From: an uncultured Eubacteriales bacterium | GTDB lineage: Bacteria > Bacillota > Clostridia > Lachnospirales > JAISER01 | Direction: 5' to 3' | Length of the DNA: 64,000 nucleotides | NCBI GenBank assembly: GCA_964500895.1 | Contig: CAZCQP010000003.1 | Location: forward strand, 35,044-99,043 | Shown here: in pieces, positions 1 through 64,000 of the stretch | Position numbering within the stretch: the stretch's first letter is position 1 | Layout of the letters: each line of letters opens with the position of its first letter | The notes under the pieces: model-generated | The model's database searches: none | The model's input: only the letters and a program-made list of their open reading frames with translations | Told to the model about the DNA's origin: nothing | Made by a program: the position numbers and the translations under genes

Positions 1-393
1 CTCCCAGTGGATTGGTTCTGTATTGTTTCAATTGCAGGATGTACTTTGGAATAGTTTGAATCACGTAGGTGTACCTATTTGGTTAAACAATATGTTGGTT
101 TTGGGCATTTATAGAGTGGTTGCCTGGGTGGTGTCTGTGATGTTGCCCCCAATGGCTATTTTCTTTCCATTGTTTACCCTCTTGGAAGATTTGGGCTATT
201 TGCCCCGGGTGGCTTTTAACCTGGACTATCAATTTAAAAAGTGCTGTGCTTGCGGAAAGCAAGCGCTAACTATGTGCATGGGATTCGGATGCAACGCTGC
301 GGGGGTGGTAGGGTGCCGCATTATTGACTCCCCAAGGGAACGTTTAATTGCCATTCTTACCAATAACTTTGTGCCCTGCAACGGCCGGTTTCC
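1..393 (+). pseudogene. feoB: Ferrous iron transporter FeoB, upstream portion of a split gene (enters from window edge)
   Basis: Translation has FeoB membrane-domain motifs (FPLFTLLEDLGYLPRVAF, ILTNNFVPCNGRFP). After codon CCG at 392 it runs into 17 unrelated codons and a stop at 448. The expected continuation FPTLLALITIFF is at 12514. Confidence 0.85.
389..393. other. attL core of element 1 (TTTCC, repeated at 12514..12518)
   Basis: This is the only sequence shared at the two feoB break points. It sits in the same codon phase (TTT CCN = Phe-Pro) in both halves. Confidence 0.7.
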
Positions 394-423
394 GCCACCA
401 CACAAAGAGCAACACTATGCCGT

Positions 424-624
424 CTATTTAACTCCCTCCTGTGATTGAAGGATGGATAGCATTTTATCAATAACGGCTATCTTTTGTTCCGTGGTGAGCT
501 GCGACTGGTTTAACCTTCGCTCTATGACGTCTGCGTGAAACTGGCTTATGGGCTGGGCAAGGGCGTGTACATTGTTGTTATTGGTGGTATGTACGATAAT
601 GTTTTGAACATGGTTTTTTCTCAT
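424..624 (-). CDS. Small element-end protein (66 aa), candidate recombination directionality factor or regulator
   Basis: The ORF starts at MRKNHVQNIIVHTTNNNN..ADVIERRLNQSQLTTEQK. It resembles the small ORF at 42283..42450 in pattern (I.VH..N...V.....I......V..RL....T.E.K) and in position at the left end of the other element. Confidence 0.45.
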   Translation of the reverse strand: MRKNHVQNIIVHTTNNNNVHALAQPISQFHADVIERRLNQSQLTTEQKIAVIDKMLSILQSQEGVK

Positions 625-767
625 GCACACACTCCATTTCAAAAGCAATGTAGTGACAATGTATGCATGCACCGATTCGTCCAATAACAAAAAGAAAACG
701 AGAAAAAGCAGGGTTAATAAACAATGTTTTAACCAATAAAAATTAAAATTATTGTAGTCAAAGCAAG

Positions 768-782
768 TAATTGCAACAATTA
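768..782. promoter_or_regulatory. Perfect 6+3+6 palindrome TAATTG-CAA-CAATTA, with a related AATTG-CA-CAATT at 803..814; possible operator
   Basis: Read directly in the AT-rich spacer between the small ORF and the LacI-family regulator gene. Confidence 0.25.
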
Positions 783-911
783 AAAATTAAAACCTTTAGG
801 AAAATTGCACAATTATGCATTAAAGATTTATACAAAATATCTATTGCATGATTTGAAAAAAATGGTATGATTATGTTACACCGTGCTCGGACACGGTAGT
901 GAGGTGAGTGC

Positions 912-1940
912 TTGAAAGTTACTATAAAACGTATTGCAGAACTGGCAGGTGTATCAAGAGGCACCGCAGACAGGGTGTTAAATGGCAGAGGGGGCGCCAG
1001 CAAAGAAACAACCGAAAAAGTGCTGCAAATTGCCCAAAGCTTAGACTATAAGCCCAATGTAGCGGCCAAAGCGCTGGCGATGAAGCGGTACAGCAAAAAA
1101 AAGATTGGCGTGATACTCAATGCCCAGAGTAATCCGTTTTATGATGATGTGATTGAGGGCGTACATGAGCAGGCTAAACTTATTGCCGACTTAGGTTTTG
1201 AAGTGGTGGTAAAAACTGCAAAAGGTTATGATGTGCAACAACAAAGTGGGCTTATTGGCCAATTTATGGAAGATCAAATTTGCGGGCTGGCCATTTCCCC
1301 CATTAATGATATAGAGATAGCCAATAAAATTAATGAACTGGCCAACAGTGGCATTCCTGTTGTCACCGTTAACACAGACATTGAAAAGTCTAAGCGTTTG
1401 GCGTATGTGGGCAGCAATTACGAAAAGGGCGGCCGCATTGCAGCCGGTTTGTTTGGCATGACCTGTGGGCAAACAGAAAAAATTGGCATCGTCACAGGCT
1501 CTTTAAAGGTGCTGGGGCACAATTTGCGCATAAAAGGTTTTAAATCATGCATTAACCAAGACTTTCCCCGCATATCCATTGCGGATATATATGAATGTAA
1601 CGATAACGATGCGTTGGCATACCAGGTAACCAAGGAAATGCTTTTAAAAGACCAAGACATGACGGGTGTGTTTTTCACAGCCGCAGGCACAAAAGGCGGG
1701 CTTGAAGCCGTAAGAACAGTTTGCCCCCATAAAAAATTAAAAGTGGTTACTTTCGATTTTGTTCAGACAATTAAAGAAAACTTGCTGAACGATACCATCA
1801 TGGCCACCATTTGTCAGGAACCGTATCAGCAAGGGTTTTTAAGTATTAAGGTACTTTACGAATATATCATGTCGGGCATTTTGCCTGAAAGTGAATATAT
1901 TATTACAGACACATTTGTGAAAACAAAGTATAACCTGTAA
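912..1940 (+). CDS. LacI-family transcriptional regulator (TTG start)
   Basis: N-terminal [26 protein letters not shown] followed by a periplasmic-binding-protein-like sugar-binding fold. Confidence 0.85.
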
Positions 1941-1986
1941 TCAAGTAATGAAGGCTTGCTTCAACAGCAAACTAAAGGGGGATTAT

Positions 1987-3300
1987 ATGCATACTTTTTT
2001 TGAAAACATACCCGCCATCAAGTATGAGGGTAAGGACAGCACAAACCCGTTAGCATTTAAGCACTATAACCCGGAACAAATCATTATGGGCAAACCCATG
2101 AAAGAACATTTAAAGTTTGCCATGAGCTATTGGCACACCATGTGCGGCGCTGGTGGGGACCCTTTCGGCTCTCCCACGGTAGACAGAAGCTATGGGCAAG
2201 AAAACCCCATGGATATGGCCAAAGCAAAGGCAGACGCTGCCTTTGAATTTATGACCAAAATGGGCATTGAATATTTTTGTTTCCACGATGTAGACATTGC
2301 GCCGGAAGGCAACAGTTTAGAAGAATTTAAAGCCAATCTGGAAGAAATGACGGATTATATTAAGCAGCTGATGGATAAAACCGGAATCAAATTGCTGTGG
2401 GGAACGGCAAACCTGTTTTCCCACCCACGGTATATGCATGGCGCGGGAACTTCCCCTTATGCGGATGTTTTGGCCTGCGGGGCGTTTCAAATTAAAAATG
2501 CCATAGATGCCACCATTAAGCTGGGTGGTGCAGGGTATGTTTTCTGGGGCGGCCGTGAAGGTTATGAAACCCTGTTAAACACAGACATGGGGCTGGAGCT
2601 GGACAACATGGCCCGTTTAATGAAAATGGCAGTGCAGTATGGCCGTGCACAAGGGTTTAAAGGGGATTTCTACATAGAACCAAAACCAAAGGAACCCACC
2701 AAACATCAGTATGATTTTGACACGGCCACTGTTTTGGCATTCTTGCAAAAATACGGTTTAAAAGACGATTTTAAAGTGAACATAGAAGCCAACCACGCAA
2801 CCCTTGCCGGCCACACTTTCCAGCATGAGCTGGTGCTGGCCCGTGTGAATGGCATATTCGGCTCTATTGATGCCAACCAAGGCGACTACCTGCTGGGTTG
2901 GGACACAGACCAATTCCCTACCAACGTGCATGAAACCACCTTGTGTATGCTGGAAGTTTTAAAAGCAGGGGGCTTTACCAACGGCGGCCTGAACTTTGAT
3001 GCCAAGTTAAGACGGGGTTCTTTTCAGCCGGTGGACTTCTTCCACGCATACATCGGCGGGATGGATGCCTTTGCGTTGGGGCTTATCAAAGCAGCCAAGG
3101 TAATGGAAGACGGCCGTTTGAATCAATTCGTGGAAGAACGGTACAAAAGCTACCAATCCGGCATTGGCGCCAAAATTGTGGCAGGTGAAACAACTTTAGA
3201 AGAACTGGCAGCTTATGCGGCCAACATCCCAAATCCCACAGTGCAAAGTGGCGGGCAGGAGTATTTAGAAGGCGTTCTAAACCAAGTGATTTATTCTTAA
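1987..3300 (+). CDS. xylA: Xylose isomerase
   Basis: Motifs [30 protein letters not shown] and [24 protein letters not shown] lies before the ATG at 1987. Confidence 0.95.
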
Positions 3301-3318
3301 ATTAAGGGTGAATGTAAA

Positions 3319-4833
3319 GTGAAATACGTCATCGGCATAGACATTGGCACATCCGGCACAAAAACTTTGCTTGTAAGCCAAGCGGGGAAAATTGTTGCAT
3401 CGGCAAGTGCAGAATACCCTTTGTACCAGCCCCAAAACGGCTGGGCAGAGCAAGACCCTAACCACTGGTGGCAGGCCACGTGCACAACCATTCAATCTGT
3501 TTTAGTCCAGTCTGGCATAATGCCTGAAGAAATTGAAGGTATTGGTTTGTCCGGGCAAATGCACGGGCTGGTTATGCTGGATGTTAATGGTGAAGTGATT
3601 CGCCATGCCATTCTTTGGTGTGACCAGCGCACCGCCCAAGAGTGCGCAGACATTAACGGTTTGGTTGGTGAACAACGCCACGTTGAAATTGCGGCTAATC
3701 CACCCCTTACGGGTTTTACATCCCCTAAAATATTGTGGGTGCGCAAGCACGAACCAGAGCACTATGCCAAATGCCATAAAATATTGCTGCCAAAAGATTA
3801 CATCCGCTATAAGCTGACCGGGGAATTTGCCACGGAAGTGTCGGATGCTTCGGGCATGGGGCTGCTGGATGTGAAGGGCCGTTGCTGGTCTGAAGAAATA
3901 TTGGAAAAGTTGGACATAAACATCAACCTGCTGGGTAAGATGCATGAGTCTGTGGAAATTACCGGCCGGGTGACCCAACAAGCTTCCCAACAAACCGGCC
4001 TTGCAGAAGGCACGTTGGTGGCAGGTGGGGCTGGCGATAATGCAGCCGCAGCTGTAGGCACCGGCATTGTAAAAGATGGAAGGGCCTTTACGACCATTGG
4101 CACTTCCGGGGTGGTATATGCCCACACCTCCACACCCGTCATCGAATCAAAGGGGCGGATACATACGTTTTGTTCAGCTGTGCCCGGGGAATGGCATGTG
4201 ATGGGCGTCACCCAAGGGGCAGGCCTTTCCCTTCGCTGGTTGCGGGACACGGTGTGTACGGAGGAAGCGGCGGAAGCCAACATGCAGGGCACCGACCCAT
4301 ACGATGTGATGGCTAAAGAAGCAGAAACGGCACCCATTGGTGCTGAAAGTCTGGTGTTTCTGCCCTACTTAATGGGCGAGCGCACCCCCCATTTAAACCC
4401 CAACGCAAGGGGCGTGTTTTTCGGCTTGTCCCCCGTACATCATAGAAGCCACATGATTCGCAGCGTTATGGAAGGGGTTAGCTATTCACTGATGGACTGC
4501 CTGGCCTTGCTCAAAGAAATGGACATTGTCTGCAACGACATGACCATTTGCGGTGGGGGAGGGCGTAGCGCCTTCTGGTGCCAAATGCTGGCAGATATTT
4601 TTGGCAGCCCGGTGAAAACACTGCAAAGCGCAGAAGGCCCGGCTTTAGGTGTGGCCATTCTGGCAGGGGTTGGCGCCGGTTGGTTTCAAACCGTGGAAGA
4701 AGGTTGCCAACAGTTTTTGGCTACGAAAAAAAGCTATGAACCCCAAAACGAAAACAAACCGGCTTACGATAAGTATTATGACATTTATAAAAACCTTTAC
4801 AAAGATTTGGCCACACGGTTTAACGATTTGTAA
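3319..4833 (+). CDS. xylB: Xylulokinase (FGGY family, GTG start)
   Basis: YVIGIDIGTSGTKTLL, GLSGQMHGLV, GGAGDNAAAAVGTG. Immediately downstream of xylA. Confidence 0.9.
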   Translation: MKYVIGIDIGTSGTKTLLVSQAGKIVASASAEYPLYQPQNGWAEQDPNHWWQATCTTIQSVLVQSGIMPEEIEGIGLSGQMHGLVMLDVNGEVIRHAILWCDQRTAQECADINGLVGEQRHVEIAANPPLTGFTSPKILWVRKHEPEHYAKCHKILLPKDYIRYKLTGEFATEVSDASGMGLLDVKGRCWSEEILEKLDININLLGKMHESVEITGRVTQQASQQTGLAEGTLVAGGAGDNAAAAVGTGIVKDGRAFTTIGTSGVVYAHTSTPVIESKGRIHTFCSAVPGEWHVMGVTQGAGLSLRWLRDTVCTEEAAEANMQGTDPYDVMAKEAETAPIGAESLVFLPYLMGERTPHLNPNARGVFFGLSPVHHRSHMIRSVMEGVSYSLMDCLALLKEMDIVCNDMTICGGGGRSAFWCQMLADIFGSPVKTLQSAEGPALGVAILAGVGAGWFQTVEEGCQQFLATKKSYEPQNENKPAYDKYYDIYKNLYKDLATRFNDL

Positions 4834-4882
4834 TTAAAGACGCAACCACGATCAAACTTCATATTTTAAGGAGGTTTATGCC

Positions 4883-5875
4883 ATGGGAAAAAGACTTGTT
4901 ACATTATGCACATGCCAGTGGGCAGATTTGCCTTTGGAGGAGCTGTGCCAGTTGGCAGTACAAATGGGCTATGACGGCCTGGAACTGGCTTGCTGGGGCA
5001 ACGGTGTAGATTTGGACAAAGCCGCCGCAGACGACGGCTATGTAGCTGAAGTTTTAAACACCCTTAAAAAGTATAACCTGCAATGCAAGGCACTGGCCAC
5101 CCACATCATTGGCCAATGCGTGGGGGATGCCCCAGACGTGCGCTTGAACAACTTTGCCCCCCCTCAACTGGCCGATAAGCCGGAAGAAATTCGGCAATGG
5201 GGCATTGAGACTATGAAAAAAGCCGCCATTGTGGCTAAGAAAATGGGTGTTAAAGTCATTACAGGCTTTACCGGTTCCCCCATCTGGAAGTTTGTATACT
5301 CCTTCCCACAAACCACAGAGCAAATGGTGGAAGAAGGTTTTGACGAAATTGTACGGTTGTGGACGCCCATTTTGGAAGTGTTCAAAGAAAATGATGTGAA
5401 ATTTGCTTTGGAAGTGCACCCGGGGGAAATTGCTTTTGATTATTACTCCACCCAAAAACTACTGAAAAAGTTTGAGGGCGTTGAAGCATTTGGGCTGAAC
5501 TTTGACCCCAGCCATCTGCTGTGGCAAGGCATTAAGCCAGAGCTTTTCCTGCGGGATTTCATGCACAAAGTATACCATGTACATATGAAAGACGTGGCCG
5601 TAACGCTGGACGGCAGAAGCGGCATTTTAGGTTCCCACATTGATTTTGGCGACTTGCGCCGTGGCTGGAACTTCCGTTCTTTAGGCCATGGGGATGTAAA
5701 CTTTGAAGAAATTATCCGTACACTCAATGCTGCCGGTTACGACGGCCCGCTTTCCGTGGAATGGGAAGACAGCGGCATGGACCGCATTGAAGGGGCAACA
5801 GAAGCTGCTGCATTTGTGAAGAAAATTGACTTTAAAGCTTCCGATTTTAAGTTTGACGATGCCATTGCAAACTAA
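4883..5875 (+). CDS. Sugar phosphate isomerase/epimerase (xylose-isomerase-like TIM barrel)
   Basis: Family-typical pattern (GYDGLELA, ALEVHPGEIAF, HVHMKD, SVEWED). Confidence 0.75.
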   Translation: MGKRLVTLCTCQWADLPLEELCQLAVQMGYDGLELACWGNGVDLDKAAADDGYVAEVLNTLKKYNLQCKALATHIIGQCVGDAPDVRLNNFAPPQLADKPEEIRQWGIETMKKAAIVAKKMGVKVITGFTGSPIWKFVYSFPQTTEQMVEEGFDEIVRLWTPILEVFKENDVKFALEVHPGEIAFDYYSTQKLLKKFEGVEAFGLNFDPSHLLWQGIKPELFLRDFMHKVYHVHMKDVAVTLDGRSGILGSHIDFGDLRRGWNFRSLGHGDVNFEEIIRTLNAAGYDGPLSVEWEDSGMDRIEGATEAAAFVKKIDFKASDFKFDDAIAN

Positions 5876-5902
5876 TTTGAAACAATGGAAGGAGGATTGT
5901 GC

Positions 5903-7051
5903 ATGAAACGTGTGACATACGGCATGGTGGGCGGGCATCTTCATGCCTTTATCGGTGAGGTACACCGCAAAGCTTTAAATTATGACAACCGAGCCCGTTT
6001 GGTTGCCGGATGCTTTAGCTCCGATGCTGAAAAGAACAATGAAACCGGCCAGGCCTACAGCTTAGAGGACGGCCGGGTTTATGCAAGCTACGCCGATATG
6101 GCAGAAAAAGAAAGTGCACGTGAAGACGGCATTAACTTTGTTATCATCACCACGCCAAATCATTTGCATTATGCGGTGTCTAAGGCGTTTCTGGAAAAAG
6201 GCATTCATGTGGTGTGCGAAAAGCCTTTGTGCTTTGAAGTGGCGCAAGCCCAGGAACTGGTGGAGCTGGCAGAAAAGAAAAACCTGCTCTTTGCCGTTAC
6301 ATATTCATACACCGGCTACACCATGATTAAAGTTATGAAAGAAATGATTGCAAACGGGGCCATTGGCAATGTGGTGTCTGTAAATGGCGAATACATTCAG
6401 GAATGGCTCATTGACAACCTTTCCCCGGAACAACCAGGCACAGCAAAACTTTCTGTGTGGCGTACAGACCCTCAATATTCCGGCGTATCCAATTGCGTGG
6501 GGGATATTGGCACCCACATTGAAAACATGATTCACTATTTAACAGGTTTAAATATCAAGCGTTTGGCCGCTACCGTTAACCGTTTTGGGCACCCGCTGGA
6601 CTTAAACGCCAACATGCTCATCGAATACGACAACGGGGTGAACGGTGCATACTGGTGTTCCCAAATTGCAGCCGGTAAGTTGAACGGGTTTAAAGTGCGT
6701 ATTTATGGGGATTTAGGGGCACTGGAATGGGAACAACACTTCCCAGACTACGTTCAGTATACGCCAAAAGGCAAACCCACCCAAACCCTTTCCAGAGGCA
6801 CAGGTTATATCACGGAACAAGCGGGCGGATACAGCCGCATCCCCTCCGGCCACCCTGAAGGGCTGTATGTGGCGTTTGCTAACATGTACAAAAACATCAT
6901 CAGTGCGGTGTTAAAGCTGAAAGAAGGCCAGCAGCTTACCGAAGCAGATATGGATTTTGCAACGGTGAAGGACGGCTTAAATGGTGTGAAATTTGTGCAT
7001 GCCGTGATGGAAAGCGCAGAAAAAGGCGCTTGCTGGGTTGATGTAAACTGA
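5903..7051 (+). CDS. Gfo/Idh/MocA family oxidoreductase
   Basis: N-terminal Rossmann segment, ITTPNHLH and EKPL motifs. RBS AAGGAGG lies before the ATG at 5903. Confidence 0.8.
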   Translation: MKRVTYGMVGGHLHAFIGEVHRKALNYDNRARLVAGCFSSDAEKNNETGQAYSLEDGRVYASYADMAEKESAREDGINFVIITTPNHLHYAVSKAFLEKGIHVVCEKPLCFEVAQAQELVELAEKKNLLFAVTYSYTGYTMIKVMKEMIANGAIGNVVSVNGEYIQEWLIDNLSPEQPGTAKLSVWRTDPQYSGVSNCVGDIGTHIENMIHYLTGLNIKRLAATVNRFGHPLDLNANMLIEYDNGVNGAYWCSQIAAGKLNGFKVRIYGDLGALEWEQHFPDYVQYTPKGKPTQTLSRGTGYITEQAGGYSRIPSGHPEGLYVAFANMYKNIISAVLKLKEGQQLTEADMDFATVKDGLNGVKFVHAVMESAEKGACWVDVN

Positions 7052-7114
7052 GCATAGATGGTTTATGCAAGGTTTATATATGTACTGAAAATATAAAAAA
7101 ATGGAGGTCAAAGT

Positions 7115-8191
7115 ATGAAAAAAGCAATTGCATTAGGGCTTGCGCTGGTAATGTCTACCGCACTCCTGTTCACCGGATGCAGTTCTTCCACACCGGCTCC
7201 GTCTCCGGAAGCGCCTGCCGCTGAAGAACCGGCAGCCGAAACACTAGCTGTGCAAGAAGCACCCGCAGCAGACGGGGAAATTTCCATTCTCATTCCAGGT
7301 GCCACCCACGGTTGGCCGGTAGGCGTGTTGTACTACGCCAATGAGAAGCAAAAAGAGCTGGAAACATTAGGCCAAAAAGCGGTTGTATACACAGCAGACA
7401 CCGCACAAGCCCAGATTGAGAAACTGGAAGACTTGATGACCCGTTCCGACATTAAAGGCGTGATGATTTTACCTTTTGATAACAGCGTGGTCAACGCCGT
7501 TAAAGGCATGGAAGGCAAAGTACCTTTCGTTATGTTCGACCGTATTCTTGAAGGCGTCAATTCCAACGCCAACGTAATGGGCGACAACTTCGGCATTGGG
7601 TACGAAACCGCCAAGATTTTCCTTGAAAAAGGGCTGCAAAAAACCGACAAAATTTTAGAAATGCCTGGCGACAACTCCAGCGTTCCTGAAATGCGTTCCA
7701 ATGGCTTTAGAGAAGGCTTGAAAACACAAGGCGGCTGGACGGACGAAGAACTGAACGCTGCTATCTTCAAAACCGACTTCACTGGTTGGAGCCGTGACAA
7801 TTCCAAAACCTTGTTCGAGGGCTTCGTAGGCTCTAAAACACAAGAAGAACTTGATCAATACAAGTTTATCTTCACCCATGACGATGAAATCGCCATTGGT
7901 ATCTTCAACGCTATTCAAGCAGGCAACCTGGGCAAAAACATTGACAAAGTTGAAGTTTTAGCCGCTTCTGCCGGTAACCAAGAAATGTACAACATTCTGA
8001 ATGATGGCACCTATGCCGACCAGTTCTATCTGTTCTCTCTCACCTACCCGCCATACATGGTGCAAGACGCCATTGACGTGTTGGTGCAAGTGTTGAACGG
8101 CGAAACGGTTGACAAAGAAATTGTTATCCCTGTTAAAAAAGTGGATAGCACCAATGCCAAAGACTACTTAAATCCTGATTCACCTTATTAA
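7115..8191 (+). CDS. Sugar ABC transporter substrate-binding lipoprotein
   Basis: Lipoprotein signal (LLFTGC), Ala/Pro/Glu-rich linker, then a periplasmic sugar-binding fold. Confidence 0.8.
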   Translation: MKKAIALGLALVMSTALLFTGCSSSTPAPSPEAPAAEEPAAETLAVQEAPAADGEISILIPGATHGWPVGVLYYANEKQKELETLGQKAVVYTADTAQAQIEKLEDLMTRSDIKGVMILPFDNSVVNAVKGMEGKVPFVMFDRILEGVNSNANVMGDNFGIGYETAKIFLEKGLQKTDKILEMPGDNSSVPEMRSNGFREGLKTQGGWTDEELNAAIFKTDFTGWSRDNSKTLFEGFVGSKTQEELDQYKFIFTHDDEIAIGIFNAIQAGNLGKNIDKVEVLAASAGNQEMYNILNDGTYADQFYLFSLTYPPYMVQDAIDVLVQVLNGETVDKEIVIPVKKVDSTNAKDYLNPDSPY

Positions 8192-8275
8192 TCCGTTTCC
8201 TCTAGCAAAGGCTGTATGATGCAGTGCTTTATACAGCCTTTGCTTATAAAGTTTGCGAATAAGCGGGGGTCAAAC

Positions 8276-9790
8276 ATGCAGTTATTGGAAATGACAAACA
8301 TAAGCAAGTCGTTTTTTGGTGTTAAGGTATTAAACAATGTGACCCTCACAGTAGGCGAGGGCGAAACCCATGCCCTGCTGGGCGAAAACGGCGCAGGGAA
8401 ATCCACGCTGATGAACATTCTTGGCGGCGTTCACGAACGAGACAGCGGGGAAATTGTGCTTAACGGCAAAAAGATTGATAAAATCACCACCAAAACCGCT
8501 TCAGAGCTGGGCATTGCATTTGTACACCAGGAATTGAACCTTTTTAATGATCTAACCGTTTTTGAAAACATTTTTTTAAGAGAAGAAATTGTTAACCGCT
8601 TTGGAAAAGTGATGAACAAGGAAATGATTCAGTCTGTGGCGGTGCTTTTTGACGACCTGGGCGTGGAGATAGACCCTACAGTCATGGTGAGTGAATTGGA
8701 CACTGCCCAAAAGCAGCTACTGGAAATTGCCAAAGCTTTGCGCAAAGACGCCAACATTTTCATTATGGACGAGCCAACAACTGCCTTGGGTAATGCTGAA
8801 ATTGAAAAATTATTTGCTATCATTAACCGGCTGAAAGCAAAAGGGAAATCTTTTATCTTTATTTCCCATAAAATGCCAGAAATATTTACAATTGCCGATA
8901 AGTACACGGTGCTTAGAAACGGCAACTATGTGGGCTCTGGCCTTATTTCTGAAACCACGCCGGAAGCCGTTACCAAATTAATGGTGGGTGAATCCTACGA
9001 TAACAGTGACGTGTACAAGGAAAGGAAATTAACGGAACCTGTGTTGGAGCTTGAAAACTTTACCGGCACCGGTTTTACAGATATAAATTTAAAAATTTAC
9101 AAGGGTGAAATATTTAGTTTAACCGGGTTGCATGGGGCAGGGTGCAGTGAACTGTTGCAGTGTATGTTTGGCATAACACAGCCCACATCGGGCACCATGA
9201 AGGTGGCCGGAAAGGTTTACAATTGCAGCGGCATTCACCATGCCATGAAAAATAAAATTGCCATGCTGCCCTCTAACCGCAAAGAAAACTCTATTATTCC
9301 AGACATGAACTTGCTGGAAAATGCATACATATCCGAACATACGTTAAGCAGCGCAAAACAACATATATTCAAAAAAAATGAAGTCAGTAAATATAACCAT
9401 CTAAGCAAAATGCTCAACATTAAAGCCAATAACCACAATGACCTGATTGTTAGCCTAAGCGGTGGAAACCAGCAAAAAGTTGTTTTGGCCAAATGGCTGA
9501 ACACCCAGGCGGACATCTTTTTGTTCGACAACCCCACCCAAGGTATTGACGTTGGAGCCAAAAATGAAATTTATAAGCTGATTGTAGAGCTATCCAATCA
9601 AGGAAAGACCGTCATTGTGAATACGTTAGAAATATCTGAAATACAAAAAATATCAGACAGATGCGCAGTGTTTTACCATTCACATTTGCAAGTGGTGTTG
9701 GACAGGCAAAATATTAACGAGAAAACGGTGATGCTTTATGCCACAAATGCAGTCAGTATTTCGGAGGGTGACTATGAACAAGCAGAATAA
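8276..9790 (+). CDS. Sugar ABC transporter ATP-binding protein (two fused ABC domains)
   Basis: Walker A GENGAGKST, signature LSGGNQQK, duplicated ABC modules. RBS GGGGG lies before the ATG at 8276. Confidence 0.9.
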   Translation: MQLLEMTNISKSFFGVKVLNNVTLTVGEGETHALLGENGAGKSTLMNILGGVHERDSGEIVLNGKKIDKITTKTASELGIAFVHQELNLFNDLTVFENIFLREEIVNRFGKVMNKEMIQSVAVLFDDLGVEIDPTVMVSELDTAQKQLLEIAKALRKDANIFIMDEPTTALGNAEIEKLFAIINRLKAKGKSFIFISHKMPEIFTIADKYTVLRNGNYVGSGLISETTPEAVTKLMVGESYDNSDVYKERKLTEPVLELENFTGTGFTDINLKIYKGEIFSLTGLHGAGCSELLQCMFGITQPTSGTMKVAGKVYNCSGIHHAMKNKIAMLPSNRKENSIIPDMNLLENAYISEHTLSSAKQHIFKKNEVSKYNHLSKMLNIKANNHNDLIVSLSGGNQQKVVLAKWLNTQADIFLFDNPTQGIDVGAKNEIYKLIVELSNQGKTVIVNTLEISEIQKISDRCAVFYHSHLQVVLDRQNINEKTVMLYATNAVSISEGDYEQAE

Positions 9791-10766
9791 CGCTCAAAAA
9801 GAATCCATTTTAAAATGGCTGTGGTTTAATTTTAACTATGTTATCATTTTCTTTGTTATTTTTATTGCCTACTTAATTGTGAACGGCAAAGCCACCAACT
9901 GGGCAGCCATTACAAACATTATGCGCCACAGCTCCATCATTGGCATTGTGGCGTTGGCCATGGGGCTTATCATTCTTATCGGCAACATTGATTTGTCTGT
10001 AGGGTCAACGGTGGCATTAGTGGGCGGGTTTTCGGTGCTGGTGTTTAATGCTACGGGCAGCCTGGCACTGACCATTGTTTTCGGCATAGCGGCAGGTGGT
10101 GTTGCAGGGCTTATAAACGGTCTTTTAATTGGTAAGATTCGTATGCCTGCCTTCATCGCCACTCTGGCTACCATGATGATGTACCGTTCAGTTTCCCAGT
10201 ATTATTTAAGCAATACGGGTGTGGCCATGTATAAAATAGATGCCAATGCCGCCCAATATGATGCATTTTTTGCCTTGGGTAACGGCAATCAGTTTACCAT
10301 TCCCATTTTAACCATCATTTTTATTGTCATTGCCTGCATATTAATTTATGTAACAACCTCCACCAAATTCGGCAAAACGTTGTACGCCATTGGTAGCAAC
10401 GAAAAAGCCGCCAAATTAAGCGGTATTAACACCGAACGGGTTCGGGTGGTTGTATACGTAATAGCAGGGGCATTGGTTGGTTTGGCAGCGGTTATGTTTG
10501 CGGGGCAAAACGGAACCATCACCCCGTCTTCTGCGGGCAAAAACTATGAGCTTTATGCCATTGCGGCGGTAGTGATTGGTGGCCTTGAAATGTCTGGCGG
10601 CCGGGGCAAAATAATGGGCGTTATATTCGGTATGCTTACGTTTACAGTTATTGATAAAATCATTCTGTCCTTGGGGTATAACCCCCTCATTAATGATACC
10701 ATCAAAGGGGCTATTCTGCTTATTGCCATTATGCTGCAATTGCTGCAAAGCAGAAGGAAAGCCTAG
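9774..10766 (+). CDS. Sugar ABC transporter permease (ribose/xylose-type)
   Basis: Multi-pass hydrophobic protein with the GNIDLSVGS motif. The start overlaps the end of the ATPase gene. Confidence 0.85.
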   Translation: MNKQNNAQKESILKWLWFNFNYVIIFFVIFIAYLIVNGKATNWAAITNIMRHSSIIGIVALAMGLIILIGNIDLSVGSTVALVGGFSVLVFNATGSLALTIVFGIAAGGVAGLINGLLIGKIRMPAFIATLATMMMYRSVSQYYLSNTGVAMYKIDANAAQYDAFFALGNGNQFTIPILTIIFIVIACILIYVTTSTKFGKTLYAIGSNEKAAKLSGINTERVRVVVYVIAGALVGLAAVMFAGQNGTITPSSAGKNYELYAIAAVVIGGLEMSGGRGKIMGVIFGMLTFTVIDKIILSLGYNPLINDTIKGAILLIAIMLQLLQSRRKA

Positions 10767-10796
10767 TACCTACAAAAGCTTAATCCATACAAAAGC

Positions 10797-10827
10797 GTCC
10801 GCCGGCTCTGTTTTCGGCGGACATTTT
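10797..10827 (+). terminator. Rho-independent terminator after the ABC operon
   Basis: GTCCGCCG / CGGCGGAC stem followed by a T-rich tail. Confidence 0.6.
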
Positions 10828-10853
10828 ACTTTCTTAGAGGATGGTGATAGCTT

Positions 10854-12479
10854 TTGAAATTTTTTATATACAGCCGTAAGTCTGTCTATACCGGAAAGGG
10901 CGAAAGCATTGAAAACCAAATTGAAATGTGCAAACAGTACATTTTTACAAAGTTTCCAGGTGTAACGGATTTGGCGATGACCGTGTACGAAGATGAAGGT
11001 TTTTCAGCAAAGGATACGGCCAGGCCCCAGTTTCAAAAAATGTTAAAGGACATGAAGCAGGAAAAGCCAGACTTTGTGGTTTGCTACCGGCTGGACCGTA
11101 TCAGCCGTAATGTCAGCGACTTTTCTGCACTGATAGAAGAATTAAATGACCGCAGCATTTCCTTTGTATGCATTAAAGAAGAGTTTGATACTTCAAAACC
11201 AATGGGTAAGGCCATGATGTACATTGCTTCGGTTTTCGCCCAGTTAGAACGGGAAACCATTGCCGAACGGGTTCGTGATAATATGCTTATGCTTGCCCGC
11301 ACGGGGCGGTGGCTTGGGGGTACGACACCCACAGGGTATACGTCAGAAAAGGTGCAAGAGGTGATTGTAGACGGAAAAATGAAAACTGCTTGCAAGCTTA
11401 AAGAGAACCCAGAAGAGCTTCGGGCCGTTGACATGATGTTTGAAAAGTTTTTGGAACTGCGCAGCATATCCGGCGTAAGCAAACATCTGATGAAGCAGGG
11501 CATAAAGTCACGCAGAGGCAAACCTTACACCTTGCTCGGCATTAAAGAGATTTTGCAAAACCCGGTTTATTGCATGGCAGATAAAGATGCGTTGGACTAC
11601 TTTACCAAACAAAAGGCAGACGTTTGCTTCGAGGCAAAGGATTGTACGGATAAATATGGGCTGTTGTCGTACAACAAGCGTGATTACAAGAAAAAACACG
11701 CCCCAAGGCAACCTATAGATAAATGGATTATTGCCATGGGCAAACATAAGGGGCGAATACCAGGGCAAAAGTGGGTAACCGTGCAAAAGATACTGGCAGA
11801 CAACATGCCCACAGGCAAAAAATCTTCCAATATGCATAACGATTACGCTTTGCTTTCCGGGCTTATTTTCTGTGAAAAGTGTGGTAGCCGGATGTTTGCA
11901 AAGCCTCGCAGGAGTAAAGGCGCAAACCCTGATTTATTTGACTATATATGCAACAGTAAAATGCGTGGTGGCATGGCACTTTGCGATTGCCAAAACATTA
12001 GCGGGCAGCAAGCGGACGATATGGCCTGTGCATATCTGATGCAGTACACCAACGGGCATTCAAGCATTCATAAGCAACTGGAAAAGCTAAAAAGTGATTT
12101 GCAGAGCCGGGAACGTGAAAATCCCATGGCTGTACTCGAGGCAAGCATTAAAAAATGCAGCGAAGAAATGAACAATCTGGTAAATTCACTGACCCAAACA
12201 GGCCTTGGCACAGCATTCATACAGCGTGTTAATGACCGGATGACCACCCTGGACCAAGAGCTTACAGCGCTAAACAAAACCCGCAACCAGCTAGAGAAAG
12301 ATGCTGGTGGCATCTTTCAAAAGGAAATGCAGGTAGAACGGTTAGCCACTATGCTTATTAGCAAAAAAAGTTACTTTAATGCATTGACCATTCACGAAAA
12401 GCGTGTTTTAATTAAATTGATAGTAAAGAAAATGGTTTGGAATGGAAGGGACCTACATATTTTTATAAACGGTGCTTAG
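10854..12479 (+). CDS. Large serine recombinase (element 1, TTG start)
   Basis: Resolvase catalytic domain (IYSRKS, YRLDRISRN), recombinase domain, Cys-rich zinc-ribbon region (CEKCGS...C..C.C) and a C-terminal coiled coil. Ends 35 nt before the attR core. Confidence 0.9.
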   Translation: MKFFIYSRKSVYTGKGESIENQIEMCKQYIFTKFPGVTDLAMTVYEDEGFSAKDTARPQFQKMLKDMKQEKPDFVVCYRLDRISRNVSDFSALIEELNDRSISFVCIKEEFDTSKPMGKAMMYIASVFAQLERETIAERVRDNMLMLARTGRWLGGTTPTGYTSEKVQEVIVDGKMKTACKLKENPEELRAVDMMFEKFLELRSISGVSKHLMKQGIKSRRGKPYTLLGIKEILQNPVYCMADKDALDYFTKQKADVCFEAKDCTDKYGLLSYNKRDYKKKHAPRQPIDKWIIAMGKHKGRIPGQKWVTVQKILADNMPTGKKSSNMHNDYALLSGLIFCEKCGSRMFAKPRRSKGANPDLFDYICNSKMRGGMALCDCQNISGQQADDMACAYLMQYTNGHSSIHKQLEKLKSDLQSRERENPMAVLEASIKKCSEEMNNLVNSLTQTGLGTAFIQRVNDRMTTLDQELTALNKTRNQLEKDAGGIFQKEMQVERLATMLISKKSYFNALTIHEKRVLIKLIVKKMVWNGRDLHIFINGA

Positions 12480-12513
12480 AAAGATGCAAACTTCCCTTTT
12501 GGTTGGTGGCGCA

Positions 12514-13251
12514 TTTCCTACACTGCTTGCGCTCATTACCATTTTCTTTGCCATGGGGGCAACGGGGGTGTGGCAAAGCGTACTAAGCGCCATCATACTT
12601 ACAGGCATTATTGCACTGGGCGTAGCGGCCACTTTTTTAGCATCCAGATTTTTGTCTGGTACGGTGCTAAAAGGTACACCATCGTCCTTTACTCTGGAAC
12701 TTCCTCCTTACCGCAAGCCCCAAGTGGCCAAAGTGTTGGTGCGGTCGTTGTTTGATAGAACCCTCTTTGTGTTGGGCAGGGCGGTGAGCGTGGCGGCACC
12801 TGCGGGGTTAATCATTTGGCTTATGAGCAACATCGTTGTTGGAGATGTAAGCCTTTTGGCCCACTGTGCTGGCGTTTTAGACCCCTTTGCCAGGTTGTTG
12901 GGCATGGATGGTATTATTATGATGGCATTCATCCTTGGTTTTCCGGCCAATGAAATTGTGTTGCCCATCATTTTAATGGCATACTTGTCCCAAGGTACGT
13001 TAATGGAACCCACCAGCATGGAAAATTTGCGTACATTGCTGCTGGACAATGGCTGGACCGGAGTGACGGCAATTTGTGTGATGTTATTTTCGCTTATGCA
13101 TTGGCCCTGTTCCACCACTTGCCTAACCATTCGTAAAGAAACGGAAAGCATGAAATGGACGGCGGTAGCCTTCGTTTTGCCTACAGTTCTGGGCATGGCA
13201 GCCTGTTTTCTGGTGGCTACAGTGGCTCGGCTTCTAGGGCTGGGTCTATGA
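12514..13251 (+). pseudogene. feoB: FeoB, downstream portion of the split gene
   Basis: FPTLLALITIFF..LELPPYRKP..GFPANEIVLPI..HWPCSTT is the C-terminal FeoB membrane region. It is in phase with 1..393 across TTTCC. Confidence 0.85.
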
Positions 13252-13395
13252 TTTATGGAACTGTGTTTAAAAAAGAGCCTTTTATACAAGGTTTATACAA
13301 TAAACACTTGTGGTAAAGGCTCTTTTCGTTGTATGATATAAAAATACCATGCTGTAAAGTTAATAAGCACATCATTGAGAAAGGGCGGCGGCACT

Positions 13396-14496
13396 ATGGA
13401 TGCTTTTAATAAGGTTATGATTGTGGACGATACACCGGCAAACCTTAAACTATTAAAAGAAATGTTACAAAGAATTGGGTTTGACGTTTCTGTGTTTCGA
13501 AGTGCGATAGACGCCATTGAAGCCTTGGACTTAAACCCCCCAAGCATCATCTTGATGGACATCTCTATGCCGGACATGAATGGTTTTGAAGCATGTAAGA
13601 TTATAAAAGCTAATCCGGTACATAAGGATACCCCCATTATATTTATTAGCGCATTAAACGACGTTGAAGATAAAGTGAAAGCATTTGAATATGGCGGTGT
13701 GGACTATATTACAAAGCCTTTTGAATTTGAAGAAGTGAAAATGCGGGTGAGCACCCATTTACAAATTAGCAAGCTTCAAAAAGAAATACAAGCGTGGAAT
13801 AATTCGCTGGAAAGGCGGGTACAAAGTCAGCTGGATGAAATTGAACAGACCAATAAAAGGCTGATTCGGGCGCAAAATTCCACCATCATCGCCTTGGCAA
13901 AGTTATCTGAATGCCGGGACACGGATACAGGTTTGCATTTAGAACGGGTGGGGCATTATTGTGAAATTTTAGCTAAACATTTAATGCGTAAAAATATCTT
14001 TGCGGAAGTTGACGATGATTTTATTCATACGATTAAGTTGGTGGCCCCCCTCCACGATATTGGCAAAGTGGGTATCCCAGATAAAATATTGTTGAAACCG
14101 GGCAGGCTGGAACCCGATGAATTTGAAATTATGAAAACCCATGCCCAACTGGGGGCAAACACCTTTTTAGAGGTGAAGAAACAGATGTCTGAAACCGCCT
14201 ATTGCGAAATGGCTTATGATGTAATTTTATGCCATCATGAAAAATATGATGGTACCGGCTACCCTATAGGGTTGTCCGGAAACGACATTCCCCTAAGCGC
14301 AAGAATTATGGCGGTGGCGGATGTGTATGATGCCCTAAGGAGTAAACGGCCGTACAAAGAGCCGATTCCTAAAGAGCAGGCAGAGCAAATTATTATAGAC
14401 AGCTGTGAAAGCCATTTTGCACCAGAGCTGGTGGAAGCGTTTGTGGAAAATCATGATTCGTTAAATCAAGTAGCCGAAAGACTGATTGACATGTAG
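13396..14496 (+). CDS. Response regulator with HD-GYP domain (c-di-GMP phosphodiesterase type)
   Basis: REC domain ([15 protein letters not shown]) followed by HDIGKVGIP and [11 protein letters not shown]. Confidence 0.85.
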
Positions 14497-14519
14497 ACTT
14501 GAAAGAGGTGGCTTGGGCT

Positions 14520-17500
14520 ATGCAATCCCTACGCAATAAATTTGTGCTTAATGTTGTTTTGGTTTTTCTTACGGTGTTGGTGGGCCTGTTTTTTGTGTTT
14601 GTTTGCATATTGAATGCCTTTTTTAATGCTACAAAGACGTCTTTAGATTCCTTTGAAAACAAAGTGATGACGGAACACCTTAATCTTATTTTGACGAATC
14701 AAAGAGGCATTGTAGACAATTTAGCCATTAACGCCTTATTAACCGATTTGCTCTCGGCGTCATCTACTTGGGAGGAATTTAACACAGGAAAAAATTATGC
14801 ATTGTTTGAAGAAAACTTCCAAAATGCCTATGAAAAAATAAAAACGACTGAATTTGATCTGTGGATGATCCACATTTCCGGCGAATACATGCTGGTGAAC
14901 AGTCCTAAGGCACAACCCATCCGGTTGTCTGCCGACGATATGGAACGCATCAAGGTTTTGGTGGAAAGAACAACTATGTCCGGGCTTATTGCCCATTTAG
15001 ACGATAACGGTAATATGATCTGCGATATGGTTGCACCGGTTATGAAAAATGGTAAGCTGCTGGGGTTTGTAGGTACCACCATGAATTTGAAGCGTTTACT
15101 GGAGGATGTGACAGCACATGAAGAGCTGGCGCAACCGCCCACTAATTATTCTGTTATATTTCGGTTGTATAATTATGATTTAAAGAGATTCAATTACAGG
15201 GAATTTTGCTTGCAAGATACCCCGCTGCACTTTGAAGATTTACCGCTAGATTACATACAGGCACTGGAAGAATCCAAGGTGGACAGGCATAGCCACCAAA
15301 AAGGCCAGGCTTATTTGGGGGATTTGGATTTTGATGGGTGGTATCTGGCGTCTTTTCAACCTAATGGAGCCCTCCTAAGCTTGTTTTCAGAAAATTATAT
15401 TGCAGGTGGGCTGGTTTCTTATGGCCTCATTATGCTAGTGGTACTGGCAGTTGTAGGGCTTATTTCCTACCGCACCACCCAACCCATTTATGAACTGGGT
15501 TTATTGGTGAAAAATATTCAGCAAGGGTTGCCGTCTAAGCGGTTATCCGGCAACAATGAAGTGACTCAGGCTGCAAACAGCTTGATTGAAATGGTGGAAT
15601 ACAACAATAGGCTACTGCATGAAATTAAAAACATGGTATACAGCATTGGCAACGGCAATTTAATGAAGCGTTTGGACACAGACCGTTTGGACGCCCCAAA
15701 CAATGAAATTAAAGCTTCCCTTAATGCCATGATGGACAGCATTGTGGGCGTGTTTGATATATTGCCCATGGGCATATCCATTGTGGACAGTAGCTTTAAT
15801 ATTCTTTACGCCAACAAAAGCATCCTAGACATTTTAGGCTTGACACCTCAACAGGTGGAGCAGGGCCTCACGCTGTATGACTTGGATATTAAAAACAAGC
15901 AAAAGATTATGAACGAAATTAACCGCTGCAAAAAAGGGCGGGCTAACGGTACGGCCAATATATACACCATGGGTATGCATTTGAAATTTAATACCGTTCA
16001 CTTCGATTTCTCCGAACGTGCTGATGATACCCAAGTGTTTTTACAGGTTTTTGTTAACCAATCGGAAGTGATGGCCAAAATCAACGAACAGGAGCAGATT
16101 TTTGCCTATTTCGAGCATATGTCCTTTGTGACGCTGGAAGCGTTATCCCGGTTGTCCATGGGTGATTTTCAACATGCGGTTATTGAAGTGGGTCGGCGGC
16201 CTTCTGCACCATACCTGCAGTCTATGTTCGACCAGCAGGAAGCCATGGAAAAAGCTTTTAGAAGCACGGTTCATAACATTGAAACCATCATCACCCATTT
16301 AAGCGACACCACCCAGGATTTTGCCACAGGCAACCTGCATTCTGTGGTGGAATGCCGGGAAGCCACCGGGCAATATGCAGAGCTGGTTAAAACGGTTAAC
16401 CACTCCTTTGATGTTATCTTAAACTATTTTCAGGTTATTCCTATCCCCATTCGTATTGTGGGGGCAGACCATAAAATTAAGTTTTACAACAGAGCCAGCG
16501 TACAGGAAGGTTTTGGTTACAGCCAAAACAACTGCTTTAAGTTTTTAGGCAAAGATAAATCTTGCGATATTTGCCCCTTTGCAACCCAAAAAAGGCAAGT
16601 GGTCATCCAGGATATTATGGTCGATGGGGACGACGGAAACCCCATGTATTTTAAAGTGTTCCGTAACCCCCTGTATGATGAAACAGGTTCCATTTACGGC
16701 ATGTTGGAAATTTGTATTAACGAGACAGAGCTGGTGCGCTTAAGCAAAGCGGCAGAGAGCGCTAACAAAGCCAAAAGCTTGTTCATTGCCAACATGAGCC
16801 ATGAAATCCGCACCCCTATGAACGCCATTTTGGGCTATGCCCAGTTGTTACAGTTGAGTGAGCATATTAACAGTGCGGATATGTACTATGTGAACATCAT
16901 TAAACGCAACGGCAATCATCTGCTGGCTTTAATCAATGACATTCTGGTGCTGTCCAAAATTGAAGCAGGCAAAATTAATTTAAACGAAGGGCCTATTAGC
17001 TTGCGTCATTTGTTTGAGGATGTGGTCAATACCTTCACGCCACAAATGGATGCAAAAGGGTTGTTTTTTGAAATGACCATTTCAGATGACATTCCAGACC
17101 AAGTTACGGGGGACGGGGGCAAAGTACGCCAGATACTGTTTAACGTTATGAGCAATGCGGTGAAGTTTACAGACAAGGGGGGAATTGCGCTTCATGCTTC
17201 CCAAACGCCAGCCAGTAACGACCGCATTAAGGTTCAGATAGACGTGCGGGATACAGGCAAAGGCATTAAAAACGAGGAAATGCAACAGGTGTTTAATGCA
17301 TTTGAACAGACAGAGGCCGGCATTCAATCTGGCGGCGGCACAGGGCTTGGCATGTCCATTAGCCGTACCTTTGCCCGTATGATGGGCGGGGAGTTGTCTG
17401 TCATCAACTCCATGGAAGGCCATGGCACCACCTTTAGAATGGAGTTTACATTTAAAAATTGTCATTCCGCCGTTTTGCCAGAAATCCATGACGATAAGGA

Positions 17501-18131
17501 TTATGGAAAAATAAAAAAGATTAATAAAGAATTTACAATTTTGGTAGCAGATGATAAAATAGACAATAGGGAGATTCTTAAGAAACTCTTAACCAGGGTG
17601 GGCTTTCACGTGATTGAGGCGGAAAATGGACTTGAGGCTGTGGACATGTGGCAGAAAGAGCGCCCAGATTTGATCACTATGGATTTGCGAATGCCAAAGG
17701 TAAATGGCATTGAAGCAATTTTGCGTATACGGAAGGGGGAACAAGGGGCTTCTACGCCGATTATTGCTGTAACGGCTAATGCTTTTGACGAACATAAGCA
17801 GGAGGCGTTGGCTGCTGGTGCAAATGATTTTATATCAAAGCCTGTGGATATGGACCAGTTAATGCGTGCTATTAATGGCTTGCTGGATGTAACCTATGAA
17901 TTTGAAGAAGAAACAGACGAAGTGCCAGCCGAAACCAACATACCACAAAGCCCCATTGACCCAGAGACAAAGCAAGCACTGAAAGACGCCGTGTATAAAG
18001 GCGACTTTGACACGGTAATAACCTTGGCAGAATCCCTTCAAAATCAGAACCCCTTGTTGGCCGCCAAATTGTGTGAACTGGCGGACAATTTTGACAACAG
18101 GTCTATTCTAAGCTTGTTGGATCAAGGTTAA
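14520..18131 (+). CDS. Hybrid sensor histidine kinase (extracytoplasmic sensor, HAMP, PAS, HisKA-HATPase, REC, HPt-like tail)
   Basis: H-box [17 protein letters not shown]-boxes DTGKGI and GGTGLGMSI, receiver ILVADD...DLRMP. An in-frame TTG at 14499 is an alternative start. Confidence 0.85.
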
Positions 18132-18172
18132 TATGCGACAGGATGAGGATGAAAGCGAGGAGAAGTTTACAC

Positions 18173-18688
18173 ATGGACATTTCAGGAACGCGTTCGGAAG
18201 AAAATGTGAGATTGGCTTTTGCCGGTGAGTCTCAAGCCCGAAACAAATACACCTATTTTGCATTGCAAGCCAGGAATGAAGGCTTGACTAAAGTGGCGGA
18301 TCTTTTTGAAGAAATGGCCCGCAACGAAATGGAACATGCAAAAATTTGGTTTAAGCTTTTAAACAATGGCTTGGGTGAAAGTATGGAAAATCTGATGGCT
18401 GCTGCCGAAAGCGAACGGGAGGAATGGGAAAGCTTGTATCCTAGCTTTGCCCAAACCGCCAGAGATGAAGGGTTTGAGCTTTTAGCCATTATGTTTGATA
18501 ATATAGCGGCCATTGAAAAAAGCCATGAAAACCGTTTTCTTGAAATGCTGGCAGAGATTCAGGGTGAAAAAAACAAAAGCTCTGCCGTGGTGGAAATATC
18601 CCCGCCTGTCTATATTTGCAGCCGTTGTGGGTACAAACAAGAAACTGCCATGCACAAGTGCCCGGTTTGCGGCGAGCAGCTTACATAA
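18173..18688 (+). CDS. rbr: Rubrerythrin
   Basis: Ferritin-like ExxH motifs (ARNEMEHAKIW, EKSHENRF) plus a C-terminal rubredoxin-like CSRCG...CPVCG. Confidence 0.85.
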   Translation: MDISGTRSEENVRLAFAGESQARNKYTYFALQARNEGLTKVADLFEEMARNEMEHAKIWFKLLNNGLGESMENLMAAAESEREEWESLYPSFAQTARDEGFELLAIMFDNIAAIEKSHENRFLEMLAEIQGEKNKSSAVVEISPPVYICSRCGYKQETAMHKCPVCGEQLT

Positions 18689-18742
18689 AAGGGCAGCTGC
18701 CACCAGGGTGTGTTTGTTAATGAATGTTCAAACACTGCCTAG

Positions 18743-20938
18743 ATGGCGCTTGGTTATATTGATTGTAAAAAGGTTGTTAGGAAGGAACATGTTTCGTTGG
18801 ACATTTTAAAGCAATTGGAAGATGAATTTCAATTAAAGCCGTTTCAGGTGCAAAATACGGTAAATCTTTTAGACGAAGGGAACACCATTCCCTTTATCGC
18901 CCGTTACCGCAAGGAATTAACGGGTTCCATTGACGACCAGCTTTTAAGGGAACTTTACGACAGGCTGTGTTATTTGCGTAACTTGGAAGAACGGCGGGAA
19001 CAGGTGCGCAAATCTATTGCAGAGCAGGACAAGCTCACTGATGAGCTGTCTGCGAAGCTGGACGTTGCCACCACTTTGGTGGAATTAGAAGACATTTACC
19101 GGCCCTTTAAGCCCAAACGGCGCACCCGGGCGTCCATTGCCAAGGAACGAGGGCTGCAAGGCTTGGCGGATGTGCTATGGGCACAAGAAACCAAAACGCC
19201 CTTGGAAACCTTGGCAGAAGCTTACATCAACCCGGAAAAAGAGGTCCATTCTATCCAGGATGCTTTATCAGGTGCCAAAGACATTGTGGCGGAAATGATT
19301 TCAGATTCCGCCGATATTCGGAGCATGATTCGTAAAGAAACGGTTAGGAAAGGTTTTGTGGTGTCCAAGGCCACAGATGCCGAAAAACAAACGGTGTACG
19401 ACATGTATGCAGATTTTTCAGAGCCGGTGAGCCGCATTGCAGGGCACCGTATACTGGCTTTAAACCGGGGCGAAAAGGAAAAGCTGTTAACGGTTAAAAT
19501 TGAAGCCCCGGTGGAAGACATTTACAACAGGCTGGAAAAAGCGCTGCTGAAGAAAAACGACCATACCGCTCTGGCCATGCAGGAAACCATAGACGACAGC
19601 TACAAACGGCTGATTGCACCGTCTATTGAACGAGAAATACGCAATGATTTAACAGAAAAGGCAGAAGAAGGGGCCATTAAAGTCTTTGCCCAAAACTTAA
19701 AGCCTTTATTGTTGGAAGCGCCTTTAAAAGAACGGGTGGTTATGGCGCTGGACCCGGGGTTCCGCACAGGCTGCAAAATGGCTGTGATAGACGGCACAGG
19801 CAAGGTGTTAAGCACCGGCGTCATTTACCCCACCGCCCCCCAAAACAAAACCGAAGAAGCCAAAGCAAAGCTGTTGCCCCTCATTGAAAAATACGGGGTT
19901 TCTATTATTGCCATTGGCAACGGTACCGCCTCCAGAGAGACAGAAAGTTTTGTGGCGGACATGCTGAAAGGCATTCAAAGGGATGTAAAGTACGTGATTG
20001 TAAATGAAGCAGGGGCATCGGTTTACTCTGCTTCTAAGCTGGGGGCAGAGGAATTTCCAGACTTTGACGTGGCCCTGCGCAGTGCTGTTTCTATTGGCCG
20101 CCGGTTGCAAGACCCCCTGGCTGAACTGGTTAAAATAGACCCTAAAAGCATTGGGGTGGGGCAGTATCAGCATGACATGAACCAAAAACGTTTGGGCGAT
20201 ACATTGGGCGGTGTAGTGGAAGACTGTGTAAACAGCGTTGGGGTGGATTTAAACACCGCATCGCCGGCTTTGCTGTCTTATGTGTCTGGCATTTCTGCAA
20301 CATTAGCCAAAAATATTATAACGTTTAGGGAAGCAAATGGTAAGTTTAAAAGCCGCAGCCAACTTAAAAAAGTGGCCAAGCTGGGGCCTAAAGCTTTTGA
20401 ACAGTGTGCAGGATTTTTGCGTATTCCCGAAGGGGAGCATGTGCTGGATAATACGGGTGTACACCCGGAGTCTTACAAAGCGGCTCAACAGTTGTTACAG
20501 TCCTTGAACTATACGTTGGAGGATGTGCAGGGAAGAACACTTAAAAACATACAGAACAGCATTCGGGATATGAAAAAACTGGCGGAAGAATTGTCTATAG
20601 GGGTTCCCACCTTGCTGGACATTATTAAAGAGCTGGAAAAGCCGGGCAGAGACCCTCGGGATGCCGCACCCCCGGTTTTACGCAGCGATGTGCTGTCTAT
20701 GGAAGACTTAACCGAAGGCATGGTGCTGAAAGGTACAGTGCGCAACGTGATTGACTTTGGGGCGTTTGTGGACATTGGCGTTCATCAGGATGGGCTGGTG
20801 CACATTTCCCAAATTTCCGATAAATTCATTAAACATCCTTTAGATGCCGTAAGCATTGGCGATATTGTAACGGTTAAAGTTTTAAGTGTAGATTTAGGCA
20901 AAAAGCGCATTTCCCTCACCATGAAAGGCGTGGAGTAG
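18743..20938 (+). CDS. tex: Tex-like S1 RNA-binding transcription accessory protein (start uncertain; TTG at 18797 is possible)
   Basis: LLDEGNTIPFIARYRKE, YqgF-like GNGTASRETE, HhH region and a C-terminal S1 domain (GTVRNVIDFGAFVDIG). Confidence 0.9.
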   Translation: MALGYIDCKKVVRKEHVSLDILKQLEDEFQLKPFQVQNTVNLLDEGNTIPFIARYRKELTGSIDDQLLRELYDRLCYLRNLEERREQVRKSIAEQDKLTDELSAKLDVATTLVELEDIYRPFKPKRRTRASIAKERGLQGLADVLWAQETKTPLETLAEAYINPEKEVHSIQDALSGAKDIVAEMISDSADIRSMIRKETVRKGFVVSKATDAEKQTVYDMYADFSEPVSRIAGHRILALNRGEKEKLLTVKIEAPVEDIYNRLEKALLKKNDHTALAMQETIDDSYKRLIAPSIEREIRNDLTEKAEEGAIKVFAQNLKPLLLEAPLKERVVMALDPGFRTGCKMAVIDGTGKVLSTGVIYPTAPQNKTEEAKAKLLPLIEKYGVSIIAIGNGTASRETESFVADMLKGIQRDVKYVIVNEAGASVYSASKLGAEEFPDFDVALRSAVSIGRRLQDPLAELVKIDPKSIGVGQYQHDMNQKRLGDTLGGVVEDCVNSVGVDLNTASPALLSYVSGISATLAKNIITFREANGKFKSRSQLKKVAKLGPKAFEQCAGFLRIPEGEHVLDNTGVHPESYKAAQQLLQSLNYTLEDVQGRTLKNIQNSIRDMKKLAEELSIGVPTLLDIIKELEKPGRDPRDAAPPVLRSDVLSMEDLTEGMVLKGTVRNVIDFGAFVDIGVHQDGLVHISQISDKFIKHPLDAVSIGDIVTVKVLSVDLGKKRISLTMKGVE

Positions 20939-20968
20939 CTACAGAACACCGAATGCAATTTTTGACAA

Positions 20969-21002
20969 GTATAGCCGCCAAGTTTTTACATGGCGGCTAT
21001 AC
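20969..21002. terminator. Bidirectional hairpin terminator between convergent genes
   Basis: GTATAGCCGCCA / TGGCGGCTATAC 12-bp stem. Confidence 0.6.
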
Positions 21003-21007
21003 TTCGG

Positions 21008-21370
21008 TTATGTTGATTTTGTAAGGCCATAGCTCAAATCAATCAATTCAAAAACCCTTTCTTTTGGGCAAGAACCGTCGAGTAAAACTGTAATCCAATG
21101 TTCTTTGTTCATATGATAGGCCGGTAAGATACCAGCTTTGTTCCTAAGCGAGCCAATTAAAAGAGGGTCGCATTTTAGGAGAAGCGCATCAATCAGTTTG
21201 TTGCCAGGGAGGTTTAATTTATCCTCTGTAATATTCACGATTGCACCAAACCATTTTCGATTAGATTTATGCCGTAAAATTGCAGATTGGGGCGTTTTTG
21301 CCCACGGATAGTCAGGTTCAATATTGTACTTATCTTTCGCATAGATAAAGATTGCATCACGGTTTATCAT
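21008..21370 (-). CDS. MmcQ/YjbR family DNA-binding protein
   Basis: EPDYPW, HKSNRKWF, GILPAYHMNKEHWITV are family-typical. Confidence 0.75.
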   Translation of the reverse strand: MINRDAIFIYAKDKYNIEPDYPWAKTPQSAILRHKSNRKWFGAIVNITEDKLNLPGNKLIDALLLKCDPLLIGSLRNKAGILPAYHMNKEHWITVLLDGSCPKERVFELIDLSYGLTKST

Positions 21371-21433
21371 TTTACCCACTTCCTTTGTACAAGAATACAA
21401 CAAAGATCACCTAAATACAAATGCTATTTTTCC

Positions 21434-21603
21434 TTAGAGCCTGTTTTAATATCTTCATTGCAACGCCTTTTCGGCTGCTTTTCCGCCCTTCTTTGTCAGC
21501 CGCGCTAGTCATAATTGCTTATTATGCCGTCGCGCGGCCTCCTCGAATGGCGAAAAAGCATCTCGATAATCCGCTACAAGCAAGATATTAAACAGCCTCT
21601 TAA
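21434..21603 (-). repeat. MITE-like repeat, copy A (inverted relative to copy at 41402..41567)
   Basis: Termini TTAGAGCCTGTTTTAATATCTT / AAGATATTAAACAGCCTCTTAA are inverted repeats. The interior aligns by eye with 41440..41545 (TTTTTCGCCATT.GAGG...GGCATAATA...ACAAAGAAGGGCGGA). Confidence 0.6.
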
Positions 21604-21718
21604 ACTTATCATAAACAGAAAAATTTTATAAAGTGGCTGATGTGACCGGTCTGCCAAGCATAAATAACCTTCCGGCTTAATATATTTTTAGAATAGAAAG
21701 CCTAAGGAGGTTATTTGT

Positions 21719-23287
21719 ATGTCTTATGAGCTGGTCAGAGAGCGCATTGTTCTTGACGAAAAAATAGCCAAGGAGACCACCCAGGTATTGCTGGAGGGGG
21801 ACTTGATTGTACCGGATGTAAAGCCGGATGTATCTGTGGTGCTGCAAGCCGAAGCAAAAGCCAGCATAGACCGGGTGGATGCCGGCAGCAACCGGGTGAA
21901 TTTCGCAGGCAAGCTGTCTGTGCAAGTGCTGTATTTGGCACGGGGCAGTGAAAAGCCCGTACATAGTTTAACCCTTGTAACACCCATTGACGATTTTTTA
22001 AACATTGAAGGGGTAGGCAAGGACACCTGGGTGGAGGTAACCACCCACATTACCAACTTGGACTACAAAATGATTAACGACCGCAAAATTAACTATCGGG
22101 CTGTGGTGGACGTATGCGCCCAGTGTGAATGCACCAATGAACACGACATCATCACCCACATTAACAATGTGCCGGAAAATCAGCTTTTGAAAAGCAACCT
22201 TTTAATTAACCGGCGTGTGGACAATAAAGTAGAGCGCTTTGTGGTGAAAGATGAAATGCCGTTGCCTTCCGGCAAGCCCAACATCCGTGAAATTTTACAG
22301 TGCAGCATTTCTGTAGCCAACAAAGAAGTGCGTATGCATAACGGTCGTGTAGCTGTGAACGGTGAACTGTTGGTTTCCACCTTGTACCGGGGGGACAATG
22401 ACACCAGCATCATTGAGTTTGTGGAGCACGAAATGCCCTTCAACGGCAGCCTGGAGCTTTCCGGTGCGAAAGAAGACATGATGGCCGATGTGACCTTATC
22501 CGTCATCGAGCAATATGTGCAGCCCATCCAGGACAATGACGGGGAGGAACGGGTTTTAGAGGTGGAAGTTTCCATGAGCGCTATGGTGAAAGTGCATTGC
22601 CAGGAATCTATGGAGATTTTAGAAGATGCCCATTGCATTAATAAAAACTTGGTCATTAATAAAACACCCATGCAATATCCCAAACTGATTTGCCGCAACA
22701 AGAACCAGTCCCCCATTAAAGAAGTGGTGCAGCTCACCGATGAATGCCCAGACATTTTGCAAATTTTCCGGGTAAAGGGCCGTGCCATTGTAGACGATGT
22801 GAGCATCATTGACGACAAAGTGGTGGTGGAAGGGGCCATTGAAGCCAGCGTGCTTTATGTAGCGGAAAATGACCAAATGCCGCTATATTCCCACAATACC
22901 ATGGTGCCTTACCGCCAAACCATAGAAACAAAAGGGGCACTACCGGGAATGATGCCAGAGCTTTCTGCCAGCGTAGACCATGTGGCCTTTAACATGCTAA
23001 GCGGCAGAGAAATGGAGTTGCGGTTCCTGCTAAGCTTTAACACTCAGGTGTTTAACGTGATGGAAATGAACATGGTAACGGACATTTCCTTTGAGGACAT
23101 GGACAAAGCTGTGTTGGATTCCATGGCCAGCATGACCATCTATGTGGTGCAAAAAGAAGACACCCTGTGGCACATTGCCAAGAAATACAACACGTCTGTG
23201 GATGAGTTGATGAGCGTGAATGACATTGAAGACCCGCAGCGGGTGCCGGCTGGGCAAAGACTGCTTATTTTGAAAAAGGTTTGCTAA
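21719..23287 (+). CDS. DUF3794-repeat protein with C-terminal LysM domain (SipL/SpoVID-like coat morphogenetic candidate)
   Basis: C-terminal LysM (YVVQKEDTLWHIAKKYNTSVDELMSVNDI). The size and architecture match clostridial SipL-type proteins. Strong RBS AAGGAGG. Confidence 0.65.
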   Translation: MSYELVRERIVLDEKIAKETTQVLLEGDLIVPDVKPDVSVVLQAEAKASIDRVDAGSNRVNFAGKLSVQVLYLARGSEKPVHSLTLVTPIDDFLNIEGVGKDTWVEVTTHITNLDYKMINDRKINYRAVVDVCAQCECTNEHDIITHINNVPENQLLKSNLLINRRVDNKVERFVVKDEMPLPSGKPNIREILQCSISVANKEVRMHNGRVAVNGELLVSTLYRGDNDTSIIEFVEHEMPFNGSLELSGAKEDMMADVTLSVIEQYVQPIQDNDGEERVLEVEVSMSAMVKVHCQESMEILEDAHCINKNLVINKTPMQYPKLICRNKNQSPIKEVVQLTDECPDILQIFRVKGRAIVDDVSIIDDKVVVEGAIEASVLYVAENDQMPLYSHNTMVPYRQTIETKGALPGMMPELSASVDHVAFNMLSGREMELRFLLSFNTQVFNVMEMNMVTDISFEDMDKAVLDSMASMTIYVVQKEDTLWHIAKKYNTSVDELMSVNDIEDPQRVPAGQRLLILKKVC

Positions 23288-23294
23288 ATAAAAA

Positions 23295-23328
23295 GCAGCC
23301 GTGTAAACTCCAAAATTTACACGGCTGC
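23295..23328. terminator. Bidirectional hairpin terminator
   Basis: GCAGCCGTGTAAA / TTTACACGGCTGC stem flanked by A and T runs. Confidence 0.65.
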
Positions 23329-23331
23329 TTT

Positions 23332-23835
23332 TTATTTTAACCGGGCCATCACTAGTTCGTCTGCATATTTACCCAGGCGAATGGCGGCCTTGCGTTTATA
23401 CGCTTCCTGAACAAACCCCATTTTTTGATATAACCCAATGGCTGGGGTATTTTCTGCAAACACAGCCAGTTCCACACGTTCCAGTTTCAACCAGTTGTCT
23501 GCCAGATTTAGAATGGCTTCCATCAACTTTTGGCCAATGCCCTGGTGCTGATAACCGACATGTACCATTAAAAACAGACCGCCGCAGTGGCGAACGCGTG
23601 GGCTTTCATTCACCCATAACCCCACAAAACCTACCACTTTGGTATCGCCTTCCGGCAATGTAATTTCTGCCACAAGCCGATGGTTGTTTAAGCTGGTGTC
23701 GGATAACATGGCCTCAATGACAGCCACTTGTTCTGATGGAATGCCGCAGATGTTTTCCAACACCCCAGGCATCCGGCGGATGGCGCTAATGTCCAGTGCG
23801 TCTTGGGGCAGGGCAGGGCGGATATGTATGTTCAT
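23332..23835 (-). CDS. GNAT family N-acetyltransferase
   Basis: YQHQGIGQKLM acetyl-CoA motif. RBS AAAGGAG lies 8 nt before the ATG at 23835. Confidence 0.8.
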   Translation of the reverse strand: MNIHIRPALPQDALDISAIRRMPGVLENICGIPSEQVAVIEAMLSDTSLNNHRLVAEITLPEGDTKVVGFVGLWVNESPRVRHCGGLFLMVHVGYQHQGIGQKLMEAILNLADNWLKLERVELAVFAENTPAIGLYQKMGFVQEAYKRKAAIRLGKYADELVMARLK

Positions 23836-24371
23836 GCCAAACACTCCTTTCCCTGTGTCTCACCTTTCGCAATGCGTGCCATCAGGTAATCATCCATGTA
23901 AACCCCGTTCACCACGGTGGTTTTGCGCAAAACCCCTTCTTTTTCAAACCCCATTTTTTCATATAACCCAATAGCAGGGAGGTTATCGGTTAATACCGTT
24001 AGCTCCACCCGTGTGAGCATGAGCCATTGGTCTGCCATGTCCAAAAGCCCGGCTAAAAGCTGGCGGCCTATGCCTTGCCCTTGATAGCTTTCATCCACAA
24101 TCAAAGCCACATTGCCGCAATGGCGCATACGGGAAGTGCTTTCCAAGCGCAGCACACCAAAGCCAACCACTTGCTTTGTGCCGTCTTCCAAGGTGGTTTC
24201 GGCTACAAGGCCATGGCCGTTGGTGGTTTCTTGCTGCAAAAGCTGTAGGGTTTGGGCTGGGGTTTCTGTGGGCAGGGAAGCAATATTTTGCATCACCCCG
24301 GGCTGCAAACGCATACGGTTGATGTCCGGGGCATCTGCATTTAAACAAATGGGACGTATGACAAATTTCAT
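23832..24371 (-). CDS. GNAT family N-acetyltransferase (tandem paralog)
   Basis: YQGQGIGRQLL motif. Collinear similarity with the neighbouring GNAT. Confidence 0.8.
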   Translation of the reverse strand: MKFVIRPICLNADAPDINRMRLQPGVMQNIASLPTETPAQTLQLLQQETTNGHGLVAETTLEDGTKQVVGFGVLRLESTSRMRHCGNVALIVDESYQGQGIGRQLLAGLLDMADQWLMLTRVELTVLTDNLPAIGLYEKMGFEKEGVLRKTTVVNGVYMDDYLMARIAKGETQGKECLA

Positions 24372-24372
24372 G

Positions 24373-24849
24373 CTAGAGGGCCTCCTCTTTGCGTTTTTCA
24401 CGTAACTGCTTAAAATATGTTTTTAAAAGGGTTTGGCTTTCTTCGGCCAAAACTCCTTCAACCACCTCCACTTGATGGTTAAAAGCAGGGTGGTTTAAAA
24501 TATTTAAAATAGAGCCGCCGCAACCGGCCTTTGGGTTGCGGGTAGCAAACACCACCCGGGGAATGCGGGCTTGCACAATGGCCCCGGCGCACATGGGGCA
24601 GGGTTCCACTGTAACGTAAAGGGTGGTGTTTTCAAGCCGCCAATCACCCATATGGGTGCAGGCCTGTTCAATAGCCAATATTTCTGCATGGTGCAAAGGG
24701 TTTTTGTTGGTGTTGCGCAGGTTACACCCTTGGCCAATGATTTGGCCCTCATAGGCAATCACACAGCCAATGGGCACTTCGTCCAGGGCCAAAGCTTGCC
24801 GAGCCTGCTCCAGGCATTGCACCATGTAAAATGCGTCATCCAATTCCAC
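24373..24849 (-). CDS. tadA: tRNA adenosine(34) deaminase
   Basis: HAEILAI and PCPMCAGA zinc-binding motifs. Confidence 0.9.
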   Translation of the reverse strand: MELDDAFYMVQCLEQARQALALDEVPIGCVIAYEGQIIGQGCNLRNTNKNPLHHAEILAIEQACTHMGDWRLENTTLYVTVEPCPMCAGAIVQARIPRVVFATRNPKAGCGGSILNILNHPAFNHQVEVVEGVLAEESQTLLKTYFKQLREKRKEEAL

Positions 24850-25950
24850 TTAGTTCACCACCACGGCTGCGCCGGAAGTTTCCAGCTGCAACATGATATG
24901 TTTTTGCGCCGCATCATAACCGATGGACTTGGCTTCTACATTGGAAGCATCGCTGGCCAAATAATTCATGTTGGTAAGCCCCACTTTTACAGACCCCAAA
25001 GAAGCATGGGCACGGATATGGTAGCCATAGGCAGCGTTGGAAGGCATATTCATGGTAAGTTGGGCGTTGCTGGTTTCCGCAGACCAGTTGTAGTTGGAGA
25101 ATGCGGAAAACTGGCTAACATTACAGTGAATGCCGCCGTTAGCGGTGACCAGCTTCAACTGGCCAATGTCCATGTTGTTCATGGATACCTGGCTGTTAAA
25201 GTTATCAATGTGTGCGTTGGCACACACCATGTCTGAAACGTCCAAGTTGCCGTTAATTACTTGCAGCACCAGCATGTTGAACAAATGAGAAGGCACATAG
25301 CCTTCCACAGAAACAAACTCAAACTCCCGCTCGTCATAAAGCAACGTAAACTTATTACCCAGCTGGGTTAGGGAAATGGGGCAATCGAAGGGGGTGGATT
25401 TGCAGTTGATTTTTAATGTAATTTTATTGCCGTTGTAACCTTTCAGCCGCAAAGGCCCATTCAAGGCAGACAAATGCAGCTCGTTGTTGCCCTGGGGAAC
25501 CACCAGCTCGAATTCCCGAATAAAGGAGGAGGCTGGTGTTGTGGGGGTGCTGGCAGGTTTGGGTGGACGGGTTGTTTCCTTGGTTACATCGGAAATGGTT
25601 TGGGAAAGCTTGTCCGCCAGGTTTAAGGTGCCTTTCATGACAGCCTGGGATGCCCGTTGTAGCTTCGGTTCCAACGTTTTTGAAATTGTATTAAACTTTC
25701 CCCCCAAGTCTCCGGTAAACTCTTTAAAGCTCATGTCACTTTTGCTTGCGGTGCTGCCGCCACCACCGGCATTGCTTCTTGGTGCCTCGGCTTTTGCATC
25801 TGGTCTGGCTGTAAACGGGGGTGTTCCGGGCTTAGGTGCTTCTTTTGCATGGGTACCCCGCCCCGCAGCTTCTAATAGCCTGGCGGCTTCATCGGCGGTA
25901 ATGCGGCCATCTTCCAGCATTTTTAAAATTAATAATTTTTCATTTTCCAT
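24850..25950 (-). CDS. DUF4097-type beta-strand repeat protein with N-terminal SHOCT-like helix
   Basis: N-terminus ILKMLEDGRITADEAARLLEA, a low-complexity linker, then repetitive beta-rich C-terminal part. Confidence 0.55.
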   Translation of the reverse strand: MENEKLLILKMLEDGRITADEAARLLEAAGRGTHAKEAPKPGTPPFTARPDAKAEAPRSNAGGGGSTASKSDMSFKEFTGDLGGKFNTISKTLEPKLQRASQAVMKGTLNLADKLSQTISDVTKETTRPPKPASTPTTPASSFIREFELVVPQGNNELHLSALNGPLRLKGYNGNKITLKINCKSTPFDCPISLTQLGNKFTLLYDEREFEFVSVEGYVPSHLFNMLVLQVINGNLDVSDMVCANAHIDNFNSQVSMNNMDIGQLKLVTANGGIHCNVSQFSAFSNYNWSAETSNAQLTMNMPSNAAYGYHIRAHASLGSVKVGLTNMNYLASDASNVEAKSIGYDAAQKHIMLQLETSGAAVVVN

Positions 25951-26119
25951 ACTGTCCCTCCTAAGGGCTTAAAATCATGCATGAATAGGCATCGGATGTG
26001 ATAAAATGAATATATAGTTAATTCAATTGGAATAGTCTTGTGCAAGCGCAGGGCACACGTTTAAGCCCGGTTTTGGCTTAAACGGCTATAGCACAAAACA
26101 TCTAACAGAGGAGCCGACC

Positions 26120-26677
26120 ATGAACACCATTTCAGTATTTGTTATTGCTTTAAGCCTGGCCATGGACGCCTTTGGCGTTTCAGTCTCCAACGGATTGTTG
26201 CTGTATCGGGTACCATTACGGGTAGCCTTAAAGTTCGGTTTGTTTTTCGGTTTTTTTCAATTTGCCATGCCTTTGTTGGGTTATATGGGCGGCGTCACTT
26301 TGGGCAGCTCCTTGATGGCCATTGACAACTGGGTGTCCTTAGGGCTTTTGGGTACCATCGGGGGCAAAATGGTGTATGAATCTTTTCAGCAGGAAGAAGA
26401 AACAAACCCCTTAAACCCAGAAGATGTAACCAGTTTCAAACGGCTGGCTTTGTTGGCCGTGGCCACCAGCATTGACGCTTTTGCGGTGGGGGTGGCTTTC
26501 GCCATCGAGGGCATCAACATTTGGTATGCCGCTGCCATCATTGGGTTTGTAGCTTTTATTCTTTCCACATTTGGGGCGTTTGCAGGTTGCCGCATTGCAT
26601 TAAAGCCTCAAATTGCGGAACGGTTAGGCGGCTTCATCTTAATTGGCATCGGCATTAAAATTTTTCTTGGGGCGTAG
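26120..26677 (+). CDS. mntP: Manganese efflux pump MntP
   Basis: Duplicated SLAMDAF / TSIDAFAVG motifs in a six-helix protein. Confidence 0.8.
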   Translation: MNTISVFVIALSLAMDAFGVSVSNGLLLYRVPLRVALKFGLFFGFFQFAMPLLGYMGGVTLGSSLMAIDNWVSLGLLGTIGGKMVYESFQQEEETNPLNPEDVTSFKRLALLAVATSIDAFAVGVAFAIEGINIWYAAAIIGFVAFILSTFGAFAGCRIALKPQIAERLGGFILIGIGIKIFLGA

Positions 26678-27437
26678 GTGTGGTTAACCATTGATGAAAC
26701 ACCCCATCCAGCAATTTTTTGCTTTTTAAAGGGCCTTGTAAATGCTGCCCCACAAAAAAATCTGCCGCTTTTTTAAGTGCTTCCAATACAGGCCGGGAAG
26801 CTTCAAAGCCATAGGTTTTGTCGATGGGGCTGTCTAATATAACGGACAACGCATACACGGCTTCTTCCGGCAGTAATAGGGTGGGCGCATCCGTGGTTTT
26901 ACATACGGAGCACAAAACCCCGGCGGGGCAAAATCGCCTGGCCTTTTCTAAAGGCACTTCCCGCCCACAATGGGTGCAGTTGGAAAGGGCAGGGGAAAAA
27001 CCGTTCAGCTGCAACAGTTTTAACTGAAAAATGCAGCTTAAAAGGCCAGGGTTCACTCGTCCTTTGCTTAGAACCGAGAGTGTTTTTAAAAAAAACAATA
27101 AAATGTCATCACAAGGTAAGTCCAACGGTAAAAAAACGTGGCAAAGTTCTGAAAAATAGGCGGCTGCACATAAAGCCCCATAGTCCTGGCGAATGGGATA
27201 AAAGCTTTCAATCACATCCACCTGGGACAATACCGTGAACCGGCCGCCATCTAAAAGCACAAAGTCTGCATATGTAAACAACTCCGTACCGGCCAGAAAC
27301 TTACTTTTGGGCTTTCTGGCCCCTCTGGCCGATACGTATATTTTGCCTTTTTCTTTTAATAACAGGGTTAAGCGTTTGTCCGATTCCCCCACATCCATGG
27401 CGTTTAACACAACGCCCCGGCCTTTGAAGCTGTTCAT
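26655..27437 (-). CDS. recO: DNA repair protein RecO
   Basis: N-terminal OB-fold pattern (GVVL...GESDKRLTLL..KGK) and a CxxC...CxxC zinc module. era-yqzL-recO synteny. Confidence 0.85.
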   Translation of the reverse strand: MNSFKGRGVVLNAMDVGESDKRLTLLLKEKGKIYVSARGARKPKSKFLAGTELFTYADFVLLDGGRFTVLSQVDVIESFYPIRQDYGALCAAAYFSELCHVFLPLDLPCDDILLFFLKTLSVLSKGRVNPGLLSCIFQLKLLQLNGFSPALSNCTHCGREVPLEKARRFCPAGVLCSVCKTTDAPTLLLPEEAVYALSVILDSPIDKTYGFEASRPVLEALKKAADFFVGQHLQGPLKSKKLLDGVFHQWLTTPTPQEKF

Positions 27438-27577
27438 AGACCCGGACCTTGCTGGCTGGAAGAAGAAGGGAAGGGCTTGCCGTCTGACTGATGGCTTTTT
27501 AGCGAATAACCCATGTAGGCATCAATACTGCCTGATTTCTCAAAAACCCTCCAAAATAAATCCTCGTAAGCAGCCAT
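27434..27577 (-). CDS. YqzL-like small protein (47 aa, below the ORF-track cutoff)
   Basis: Hand translation: MAAYEDLFWRVFEKSGSIDAYMGYSLK.... RBS AAAGGGGG. ATGA overlap with the recO start. Conserved position between era and recO. Confidence 0.6.
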   Translation of the reverse strand: MAAYEDLFWRVFEKSGSIDAYMGYSLKSHQSDGKPFPSSSSQQGPGL

Positions 27578-27651
27578 GTTTCATTCCCCCTTTTTCATAA
27601 ATATTATCATATCCAGCCAATTTGCATTTATACGGATTAAAATTTGGAAGC

Positions 27652-28560
27652 TTAAATGCGCCTGCTATCGTAGCCGAAATTGCGCAGTTGCATGTCACTG
27701 TCCCGCCAGCCGGGCTTCACTTTCACCCATAACTGCAAATAAACGGGTGCGCCTAAGAATCGTTCCATGTCTTGCCGGGCACGCTTGCCAATGTCTTTCA
27801 GCATGGCCCCTTGTTTACCAATAATCATGCCTTTATGGGAAGCTTTTTCGCAGTAAATGTTCACGTCTATATCAAATAATTCTTGATTTTCTCTTTTTTT
27901 CATGGCTGCCACTTCGGTGAATAAGCCATGGGGCAGTTCCTCCTGCAAAAGCATTAGCGCTTTTTCCCGTACCATTTCCGCAACCAGCTGGCGTTCCGGT
28001 TCATCGGTAATCATATGCTCTGGAAAATATTGAGGGCCAATGGGCAGAAATGCTTTCACCGTGTCTAAAAGGTTGGACACATTGTCGCCGGTTTTGGCGG
28101 CAATGGGCACGATGGCTTTAAAAGGGTAACGGGCCTGGTAGCTGTCCATCACCTTTAAAAGCTGGGGTTTTTCCACGGTGTCCAGCTTATTAATCACTAG
28201 AATGACAGCACAGTCTTTCACCCGGCTTAATTTTTCCAAAATGGCAGAATCCTTGGCGTTAATCTTCTCAAAGGGTTCTACCATGTAAAGCACCACATCG
28301 GTGTCATTTAAGGATTTTTCAGCGCTGGTTTGCATGTAGGTGCCCAGCTTGGACTTGGGCGTATGCATACCGGGGGTGTCGATAAAAACAATTTGAAAAT
28401 CGTCCCGGGTTAAAATACTTTGAATTTTGCGCCGGGTGGTTTGGGGCTTGTTGGATACGATGTTGATTTTTTCGCCAATGAAGCAGTTGATTAAAGTTGA
28501 TTTTCCTACGTTTGGCCGCCCAATGACGGACACAAACCCGGAACGGAATTGTTGAGCCAA
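27652..28560 (-). CDS. era: GTPase Era
   Basis: GRPNVGKST, DTPG, NKLD and a C-terminal KH domain. Confidence 0.95.
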   Translation of the reverse strand: MAQQFRSGFVSVIGRPNVGKSTLINCFIGEKINIVSNKPQTTRRKIQSILTRDDFQIVFIDTPGMHTPKSKLGTYMQTSAEKSLNDTDVVLYMVEPFEKINAKDSAILEKLSRVKDCAVILVINKLDTVEKPQLLKVMDSYQARYPFKAIVPIAAKTGDNVSNLLDTVKAFLPIGPQYFPEHMITDEPERQLVAEMVREKALMLLQEELPHGLFTEVAAMKKRENQELFDIDVNIYCEKASHKGMIIGKQGAMLKDIGKRARQDMERFLGAPVYLQLWVKVKPGWRDSDMQLRNFGYDSRRI

Positions 28561-28574
28561 ATAATGTCCTCTTT

Positions 28575-29138
28575 TCAGTTTTTAATGATTTCTTCATATT
28601 TTGCTTTAATTGCTTTAAAATCCTCCCAGGCCGGGCGCTTGTTCTCAGGGTTGCGCAGCAATGCGGATGGGTGGTATGTAGCCATAAACTGCACCCCTTT
28701 GCGCTCAAACCATTGCCCACGCTGCTTGGTGATTTTAAAATCTTTATCAATCAGTGCCTGGGCAGCAATACGCCCCAGGCAAACCATGATTTTAGGCCGA
28801 ACCAGCAAAAACTGCTGGCGTAAATAGGGCAAACAGGCGGTCTGTTCATCGGGACGAGGGTCCCGGTTGTTGGGTGGCCGACATTTAACGATATTGGCAA
28901 TGTAAACCTCTTGCCGGGTAAGGCCGATGGCTTCCAGCATTTTGTCCAGCAATTGACCAGCCGCCCCCACAAAAGGCTCCCCTTGCATATCCTCGTGGTA
29001 GCCGGGGCCTTCCCCCACAAACATTAAGGAGGCATGGCGGTTGCCCACCCCAAGCACAACCTGATGGCGGTCTGTGTACAGACCACAGGCTGTACATGTG
29101 TTACATGCGCTTTCAAGGTTTTCCCAGCTTATGTCCAT
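28575..29138 (-). CDS. Uracil-DNA glycosylase, family 4
   Basis: CxxCxL, GEGPG, HPSALLR motifs. Confidence 0.85.
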   Translation of the reverse strand: MDISWENLESACNTCTACGLYTDRHQVVLGVGNRHASLMFVGEGPGYHEDMQGEPFVGAAGQLLDKMLEAIGLTRQEVYIANIVKCRPPNNRDPRPDEQTACLPYLRQQFLLVRPKIMVCLGRIAAQALIDKDFKITKQRGQWFERKGVQFMATYHPSALLRNPENKRPAWEDFKAIKAKYEEIIKN

Positions 29139-29139
29139 G

Positions 29140-30261
29140 TTACTTCTCTACCTTTGCCTGTTCTTGCTCAACCTCGGAGGTAGGCACCAGCACATCACCC
29201 TGATGCACATTAATCCAGGTTTTGCCTTTATTCATAACCAATGGGTTTCCCGCCTCGTCCGTCCACATCATGGGGGCGTTGTGGGAAGTTTTTGACCATT
29301 TAATGGGTATGTACATGCCGTCTGTCATATAGTATCCGCCGCCACTGCCCACAACATTCACGCTTCTGCGCCCGGCATCGTCACCGGAAATGACGCCCAT
29401 GGTGGTGAGCTGCACCAGTATGTTTTTCACCGCTAATTGTTCCCCGGTTTCTTCGTCTATATGTGGTTCTTCCCCTTGGTACACCAAATACATGCTGGTG
29501 TCTTTGTCATAAACAAAAGACCGGGTGTATGTGCTGGAGTAGGGGACGGTAACCACAGAGGCCGGTAATGCGCCGGTGGGTGTCATGTCCGTATCCGAAA
29601 ATTGGAAGGGAGTGGGTGCATCTTCATAAACGGTGGGGCGTTTAATATTTTTTTCTATCACCGTTAGCAGCCCTTTGCTGTCTGTATAAGAGCTGTGCTC
29701 GTACATGCCGGGAACATTGGCTCTAGCTGGGTCCCGCCAGAATGTGGCACCGTCTGCCATGCCGTCTAAGTGGTCTATGCCCAGGGAACTGATGGCATTA
29801 TACCCCGCAGGGCTGCCGCCGTGGTGGGCAAAGATGGCATCATGGTTCAGGGCAAAATCTAAGAAATAATCCCGGGTGCTACGTACCGGCCCAATTTTTT
29901 GGCTGTCAAAAGATTTAAACAAAGCCACAAGCCGGGTAATGTCCCCCTCTGCCAGCACCTCATAAATGAGGTCTGCCTGTGCAATGCCGCTTTGAGGTTT
30001 GGCTTTATGCAAGTTGTTAATGACAACGGCAATGGGCCGTCTTGCGGCGGCTTCTTCGTCGATGTATAACCCGGTTAAAGTGTCAATGGCTTTACCGGTT
30101 AAGTCTTCTTCAGGCTCGGGTGAGGGTTCTAAAGGTTCTGTTTCTGGTGCTTCTACAGGCAGTACTTCTGCGTCAACAGCTTCCGGCTGCTTACCTTTGC
30201 ATCCTGATAAAGACATGCTTCCAAGCACAAGGGCTAAAAAAACAATACAACATTTTTTCAT
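29140..30261 (-). CDS. DUF3048 (YerB-like) lipoprotein
   Basis: Lipobox LSGC. PIAVVINN...PQSGI...ADLIYE pattern. Confidence 0.7.
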   Translation of the reverse strand: MKKCCIVFLALVLGSMSLSGCKGKQPEAVDAEVLPVEAPETEPLEPSPEPEEDLTGKAIDTLTGLYIDEEAAARRPIAVVINNLHKAKPQSGIAQADLIYEVLAEGDITRLVALFKSFDSQKIGPVRSTRDYFLDFALNHDAIFAHHGGSPAGYNAISSLGIDHLDGMADGATFWRDPARANVPGMYEHSSYTDSKGLLTVIEKNIKRPTVYEDAPTPFQFSDTDMTPTGALPASVVTVPYSSTYTRSFVYDKDTSMYLVYQGEEPHIDEETGEQLAVKNILVQLTTMGVISGDDAGRRSVNVVGSGGGYYMTDGMYIPIKWSKTSHNAPMMWTDEAGNPLVMNKGKTWINVHQGDVLVPTSEVEQEQAKVEK

Positions 30262-30275
30262 GGCTAAAACTCCTG

Positions 30276-30740
30276 TTAGCGTAATAACTGCATGGTATTT
30301 AAAATTTCCTCCTGCAAACGCTGCATCTGCTGGTCTTCTTTGTAGGTGAGGTGGTCATAACCCAGCAAGTGCAGCATACTATGCACCGTTAAAAAGCCCA
30401 TTTCTCGCTGTAAACTGTGGCCGTAAGTATCGGCCTGGGCTGTGGCTGTTTCTATGGAGATGACAATGTCTCCTAAAGGAAGGCAAAAGCTCTGGTTATG
30501 CAAATCTTCCGGCGTACATAAAGGGAAGGAGAGCACATCTGTGGGGGTGTTTTTATGCCGGTACCTGGCGTTTAACTCCTGAATTTCCGCATCATCCACA
30601 ATGGATACACTCACCTCTACGGGCTGTTCAATGTGCTGATGGTGCAACGTTTCTTGAACCGCTTTGTGAATGACCTGCTCCAATTCCTCGGTTAAAGGCT
30701 GGGGGGTGCGGTTGTCTATGCTGATGTTCACGTCTGTCAT
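30276..30740 (-). CDS. ybeY: rRNA maturation endoribonuclease YbeY
   Basis: HSMLHLLGYDH zinc motif. Confidence 0.9.
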   Translation of the reverse strand: MTDVNISIDNRTPQPLTEELEQVIHKAVQETLHHQHIEQPVEVSVSIVDDAEIQELNARYRHKNTPTDVLSFPLCTPEDLHNQSFCLPLGDIVISIETATAQADTYGHSLQREMGFLTVHSMLHLLGYDHLTYKEDQQMQRLQEEILNTMQLLR

Positions 30741-32932
30741 GGGGTTTCCACCTTTTTATCTTCTGGGTAAGGCACACGTTCATGGTGCATCCCCTTAAAT
30801 ACAATGAGAAATGCATTGATGATGGTTTCCACATCACCAATGGTCAGCTGGCTGTCTACCAATTGGCCATCTTCCAGCTTGTCCTTCACCAGCTTGCGCA
30901 CAAGCATTTCCACTTCTGCCATAGACTTCCCGGCGGAAATGGTGGAACGCAAAGCAGCTTCCACGGTGTCTGCCATCATTACAATGGCGGCTTCCTGGGA
31001 TTGAGGGGTGATATAGGGGTAGCGAAAATCTTTTTCATCTACGGTTTCCGCTGGTTCATCTTGCTCTGTGGCCTGGGAATCTGCTTGCTTTTCTGCCGCC
31101 ATCCGCTGGGCTTTGACATAAAAAAACTTCATAAGTGTGGTGCCATGATGCTGGGCAATGATGTCGTGAATCACCCCGGGCAATCGATGTTTTTCAGCCA
31201 GTTCCAGCCCAAATGCCACGTGGCTGATGAGCACTTGTACACTGCTGTAGGGGTCCATATCATCATGAGGGTTTTGCCCCATCTGGTTTTCTGCAAAATA
31301 ATTGGGGTACTTCAGCTTCCCAACGTCGTGATAATAACCGGCTGCCCGTGCCAAAGCCGGGTTTGCCCCAATTTTGTAGGCAGCAGTTTCCGCCAGATTG
31401 GCCACAATGAGGCTATGGTGGTAGGTGCCCGGGGCTTCCAACGTAAGCCGGCGCAATAGGGGGTTATTGGGGTTGGCCATTTCAATCAGCCGGTAAGGGG
31501 TTACCACTCCAAAAACCACTTCCCAGAAAGGGGCGCTGCCAATGCTGACAATAACAGAAACCAGGCCCATGGCAGCAGCATACAGGGCTTGTATGAGCAT
31601 TTCAGAGGAATAGGAGCGGTCGAAGAACAAAGAGACCCCCACAAATGCCCCAAAACTGACAGCAGAAGTTAAAAGCCCAGCCATAATAATTTTGTTGCGC
31701 TCGTTGGTATAACGGGAAACGCACGCCGCAAAGGTGCCTGTGATGATATAGTACAACACAAAGGCGTTGTCTCCTTTGCAAATGAGCATGGAGACAATGG
31801 TGAGAAATACGTTGGTAAGCACCGCTATTCTAAAATCGAACAACATGGCCACCAGGATGACAAACACCAGATTGGCCGAAAACAAGTAGGGCAGCCCCAT
31901 GGTCAAGTAAGCAATGGCAATGCAGCTAACATACAGCGTAAAGAATAGCAACGCTTCCTTTTGTGTATAGATGGTGTGGGGGTAAAAAACACCCACGTAA
32001 ATGCAGAAAAGAGCAAACAGCCCGCAAATAATGAGCATGGCACCTGTAATGAGAAACCAGTTGGCACCATTGTTGTCCTCTTTAATTAGCTTCAGCTGCT
32101 CCATAACGGCATACGCTTCTTCTGAAATAATCTGCCCTTCGTCTACAATGGTTTGACCTTTTAAATAATAAACGGTTTCGTACTGGGAGGACCGTTCTGC
32201 CCGGGCCAATTGGGTGGCATCTTCATTCACCACAATGTTTGGCTGAATATAAGCCGCCACAATTTCATTACACAGGTTTTGGGTGTCTGCGTCTAAATCC
32301 AGCTTGTCCACGGCATTTTTAACCATTAAGAGGCCTTTGGCATCCACATCTTGAATGCCGTCTGCAAAAATGGATGCGGTCACATCCAGCACCTTTTGTT
32401 TAAAGGCAAGAAAATCACTTTCGCTCATGTCTAATAACAACCGGGTTAAATGGTCGTTTAAATAAATGGGCAAAACCAAGTTGGAAGCCGAAGCGTCTGT
32501 AGTGTTGGTGTTAGGAGAAACCGGCCTAGTTTGGCCTGCTTGCCCTTCTTGCAAAGCTTCCTCCGTTTGGGCGTCCATTTGAGACATAGCCGCAGACAAA
32601 GCCATGTTTTTCCGGGTGAGGGAAACCTTGTCAAAAAAACCTTCCAGCGCTTCCAACACTCTTTCATTGACTATGGTGTCCCGCTCCATAACCGGCTCCA
32701 TTTTTTTGGCGGCCTCGGCTGCTGTTGCCCGGTTGCGCTGGGTGGCTACGGTGTTTTCAATTTTTCTGGGGGCCCGTACACGCTGAAAAGACACCTGCCC
32801 CCGGGTGATGTTATAACCCTCCTGCACATATGCCCCGCCCATAACCAGCCCCACGGTAATGACCAGAGCTGTGAGCAATAACATATAGCGTAAACGTGAC
32901 CGTTTTCTGCTTTGACCAGTTTTCATAAGCAT
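30737..32932 (-). CDS. pgpH: 7TM-receptor HD phosphohydrolase (PgpH/YqfF type)
   Basis: Extracellular domain, seven hydrophobic helices, then HD domain (HHSLIVANL, YHDVGK). Position between phoH and ybeY. Confidence 0.8.
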   Translation of the reverse strand: MLMKTGQSRKRSRLRYMLLLTALVITVGLVMGGAYVQEGYNITRGQVSFQRVRAPRKIENTVATQRNRATAAEAAKKMEPVMERDTIVNERVLEALEGFFDKVSLTRKNMALSAAMSQMDAQTEEALQEGQAGQTRPVSPNTNTTDASASNLVLPIYLNDHLTRLLLDMSESDFLAFKQKVLDVTASIFADGIQDVDAKGLLMVKNAVDKLDLDADTQNLCNEIVAAYIQPNIVVNEDATQLARAERSSQYETVYYLKGQTIVDEGQIISEEAYAVMEQLKLIKEDNNGANWFLITGAMLIICGLFALFCIYVGVFYPHTIYTQKEALLFFTLYVSCIAIAYLTMGLPYLFSANLVFVILVAMLFDFRIAVLTNVFLTIVSMLICKGDNAFVLYYIITGTFAACVSRYTNERNKIIMAGLLTSAVSFGAFVGVSLFFDRSYSSEMLIQALYAAAMGLVSVIVSIGSAPFWEVVFGVVTPYRLIEMANPNNPLLRRLTLEAPGTYHHSLIVANLAETAAYKIGANPALARAAGYYHDVGKLKYPNYFAENQMGQNPHDDMDPYSSVQVLISHVAFGLELAEKHRLPGVIHDIIAQHHGTTLMKFFYVKAQRMAAEKQADSQATEQDEPAETVDEKDFRYPYITPQSQEAAIVMMADTVEAALRSTISAGKSMAEVEMLVRKLVKDKLEDGQLVDSQLTIGDVETIINAFLIVFKGMHHERVPYPEDKKVETP

Positions 32933-32961
32933 TCTTCCTTTGTAAACCCAAACAAGGGGCG

Positions 32962-33957
32962 TTACTGCCCACGCTTGTCCCTGGGCACTGTACGCTTCAC
33001 AGCAGCACGGGGCTTTTCATGTTTTTCATAGGCAGCAATGATGCGCTGTACCAAGGGGTGGCGCACAACATCCCGGTTGGTTAGATGGCAAATGCCTATG
33101 TCTTCCACATCTTTTAAAATACGAACGGCTTCTGTTAACCCAGACTTTTTGCCCTCTGGCAAGTCAATCTGGGTAATGTCCCCGGTGATAACGGCTTTAG
33201 AGCCAAAGCCGATACGGGTTAAAAACATTTTCATCTGTTCCGGGGTGGTATTTTGGGCCTCATCCAATACAATGAAGGAGTTGTCCAACGTTCGGCCACG
33301 CATATAAGCCAAAGGTGCCACCTCAATGGCCCCTCTTTCCATATGCTTTAAAAAGGTTTCAGCCCCCATAATCTCATATAGGGCATCGTACAGGGGGCGC
33401 AAATAGGGGTCTACCTTTTGCTGTAAATCCCCCGGCAAAAAACCCAGTTTTTCCCCGGCTTCAATGGCGGGGCGGGTTAAAATGATGCGGTTTACATCGT
33501 TATTTTTAAAAGCAGTAATGGCCATGGCCATGGCCAGATACGTTTTGCCGGTGCCTGCTGGGCCAACCCCAAACACCACCGTATTGCGGCGAATGAGCTC
33601 CACATACTTCTTTTGGCCAAGGGTTTTGGGGCTAAGCATTTTGCCGGTAACGGTGAGGCAAATATGGTCCCCGCTTAGCTTATCAATGTCTTTAAAGCCT
33701 TCGTCCTCTAAGGCAGCAATGAGATAATTCACTTTTTGTTCTTTAATTTCTTCTTTGGTGGCAGCAATTTCCGTTAATTTTTGAAGCACCGTGGCGGCTT
33801 TGTCTGCTTTTGCCCCGGCCACCAACACACAGTCGCCCCTGTTTACGATAGAAACCTCAAAAGCTCTTTCAATTTTGCGCACATTTTCATCTAGTTTCCC
33901 AAAGACGTTGCCGATGAGCACATTGGGAATGTCAACTTGCACTTTCTCCTGGGTCAT
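32962..33957 (-). CDS. phoH: PhoH-family ATPase
   Basis: Walker A GPAGTGKTYLA. LDEAQN. Confidence 0.9.
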   Translation of the reverse strand: MTQEKVQVDIPNVLIGNVFGKLDENVRKIERAFEVSIVNRGDCVLVAGAKADKAATVLQKLTEIAATKEEIKEQKVNYLIAALEDEGFKDIDKLSGDHICLTVTGKMLSPKTLGQKKYVELIRRNTVVFGVGPAGTGKTYLAMAMAITAFKNNDVNRIILTRPAIEAGEKLGFLPGDLQQKVDPYLRPLYDALYEIMGAETFLKHMERGAIEVAPLAYMRGRTLDNSFIVLDEAQNTTPEQMKMFLTRIGFGSKAVITGDITQIDLPEGKKSGLTEAVRILKDVEDIGICHLTNRDVVRHPLVQRIIAAYEKHEKPRAAVKRTVPRDKRGQ

Positions 33958-35167
33958 CTTCCGTTTCTTCCTCCACAGACGGCGTGATAAGCACTTGCCG
34001 CCCTATGCTTTCTATAGTAGTTATAATAGATTTTACCAGCATTTTATCATTATTTTCAATAAAATCAAAGTTTTTTTCAATAATATCCGCAGAAAAATCA
34101 AATTCACGAATAATACGCCCGGTGACCATGCGCTGGGCCAGCTCTTTCACTTGCTCTGGTGTGCGGCTTTTCTCCACCGGTTCAAACTCTGTATAGGTGG
34201 TGGTAACCAAAATGACCGGCAGGGGGTAATTCAGCCCAAAGCCCAGCTGCTTGCGGGAAACAGACTGATCAAAGTTGGTATAGGGGTTGGCATAAAAAGG
34301 CCAGTCTAGCCGTTTATCCAGCACCATAAGGCCGTAGTGCTTTTTGGTTTTGCCGGTGTAGCGTTTTTCTGTATAGTTGTAGGGAATTTCAAAATTTATT
34401 TCATAATACAGCTTGCACAAAACTTCCGCATCGGCATGGACGTATTCTTTCACGGCACCTGTTTCATCATTTTTAATGACCAATTCACCAGACACCAGCA
34501 GGTCGCCTTCGTGTACCACATCATTTTGTTTCACCAAGGGTGTTCCGGCGCTTGTGGCCACGCTCACCACCAGCCCGTCTTTGGCCGCTACCACATGGCA
34601 GGGGGTTTTACGGTCTACCAGCACTTGCTTGGGCAAGGCTTCTTTCAAGCTGACCGTGGCTTTGGTGCCCTTAATGTGTACATTCACCCAGACAATGTCC
34701 GGGAAGTGAACAAGCAGTGCCTGTTCCAGCGCTTTGGTGTCCAACTGATATTTAAAAACCCCCACGGTCATGTCTTGCTCTTTACAAAAGGCTTTAATAT
34801 CCCCAGGGTTCAAACGGTCTGTGCCAACCACATCCACCTGCCACACAAAAAGGGACAACCCGTAAATGGTAAAGACAAAAAAAGCCAGCCCGGCCAGGAG
34901 CAGCTTGCGTTTACGGTAGCGATGGGCCAGAAAAGGGTAGCCGGTTTTAGACACAATCTTCATGTGGCATTTTGTTTTTTTTGCACAGCTTTTTAAATGT
35001 TTAAATGCTTTGGCAGACACCTTCATGTAGACGGCATCTTGGGTGTATGCAACGTCCCAGATGTATACGTCTTGGTGTACTGCCAAATTAATAAACCGCT
35101 CCACTGAAAAGCCTGTTACTTTTATCATAACATATCCACGCAAGTATTGCCATAGCCAAATGAGCAT
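33932..35167 (-). CDS. yqfD: Sporulation protein YqfD
   Basis: N-terminus LRGYVMIKVTGFSVERFINL. One TM segment. Synteny with yqfC and phoH. Confidence 0.85.
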   Translation of the reverse strand: MLIWLWQYLRGYVMIKVTGFSVERFINLAVHQDVYIWDVAYTQDAVYMKVSAKAFKHLKSCAKKTKCHMKIVSKTGYPFLAHRYRKRKLLLAGLAFFVFTIYGLSLFVWQVDVVGTDRLNPGDIKAFCKEQDMTVGVFKYQLDTKALEQALLVHFPDIVWVNVHIKGTKATVSLKEALPKQVLVDRKTPCHVVAAKDGLVVSVATSAGTPLVKQNDVVHEGDLLVSGELVIKNDETGAVKEYVHADAEVLCKLYYEINFEIPYNYTEKRYTGKTKKHYGLMVLDKRLDWPFYANPYTNFDQSVSRKQLGFGLNYPLPVILVTTTYTEFEPVEKSRTPEQVKELAQRMVTGRIIREFDFSADIIEKNFDFIENNDKMLVKSIITTIESIGRQVLITPSVEEETEDDPGESAS

Positions 35168-35182
35168 ATAACCACCGATTTT

Positions 35183-35488
35183 CTAAAGAATGTATTCCAG
35201 TTTGGTCACCAAGCCTGTAACGGTAATGGCTTCTGCCGTAATGTGTTTTAAGATTAGTTTTTTGCCTTCAATTTTAAAAATGCCGCAACTGGTGTTGATG
35301 CGGATGCTTTCCTGGGTGTATTCAATCAGGTTTTTGTAGTTTTCAATTTTAATCTCTTCGTTGCCAACAATGGAGATGAGGGGCAGATTGGCCACGATTT
35401 CCTTTGGAAGCTCTAACAGGCTGATGAATTTGTCTCTAAGGTTAATTTTTGGCTTATCTGGCTTGCCCATGGCCATGGTCACAATCAT
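35183..35488 (-). CDS. yqfC: Sporulation protein YqfC
   Basis: LELPKEIVANLPLISIVGNEEIKIENYKNLIEY is family-typical. Confidence 0.85.
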   Translation of the reverse strand: MIVTMAMGKPDKPKINLRDKFISLLELPKEIVANLPLISIVGNEEIKIENYKNLIEYTQESIRINTSCGIFKIEGKKLILKHITAEAITVTGLVTKLEYIL

Positions 35489-35796
35489 CCCTCCCGGCAG
35501 TCACAGCAGTGCGATTAACAATATATCTTATTCATGGAAATGGCGTGATATTCGTGTTTTTGGGCACAGCAAAAAAGCCCGTGTTATAACGGGCTTAGGT
35601 TATTGACAAAAGACCTTGGGAAACTTTTTCGAGAAAAAGTTTCCCAAACCTTTCAAAAAGCTTTTGCCTAAAATGCCGCTAAGCGGCATTTTCATGAAGT
35701 TTTTGCACCGCTTTTTTCAAAAAGCGGTTAGGGTTCGGGGCAAAGCCCCGAGGTTTTTGCCAGTTGTCGACAGCCTGAAGCCCGTGTATAGCGGGC

Positions 35797-36492
35797 TTAA
35801 TACCACAAGGGCAATGTTTTATGTTCGGAAAAGCTGTAATACTGGTCCCCGGCGACAATGATGTGGTCTACCACTTCAATGCCTACTGGGGTTAATAGAT
35901 CTATAATTTTTTTGGTGGCGGTAATGTCGTTGCGGGAAGGAGAGAGCATTCCGCCGGGGTGATTGTGGGCCAACACCACCCCAGTGGCTTTATATTTTAG
36001 AAGTGTTTCCATAAGGTTTCGGGGGTATAGAGGGGCGTCTGTTTGGGTGCCCTCCGAAAGTTTTTCGGCATAAATCACTTTCCGGTGCAGGTTCAGGCAG
36101 ATGGCATAAAAGCATTCACGGTTTAAACCTAAAAGCAAAGACACCGCATAAAGCCCGGCTTTTCTAGAGGTATCCAGCACCTGGGCTTTGTTGTCGAACT
36201 TGCTGGCGGTATAGCGCCGAACCAGCCCCGGCACCATGGTCATGAGCACCGCAATATTTTTGCTCACCTTACAGCGGTTCATCACATCTTGTGGGTCGGC
36301 ATCAAACAGGTTATAGAGTGTACCGTATTCATTCAGCAGCTTATGGGCTAGTGCATTTGTGTCTTGCCTGGGTATGCAGTAGAAAAGTAAAAGTTCCAAC
36401 ACCTGGTGGTCTTCAAAGCTGTCTAGTCCGTCATGCATAAACCTTGTTCTCAGCCGCTCACGATGCCCGGTGTGTATTCCTTTTTCCTCCAT
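35797..36492 (-). CDS. radC: RadC-family JAB-domain protein
   Basis: GHRERLRTRF N-terminus and HNHPGG JAMM motif. Confidence 0.85.
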   Translation of the reverse strand: MEEKGIHTGHRERLRTRFMHDGLDSFEDHQVLELLLFYCIPRQDTNALAHKLLNEYGTLYNLFDADPQDVMNRCKVSKNIAVLMTMVPGLVRRYTASKFDNKAQVLDTSRKAGLYAVSLLLGLNRECFYAICLNLHRKVIYAEKLSEGTQTDAPLYPRNLMETLLKYKATGVVLAHNHPGGMLSPSRNDITATKKIIDLLTPVGIEVVDHIIVAGDQYYSFSEHKTLPLWY

Positions 36493-36500
36493 AACATCTC

Positions 36501-36977
36501 CTAATCATTTGTTTCCAAATACTGGGTAAGGGTGTGGAACTGCCCATCGTAGATGATTTGCAAAAGGGCGTCGGTACGCAGCAGTGCTTCATGCATCATG
36601 GCACTGGTGATAAGCCCTTTTGCCGCTGCTTCCGGCAACTCGGCTAAATCCATGACCTTCACAAAGCCGTTTTCGTAGACCACCACATCCACCAGTAAAT
36701 CGTTAAACACCCATTCGTTTTTTTTAGGGTTAAATAAAGACTGTATAATGTCGCAGTAATAATAAAGCAGCTGGCCGTTTTCGGTCATAAACCGGCTTAC
36801 TTTAAAGCCCTCTTTTAAAAAGTAACAAGAGCAACCATATGCAAAATCTTTCCGCAATTTCAGCGTTTCCCAATGTGTCACAATACGGTTGTCATCGTAA
36901 GCAACAATGCAGTCGTTCTTTAAGCAGACCAGTTCATCAGGGATGAACCTTCGGCGGTACAGGGTGGGGTGTGCCAT
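36501..36977 (-). CDS. DUF402 domain protein
   Basis: RRRFIPDE...YYYCDI pattern. RBS GGGAGG lies before the ATG at 36977. The longer ORF to 37043 overlaps the upstream gene. Confidence 0.65.
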   Translation of the reverse strand: MAHPTLYRRRFIPDELVCLKNDCIVAYDDNRIVTHWETLKLRKDFAYGCSCYFLKEGFKVSRFMTENGQLLYYYCDIIQSLFNPKKNEWVFNDLLVDVVVYENGFVKVMDLAELPEAAAKGLITSAMMHEALLRTDALLQIIYDGQFHTLTQYLETND

Positions 36978-36999
36978 GTGAAACCTCCCGTTATCATTT

Positions 37000-39231
37000 T
37001 TAGCTTGGATGATACGTCTGGAAAATGGTGTTAATGCCTTCACTAATGCCTTGAGCCGCTTGTTGTCTGTAGCTGTCTGTGGCCATACGTGCCGCTTCCT
37101 CTGGGTTGGATAAAAAGCCCAGCTCTATTAAGGCAGAAGGTATTTTTGTAAATTTAATGACATAAAACCCGCTTTCCATGGCTTTGCGGTCGGTGCTTTG
37201 CAAGTGTTTCAGCATACTCCTTTGCAGGGTGCTGGCCACTTCTTTTGAAGAAATGCCAATGGTGCCGTCGTTTGAATGGGTGAAATAATAAGTTTCTGTG
37301 CCGTTGGCTTTTGGGTTTTTGTCGGCGGCGTTGCAATGGATGGATACAAACAAATCTCCCAACGGGTTGGCAAAAGCCACTCTGTCTTCCAGGGTTATGT
37401 ACACATCTGATGTTCTTGTCATGTATACCTTTGTTTTGCCATCTTGTTCCAAAAGCTGGGCGGCTCTTTTAGCCACGTCAAAGTTCACATCTTTTTCCAC
37501 AAGACCATTACCGGAAGTTCCTGGGTCTTTACCCCCGTGGCCAGGGTCTAAAATGACCACCCGTTCATACTTATCTTTTGGAGCCACCGCAGTGATGGTG
37601 ATGGTTTGCCCTTTGTCCTCCACATTGTAAGCAAACACGGCTTTTTCCCGTAGCACCAGTTCTGTTTTGCCTTGGGCATTTTTCTGAATCAGTACAGATT
37701 GCATGGAAGCATCATTCAGCACGTATTCCCCGTAGCCCAGCAGGTTGGTGTAGTCCCCCGGAAGTACGAGGGTATAGGTCAGGTCGTTGTATCGGTCTAT
37801 GGCTTGCCAGCCCTGGCTGTTTAAAGCACCAGCACCACTTTTTTGAATGGTTAATGTTTTAGTTTTGCCGTCGTAACGGATGTTGCGGTAGGTGGGTTCC
37901 TTCAATCTTATAGTGACCACATTGCCACTAACAATCTTTTCAAACATGGCAGAACCTTTTAAGTCCAGCACCACCTGGGCTGTACCATTGCTGAGCTGAT
38001 TGGTGCGAATGGCTGTGGTAAAACGCCCGAACTGGCCTTGATTAAAGGCTTGTCCTAAGTCTGTATTCGGAACGTCAATCACCACCCGGTCTGGGTCTAT
38101 CAACGGATAAACGTTGGCGGTTGGGGGTTCGTTAAAGGTTAGGGTTACCACATCTTCAGCACCTTGGGTGGTGAAAACCACATTGGTCAGTTTGTTCCGT
38201 GCAAACTTAACCAGAAGCTGGGTGCGGTCGGCAGACAGAGACACTTCAAATTCGGCACCATCTGCTAAATCGAACACCACCCGGGTCACTTTTTCAGGCT
38301 CTGTCTGGTTTTGGGCAGTACGAATACGCTTGACCCCACTGTGTTCCACAACATATTCCGTTTGGTCCAGCTGCATGTGTGCTTTATGAATGTCCAGTAC
38401 AAGCCGGTTGTCTGGCAAAAGGCTTTTTTCAACCCGGCTAATAGCGCTGGACGCTTGAATGACAAAGTTATTTTGGTTGTTGCCGGGAAGCACAATTTTT
38501 GTAATGCGGGTTTCGGGTGCATCTATGGCAGAAATGGCACCGGTTGATTTATCTTTTGCCGCAGCACCCACAGCGGGGGAAGGCGTTGGCATTGGTGTGA
38601 CTGTTGGTGCAGGTGTGGCCACAGGTATTTGAGGCATGGGCGTAGGCACCGGCATAGGGGTGGGGGAGGGCGGAACCCCTGGGGTAGGCATCACCGGTAA
38701 ATCGGGCACAGGAATATAAGGCGGCGGGGTGGTAGGCACATCATCCATGGTTGGGGGAGTGTCTGCCCATTGGCTAATGCTGGCCACCCGTGCTGTAGGG
38801 TTCCAGTCTACCGTAAAGCCAAAGCATTCAGAAACAAAGCGCAGGGGTATCATGGTTTTGTTGTTAATGATTTTAGGCGGAACGGCCATGGGCATAAAAG
38901 TCCCGTCCACATTAGCAAACTTGTTGTCCACTTGCATCACCAGCAGACGTTTGCTGTAGCCCACGTATATTTCTCTAGTGTCTGGCTTCCAGTCTACCAC
39001 AGCGCCCAGCTTTTCAAACACCTCCCGGGCAGGTACCAATGTATACCCGTCATAAATGACAGGTTCCATGGGTAAATCGGTTAAAGTTTCACCGTTAATT
39101 TCCAGGCGTATACCCGATAGGTTGACGTTATTGGCTGGCGCTTGTGCTTGCGCATATGTAAATTGTACGGATTGAATGGATAGAGCAGCGGAGAGCGCCA
39201 ACGGAAGTAGACGCTTTAAAACATGGTTCAT
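37000..39231 (-). CDS. Secreted N-acetylmuramoyl-L-alanine amidase with copper-amine-oxidase-like N-domain, Pro-rich linker and AMIN-like repeats
   Basis: Signal peptide. A stalk domain (TMIPLRFVSECFG), PTPMP-type linker and a C-terminal Amidase_3 (VVILDPGHGGKDPG...SIHCNA). Confidence 0.8.
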   Translation of the reverse strand: MNHVLKRLLPLALSAALSIQSVQFTYAQAQAPANNVNLSGIRLEINGETLTDLPMEPVIYDGYTLVPAREVFEKLGAVVDWKPDTREIYVGYSKRLLVMQVDNKFANVDGTFMPMAVPPKIINNKTMIPLRFVSECFGFTVDWNPTARVASISQWADTPPTMDDVPTTPPPYIPVPDLPVMPTPGVPPSPTPMPVPTPMPQIPVATPAPTVTPMPTPSPAVGAAAKDKSTGAISAIDAPETRITKIVLPGNNQNNFVIQASSAISRVEKSLLPDNRLVLDIHKAHMQLDQTEYVVEHSGVKRIRTAQNQTEPEKVTRVVFDLADGAEFEVSLSADRTQLLVKFARNKLTNVVFTTQGAEDVVTLTFNEPPTANVYPLIDPDRVVIDVPNTDLGQAFNQGQFGRFTTAIRTNQLSNGTAQVVLDLKGSAMFEKIVSGNVVTIRLKEPTYRNIRYDGKTKTLTIQKSGAGALNSQGWQAIDRYNDLTYTLVLPGDYTNLLGYGEYVLNDASMQSVLIQKNAQGKTELVLREKAVFAYNVEDKGQTITITAVAPKDKYERVVILDPGHGGKDPGTSGNGLVEKDVNFDVAKRAAQLLEQDGKTKVYMTRTSDVYITLEDRVAFANPLGDLFVSIHCNAADKNPKANGTETYYFTHSNDGTIGISSKEVASTLQRSMLKHLQSTDRKAMESGFYVIKFTKIPSALIELGFLSNPEEAARMATDSYRQQAAQGISEGINTIFQTYHPS

Positions 39232-39447
39232 ACAGTACCTCCAGAATAGTTTGTACCATTATATCAAAATAAGGGGCACATGTGTTGTTTTTGTCTGTAT
39301 GTGAAATGAAATTGTAAAGATTGTCTTGCGGCACGAAGTGGGCATAAACAGCAAAATTGGTTCATATGGTGGGTAATAAGGTCTATTTAAAAGGAAAGCA
39401 CTGACAGAAGACCAAGCCATCAACCAGGGTTTTCCAATGTTAAAGGA

Positions 39448-40983
39448 GTGGGTTTTGTGAGAGACTGTGCAGTGGTGCGTATGCCCCAGCAAGATGGTTT
39501 ATGGTGTTTTTATAACACAGGCGAAGGCCGAATTGTTTATAAAACCTTTGGGAAGGGAAAATGGGGCCAGGAGCAGCCTTTGCTTTCAGGGGTGCGCAGC
39601 CCTTTTACTGTGAGTATGGATAAACAGGGCAAAGTGTATTTGTTTTGCCAGGATATTGACGGGCATATGTTGTTGTGTTCCAATACCAACAACAGCTGGG
39701 AAAGCAAAGTGGTGCTGGAAAATGTGCATCCCCACCATACATATACCGTATGTTTGCACCCCATGATTGCAGATGAAGGCATTTCCCTTATTTATAACAT
39801 GCCCAATCCAGAGGAGCGCAGCCAATACCTGGTGCACCAGTCTTTGCAGGAAAATGGCCGGTGGTCCATCGCATCCCGCATAGACCGGTTTGTGCCCCAA
39901 AGAGAGCAGCTTTACACATTGCAGCATGTAACCAGAGAACATGCGTTGTTGTTTTACCAGACACAAACACCGGAAAACAACGTGGGTTACCGGGAAATGA
40001 CCCCCCGTGTCTTGGGTAATTTCAACGGCATTCATTCCACAGCATATCCCATTGGTGACACCTCATTTTTAACCACCAGAGACGCCGTGCACAGTCTGAT
40101 TGTGGTTAAAAGCATATTTGGAAGCCAGTTGATATACAAGAAGAAAGAAACAGATGCTTTCAGTTCCCCAAATGTTTTGTGGGAAGCCCAAAACATTAGC
40201 CACGTGTTGCTATTTATTGTTCAAAACCGGTTGTATGCCACTTTCATGAGCAATAAACAACTGTTTATGTGTGTGTCCAAAGACAAAGGGGCTACATTTT
40301 CAAGGCCCATCCGCTACCAAAATAAGTTTTGTTTGAACCCGGTGAAAGCGGCTTATCTGTCTTATGAACCCCAGCATGAAAGCCAATTTTATTGCCATGA
40401 GGTATATGTAGACGCCAACAGCTTGTGGGACGTACAGCTTCTACCGGATATGTACGAGGACTTTTACCCCCTTGCAGAATACAAACCAGAGCCGCAACAA
40501 GAACCACAACCGATGCCTGTTAAAAAAATGGTGGCGGCACCGGAACCGGTTGAACCACCGGTCAATAAGCCAGCGTCACCACGCAATAAAATTGTGTTTG
40601 ATGAACACGAAATGTTCGATGAAAAGAAATTTATGATGGAAAACCGTTTGTCCATTTTGGAAAGGCAGAATCAAGAAAAGGAGTATCAAATTAATATACT
40701 CACCAAGACCGTTAAAGAAAAGCAAGCGTTGCTTCGGCAGATGGAAGAAGATTTTGCAGACCTGCAAAAACGGTTTCAAGCACTGAAAGAAGCTGTAAAC
40801 AAACCACCAAAGCCTTTAAAAAGCAACCCGGAAGTGTTTATTGTGAAGGCCGCTGAAGCGCAAGAAGTGCCTGACACGGAGGCATCTGCGGAAGAAGAAA
40901 AAAACGTGCCCGGTGAAGCTGATTTAACGGAGGAGAATGCGCAGCCTGTAGAGGAAGATTTGTCGCCAGAGGGCGAGGCGTAA
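39448..40983 (+). CDS. Hypothetical protein: beta-rich N-terminal part, Pro-rich spacer, coiled coil, acidic tail (start uncertain; GTG at 39457 fits the RBS better)
   Basis: Long ORF with RBS AAAGGAG. I recognise no family. Confidence 0.5.
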   Translation: MGFVRDCAVVRMPQQDGLWCFYNTGEGRIVYKTFGKGKWGQEQPLLSGVRSPFTVSMDKQGKVYLFCQDIDGHMLLCSNTNNSWESKVVLENVHPHHTYTVCLHPMIADEGISLIYNMPNPEERSQYLVHQSLQENGRWSIASRIDRFVPQREQLYTLQHVTREHALLFYQTQTPENNVGYREMTPRVLGNFNGIHSTAYPIGDTSFLTTRDAVHSLIVVKSIFGSQLIYKKKETDAFSSPNVLWEAQNISHVLLFIVQNRLYATFMSNKQLFMCVSKDKGATFSRPIRYQNKFCLNPVKAAYLSYEPQHESQFYCHEVYVDANSLWDVQLLPDMYEDFYPLAEYKPEPQQEPQPMPVKKMVAAPEPVEPPVNKPASPRNKIVFDEHEMFDEKKFMMENRLSILERQNQEKEYQINILTKTVKEKQALLRQMEEDFADLQKRFQALKEAVNKPPKPLKSNPEVFIVKAAEAQEVPDTEASAEEEKNVPGEADLTEENAQPVEEDLSPEGEA

Positions 40984-40988
40984 AGTTT

Positions 40989-41212
40989 AGAATCTGTATT
41001 TATAATAAGGAATGCTGGATTTTCGAGCGAATTTTTTGCCAGCTCAGCACGTTTGCTACACAAACGCCGCACCTTTGGTGCGTCCGGCCTTCTTGCCGGT
41101 GCATCAAGGCAAATTTTCGCAGGAATACCCTTGAGGTATTTCAAGAAAATTTAACGCAGTATGGCATAAAACCCGCCGAAAAGGCGGCGTTTCGTTTATG
41201 AATACAGGTTCT
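40989..41212. repeat. MITE-like repeat, copy C
   Basis: Termini AGAATCTGTATTTATAATAA and TTATGAATACAGGTTCT are inverted repeats. The interior is a chain of short hairpins. Confidence 0.5.
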
Positions 41213-41401
41213 TAGCAAAAGGCCTTGGGAAATATGCTGCTGCATTTTCCCAAGGCTTTTTGTTTTGTTTAACATTCTAGCTGGACATGCCTAATATTTT
41301 CTTCAAGATAGCGCCCAAAAATTTGGGTAGCTTAATAACGGTGAATTTCAACCCCTGCACCCCCATGACTACAGTTTACAAAAATGCCGGTTAAGACTGT
41401 T

Positions 41402-41567
41402 AGAAGCTGTATTCAATAATGGGTTGCCCGAATTTGAAACAGCGATTTTTCGCCATTTGAGGCGTGGCGGCGCAGGCATAATAGAAAAATTATGGCAAGC
41501 CGCCACAACAAAGAAGGGCGGAATAATCGCTTCAAAGGCGGGCGACAGCTTATTGAATACAGATTCT
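41402..41567 (+). repeat. MITE-like repeat, copy B
   Basis: Termini AGAAGCTGTATTCAATAA and TTATTGAATACAGATTCT (17/18 as inverted repeats). The interior is homologous to copy A. Confidence 0.65.
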
Positions 41568-41707
41568 TACATAAATAACAACCAGAACCCACAAATAAGC
41601 AGAATGGCCGCTATTAGCGCTCCTGCACTGCTTAATAATAGACCCAGAAACATGCCAAGCCCAAATAAAAAAGCACACAGACCGCATATTCTGCGCCGAA
41701 AGCACAT
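41567..41707 (-). CDS. Possible small membrane protein (46 aa, below the ORF-track cutoff)
   Basis: Hand translation: MCFRRRICGLCAFLFGLGMFLGLLLSSAGALIAAILLICGFWLLFM, preceded by AAAGGTGGG. No family recognised. Confidence 0.3.
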   Translation of the reverse strand: MCFRRRICGLCAFLFGLGMFLGLLLSSAGALIAAILLICGFWLLFM

Positions 41708-41867
41708 AGGGCATCCCACCTTTCCCGGTTGTTGCGTTGCCATTTTAAGAATTTTATAGTATGTATGTTATTCGGCATTTTTATATCATACGCCCAGGAG
41801 AAGAAAACGTGCACGTCCTTTTCCATGGAGACGGTTAAAGAGAAATATGTGAAATATGCGGTTTTCT

Positions 41868-41900
41868 TTCATAGAAACCCATTTGTCTTCATATACATTG
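41868..41900 (+). promoter_or_regulatory. SigmaE-like (mother-cell) promoter candidate for spoIIID
   Basis: tcATAg - 16 nt - CATATACATT, compared with the B. subtilis sigmaE pattern ATA-N16-18-CATACA-T. It lies ~35 nt upstream of the spoIIID RBS. Confidence 0.4.
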
Positions 41901-41933
41901 TAAAAATGAAATGTGTTAAGGAGGGGCAATTTC

Positions 41934-42048
41934 TTGAAAACTTATATTGAAGAAAGAGCCGTGGAAGTGGCAAATTTTATTATTAAAAACGATGCAACCG
42001 TCCGTGAGACAGCCAAAAAATTTGGCATTAGCAAATCTACTGTACATA
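41934..42048 (+). pseudogene. spoIIID: spoIIID, 5' part of a split gene (38 codons with the HTH; TTG start)
   Basis: LKTYIEERAVEVANFIIKNDATVRETAKKFGISKSTVH after RBS AAGGAGGGG. It then reads MDVI-stop (42060..42062) instead of the conserved KDVTERL. Confidence 0.85.
42044..42048. other. attL core of element 2 (ACATA, repeated at 63729..63733)
   Basis: This is the only sequence shared at the two spoIIID break points, and it is in the same codon phase. Confidence 0.7.
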
Positions 42049-42282
42049 TGGATGTCATATAAAAGAACGTTTCTTAGGTGTGAGGTATTTAAGCAAATGA
42101 TGGTGTGGGCGTTGCACAAAAAAAAATGGTGTTTTTTACGACCATATTTTATTGTAACAACCCAATTTAATAAATAAAACATTTTTGTTTTTGGTTTGTT
42201 TTTTTTAATAAATTTTTGGTTTGGGGTGTAAAAAAAAAATTGGGTTTTGTTTTACCAAATTTTTTTAGTGGAACGCCCACTT

Positions 42283-42450
42283 TTAAGTAAGAACGCCTTT
42301 TTGCTTTTCTTCTGTGTTTATACTGCGCTCGACAGACTCGGCAAGCCTTGTCCGTACCAGTTCTGCGCAAATTTTTATCAGCTCGTCAACCACCTGATGC
42401 ACCGGGTTCGGGTTATGAAAGGTTATGTGCAGGTGTTGCGGCTTTTTCAA
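42283..42450 (-). CDS. Small element-end protein (55 aa, TTG start), candidate directionality factor or regulator
   Basis: Hand translation: LKKPQHLHITFHNPNPVHQVVDELIKICAELVRTRLAESVERSINTEEKQKGVLT after AAAGGGGG. Same position, orientation and pattern as 424..624. Confidence 0.4.
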   Translation of the reverse strand: MKKPQHLHITFHNPNPVHQVVDELIKICAELVRTRLAESVERSINTEEKQKGVLT

Positions 42451-42519
42451 GCAAGCACCCCCTTTTTGCTTTACACCATTCTATGTCCTTAAACCCGTAT
42501 AAATGAAAAACAAAAAATG

Positions 42520-43752
42520 TTATAATTCTTCTTGGCCACGTTTGGCCATTTTAAAGTGATACATCAATTTATCTGCTTGCTCCAACAGTTCATCCACATT
42601 AAATGGCGTATCTTGTGCCACCTCCACAATGCCGTAGCTGATGGATGGCTGGTACGGCAGCTTTTCTTGGTGCTGTAAGCGCATAATTTCTACATTTGCC
42701 TGTTCTATCTTTTCTAAAGCCACATACTTCGGGCAGTTTGGAAGCAGCACAACAAATTCGTCCCCGCCCAAACGGGAAATGATATCGTTTTTTCTGAATG
42801 CATGGACTAAAATTTGAACAATCCATTGTAAATACCCATCCCCAGCAGCATGTCCAAACGTGTCATTCACCACTTTAAGCTTATCTACATCTACAAAACA
42901 CAAAGAAAAGCTTTGTTGGCTGGATAAAAGTTCGGCTATTTTTTCAAGGCAATACCTTCTGTTGTACACGGACGTCAGTGAATCAAAGTAGGCAATACTC
43001 TCCAGGCGCACTTTGCTCATGGTGGTCTCTAATAAATCGTGTTCCAGTGCCCGGGCCCGGCGCTCTGTTTCCAGGGTTTTGCTCATGCTTATGCCGTAGG
43101 ACAGGGTGATGTAGTACAAGCAAGCCAAAATAATAGGTGTTAGCAAATTAAGCAGTGTCAGTTCCACATAGGCGATGTTGTAGCCGTGGGTACCTGAAAA
43201 TATAAGCAAATAGATAAATAACAAAAAACCCAAAGAGGCGAAATAAACTTCATGCACTTTAGCCTGTGCAAATACGGCCAATTCGCTGAAGGTAACAAAT
43301 TTTTCAATGCGGAATAAAAACATAAAAATGTCCAAAAGCAAAAAGCTAATGGCTAGGCTTAGGTTGTACATGGTATCATTTCCAGAAATTTGGTTAATGG
43401 GTTGCAGGGTGACTAATGCAAAGCTGGATAAGATGATATTCCGAAGCGCTACAATGTTAAACATAAAAGTGCTGGCAACATAAATGATGCGTCTAACCGA
43501 AAGATGGTAAAAAAATAAAAACTCTAAAGAAATGGTGACGAAACCAGCCATATAAACAAAATAAATGTGAAAGCCTAAAGCGGAAAACAACAAATAAATA
43601 GCCGTATTCATTAAAGACATGAGTATTTTGGCTATAGGCTTTAAACGGACTGATGATAGGGCGTTTTCAATGTATGTAAAACCCACATAGTTATAAAACA
43701 CAAAAGAAATGCCACAAAAGAAACGTGCAAACCAAAACCAGCTCATTTCCAT
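42520..43752 (-). CDS. Membrane-anchored GGDEF diguanylate cyclase
   Basis: About 7 hydrophobic helices, then a GGDEF domain (RLGGDEFVVLL). Confidence 0.85.
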   Translation of the reverse strand: MEMSWFWFARFFCGISFVFYNYVGFTYIENALSSVRLKPIAKILMSLMNTAIYLLFSALGFHIYFVYMAGFVTISLEFLFFYHLSVRRIIYVASTFMFNIVALRNIILSSFALVTLQPINQISGNDTMYNLSLAISFLLLDIFMFLFRIEKFVTFSELAVFAQAKVHEVYFASLGFLLFIYLLIFSGTHGYNIAYVELTLLNLLTPIILACLYYITLSYGISMSKTLETERRARALEHDLLETTMSKVRLESIAYFDSLTSVYNRRYCLEKIAELLSSQQSFSLCFVDVDKLKVVNDTFGHAAGDGYLQWIVQILVHAFRKNDIISRLGGDEFVVLLPNCPKYVALEKIEQANVEIMRLQHQEKLPYQPSISYGIVEVAQDTPFNVDELLEQADKLMYHFKMAKRGQEEL

Positions 43753-43944
43753 GGCACCGGCCCCCTGTCTTTTCGGCGTGTTTAAGTATCAGTTTCTGTA
43801 TTATACTTCCACATATTGTAAGCAGTCAAGAAAACTTTTTTCAACGTTTCTCATGACAGTTTTCTTAATGCAATAGACATGCATGGCAAAATATTGTATG
43901 ATGTTTTTGCTTAACCTATTCAAAATGATGCAGAGGGATAACTG

Positions 43945-44868
43945 ATGGTAAACATACTCATGGCCACCTATAATGGTGAAAAATATTTAAAGGCGCAGCT
44001 GGATTCTCTTTTAAGCCAAACATTTGATGCATGGCAGTTGTTTGCCTGCGACGATGGCTCCAGTGACCACACATACGCCATATTACAGGATTATGCCAGC
44101 CGGGACGGGCGCATTCACATCAGTTGCAATGCCCAAAACACCGGAGGCGCTAAATATAACTTTTTTGGGCTAATGCAAAGACATAAGTCCGGCTATGTCA
44201 TGCTGTGTGACCAGGACGATGTATGGCTGCCTGAGAAAATTGAACGAACATTGCAAAAAATGCATGAAATGGAGGCGCAATTTAGCAGTGATACCCCCAT
44301 TCTTGTGCACACGGATTTAAAAGTGACAGATGGGACCCTTCATATTTTGTCCCATTCTTATGAGCACTACACCAAAGCCAATTTTGACAATACGGCTTTG
44401 TGCCATTTACTGACGGAAAACATTGCCGTGGGTTGTACAGTGATGTATAACCAGGCATTGGCGGCTTTTGTTGGTGAAATGCCTTCTTTTTTCATTATGC
44501 ATGATTTTTGGATGGCACAAACAGCGGCCATCTTTGGAAAAGTGGGGCATGTGGATGCCCCCACCATTTTATACCGGCAGCACGCCAATAACAGCAATGG
44601 GGCAAAGAACTTCCGCAATCTGTTTGCTGTGATACGGCTTGCACTTAACATTGATTTTCTTAAAACAAACCTTTCCAACACCTATTTGCAGGCAAATAGT
44701 TTGCTTCAAGCATACGAAGGCCGGTTGCCGGAAGCTGAAAAAGCCCTCTTGTTGGCTTATTGCAGCATTCCTTCATTACGTAAATGGAACCGCTGGCTAA
44801 TGCTGATTCGTCTGAAAACCTTAAAGCATAGCTTCCTTCGGAAGGTTGGCCACTTTTTGTTGGTGTAA
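43945..44868 (+). CDS. Family 2 glycosyltransferase (rhamnosyltransferase-like)
   Basis: ILMATYNGEKYLKAQLDSLLSQT...CDDGSSD...DQDD motifs. Confidence 0.8.
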   Translation: MVNILMATYNGEKYLKAQLDSLLSQTFDAWQLFACDDGSSDHTYAILQDYASRDGRIHISCNAQNTGGAKYNFFGLMQRHKSGYVMLCDQDDVWLPEKIERTLQKMHEMEAQFSSDTPILVHTDLKVTDGTLHILSHSYEHYTKANFDNTALCHLLTENIAVGCTVMYNQALAAFVGEMPSFFIMHDFWMAQTAAIFGKVGHVDAPTILYRQHANNSNGAKNFRNLFAVIRLALNIDFLKTNLSNTYLQANSLLQAYEGRLPEAEKALLLAYCSIPSLRKWNRWLMLIRLKTLKHSFLRKVGHFLLV

Positions 44869-44993
44869 CGCATATTCTGCGCTTGGCTTGTAACAAATGT
44901 TGGACAAGGTAGAACAATTGCTGTAAAATAGGTTATTATAAAAAAGCAAAGGTTATTTTGGCTTTTTACTTGTATAGACATGGAGGAATACAT

Positions 44994-45872
44994 ATGAAAG
45001 GTATTATTTTAGCCGGTGGCGCAGGAACACGATTATTTCCTTCTACATTAGCTGTATCAAAGCAAATGTTGACCATTTACGACAAACCTATGATTTATTA
45101 TCCTTTATCTACCTTGATGCTTTCCGGCATTCGGGAGGTACTTATTATCTCTACCCCTAGAGATTTGCCTATGTTTGAGGCCTTGTTAGGAGACGGCAAA
45201 AAGCTGGGCATGTCTTTTCAGTATATTGTGCAAGAAGCGCCCAAAGGGCTGGCGGAAGCTTTTATTTTGGGAGAAGACTTTATCGGAAAAGACAATGTCA
45301 CCCTGGTATTGGGGGATAATATTTTTTATGGTTACGGTTTTTCGGCAAGGTTGATGCAAACCGTGCAGCAAGTGGAAACAAACGAGGGCGCTGTTATTTT
45401 TGGGTACCATGTGTCTAACCCCAGTGATTTTGGTGTGGTGGACTTTGACCGGGAAGGTAACGTATTGTCTATTGAAGAGAAGCCCAAAGCGCCAAAATCT
45501 AACTATGCAGTGCCCGGTCTTTATTTTTATGACAATCAGGTGGTGGACATTGCAAAAGGGGTAACCCCTTCTGCTCGAGGTGAACTGGAAATAACGGCAG
45601 TGAACAATGCTTATTTAGCCATGACTAAGCTAAAAGTAGAGCTGTTTGGCCGTGGGATGGCTTGGCTGGACACTGGGACACACCGGGCAATGCTGGAAGC
45701 CGCCAACTTTATTGAAACGGTGCAAACCAGGCAAGGGCTTTATGTGGCATGTATTGAAGAAATTGCGTACCGGCAGGGGTTTATCAATGCCTCCGCACTT
45801 TACGGGCTGGGTGAAGCGCTTAAATATACCGAATACGGGCAATATATTATGGAGTTGGCAAACGGTGTGTAA
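44994..45872 (+). CDS. rfbA: Glucose-1-phosphate thymidylyltransferase
   Basis: [48 protein letters not shown] lies before the ATG at 44994. Confidence 0.93.
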
Positions 45873-45914
45873 GGCAGCAATAATTAAAAAATATTTTTTT
45901 ATGTTTCTTGCTTT

Positions 45915-45945
45915 TTAACCTCACCAGTTATGCTGGTGAGGTTAA
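45915..45945 (+). terminator. Rho-independent terminator after rfbA
   Basis: TTAACCTCACCAG / CTGGTGAGGTTAA 13-bp stem. Confidence 0.6.
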
Positions 45946-46235
45946 AAAGGTTAATAGCATCAGCGCTGACTAATAATAAATGCACTTTGTATAAAAAGCT
46001 ACTGCTTCTACTTCAATGTAATTAGTGCAAGATTTGATGTTTTACGTTCCTTATATAGGGGCGGAACCAGCATAACTGCCAACTATAGTCAACAAAGAAG
46101 CAGACCGTAAGAACAGTTTGAAAATTGGTGAATGCTGTCTTATATTTGAATAAAATGAGTTGTCAACGGTGGCAACTTCCGAAGGATCTTCCAACGTGTA
46201 GAAATGTTTCTTAATTGTATTTGGTTTGAACGCTT

Positions 46236-47022
46236 TTAGAACCTGTTTGCTATCTATCAAACCACAATGGCTTGATGTATAATTATATGAAAAAATTATA
46301 CATAGGAGCGAAAAATGAGAGCTGCATATCCAAGCGACGTAACCCGTGCGCAGTTTGAAGGCATACGTCATTATTTTGATACTAACAAGAAAAAATCAAC
46401 ATTTACGACATATTCTGTGCAGTTCTTTATGTGTTGCGGGAAGGTTGTAGGTGGCGTTCTCTACCACATGACTATCCCAAATGGAAGAATTGTTATAAAC
46501 ATTATAGGATATGAGATGCAAAAGGGCCTGATGGTAAAAGCCATCTTGGACAAAGCCCTTGAAAACCGCTCCCATTTGGTCTGTTACATTTGCGGTAGTC
46601 CGTCTATGGCGTGAGGAAGCTCCAGGGTATCAACCCCGATATGAATTTTAACCCCGGACACTTTTTCCCACCGTCATAGCCTTTTTCTTCGGCGGTGAAA
46701 GCGCTCTTTACACTCTTGGAATCAGTAATACTCATGGTGGTTTTGGGTTTCTGCCTTTGACAATGCGTTATGACATAACTAATTATGAAACCTTCTCCCC
46801 AAACCTTGCCAACATTATTAAAGTGCTTTGTGATGGTGATTTTACGGGCAAACCATTTGCTGATGCTATTATGAACTAATCAAAGCTGAAGTGGAAATAG
46901 CAAAATGCAAAGAACTTCACACATTTTTAGTTATCCCTATGCTTTGAGTAGTCGAGAGAACTTTCATTGCTTTTAAAGATGGTAAACAGGTTCTTGCAAC
47001 GTTATTGAATACAGGGTTCTTA
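46236..47022 (+). mobile_element. Decayed IS5-like insertion sequence (frameshifted, internally deleted transposase; central ~225 bp inverted)
   Basis: + strand: MRAAYPSDVTRAQFEGIR, LPHDYPKWKNCYKHYRIW. - strand at 46545..46772: TTMSITDSKSVKSAFTAEEKGYDGGKK, VDTLELPHA. + strand again: VLCDGDFTGKPFADAI, NAKNFTHF, SLLLK..RY-stop. Right terminus TTATTGAATACAGGGTTCTTA. Confidence 0.7.
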
Positions 47023-47252
47023 TAATATTCTGTAAAAGCGCTCAACACCTCAAAGCTCTATAAAGACAACGATTTTCAAAAATTATGCATGACTGCCTGC
47101 TTAATTACCATAGTATACTGGTACTTCTAGCTGGCGGGAGTGAAAGTGATTCCGTGGTTTTCAAGTAAATGTTGAATTTTTTAGCAAAATATAGTACAAT
47201 AAGAAATATGTTTAAATCACAGCATTTAATTTGACTTGTTTTAATTTTTATA

Positions 47253-48047
47253 TTGAAGGAAGGTTATACTACGAAAACTTATGTTGATACGTTTTTAAGA
47301 TTCAGAATATTACTTTACGACTTAGTTTTGAGAGATATTAAAGTAAAGTATCGCCGTTCTGTTTTGGGTGTTGTGTGGAGTGTTTTGAATCCTTTACTGA
47401 TGATGCTTGTTATGACAGCGGTCTTTTCGGCCGTTTTTAAAGTTAGTATACCTAACTTTCAGGGGTATTTTCTTACAGGTTTTGTCCTTTTTAATTTTTA
47501 TGGTGAGGCAACAAGTGGCGCAATGAGTTCAGTATTGGGATCGGCATCCCTTATAAAAAAGGTTTACATTCCTAAATATCTTTTTGCTGTAGAAAAAGTT
47601 TTGTTTGCTTTTATTAACTTTGCATTCGCACTTGCTGCTGTGGCTATCGTTTTGATTGCAACTAAGGTTCCTATTAAAATTACGGTTTTACTTGCTCCGA
47701 TTCCGGTTTTATATACTTTTATTTTTGCATTGGGAATTGGTCTTATACTCGCAGTCTGTGCTGTGTTTTTTAGAGATACATTACACTTATATACTGTTTT
47801 ATTGACAGCACTCAATTATTTTACCCCTATTTTTTATCCTGAAGATATTATACCGGAGAAGATACAGTGGTTATATTATTGCAATCCTCTGGTTCATTTT
47901 GTCAAATATTTTCGAAGTTGCGTGATTCATGGAGAAATTCCTGATTTGAAGACAAATTTGCTTTGTGCGGCATTTGCGTTTGGAGCGCTGATATTGGGCT
48001 TAATACTTTTTAAGAAAAAGCAAGACAGCTTTGTTCTTTATGTGTGA
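47253..48047 (+). CDS. Polysaccharide ABC exporter permease (Wzm/RgpC/TagG type)
   Basis: ABC-2 type permease. N-terminus LVLRDIKVKYRRSVLGVVWSVLNPLLMM. Confidence 0.85.
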   Translation: MKEGYTTKTYVDTFLRFRILLYDLVLRDIKVKYRRSVLGVVWSVLNPLLMMLVMTAVFSAVFKVSIPNFQGYFLTGFVLFNFYGEATSGAMSSVLGSASLIKKVYIPKYLFAVEKVLFAFINFAFALAAVAIVLIATKVPIKITVLLAPIPVLYTFIFALGIGLILAVCAVFFRDTLHLYTVLLTALNYFTPIFYPEDIIPEKIQWLYYCNPLVHFVKYFRSCVIHGEIPDLKTNLLCAAFAFGALILGLILFKKKQDSFVLYV

Positions 48048-48060
48048 GAAGGTGTTACGA

Positions 48061-48792
48061 ATGAACATTATAGAAGTACAGAACGTTTCAATGGTTTTTA
48101 ATCTTCTAAGAGAGCCAGTGTTTTCATTGAAAGAATATGTCATCAGCTTTTTAAAGGGACGTGTTCAGGTGGAAGAGTTTGTTGCGCTGTCTAATGTTAG
48201 TTTCGAAATAAAAAAGGGTGAAGTCTTTGGTATTGTGGGTGATAATGGAAGCGGAAAATCAACACTATTAAAGCTAATTGCAGGCGTTTATAAAGCGACA
48301 GATGGTAAGGTGAGTGTCTATGGTAAGGTTGCGCCATTAATTGAGCTTGGCGCAGGCTTTGACATGGACCTAACTGCCAGAGAAAATATTTTTTTAAATG
48401 GACTAATTCTTGGGTATACTAGAGAGTATATAATTGGGAAGTTTGATGAAATTGTTGCTTTTTCAGAAATAGGAGATTTTATTGATGTGCCTTTGAAAAA
48501 TTATTCATCGGGAATGGTTTCGCGTATTGCCTTTTCCATTGCCACTTGTACACAGCCGGATATATTAATTGCAGATGAGATTCTGTCGGTTGGAGATTTT
48601 GAATTTCAGGCTAAGTGCGAAAATCGAATTATGAACATGATGGCTAAAGGTACGACCGTAATTTTTGTTTCCCATTCCATTGATCAGGTTAAACGAATCT
48701 GTAAGAGAGCTGCCTGGCTAGATCATGGGAAGATTGTGACAATCGGTGATGTTGATTTTGTTTGTGATGCATATATTAATAAAATATATTAA
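48061..48792 (+). CDS. Polysaccharide ABC exporter ATP-binding protein (Wzt/RgpD/TagH type, no C-terminal glycan-binding extension)
   Basis: Walker A GDNGSGKST, signature YSSGM, Walker B ILIADE. Confidence 0.85.
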   Translation: MNIIEVQNVSMVFNLLREPVFSLKEYVISFLKGRVQVEEFVALSNVSFEIKKGEVFGIVGDNGSGKSTLLKLIAGVYKATDGKVSVYGKVAPLIELGAGFDMDLTARENIFLNGLILGYTREYIIGKFDEIVAFSEIGDFIDVPLKNYSSGMVSRIAFSIATCTQPDILIADEILSVGDFEFQAKCENRIMNMMAKGTTVIFVSHSIDQVKRICKRAAWLDHGKIVTIGDVDFVCDAYINKIY

Positions 48793-48810
48793 TTAAAGAG
48801 AGGTGTTTTT

Positions 48811-49644
48811 GTGACTAAAGTTTTGGTTACGGGTGCAGGCGGCTATATAGGAAGGCATATCATTTCCAAATTGCTCGACAAAGGTGCGGATGTTTCAGCA
48901 GTGGATATTGCCTTTAGTGAAATTGATTCAAGGATTAAGACAGTCATTGAGGCGGATATTTTCGATGGAGATCCACAAATATTTAAACGTTTGGGAAATC
49001 CCAACGTTTGTCTACATATGGCTTGGAAGGACGGATTTGTGCATCATTCGGATGAGCATATGTTAAATCTTTCAAAACATTATGAATTTATTAATAACAT
49101 GCTTAAAGGAGGTCTTTCACATATTGCGGTGATGGGCAGTATGCACGAGGTAGGGTATCATGAGGGTGCTATTGATGAGAACACGCCATGTAATCCTATC
49201 AGTATGTATGGTATTTCAAAGGATTCGTTAAGAAGGGCTTTGATAAGAAAGCTAGACGGCACAGATGTAGTTTGGCAGTGGATTAGGGCTTTTTATATTT
49301 ACGGTGATGACGAAAAAAATAATTCCATTTTTACAAAGCTTGTTCAAGCAGAAAAAGAAGGTAAATTAGAATTTCCTTTTACAACAGGTAAGAATAAATA
49401 TGATTTTATAAGTGTGACTGAATTGGCCGATCAAATCTCGGCTTGTGTTTTGCAAGATAAAATTACAGGAATTATCAACTGTTGTAGTGGAAGGCCAGTG
49501 TCGCTAGCTGAGCAAGTTGAGAAATTTATAGCTCAAAAGGGACTTAAAATTAGGCTTAAATATGGGGCGTTTCCAGATAGAACTTATGATTCTCCTGTTG
49601 TGTTTGGAGATTCGTTAAAGATCACCAAAATTATGAGAGGTTGA
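48811..49644 (+). CDS. NAD-dependent epimerase/dehydratase family protein (GTG start)
   Basis: VLVTGAGGYIGRH Rossmann motif and YGISK catalytic motif. Confidence 0.75.
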   Translation: MTKVLVTGAGGYIGRHIISKLLDKGADVSAVDIAFSEIDSRIKTVIEADIFDGDPQIFKRLGNPNVCLHMAWKDGFVHHSDEHMLNLSKHYEFINNMLKGGLSHIAVMGSMHEVGYHEGAIDENTPCNPISMYGISKDSLRRALIRKLDGTDVVWQWIRAFYIYGDDEKNNSIFTKLVQAEKEGKLEFPFTTGKNKYDFISVTELADQISACVLQDKITGIINCCSGRPVSLAEQVEKFIAQKGLKIRLKYGAFPDRTYDSPVVFGDSLKITKIMRG

Positions 49645-49648
49645 TTTT

Positions 49649-51436
49649 GTGAAAATAGCTTTTTCAGGCATCTTTGATATTGCAAATTATGGGGATCATC
49701 TTTTTCCGCTAGTTTTTGAAAAGAAACTTATGGATATGGGAGTAGATTGTGAGCTGTTTTTATTTTCGTGTTTTGAATGCAAGCAAGCATTGGGTATGAA
49801 CAAACAAGTATATGCCTTGAAAGATTTAGAAGAAAAGCATCTAGAGATTGGATTTGATGCCATTGTTGTTGCTGGAGGCTGGATAGCCCATTTTATATTA
49901 ATATCTCAAAAGCTTTCAAGGCTTGATCGAGAATTTATAGATTATTCTATTTTTGAAGCATGGATAACCCCCTCTCTCGTTGCCTTAAAGCATAACATTA
50001 AATTGATTTGGAATGCTCCTGATACCTGGTATGAATTTTCTTCAATATTTCAGGAGTTAATGAGGGGTTTGTGCTCTAGTGTTGATTATATTAGCGTAAG
50101 GAGTAAATTTTCTGTTGACGTTTTATCGAAGTCAGGTATTGATCCAGATAGATTGAATATATCACTAGATACAGCGTTTTTATTGCCTGAGGTTTTTGGT
50201 AAGGATGAGTTAATTCCTATTCGAAAAGACATTATCCCATTTGGTGATAAATATATTGTATATCATGCAAATAGAAATTTGCCAGAATCTGAAATTAACA
50301 CAGTAGTTGAAATTTTAGATTTTCTTGTTGAGCAATCATATCAAGTTGTTCTGTTACCATTAGCATATACGCATGATGATGAAAGTATATTAAGAAAAAT
50401 TAATGAAGTAGGTAATGGTAAATATTATTTGTTTGATAGAGAGTTAACGTTAAGAGAACAAATTAGTGTATTAGCATGTTGTGAGATGTATATTGGAGTG
50501 AGCTTTCATGGGGCTGTCACGGCATTTGCATATAATATTCCTGCGATTGCTTTTGATTCTCACCAGCAAAAGAAGAATTATGAAATATTTGAGCGTTTTA
50601 ATGCCGCACAATATTTTGTAACTGACGGACAAATGTTATCGGAGGTTGTAAAGTCGGCATTGTTACACTACAATGTAGACTTTAAATATGTACAATTTCA
50701 GATTTCACAAATTAATAAGCATTTTGAAAACATCTGTAAGTGTCTTACTTCTCCCATAAAAGATAAGGGAATCTCTGAATTTGCTAGTGCATTTAATAAT
50801 GCTATAAAACATCTGCATAAAAGTGACATACAAGCCAAAGACGAGCATATAAGGATGATGAGTGAAGCCTTAGGGGCGAAGGACAAGCATATAAACATGT
50901 TGAATGAAGCTATTGAGTTGAAGGATGGGCATATAGGGAGGTTAGATGAAGCCTTAGCGGCTAGGGATGAGCATATGAGGATATTGAATGAAGCCCTAGG
51001 GTATAAAGATGAGCACATAGGGATGCTGGATGAAGCCATAAGGTATAAGGATGGACATATAAGGGTGCTAGATGAAGCCATAGTAACTAAGGATGGGCAT
51101 ATAAGGATGCTAGACGAGGCCATGGTGGCTAAGGATGGGCATATAAGGATGCTAGACGAGGCCATGGTGGCTAAGGATGGGCATATAAAGATGCTAGATG
51201 AAGCCATAGTGGCTAAGGATGAGCACATTAGAATGTTAGATGAAGAAATGATGGTAAAGGATAAGCGATTAGAAGACTTCGAGAAAAACAATGCTTTTCA
51301 GATTGAAAGTATGCTTCAATTGGAGAAAGAAGTATCACAGTATAAACATATGATTTTTGCCATGGAAAATTCAAAATCGTGGAAGATTACAAGCCTTTTA
51401 CGTAAAGTAATGGCTTTATTTCGAGGGGGAAAATAA
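49649..51436 (+). CDS. Polysaccharide pyruvyl transferase fused to a C-terminal 14-residue-repeat coiled coil (GTG start)
   Basis: N-terminal ~390 aa resemble the pyruvyl transferase family (GIFDIANYGDHLFP...). The C-terminus has ten KD(G/E)HI(R/K)MLDEA(I/M)VA units followed by further coiled coil. Confidence 0.7.
   Translation: MKIAFSGIFDIANYGDHLFPLVFEKKLMDMGVDCELFLFSCFECKQALGMNKQVYALKDLEEKHLEIGFDAIVVAGGWIAHFILISQKLSRLDREFIDYSIFEAWITPSLVALKHNIKLIWNAPDTWYEFSSIFQELMRGLCSSVDYISVRSKFSVDVLSKSGIDPDRLNISLDTAFLLPEVFGKDELIPIRKDIIPFGDKYIVYHANRNLPESEINTVVEILDFLVEQSYQVVLLPLAYTHDDESILRKINEVGNGKYYLFDRELTLREQISVLACCEMYIGVSFHGAVTAFAYNIPAIAFDSHQQKKNYEIFERFNAAQYFVTDGQMLSEVVKSALLHYNVDFKYVQFQISQINKHFENICKCLTSPIKDKGISEFASAFNNAIKHLHKSDIQAKDEHIRMMSEALGAKDKHINMLNEAIELKDGHIGRLDEALAARDEHMRILNEALGYKDEHIGMLDEAIRYKDGHIRVLDEAIVTKDGHIRMLDEAMVAKDGHIRMLDEAMVAKDGHIKMLDEAIVAKDEHIRMLDEEMMVKDKRLEDFEKNNAFQIESMLQLEKEVSQYKHMIFAMENSKSWKITSLLRKVMALFRGGK
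50837..51256 (+). repeat. Ten tandem 42-bp coding repeats (two adjacent units identical)
   Basis: AAGGATGGGCATATAAGGATGCTAGACGAGGCCATGGTGGCT occurs twice in succession (51099..51182). The other units are diverged copies in the same phase. Confidence 0.9.
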
Positions 51437-51438
51437 CT

Positions 51439-53364
51439 ATGAGGTTTATAACAGATAAAACTGTTAAAAGATTAGCCATATACTTTTTTTACGATAGTAA
51501 TGGCATTGCCGATGAATATAACTTTTATTTACTTAACAATCTTAAAGAGCATGTAAACGAGCTCTTTGTTGTTTGTAATGGCATTTTATCGCCTGAGAGT
51601 AGAAAAAGGTTTTCTGATGTATCAGACCATCTTTTAGTAAGAGAAAATAAGGGGCTTGATGTTTGGGCATATAAAGAAGCTATGGCTTTCTATGGTTGGA
51701 AGAAGTTGTCAGAGTTTGACGAGGTTATACTCCTTAATTTCACCATATTTGGTCCACTATATCCATTTAAAGAAATGTTTGATACAATGGATGCAAAAGA
51801 TTTAGATTTTTGGGGTATTACAGTATGGCATACTATTCCATTTGACCCATTTGGAACAGTTAAGTATGGGTATATTCCTAAACACATCCAATCTCACTTT
51901 ATGGCATACCGTAAAACATTGGTTTCTAGCTATGAATTTCAGCAATACTGGGATAATATACCTGAAATCAATACATATGCAGAATCAATAGGCTTTCATG
52001 AAGCTATTTTCACAAAAGATTTTGAGGATAAAGGTTATAAATGGGATGCCTATGTTAATACAGATGAGTTAGAAAAACATACGGCTGGACCGATTAATTA
52101 TTATGTAAAATATCTTATTGAAAAGAAACGATGCCCTATTATTAAACGCCGTTCCTTTTTTCATCATATGGATGATGTACTGAACAATACCTGTGGTCAA
52201 GAGACAGTTGAAGCATTTAAATATATAGAGAATAACCTTGACTATGATGTTAACTTGATTTGGGATAATCTTCTTAGGACACAACATCAAAGTGATATAA
52301 AAAATCGGATGCATCTTAATTATATAATACCAACATCTTTTCTTAAATATTCAAATAGTTCACAAAAAAAGATGAAGGTTGCACTTATTGTGCATATTTA
52401 TTATAAAGATTTAATTAATTATTGCTTTAACTATGCAAAATCTATGCCGTCGTACGCTGACATATATGTAACAACTCAATCAGAAGATATGAGACAAGAA
52501 ATATTATCTATTTTTTCACAAATCGAGTGTAATAAACTTGAGGTTGTGTTAGTTGATAACAGAGGGCGTGATGTAAGCGCATTATTGATAGGCTGTAAGG
52601 AATTTATTATGGATTATGACCTTGTATGTTTTGCACATGATAAAAAAACAAAACATTTAGAACCACTGTCTGTGGGTGAATCGTTTTCATACACATGTTT
52701 TGAGAATGTACTTTATAATGAACCTTTTGTTGAAAATATTATCAATACTTTTTTAGATAATCCAAGATTGGGTTTATTAACCCCACCACCTCCTAATCAT
52801 GCGCAGTTTTTTACCACGATGGGATTTGTTTGGTCTATCAATTTTGAGGCCTGTAAAGATTTAGCAAAAAAGCTAAAGATTGATGTTCCTATGAGCTTGG
52901 AAAAGGACCCTATTGCACCGATAGGATCTATGTTTTGGTTTAGACCTGCTGCGCTGAAGCAGCTATTTGATTATAATTGGAAGTATGACGATTTTCCTGA
53001 GGAGCCACACAGCTTAGTTGATGGAACTATCTCTAATGCAATAGAAAGAATACATCCATTCGTTGCCCAACATAATGGATATTATCCTGCATGGGTATTT
53101 TCACAAAACTTTTCGTCAATTCAATTTACCAATTTATACTATATGTTTAGTGAAATTAACAAAGCTACAATGGCTAAATTGGGATTAGGGCCATATTTTG
53201 CAACAAAGATGCGCATTATGAACGACAATAATCTTGACAACTATAATCCTGAATTACAAATTACTTTTAAGAAATGGTTTTATACATTTTTAAAAAGGGT
53301 TTTACCTAAACCTGTATCTAATAGATTAATAGCTATAAAAAACAAGTATAAAAGCAGAGCATAA
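51439..53364 (+). CDS. Rhamnan synthesis protein F (RgpF)-like rhamnosyltransferase, copy 1
   Basis: LAIYFFYDSNGIADEY..., RGRDVSALL, FAHDKKT, PPPPNH and IERIHPF are characteristic of RgpF-family proteins. Confidence 0.8.
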   Translation: MRFITDKTVKRLAIYFFYDSNGIADEYNFYLLNNLKEHVNELFVVCNGILSPESRKRFSDVSDHLLVRENKGLDVWAYKEAMAFYGWKKLSEFDEVILLNFTIFGPLYPFKEMFDTMDAKDLDFWGITVWHTIPFDPFGTVKYGYIPKHIQSHFMAYRKTLVSSYEFQQYWDNIPEINTYAESIGFHEAIFTKDFEDKGYKWDAYVNTDELEKHTAGPINYYVKYLIEKKRCPIIKRRSFFHHMDDVLNNTCGQETVEAFKYIENNLDYDVNLIWDNLLRTQHQSDIKNRMHLNYIIPTSFLKYSNSSQKKMKVALIVHIYYKDLINYCFNYAKSMPSYADIYVTTQSEDMRQEILSIFSQIECNKLEVVLVDNRGRDVSALLIGCKEFIMDYDLVCFAHDKKTKHLEPLSVGESFSYTCFENVLYNEPFVENIINTFLDNPRLGLLTPPPPNHAQFFTTMGFVWSINFEACKDLAKKLKIDVPMSLEKDPIAPIGSMFWFRPAALKQLFDYNWKYDDFPEEPHSLVDGTISNAIERIHPFVAQHNGYYPAWVFSQNFSSIQFTNLYYMFSEINKATMAKLGLGPYFATKMRIMNDNNLDNYNPELQITFKKWFYTFLKRVLPKPVSNRLIAIKNKYKSRA

Positions 53365-53392
53365 TTATGTAAAATTGTTCGGAGGTTTTGAT

Positions 53393-55324
53393 ATGCATAA
53401 ACAAGCCTTAAAGCGGCTTGCAGTTTACTACTTTTATGATGCAGATGGTATTGCTGATGATTATGTTCTTTATTGCCTAAGTGAGCTCAAAAAAGATATC
53501 AACAATCTTCTGGTTATCTGCTATGGTAAGCTAAGTATTCCTAGTCGCCAGAAGTTGCAGCTGATTGCTGATTATGTCATTGTCAGCAGTGATGTAAACT
53601 ATAATATTCTAGCCTATAAAGAAGCGTTTAAGTTTTTTGGCTCACTAAAGCTTGCTGAATACGATGAAATTATTTTATTAGATTACACATTTTTTGGACC
53701 GCTCTACCCTTTTGAGGAAATGTTTAATAAAATGGATCGCTTAACGTTAGACTTTTGGGGGATAGCCACAGGTCACTATATCCCGTATGATCCCTATGGA
53801 ACAATAAAATATGGATATGTTCCTAAACACCTCCAAGATAATTTTATTGTTCTTCGCAAGTCATTGCTTCAAAGTGTAGAGTTTGGAAAATACTGGGAAA
53901 GTATTCCTGAAATATATTCAGATCAGCAATCAAAAGCATATTATGGTGTGGTTTTTACGAAGGAATTTGAAGACAAGGGATTTACATGGGATTCTTATAT
54001 AAACTCAGATGAGCTTGAAAAACATACACATGACCCATTAATTTATAGTGCTAAGTATCTTGTTGAAAAGAAACGTTGTCCCATTATTAAGCGGCTTTCG
54101 TTCTTTAACCATACGGGTGAAGCTATTAGTAATTCGTGTGGCCAGGAAGGACTTGAGGTGTATGAATACATTAGGGATAATCTTGACTATGATGTTAATA
54201 TGATATGGGATAACATTCTTCGGGTACAAAATCAGGCTGATATCAAGAATTGTATGCACTTGAATTATATACTTTCGTCTGTTTGCTGCAAGGAAAATAA
54301 GTCTATCAAGGACAAAGTTGCTCTAGTCATGCACATTTATTATGAGGACCTAATTGAAAGTTGTTATGAATACGCACAATCTATGCCTGAGTACGCTGAT
54401 ATATATGTAACCACGCATTGTGAGGCAATGAAGAGTCAGATATTAACTGTTTTTTCTAAAATGAGGTGTAATAAGCTTCAAGTAATTTTGGTTGATAACC
54501 GAGGACGCGATGTCAGTGCACTTCTTGTTGGGTGCAAAGGCTTTATTAAAGATTATGATATCGTATGTTTTGCCCACGACAAAAAAACAAAACAGGTGGA
54601 ACCTTATTCAATTGGTGAATCATTTGCCTATAAGTGTTTTGAAAATGTGTTATATAATGATAATTTTGTTAACAATGTGGTAGACACATTTTTATCTAAT
54701 CCGCGGTTAGGACTTTTAACACCGCCCCCTCCAAACCATTCCCCATTTTATATTACGTTGGGTTATGGTTGGAGTATAAATTATGAAATTAGCAAAAAGT
54801 TAGCGGATCAATTAAATGTTAAAGTACCTATAGATTGCAATAAGGATCCTATAGCGCCATTGGGAACAATGTTTTGGTTTAGAACCAAAGCGTTGGAATC
54901 ACTGTTTAAAGAAGACTGGGAATATGAAGATTTTCCTAAAGAACCAAATGCAAATGATGGTACTTTACTTCATGCATTTGAGAGATTATACCCATTTATT
55001 GCCCAAGATCATGGTTATTATCCTGCTTGGTTAATGGTTGATCATTACGCAAGGGTGGAGCATACGAACTTAGTGTATATGTTGAGCAGGCTTAATTCGC
55101 ATTTGTTCAAAGTTTATGGACTTAACTCTTATGCTGGTCTACTTGCTATGCTGGAGGCTTCAAAAGAACAAGACTGCCAAATGCCAGTCGCCATGAATCA
55201 AGATATCTTACTTAGACAGTTGTTAAAAAATAAGTTAAAAGCATTTTTACCACGGCCTTTATTCGTGCTCCTAATAAAATTTAAAAGAATGATATTTGGG
55301 CCGCATGGTGTTAAAGAAATATAA
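53393..55324 (+). CDS. RgpF-like rhamnosyltransferase, copy 2 (tandem paralog)
   Basis: Collinear with copy 1 over its full length (LAVYYFYDADGIADDY, RGRDVSALL, FAHDKKT, PPPPNH). RBS GGAGG lies before the ATG at 53393. Confidence 0.8.
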   Translation: MHKQALKRLAVYYFYDADGIADDYVLYCLSELKKDINNLLVICYGKLSIPSRQKLQLIADYVIVSSDVNYNILAYKEAFKFFGSLKLAEYDEIILLDYTFFGPLYPFEEMFNKMDRLTLDFWGIATGHYIPYDPYGTIKYGYVPKHLQDNFIVLRKSLLQSVEFGKYWESIPEIYSDQQSKAYYGVVFTKEFEDKGFTWDSYINSDELEKHTHDPLIYSAKYLVEKKRCPIIKRLSFFNHTGEAISNSCGQEGLEVYEYIRDNLDYDVNMIWDNILRVQNQADIKNCMHLNYILSSVCCKENKSIKDKVALVMHIYYEDLIESCYEYAQSMPEYADIYVTTHCEAMKSQILTVFSKMRCNKLQVILVDNRGRDVSALLVGCKGFIKDYDIVCFAHDKKTKQVEPYSIGESFAYKCFENVLYNDNFVNNVVDTFLSNPRLGLLTPPPPNHSPFYITLGYGWSINYEISKKLADQLNVKVPIDCNKDPIAPLGTMFWFRTKALESLFKEDWEYEDFPKEPNANDGTLLHAFERLYPFIAQDHGYYPAWLMVDHYARVEHTNLVYMLSRLNSHLFKVYGLNSYAGLLAMLEASKEQDCQMPVAMNQDILLRQLLKNKLKAFLPRPLFVLLIKFKRMIFGPHGVKEI

Positions 55325-55361
55325 CTTAAATAATAGATAATGGGATTAATGAGGTGTTGGT

Positions 55362-56762
55362 GTGGTCTTCTCGTCGACTATTTTTGTTTTTTTATTTCTG
55401 CCTGTTGTTTTAGGTGGTTATTACCTTATACGACATGAGTTTAGAAATACCTTCTTGCTTGTGTCTTCACTTCTATTTTATGCCTGGGGTGAACCTAAAT
55501 TTGTATTTATAATGATTGCTTCCATACTCGTTAATTATTGTATGGGAATTGCAATTGATGTAAGCCGTGATTGGCGCATTAGTATAAAACGATTTATTTT
55601 AATAGTTGCTATTTTATTAAATTTAGGATTACTGTTTTATTTTAAATATTTTGACTTTGCAGTAGATATTTTTAACGGCCTTTTTAAATCAAATATATCA
55701 CTAAGACATATTGCGCTTCCTATTGGTATAAGCTTTTTTACATTCCAAGGAATGTCTTACATTTTGGATTTATATATGGGCAAGGTGGAGGTGCAAAATA
55801 ACCCTTTAAATATTGCACTATATATAGCCTTGTTTCCTCAGCTAATTGCGGGGCCTATTGTTCGATATATAGATGTAAATGAGCAAATTGAAAGCAGAAC
55901 GTGTACTAGTGGTAAGTTTAATGCAGGTATTAAAAGGTTTATTATGGGCCTTGCCAAAAAGATTATATTGGCTAATTCTGTCGCAACAATTGCAGATAGC
56001 GCTTTTTCAACTCAGGTTTCTGAGTTATCAAGTATTATGTCTTGGCTAGGTATTATTTGCTATACATTTCAGATTTATTTTGATTTTTGCGGCTATTCGG
56101 ATATGGCAATAGGGCTTGGACAAATATTTGGCTTTGAATTTTTAGAAAATTTTAATTATCCATATACTTCTAAAAATATCACGGAGTTTTGGAGGAGATG
56201 GCACATTTCTCTATCATCTTGGTTTAGGGATTATGTTTACATACCTCTTGGCGGTAATAGGACAGGAAATGTGTATTTTAATCTTTTAACTGTTTTTTTT
56301 GTTACAGGATTATGGCATGGTGCATCTTGGAATTTTATTATTTGGGGCTTATGGCACGGTTTTTTTCTCATTGTAGAAAGAATATTGCGCCGAAAAGATG
56401 CTGATTTTAAGACGCTTCATTTGCTTAAAAGGGTTTATACTCTATTAGTTGTGATAATTGGTTGGGTAATGTTTAGAGCGCCAGATATCAATTATGGATT
56501 ATTATATATAAAATCCATGTTTAACTATTCATTTAATTCATTGCAAAATGACACAGCTTGCCTTTATTTTAAAGATAACTTTATAATCCTTATGATATGT
56601 GCTGTATTATGTACCCCATTAATAAAAATTTTAAAAGATAAATTTTCGGATTACAAGGCCTGTACGTTATTTGAGATTATTATTTATATGGTACTGTTTA
56701 TTATAAGCATATCTTATATGGTAAACAGTTCATATGATCCATTTATTTATTTTAATTTTTAA
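55362..56762 (+). CDS. MBOAT-family O-acyltransferase (AlgI/DltB-like, GTG start)
   Basis: Multi-pass protein with FWRRWHISLSSWFRDYVYIPLGGNR and the conserved His in WHGASWNF. Confidence 0.85.
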   Translation: MVFSSTIFVFLFLPVVLGGYYLIRHEFRNTFLLVSSLLFYAWGEPKFVFIMIASILVNYCMGIAIDVSRDWRISIKRFILIVAILLNLGLLFYFKYFDFAVDIFNGLFKSNISLRHIALPIGISFFTFQGMSYILDLYMGKVEVQNNPLNIALYIALFPQLIAGPIVRYIDVNEQIESRTCTSGKFNAGIKRFIMGLAKKIILANSVATIADSAFSTQVSELSSIMSWLGIICYTFQIYFDFCGYSDMAIGLGQIFGFEFLENFNYPYTSKNITEFWRRWHISLSSWFRDYVYIPLGGNRTGNVYFNLLTVFFVTGLWHGASWNFIIWGLWHGFFLIVERILRRKDADFKTLHLLKRVYTLLVVIIGWVMFRAPDINYGLLYIKSMFNYSFNSLQNDTACLYFKDNFIILMICAVLCTPLIKILKDKFSDYKACTLFEIIIYMVLFIISISYMVNSSYDPFIYFNF

Positions 56763-56774
56763 GGAGGTGTTTTA

Positions 56775-58280
56775 ATGAAGAGTAAAGGCTCTGATATTAT
56801 ATTGATAGGATTTTTTATAATAAGTATTTTTGTACTTTCAATATTATCATTAAAAACAACAGGTAAAGAAATATTAAACAAGCTAGAAACTACATCAATT
56901 CAGACTATCCAAAATGATTTGCAAGATATAGGGGAAATTTACAGAAATGGTTTTTTTCGTCGAAAAGATTTTATAAATGCTTATGGTGCTGTTCAGCTTA
57001 TGCTTAATAAAAGAATGATTGGAGACAAGGAATTTTATAAGGACAATAATGGATTTATGCAAGCATTTTATTCAAATGATGATTGGAGTAATTTTGAAGA
57101 CGAAGTAATTAATTTAAAGAAAATTACTGATCAAAAAGGAGTTCCTTTGCTATATGTGCAAATTCCCTCTAGGGTTATTCCAGGGTATACTAAACTCCCA
57201 GCAGGATTTGTTAATAATAAAAATATTGCTATGGATAAATTACTATCAGGTCTTTCTCTTGCTGATATAAATGTTTTGGATTACAGATCGTATGTGAACA
57301 AAGATTCGGTTGATTCAAGTAATGTTTTTTTAAAAACAGATTTTCATTTGACAACTGAGGCCGAACTTGATGTTCTAAAAAAACTAGTGCATGAATTAGA
57401 GTCTAAATATGGATTAACATTTGATAATAAGGATGTAATAATGGATATGCAAAATTATCATTTGGATACAAGAAAATTTTTAGGTAATTATGCGTTTTCA
57501 TCAGGGAAATATTTTGCAGGTTTAGATTATTTTAATATGTATATTCCCAAATTCGACACTAGCTTTCTGCTTACAGATGAATATGGGAATAAAATAAAGG
57601 ATGGAAGTTTTCAAGATGTCTTAATGAATGGTTATCAATATACTACGCAATCTCAAAATGAATCTGAATTAATATATTGGATTACCAATTATATGCAGTA
57701 TACGAGACCATGTTATCGTTTTGAAAACCGGATGGTAGATAAAAATAATATTCTCATTGCCATGGATAGTATGGGATTTAGAACCGCTGCGTATCTTTCT
57801 TTGATGTGTAATGGTTTAACTGTAGTTGATCCTAGATTTGAAGGAAATAAGGGTTATTTAATTAGAGAAATAAATAACAATGACTATGATGTGGTCATTT
57901 TATTACAGGCTAAGTCACTTGTAGATAGTCCATTAGTTCCCAAAAAGCTAGGGGCAGAAATTATTTATGATGATACATTAGGTATCGTCAAACGGAATGA
58001 AAAGTACACATTTCGTATTTCTGTTAGGAATACGGGTGATCGCATATGGAATGCAAAGGATATGATTAAACTCTGCATATTCCAAGATGGTGTAGATTAT
58101 GGCTATAGAATTTCTTTGCCAGAAGGTGTTGAGGTGAAACCTGGAGAAGACTATACGTTTGAATTGAATAATTTCGTTGCCCCCCCCACTAATAGCACCT
58201 ATTTGGAATATCAAATGGTTGAGGAAGGTATTGACTGGTTTGGCGAAAAGAAACGGGTTGATATTCAAGTTAATGATTAG
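56775..58280 (+). CDS. AlgJ/AlgX-like (DHHW-type) acyl-transfer partner protein with C-terminal Ig/NBR1-like domain
   Basis: N-terminal anchor and a TDFHLT motif matching the D-x-H pattern of AlgJ-type proteins. The beta-rich C-terminal ~110 aa follow. Directly downstream of the MBOAT gene. Confidence 0.6.
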   Translation: MKSKGSDIILIGFFIISIFVLSILSLKTTGKEILNKLETTSIQTIQNDLQDIGEIYRNGFFRRKDFINAYGAVQLMLNKRMIGDKEFYKDNNGFMQAFYSNDDWSNFEDEVINLKKITDQKGVPLLYVQIPSRVIPGYTKLPAGFVNNKNIAMDKLLSGLSLADINVLDYRSYVNKDSVDSSNVFLKTDFHLTTEAELDVLKKLVHELESKYGLTFDNKDVIMDMQNYHLDTRKFLGNYAFSSGKYFAGLDYFNMYIPKFDTSFLLTDEYGNKIKDGSFQDVLMNGYQYTTQSQNESELIYWITNYMQYTRPCYRFENRMVDKNNILIAMDSMGFRTAAYLSLMCNGLTVVDPRFEGNKGYLIREINNNDYDVVILLQAKSLVDSPLVPKKLGAEIIYDDTLGIVKRNEKYTFRISVRNTGDRIWNAKDMIKLCIFQDGVDYGYRISLPEGVEVKPGEDYTFELNNFVAPPTNSTYLEYQMVEEGIDWFGEKKRVDIQVND

Positions 58281-58363
58281 CAGGGTTTAAAGAATTGCTA
58301 TTTATACTTTCTTTTATATTAAAATTATGATAAAATTATAAAAAACAAATTGGAGTTGAGACG

Positions 58364-58930
58364 GTGTCAAAATTTAAAATTACACCCACAAAAATTAAGG
58401 ATTTGATTGTTATAGAATCGACTGTTTTTGGCGATAACCGTGGTTATTTTATGGAAACTTATAATCAGAGAGCGTACTCAGAAATTGGGCTAAACATGTG
58501 TTTTGTGCAGGACAACCAGTCGAAGTCAAAACAAGGCGTCTTACGGGGGCTTCATTTTCAAAAGGAGAAGCCCCAGGGTAAACTTGTGCGTGTAATTTCT
58601 GGTAAGGTTTATGATGTTGCTCTTGATATTCGTCCAAATAGTCCTACTTTTGGACAATGGGAGGGTATATTGCTTTCAGCTGAAAATAAGCTGCAGTTTT
58701 ATGTTCCGGAAGGATTTGCACATGGTTTCTTAGTTGTAAGCGAAACCGCTGAGTTTGTCTACAAATGTACGCAGCTTTACGACCCAACTGATGAAGGTGG
58801 GATTATGTTTAACGACCCTGATCTAAATATCGATTGGCAAAAATATTTTAATGGGGACCCTATACTATCAGATAAAGATAAGAAAAACATGAGTTTAAAA
58901 GAATATGTTAGTGCCTTAAAAAAGGTATAA
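58364..58930 (+). CDS. rfbC: dTDP-4-dehydrorhamnose 3,5-epimerase (GTG start)
   Basis: FGDNRGYFMETYN, VQDNQSKS..GVLRGLHFQ, VPEGFAHGF. Confidence 0.92.
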   Translation: MSKFKITPTKIKDLIVIESTVFGDNRGYFMETYNQRAYSEIGLNMCFVQDNQSKSKQGVLRGLHFQKEKPQGKLVRVISGKVYDVALDIRPNSPTFGQWEGILLSAENKLQFYVPEGFAHGFLVVSETAEFVYKCTQLYDPTDEGGIMFNDPDLNIDWQKYFNGDPILSDKDKKNMSLKEYVSALKKV

Positions 58931-59340
58931 TTTTAGCCGGTGGTTCAGGAACAAGACTTTAAGGTTTTGAATATTTATGATCTTCTTGACGTGATACTAT
59001 TAGAAGATTTGCTGGATGATTGTCCATAGTTGGGACGTGATGCCACAAAAAGATGCAAGGTACTATGCGGACTATCGAATGCAATTTATTTTAGTTAGTG
59101 GTGTTATTGATATAGCAATGGAAGCCTGTGCCTTGAAATAAAATGCTTTACAGATATCGTTTTAGTACTATATACAGAAGAACAGAATCTCTTAAAAGGC
59201 TACTGGATTTGGATATCACGTTACTAACTGGTAAGATTATGATTATGGTGTGATTGAGTTTGATAAAGACTGTAACGTGCTTTGAACAGGGGAAGCCATA
59301 AGGTTCCTTGAAGTGAGGTATGGTAAATCAGGCAAAGCTT
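58922..59340 (+). pseudogene. rfbA: Decayed second copy of glucose-1-phosphate thymidylyltransferase
   Basis: [13 protein letters not shown]-stop at 58922..58963 with no start codon. Further on, GFGYHVTN..DYGVIEFDKDCNVL-stop matches the middle of RmlA. Multiple stops and deletions. Confidence 0.75.
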
Positions 59341-59458
59341 TTGCTCATGTTTTTGAGAAATTGCATGTTATAGTCCATGGATGACAAAAGAGATGTTTTT
59401 AACATATGCTAGCATGTTGTGCAACGTTGAGTTTGCAGTTTGAATAAAGGAGTATTGC

Positions 59459-60292
59459 ATGAAAATTCTAATAACGGGTTCGAAGGGGCAATTAGGACAG
59501 GAATTACTGTCATTAACTAACGAAACGATTATTGATACTGATATAGAACTTAATATCGTGGACCTAGATACATTATATAGATTTGTGAAGGACAAGCATT
59601 TTGATGCTATTATTAATTGTGCTGCGTATACAAATGTTGATGGCTGTGAAGATAATATTGATGATGCTTACCATATAAATGCTGTAGGTGCTAGAAACCT
59701 TGCTTTAATTGCAGAACAAAAAAAGGCAAAACTGTTTCATATTTCTACTGATTACGTTTTTGATGGATTGTCGAAGGAACCGTATAGGGAGTATGATGTC
59801 CCAAATCCACAAAGTGTGTATGGTAAATCTAAGCTCCTGGGAGAACATTTTGTTCGTGATTTTTGCGGCAAATATTTTATAATTCGCACTGCGTGGCTGT
59901 ACTCAAAGATAAATAAAAATTTTGTTCAAACAATGATTAGTTTGGGACAAAGCAAAAATGAAATTAATGTCGTAAATGATCAAAGGGGAAATCCTACAAA
60001 TGTAAAGGATTTGGCAAACCATATTCTAAGCCTTTTAAGAACTGATTATTATGGAATATATCATATAACCGGCAAGGGTGAGTGTAGTTGGTATGACTTT
60101 GCCAAACGGATAATGGAGTTAAGTGGTAGTAAATGTAGGGTTAATCCCATTACTTCGAAAGAATATCCCCAAAAGGCAAAACGTCCAAAGTATTCATCAC
60201 TTGATAATTTAGCATTAAGAGCAAGTATTGGAGATCATATGCGAGATTGGGATGTAGCACTTGAAGACTATTTTAAGGAGATGGTAAAATGA
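59459..60292 (+). CDS. rfbD: dTDP-4-dehydrorhamnose reductase
   Basis: MKILITGSKGQLG, INCAAYTNVD, STDYVFDG, YGKSKLLGE. Confidence 0.92.
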   Translation: MKILITGSKGQLGQELLSLTNETIIDTDIELNIVDLDTLYRFVKDKHFDAIINCAAYTNVDGCEDNIDDAYHINAVGARNLALIAEQKKAKLFHISTDYVFDGLSKEPYREYDVPNPQSVYGKSKLLGEHFVRDFCGKYFIIRTAWLYSKINKNFVQTMISLGQSKNEINVVNDQRGNPTNVKDLANHILSLLRTDYYGIYHITGKGECSWYDFAKRIMELSGSKCRVNPITSKEYPQKAKRPKYSSLDNLALRASIGDHMRDWDVALEDYFKEMVK

Positions 60293-61305
60293 AAACTTAT
60301 CTGGTAACAGGAGGCGCTGGGTTCATAGGCAGCAATTTTATATTGTATATGCTTGAAAAATATCCAGAAATAAAAATTATTAACGTAGATTGTTTAACCT
60401 ATGCTGGCAATATTGACAATCTGAAGACAGTGGAAAATGATCCTCGCTATTGTTTTGTAAAGGCAGATATTTGTGACAGTGAAGCCATAAAAAATATTTT
60501 TAATGAAGAAATCAATTATGTGGTTAACTTTGCGGCTGAAAGTCATGTTGACCGCTCCATAGAAACACCCGGTGTTTTTGCAAATACTAACATTATCGGT
60601 ACACTTAATCTACTTAACCATGCGAAACATGCTTGGCAAATAAGAGATGATACGTATAAAACAGGCGTAAAATTTCTTCAGGTTTCAACAGATGAGGTTT
60701 ATGGTTCATTGGGTTCAACAGGATTGTTTACGGAAGATACACCTCTTGATCCCCATAGCCCATATTCAGCAAGTAAGGCATCTGCTGATATGTTTGTAAA
60801 GGCATATTTTGACACCTACAAAATGCCTGTTAACATTACTCGATGTAGTAACAACTATGGTGAGTTTCAGTTTCCTGAAAAATTGATTCCTCTTGTAATT
60901 AATAACCTTTTACAGTATAGAAAGGTACCTATTTACGGGGATGGAAAACAGGTGCGGGATTGGCTTTATGTTAAGGATCACTGCAAGGCAATTGATATGG
61001 TTATAAATGGTGGGGTGCTTGGAGAGGTTTATAATGTGGGTGGCTCTAATGAAAGGGAAAATATCATAATTGTTAAAACTATTATTAAATATCTTAATCA
61101 AAACTACGACAGTAGAATATCTGAGGATTTAATCGGCTATGTAACAGACAGAAAGGGTCATGATCGTCGATATGGTATCGATGCAACTAAAATTAAAAAC
61201 GAACTTGGCTGGACACCAGATACTATGTTTGATGAAGGCATTATCAATACCATCAAATGGTATTTGGATAATAGAGACTGGGTTAAGAAGTTATTGAAAG
61301 AATAA
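60289..61305 (+). CDS. rfbB: dTDP-glucose 4,6-dehydratase
   Basis: LVTGGAGFIGSNF, AAESHVDRS, STDEVYG, YSASKASAD. Confidence 0.93.
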   Translation: MKTYLVTGGAGFIGSNFILYMLEKYPEIKIINVDCLTYAGNIDNLKTVENDPRYCFVKADICDSEAIKNIFNEEINYVVNFAAESHVDRSIETPGVFANTNIIGTLNLLNHAKHAWQIRDDTYKTGVKFLQVSTDEVYGSLGSTGLFTEDTPLDPHSPYSASKASADMFVKAYFDTYKMPVNITRCSNNYGEFQFPEKLIPLVINNLLQYRKVPIYGDGKQVRDWLYVKDHCKAIDMVINGGVLGEVYNVGGSNERENIIIVKTIIKYLNQNYDSRISEDLIGYVTDRKGHDRRYGIDATKIKNELGWTPDTMFDEGIINTIKWYLDNRDWVKKLLKE

Positions 61306-61340
61306 ATGTAATAAAAGAGATAGGGGTACAGAAAGTTTCA

Positions 61341-61420
61341 AAAGATTGGAGTAGAAAACCTTTGAGTTGCCGTAAATGATTGTGGCAATCAATCAAAAAG
61401 GAGCAATATCCGATGGCTAA
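61341..61420 (+). repeat. Left arm of an ~80 bp imperfect inverted repeat
   Basis: Aligns with the reverse complement of 62076..62155. Identical blocks are GGAGTAGAAAACC, AAATGATTGTG and ATATCCGATGGCTAA, with roughly four-fifths identity overall by eye. Confidence 0.85.
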
Positions 61421-62075
61421 GAAACTGAATAACACAGATAGCTATTGCAGCGAGCGACAAGATTACCAAGTAGGCCTTTTGGACAATGTTTAACCAAGTT
61501 TGGTTGGTAGCGGGTACGGGCACTACCGAGGCCTGGCTGACCATTTGGCAGGATAGTATCCAAAGAGGTTTACAAAGGTAATAAAGGTACTCTTGGAAGG
61601 GTGTGGAGGAACTCTCACGCCTCTAGAGATTTCAGGAATATTATCCCTACCAATTGCTGCCATTAAGAATATCTACCCATAAAATGGAATAGGTGTATTC
61701 GATTTCGGAAGCACGTTCATCAAGTTCACTGGCCATACTGCTTGCCTGGCTGCAGGGATACCCCGGCTTACTAACGCTTCTTGAATAACCCTGTACCAAG
61801 GCCGTTTCACTACGCTTAAGGTTGCTGATAAAGACCGGAGCATATCCGATCTTACGTACCTTCGGTACCATGGGTTATACAGTACCCGAACGAGTATTGC
61901 ACCTACAGGGATGATATCCGAGTCGGTAGCTTATGACCTGAGTTGTACTCCAATTTATCGGAAAAAGTTCTGCTTTTATCAACTGTTCTCTTAGCCACTT
62001 GAGTATGGAAAGCATCTGATCATGATTGCTTAGCACTGCAGTAATAATTCTGTCAATTTGTGTTGTTTTATTTTT

Positions 62076-62155
62076 TAGCCATCGGATATAGCTCCCTTTT
62101 GATGATTGTCACAATCATTTTATGGAGCACCGATGGTTTTCTACTCCCATCCTTT
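62076..62155 (-). repeat. Right arm of the inverted repeat (overlaps the recombinase leader)
   Basis: See the left arm. The arms bracket a 655 bp core (61421..62075) with no convincing ORF. Confidence 0.85.
62102..62118. promoter_or_regulatory. Perfect 8+1+8 palindrome ATGATTGT-C-ACAATCAT (operator-like), overlapping a weak TTGATG-N16-TATGGA promoter-like pattern facing the recombinase gene
   Basis: Read directly, ~80 nt upstream of the recombinase ATG. The copy in the left arm (61377..61394) is degenerate. Confidence 0.35.
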
Positions 62156-62198
62156 TTGCAATTTATGCTACTCTATCAAAGAAAACAAGGGTGATGCT

Positions 62199-63734
62199 AT
62201 GCGAACCGTTGCGTATTGCCGTGTTTCTACAAGTAAAGATGAACAATTAGACAGTTTAGCAGCACAGCAAAGGTTTTTTACGGAGTATTCAGAAAAGAAC
62301 AATTATCATTTAGTCCAAATATATGCCGATGAGGGTAAGAGTGGAACGAAGCTTAAAAACCGCACACAGCTTCTGAAGCTTTTGGCAGATGCTAAAAAGC
62401 AAATGTTTGATATTGTGCTTATCAAAGACGTTTCGCGGCTTGCCAGAAACACTGTTGACTTTTTGACGAGCATACGTGCGCTCAAGGCATTAGGGGTTAA
62501 GGTTGTATTTGTGAATTACGACCAAACCGATTCAGACAGTTCGGAATTTATGCTTACATTGCTTTCAGCAATTGCGCAGGAGGAATCAGCAAACACATCA
62601 AAGCGTGTGAAGTTTGGAAAGAAGATGAACGCCGAAAAAGGGCGTGTTCCTAACATTGTATACGGATACAACAAGCAAGTTGGGGACTACTTTAGCCTAG
62701 AAATTAACGAGCCCGAAGCACAGGTTGTTAGGGACATCTTTGATATGTATGTTAATGAAAATTTTGGAGCAAATAAAATAGCCATGACATTAAACGCTAA
62801 AGGGTATAAAACAAAACGTGGCTGTAAGTGGACGCAAAATGCCATTGCAAGGATTTTGGCCAACCAAATTTACATAGGCCGGGTTATCAATGGCAAGGAA
62901 GAAGTGGAGGATTTTCTAACAGGCAAGCGAAAAGAGAAAAATCAGCATGAATGGATTATAACCGAAAATGAAGCGCTGCGCATTATACCAGATGAGCTGT
63001 TTGATAAGGCTCAAAAAACATTAGCGCAAAGAACCCAAACTTTTAATATAACAGGGGAACGTAATTCAGACAAGCATGTTTTCAGCAAGCTTATCAAATG
63101 TTCTTGTTGTCATTCGTCATTCAGGCAATCCGTTAGAACATATAAAAATACATACACCAAGTGGGTATGCACAGGGCGCAATGCCAAAGGAGCTGGGTTT
63201 TGTATCAATAAAACTGTTATTGATGAAGCTCAACTTTTAGAAGCAATTAAAGCATACTTTGTTGAGCTGTTAATGCAGAAACCCAGCTTTATTAAAAGTA
63301 AAATTAATCAACTCAATAGACTTTATCAATCGAAAGATGAAAACGTGCAATCGGAAAAGACCCTCATGCGTGAAAGAAACCGACTAAATAAACTGAAACA
63401 AAAACAAATTGAGATGTATGAAGCCGACATCATCAGCCTTGATGCATTAAAAGAACGCACACAAGAACTGGATGCACACCTTGTAAGCGTGGATGAGCAG
63501 CTGCATATGATTCAAATGAATGTGAGCAAAAGTGATATGTTTAAAAATGCATTAATGGAAACCTTTTGCGACATAGAGAATGGGTTGAAAGCCGAGCATT
63601 TCACCAATGCCATGCTAAACAGGGTGATAGAGAAAATAACCGTAGACGAAAACGGCAAAATTGATGTGTACCTACGTTTATTAAGTGACATCGGTATGGA
63701 AAATAGCGTTCTATTAAGCAACGACCAAACATAA
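62199..63734 (+). CDS. Large serine recombinase (element 2, SpoIVCA/CisA-like)
   Basis: VAYCRVSTSKDEQ catalytic Ser, IKDVSRLARN, recombinase domain, Cys cluster (CSCCHS...C...C) and a long C-terminal coiled coil. The start is taken at MRTVAY after AAGGG. The stop TAA overlaps the attR core. Confidence 0.9.
   Translation: MRTVAYCRVSTSKDEQLDSLAAQQRFFTEYSEKNNYHLVQIYADEGKSGTKLKNRTQLLKLLADAKKQMFDIVLIKDVSRLARNTVDFLTSIRALKALGVKVVFVNYDQTDSDSSEFMLTLLSAIAQEESANTSKRVKFGKKMNAEKGRVPNIVYGYNKQVGDYFSLEINEPEAQVVRDIFDMYVNENFGANKIAMTLNAKGYKTKRGCKWTQNAIARILANQIYIGRVINGKEEVEDFLTGKRKEKNQHEWIITENEALRIIPDELFDKAQKTLAQRTQTFNITGERNSDKHVFSKLIKCSCCHSSFRQSVRTYKNTYTKWVCTGRNAKGAGFCINKTVIDEAQLLEAIKAYFVELLMQKPSFIKSKINQLNRLYQSKDENVQSEKTLMRERNRLNKLKQKQIEMYEADIISLDALKERTQELDAHLVSVDEQLHMIQMNVSKSDMFKNALMETFCDIENGLKAEHFTNAMLNRVIEKITVDENGKIDVYLRLLSDIGMENSVLLSNDQT
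63729..63733. other. attR core of element 2 (ACATA)
   Basis: Matches 42044..42048. Confidence 0.7.
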
Positions 63735-63897
63735 AGATGTTACAGAACGATTGATTAAAATTAACCCCAAATTGGCAGGCGAAGCACGCAGAGTGCTGGA
63801 AGTGAACAAATCCCAGCGCCATATTCGTGGAGGGCTGGCTACGAAAGAAAAATACATGACGCTGCCGGGAAGCATTGGGTTGAAAAAACTGAAATAG
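63733..63897 (+). pseudogene. spoIIID: spoIIID, 3' part of the split gene (54 codons)
   Basis: KDVTERLIKINPKLAGEARRVLEVNKSQRHIRGGLATKEKY... is the conserved SpoIIID C-terminal region. It is in phase with 41934..42047 across ACATA, giving a 92-codon ORF. Confidence 0.85.
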
Positions 63898-63909
63898 CCA
63901 GTAAACACC

Positions 63910-63948
63910 ACACCCCCTTGACTTATATTTGTCTTGGGGGTGTTTTTC
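63910..63948 (+). terminator. Rho-independent terminator after spoIIID
   Basis: ACACCCCC / GGGGGTGT stem followed by TTTTT. Confidence 0.65.
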
Positions 63949-64000
63949 GTAAATATATGCATGTCGTGCTGTCTTTCTGAATGAAAGTTTGCTATAATTG

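Follow-up and report, generated by a model that had tools for sequence, protein, structure and literature searches.

A long inverted repeat beside the recombinase gene of a spoIIID-splitting element is probably the remnant of decayed IS256-family insertion sequences

Insertion sequences (IS) of the IS256 family have one transposase ORF, terminal inverted repeats of ~31 bp and 8-bp duplications (PMC7780238). In the transposase of one member, ISCth4, residues 1 to 165 make up the dimerisation and DNA-binding domains, which lie ahead of the catalytic domain (PMC7780238). MITEs and foldback derivatives are short and non-coding, and are bounded by the termini of the parent IS in inverted orientation. 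An inverted repeat around a few hundred base pairs beside a recombinase gene is also the arrangement found in the Hin/Gin-type, fim and Clostridioides difficile RecV switches. On a larger scale, skin with SpoIVCA, SPbeta with SprA, and gin in gerE are elements that split a mother-cell gene and carry a large serine recombinase at one end (PMC4191935, PMC5595907).

Here, we analyzed a stretch of DNA of 64,000 nucleotides (the window), in which spoIIID is split in the same manner into a 5' half (41943-42056) and a 3' half (63721-63855), the latter resuming after the stop codon of a recombinase gene near 63737. The label "spoIIID-element recombinase" given to this gene in the initial annotation proved apt, as the recombinase lies at the right end of the ~21.7-kb element that interrupts spoIIID. 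Besides a GGDEF protein, the cargo of the element (42057-63737) includes a set of rhamnose-polysaccharide genes: a family-2 glycosyltransferase, an RfbA-like nucleotidyl transferase, an ABC-2 exporter pair, an epimerase, a pyruvyl transferase, two RgpF proteins of rhamnan synthesis, an MBOAT acyltransferase and RfbC/D/B, with the serine recombinase last. No phage genes were seen in the ~21.7 kb, and a limited literature check found no earlier description of an element interrupting spoIIID. The two junctions of the element have GATGT in common (ACATATGGATGTcata / aaaGATGTTACAGAA).

An inverted-repeat pair around an ORF-poor core had been noted just upstream of the recombinase gene, and an invertible switch, a long structured RNA and a scar from duplication of the divergent promoter region of the recombinase gene had been offered as explanations. 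From sequence comparisons, we consider it likely, with a probability of about 0.88, that the 859 bp from 61319 to 62177 are a decayed IS256-family remnant. Set against skin, SPbeta and gin-type elements, such a remnant would be an insertion into the element, lying outside its recombination machinery. The features of the region, with copy A and copy B denoting the two IS copies of which parts appear to be left, are as follows.

61319 to 61439, plus strand: left arm of the repeat, which is the left end of IS copy A (terminal repeat, leader, RBS, ATG and ~9 codons).
61413 to 61493, plus strand: 26-codon ORF MAKKLNNTDSYCSERQDYQVGLLDNV, read as a transposase start with unrelated sequence beyond a breakpoint near 61440.
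61527 to 61655, plus strand: tentative trace of transposase residues ~288-330 of copy A (Smith-Waterman, family HMM and shuffles).
61665 to 62082, minus strand: transposase pseudogene of copy B, N-terminal ~166 codons (profiles, tblastn, HMMER and family HMM).
62056 to 62177, minus strand: right arm of the repeat, which is the left end of IS copy B (terminal repeat, leader, RBS, ATG and first codons).
62178 to 62198, plus strand: spacer of 21 nt between the IS terminus and the recombinase ATG, containing the recombinase RBS AAGGGTGAT.
62199 to 63734, plus strand: intact large serine recombinase of 511 aa (Pfam Resolvase, Recombinase and Zn_ribbon_recom), outside the IS.

In a blastn comparison of 61306-62198 with the whole 64-kb window, 61340-61439 and 62155-62056 formed a pair with 79.2% identity across 101 columns (E 3e-17), and a repeat finder recovered the same arms in three pieces. 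In a gapped local alignment, the similarity continued outward, more weakly, to about 61319 and 62177, with an inward limit at 61439 and 62056. Over this full length (61319-61439 and 62056-62177) the pairwise identity of the arms is 77.5%, the longest identical run common to both is 15 bp, and indels are present. Much of what had been described for the repeat was reproduced: the 80-nt arms, claimed to be about four-fifths identical, agree at 68 of 80 positions; the three blocks of identity were located at 61348/62135, 61374/62110 and 61406/62075 (to within one base); the inward-facing RBS-N9-ATGGCTAA modules are present as AAAGGAG-N9-ATG on the plus strand (61397-61415) and as AAGGGAG-N9-ATG on the minus strand (62098-62080); and translation gave both peptides that had been named, MAKKLNNTDSYCSERQDYQVGLLDNV from the left arm and MAKK-stop from the right arm. 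Its placement needed adjusting, since the right arm begins at 62075, one base to the left of where it had been put, and the repeat is longer than the 80 bp claimed, reaching outward and inward to the limits given above. Deep extension of the inverted repeat into the core had no significance. No further copy of the arms or core was found by blastn within the window, and the region (61306-62198) gave no blastn match in phage and plasmid collections.

An intact IS of ~1.34 kb is carried by a viral-contig locus (L117, positions 1068-2407), and its transposase, tn117, was translated from it. The terminal inverted repeats of this IS are only ~27 bp long (GATAGAGTACAATAAAGTTTGCAATTT vs GGTAGTGTCAATAGAAGTTTGCAATTT) and its ends are otherwise unrelated, which argues that an inverted repeat of >100 bp is not native to such elements. 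When the left arm and the reverse complement of the right arm were aligned with the left end of L117, the three sequences became similar at one and the same GATAG and stayed so across the leader, the RBS and the ATG into the first codons; the flanks are unrelated. Because homology starts exactly at GATAG in the three sequences, the termini of the remnant are placed at 61319 and 62177, and both arms are IS left ends. The left arm, 68% identical to the L117 left end, opens with a terminal inverted repeat whose first bases are GATAGGGGTAC; a leader of ~95 nt follows, with the RBS AAAGGAG at 61397-61403 and an ATG at 61413. The right arm, 72% identical to the same end, has in the reverse complement a terminal repeat (GATAGAGTAGC...), a leader, the RBS AAGGGAG at 62098-62092 and an ATG at 62082, followed after a frameshift by MAKK-stop. 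As to the duplication scar proposed earlier, a neutral scar was the closest of the three options, with the correction that the duplicated unit is an IS left end; it is not the divergent promoter region of the recombinase gene, as the arms are homologous to the left ends of intact IS copies elsewhere.

A search pattern made of the positions that do not vary among the two arms and the left end of L117 recovered the L117 contig from the viral collection and, from metagenomes, two further IS copies whose left ends are built alike (L127 and L128). In L117 and L128, leader, RBS and start are arranged as in the remnant. In blastn, 61790-62178 paired with L117 1483-1067 (E 2e-25), with comparable matches to L127 and L128; the left-side match, in which 61385-61439 paired with L117 1146-1200 and 61343-61360 was also recovered, was weaker. 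An additional metagenome match, L126, was rejected as an IS copy, being a chance match in an unrelated leader. Within the 64-kb window there is no intact copy of this IS. In L128 (3214-3720, Ga0326728_10004582), the transposase frame stops ~138 codons in and the sequence beyond looks unrelated, and given this early end of the frame L128 would be an independent, N-terminal-only remnant of the same IS lineage.

The 655-bp core between the arms had been described as holding only unrecognisable ORFs, and when these short ORFs were searched singly against Pfam there was indeed no match. Six-frame translation showed that a minus-strand frame is open from ~62110 to 61647 apart from a single TAA, and a transposase signal emerged once the longest minus-strand frame was joined across its stop. 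The joined frame matched PHROG 2331 "transposase" (E 5e-4), Pfam PF00872 Transposase_mut (Mutator family; E 1.3e-3, 18.2 bits vs a cut-off of 21) and NCBIfam NF033543 "IS256 family transposase" (E 0.035, 13 bits vs a cut-off of 150), so that three independent profile libraries match it over one and the same stretch of residues. Scores below the cut-offs of the curated profiles are what would be expected from the broken third of a gene. By tblastn, the joined frame matched 395 plasmid records (best E 6e-7), and among the 15 of these matches listed, every one with an annotated feature is an IS256 family transposase. An exhaustive HMMER search of 1.84 billion representatives found 68 relatives, the best with E 3.9e-13 at 44% identity, and a full-length relative (P0126) is an IS256-family transposase according to the annotation of its homologues. 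The minus strand of the core is therefore recognizable as an IS256/Mutator transposase pseudogene: residues 4-167 of tn117 (395 aa) align over 62075-61665 with 39% identity over 164 aa (E 6e-24 against the whole window), and an HMM built from ten relatives matches copy B with E 4e-24.

The start of the pseudogene was placed by its N-terminal residues. The relatives begin with MAHKKNNTNLTELLLQC..., MAQKQDSTNF... and MAKREDTTYF..., and three different frames of the right arm give MAKK-stop-NNTN, LTELLLQC and ...DQMLSILKWLREQL..., respectively; since these three-frame peptides correspond to the N-termini of the relatives, the right-arm ATG is taken as the transposase start. The gene is damaged: two or more frameshifts fall within 62082-62030, its first ~20 codons contain stops, and the TAA lies at 61875-61877. 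Similarity to the relatives gives out near residue 166 of ~395, at about their WVDALYEK motif, and this break-off point is close to the domain boundary at residue 165 of ISCth4. The right arm also contains a perfect 15-bp palindrome, TGATTGTCACAATCA, at 62103-62117, just upstream of the transposase RBS. Its left-arm counterpart at 61377-61391, TGATTGTGGCAATCA, is imperfect, and the related IS in L117 is without it; the palindrome may be a leader hairpin or an operator particular to this IS lineage.

Copy A, on the plus strand, is less complete. At its start, a coding remnant of ~9 transposase codons is left (MAKKLNNTD), resembling the starts MAHKKNNTN and MAQKQNNTN of relatives, and the homology of the left arm to both the right arm and L117 stops near 61439. 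The 26-codon ORF that begins here had no family match in profile searches, and we read it as a transposase start fused past a deletion breakpoint and not as an independent gene. Between 61440 and 61665, the sole signal is on the plus strand at 61527-61655, leaving ~87 nt (61440-61526) without an assignable signal. For 61527-61655, the Smith-Waterman score against the transposase was 56 (shuffles: mean 26, sd 4, maximum 46), the family HMM of ten relatives gave E 0.008, and 0 of 400 DNA shuffles matched the real HMM score. As standard tblastn misses this trace, we rate it as probable and short of shown that it represents residues ~288-330 of copy A, internally deleted and 3'-truncated. If the trace is real, copy A was once a whole plus-strand IS that now lacks codons ~10-287 and its 3' end. 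Weak tblastn hints of a second, tandem or direct N-terminal copy on the minus strand (61467-61645) were supported neither at the DNA level nor by Smith-Waterman tests, and this candidate was dropped.

The remnant thus combines family traits with features foreign to intact members. It resembles IS256-family elements (IS256, ISCth4 and ISEae1; PF00872, NF033543) in the N-terminal region of the transposase, and at both termini it shares homology with the left terminal repeat of the L117 relative. Assignment to the Mutator/IS256-type DDE transposases comes through the N-terminal ~166 codons, for which the curated profile scores are below their cut-offs. In contrast to a complete transposase ORF with a catalytic domain, only ~40% of one transposase gene is left, with frameshifts and stops. 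Intact members have a left and a right terminal inverted repeat of about 24-41 bp; the remnant has two left ends and no right end, and its termini match the left end of the relative over >100 nt, compared with native repeats of ~27-31 bp (PMC7780238 and L117). Nor is there a clear equivalent of the 8-9 bp target-site duplication: the flanking octamers, ATAAAAGA (61311-61318) and AAAGAAAA (62178-62185), are identical at 5 of 8 positions and A-rich.

These pieces could have been left by the following events. Two copies of one IS would have landed in convergent orientation just upstream of the recombinase gene. A deletion from ~residue 331 of copy A to residue 167 of copy B would then have removed both 3' parts together with the right ends, and a further deletion would have taken most of copy A, leaving copy B with its first ~166 transposase codons and copy A with ~9 codons and, probably, a short piece of its C-terminal half. 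We infer that two convergent copies followed by deletions is the most economical history; the order of events and the lack of a function are what the surviving parts suggest. Neither inversion nor autonomous movement would be expected of the remnant, because there is no intact transposase and no right end, and the arms have at most 15 identical bases in a row. Homologous recombination is generally efficient only over longer identical stretches. A role as a dedicated RNA would likewise not be expected. Two IS256-family left ends and a transposase pseudogene would be the useful annotation here, and the eye-catching long inverted repeat beside a recombinase, readable as a switch or a large RNA, would be insertion-sequence debris.

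The same termini could have arisen from a single non-autonomous foldback or MITE-like IS derivative, in which the two left ends were pre-built and the whole was inserted as one unit by a transposase acting in trans. We regard this main alternative as unlikely, although both termini are proper IS ends starting GATAG, the parent-IS termini are inverted without a transposase between them as in such derivatives, and the unit would be only 859 bp long with no working transposase. The AAAGA / AAAGA on either side could be what is left of a duplication, but the candidate duplication agrees at 5 of 8 positions in register and is of low complexity. MITEs and foldback derivatives differ further in that neither multiple copies nor mobility were seen here in the window or the scanned contigs, and neither the window nor viral contigs nor the metagenome contigs recovered with the left-end pattern contained a second left-end/left-end copy. 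The arms differ by 21-22%, and the interior consists of two different, opposed transposase gene fragments; on these two grounds, two decayed copies fit better than one designed unit.

With decayed IS copies as the preferred reading, the recombinase gene itself lies wholly outside the remnant. The gene-caller form (P0001) is 533 aa long and starts at an ATG at 62133, so that its first part (62133-62198) begins inside the right arm. Alignments with relatives begin at the ATG at 62199, which is preceded by its own RBS, and the 511-aa form is thus the likely product. Among 5.8 billion proteins, the full-length relatives of the recombinase are at best 63-66% identical. Comparison of the region across related elements had been suggested as a way to tell covariation from inversion; the region is absent from them, with no homologue of the arms or core at 84 loci of recombinase relatives (genome and viral collections) or on the contigs of the 63-66% relatives. 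A viral scan for ATATCCGATGGCTAA gave 28 matches, all confined to the seed, and these were dismissed as chance. In the three closest relatives whose upstream sequence was read directly, a sigma-70-like TTGACx-17-TATAxT lies 40-60 nt upstream of the recombinase gene, an interval that is occupied by the IS remnant in the window. A scan with the sigma-70 consensus found no sigma-70-like promoter on the plus strand of 61686-62198. The recombinase ORF is intact despite this. Had the arms been identical at insertion, their 21% divergence would imply long residence, and an unexpressed gene would by then be expected to have decayed. The gene is therefore probably transcribed, either from inside the right arm or by transcripts that run on from the rfb genes across the hairpin.

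This setting raises the question of whether the remnant was co-opted, with the right arm serving as a promoter or leader, perhaps at the time of sporulation, or with an imperfect hairpin of ~100 bp in rfb read-through transcripts gating the recombinase, through processing or by blocking expression, and so tuning excision. An IS end 21 nt from the ATG of an intact three-domain recombinase, at the interval that holds the promoter in relatives and with no sigma-70-like site on the plus strand, is consistent with such a role, as is the folding of the whole interval into a long helix (z -11). However, the arrangement is unique and hence has no comparative support, the stability of the helix simply follows from the repeat, and the mismatches and indels of the arms bear no sign of compensation. 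Co-option therefore seems to us quite improbable, and debris of two decayed copies is preferred for this interval as well.

An invertible DNA switch, in which recombination between the arms would flip the core and change expression beside the recombinase, was the first of the options in the initial annotation, and we give it hardly any credence. The inverted repeat does adjoin a serine recombinase gene, as in the Hin/Gin, fim and RecV switches, but those systems differ from the remnant in several respects. In place of short, near-identical repeats with a crossover site, the repeats are long, degenerate and IS-derived, being 79% identical with indels and a longest identical run of 15 bp. The core holds transposase fragments, with no internal promoter and no alternative gene or coding segments; its one weak promoter-like match (9/12) is no more than was obtained with shuffles. 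The recombinase next to the repeat is a large serine integrase that acts at the spoIIID junctions, and these junctions are without similarity to the arms. Nothing comparable was present in the recombinase relatives, either at the 84 loci or in the closest ones.

The third option, a large structured non-coding RNA closed by the long helix, had in its favor a core G+C of 45-50% against 33-39% around it and a very low folding energy of the whole interval (z -11 and -7.9 vs shuffles), but it is just as hard to credit, for the Rfam check gave no match up to E 1 apart from two snoRNA chance matches in the region (E 0.3-0.6), and the core aligns as protein with transposases, its homologues being protein-coding. 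With Rfam 15, nothing reached the gathering score in the whole window, and neither a described family nor stability beyond composition with covariation was found. The core alone (61470-62030) folds no better than shuffles (z -1.37 on the plus strand and -0.72 on the minus strand), and the stability of the whole interval is thus due entirely to the repeat; the raised G+C of the core fits foreign coding sequence, given its alignment with transposases.

The element around the remnants also differs in gene order from related loci. At 56 of the 84 loci of relatives, the recombinase gene is preceded on its own strand by a small ORF with the motif LHITFHNPN, and in 32 it is within 400 nt (examples are L115 3209-3382 and L113 about 3300-3460). 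In the window, the homologue of this ORF (42298-42447, minus strand) is at the opposite end of the element, 19.7 kb from the recombinase gene, and the IS remnants are located at the recombinase-side boundary of the apparent rearrangement. From this arrangement, the element looks rearranged, possibly via inversion of its cargo; on the improbable co-option reading, activity of this IS might also account for the apparent inversion by which the LHITFHNPN ORF came to the far end. The debris takes up the place at which relatives of the recombinase carry the promoter and, for the most part, a small conserved gene, which makes the expression of the recombinase, and the excision that would restore spoIIID, a point of minor biological interest. 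At the far end, the sequence of ~230 bp that separates the 5' half of spoIIID from the small ORF (42060-42290) is of low complexity, with A/T runs and repeated TTTGGTTT and GGGTTTTG motifs.
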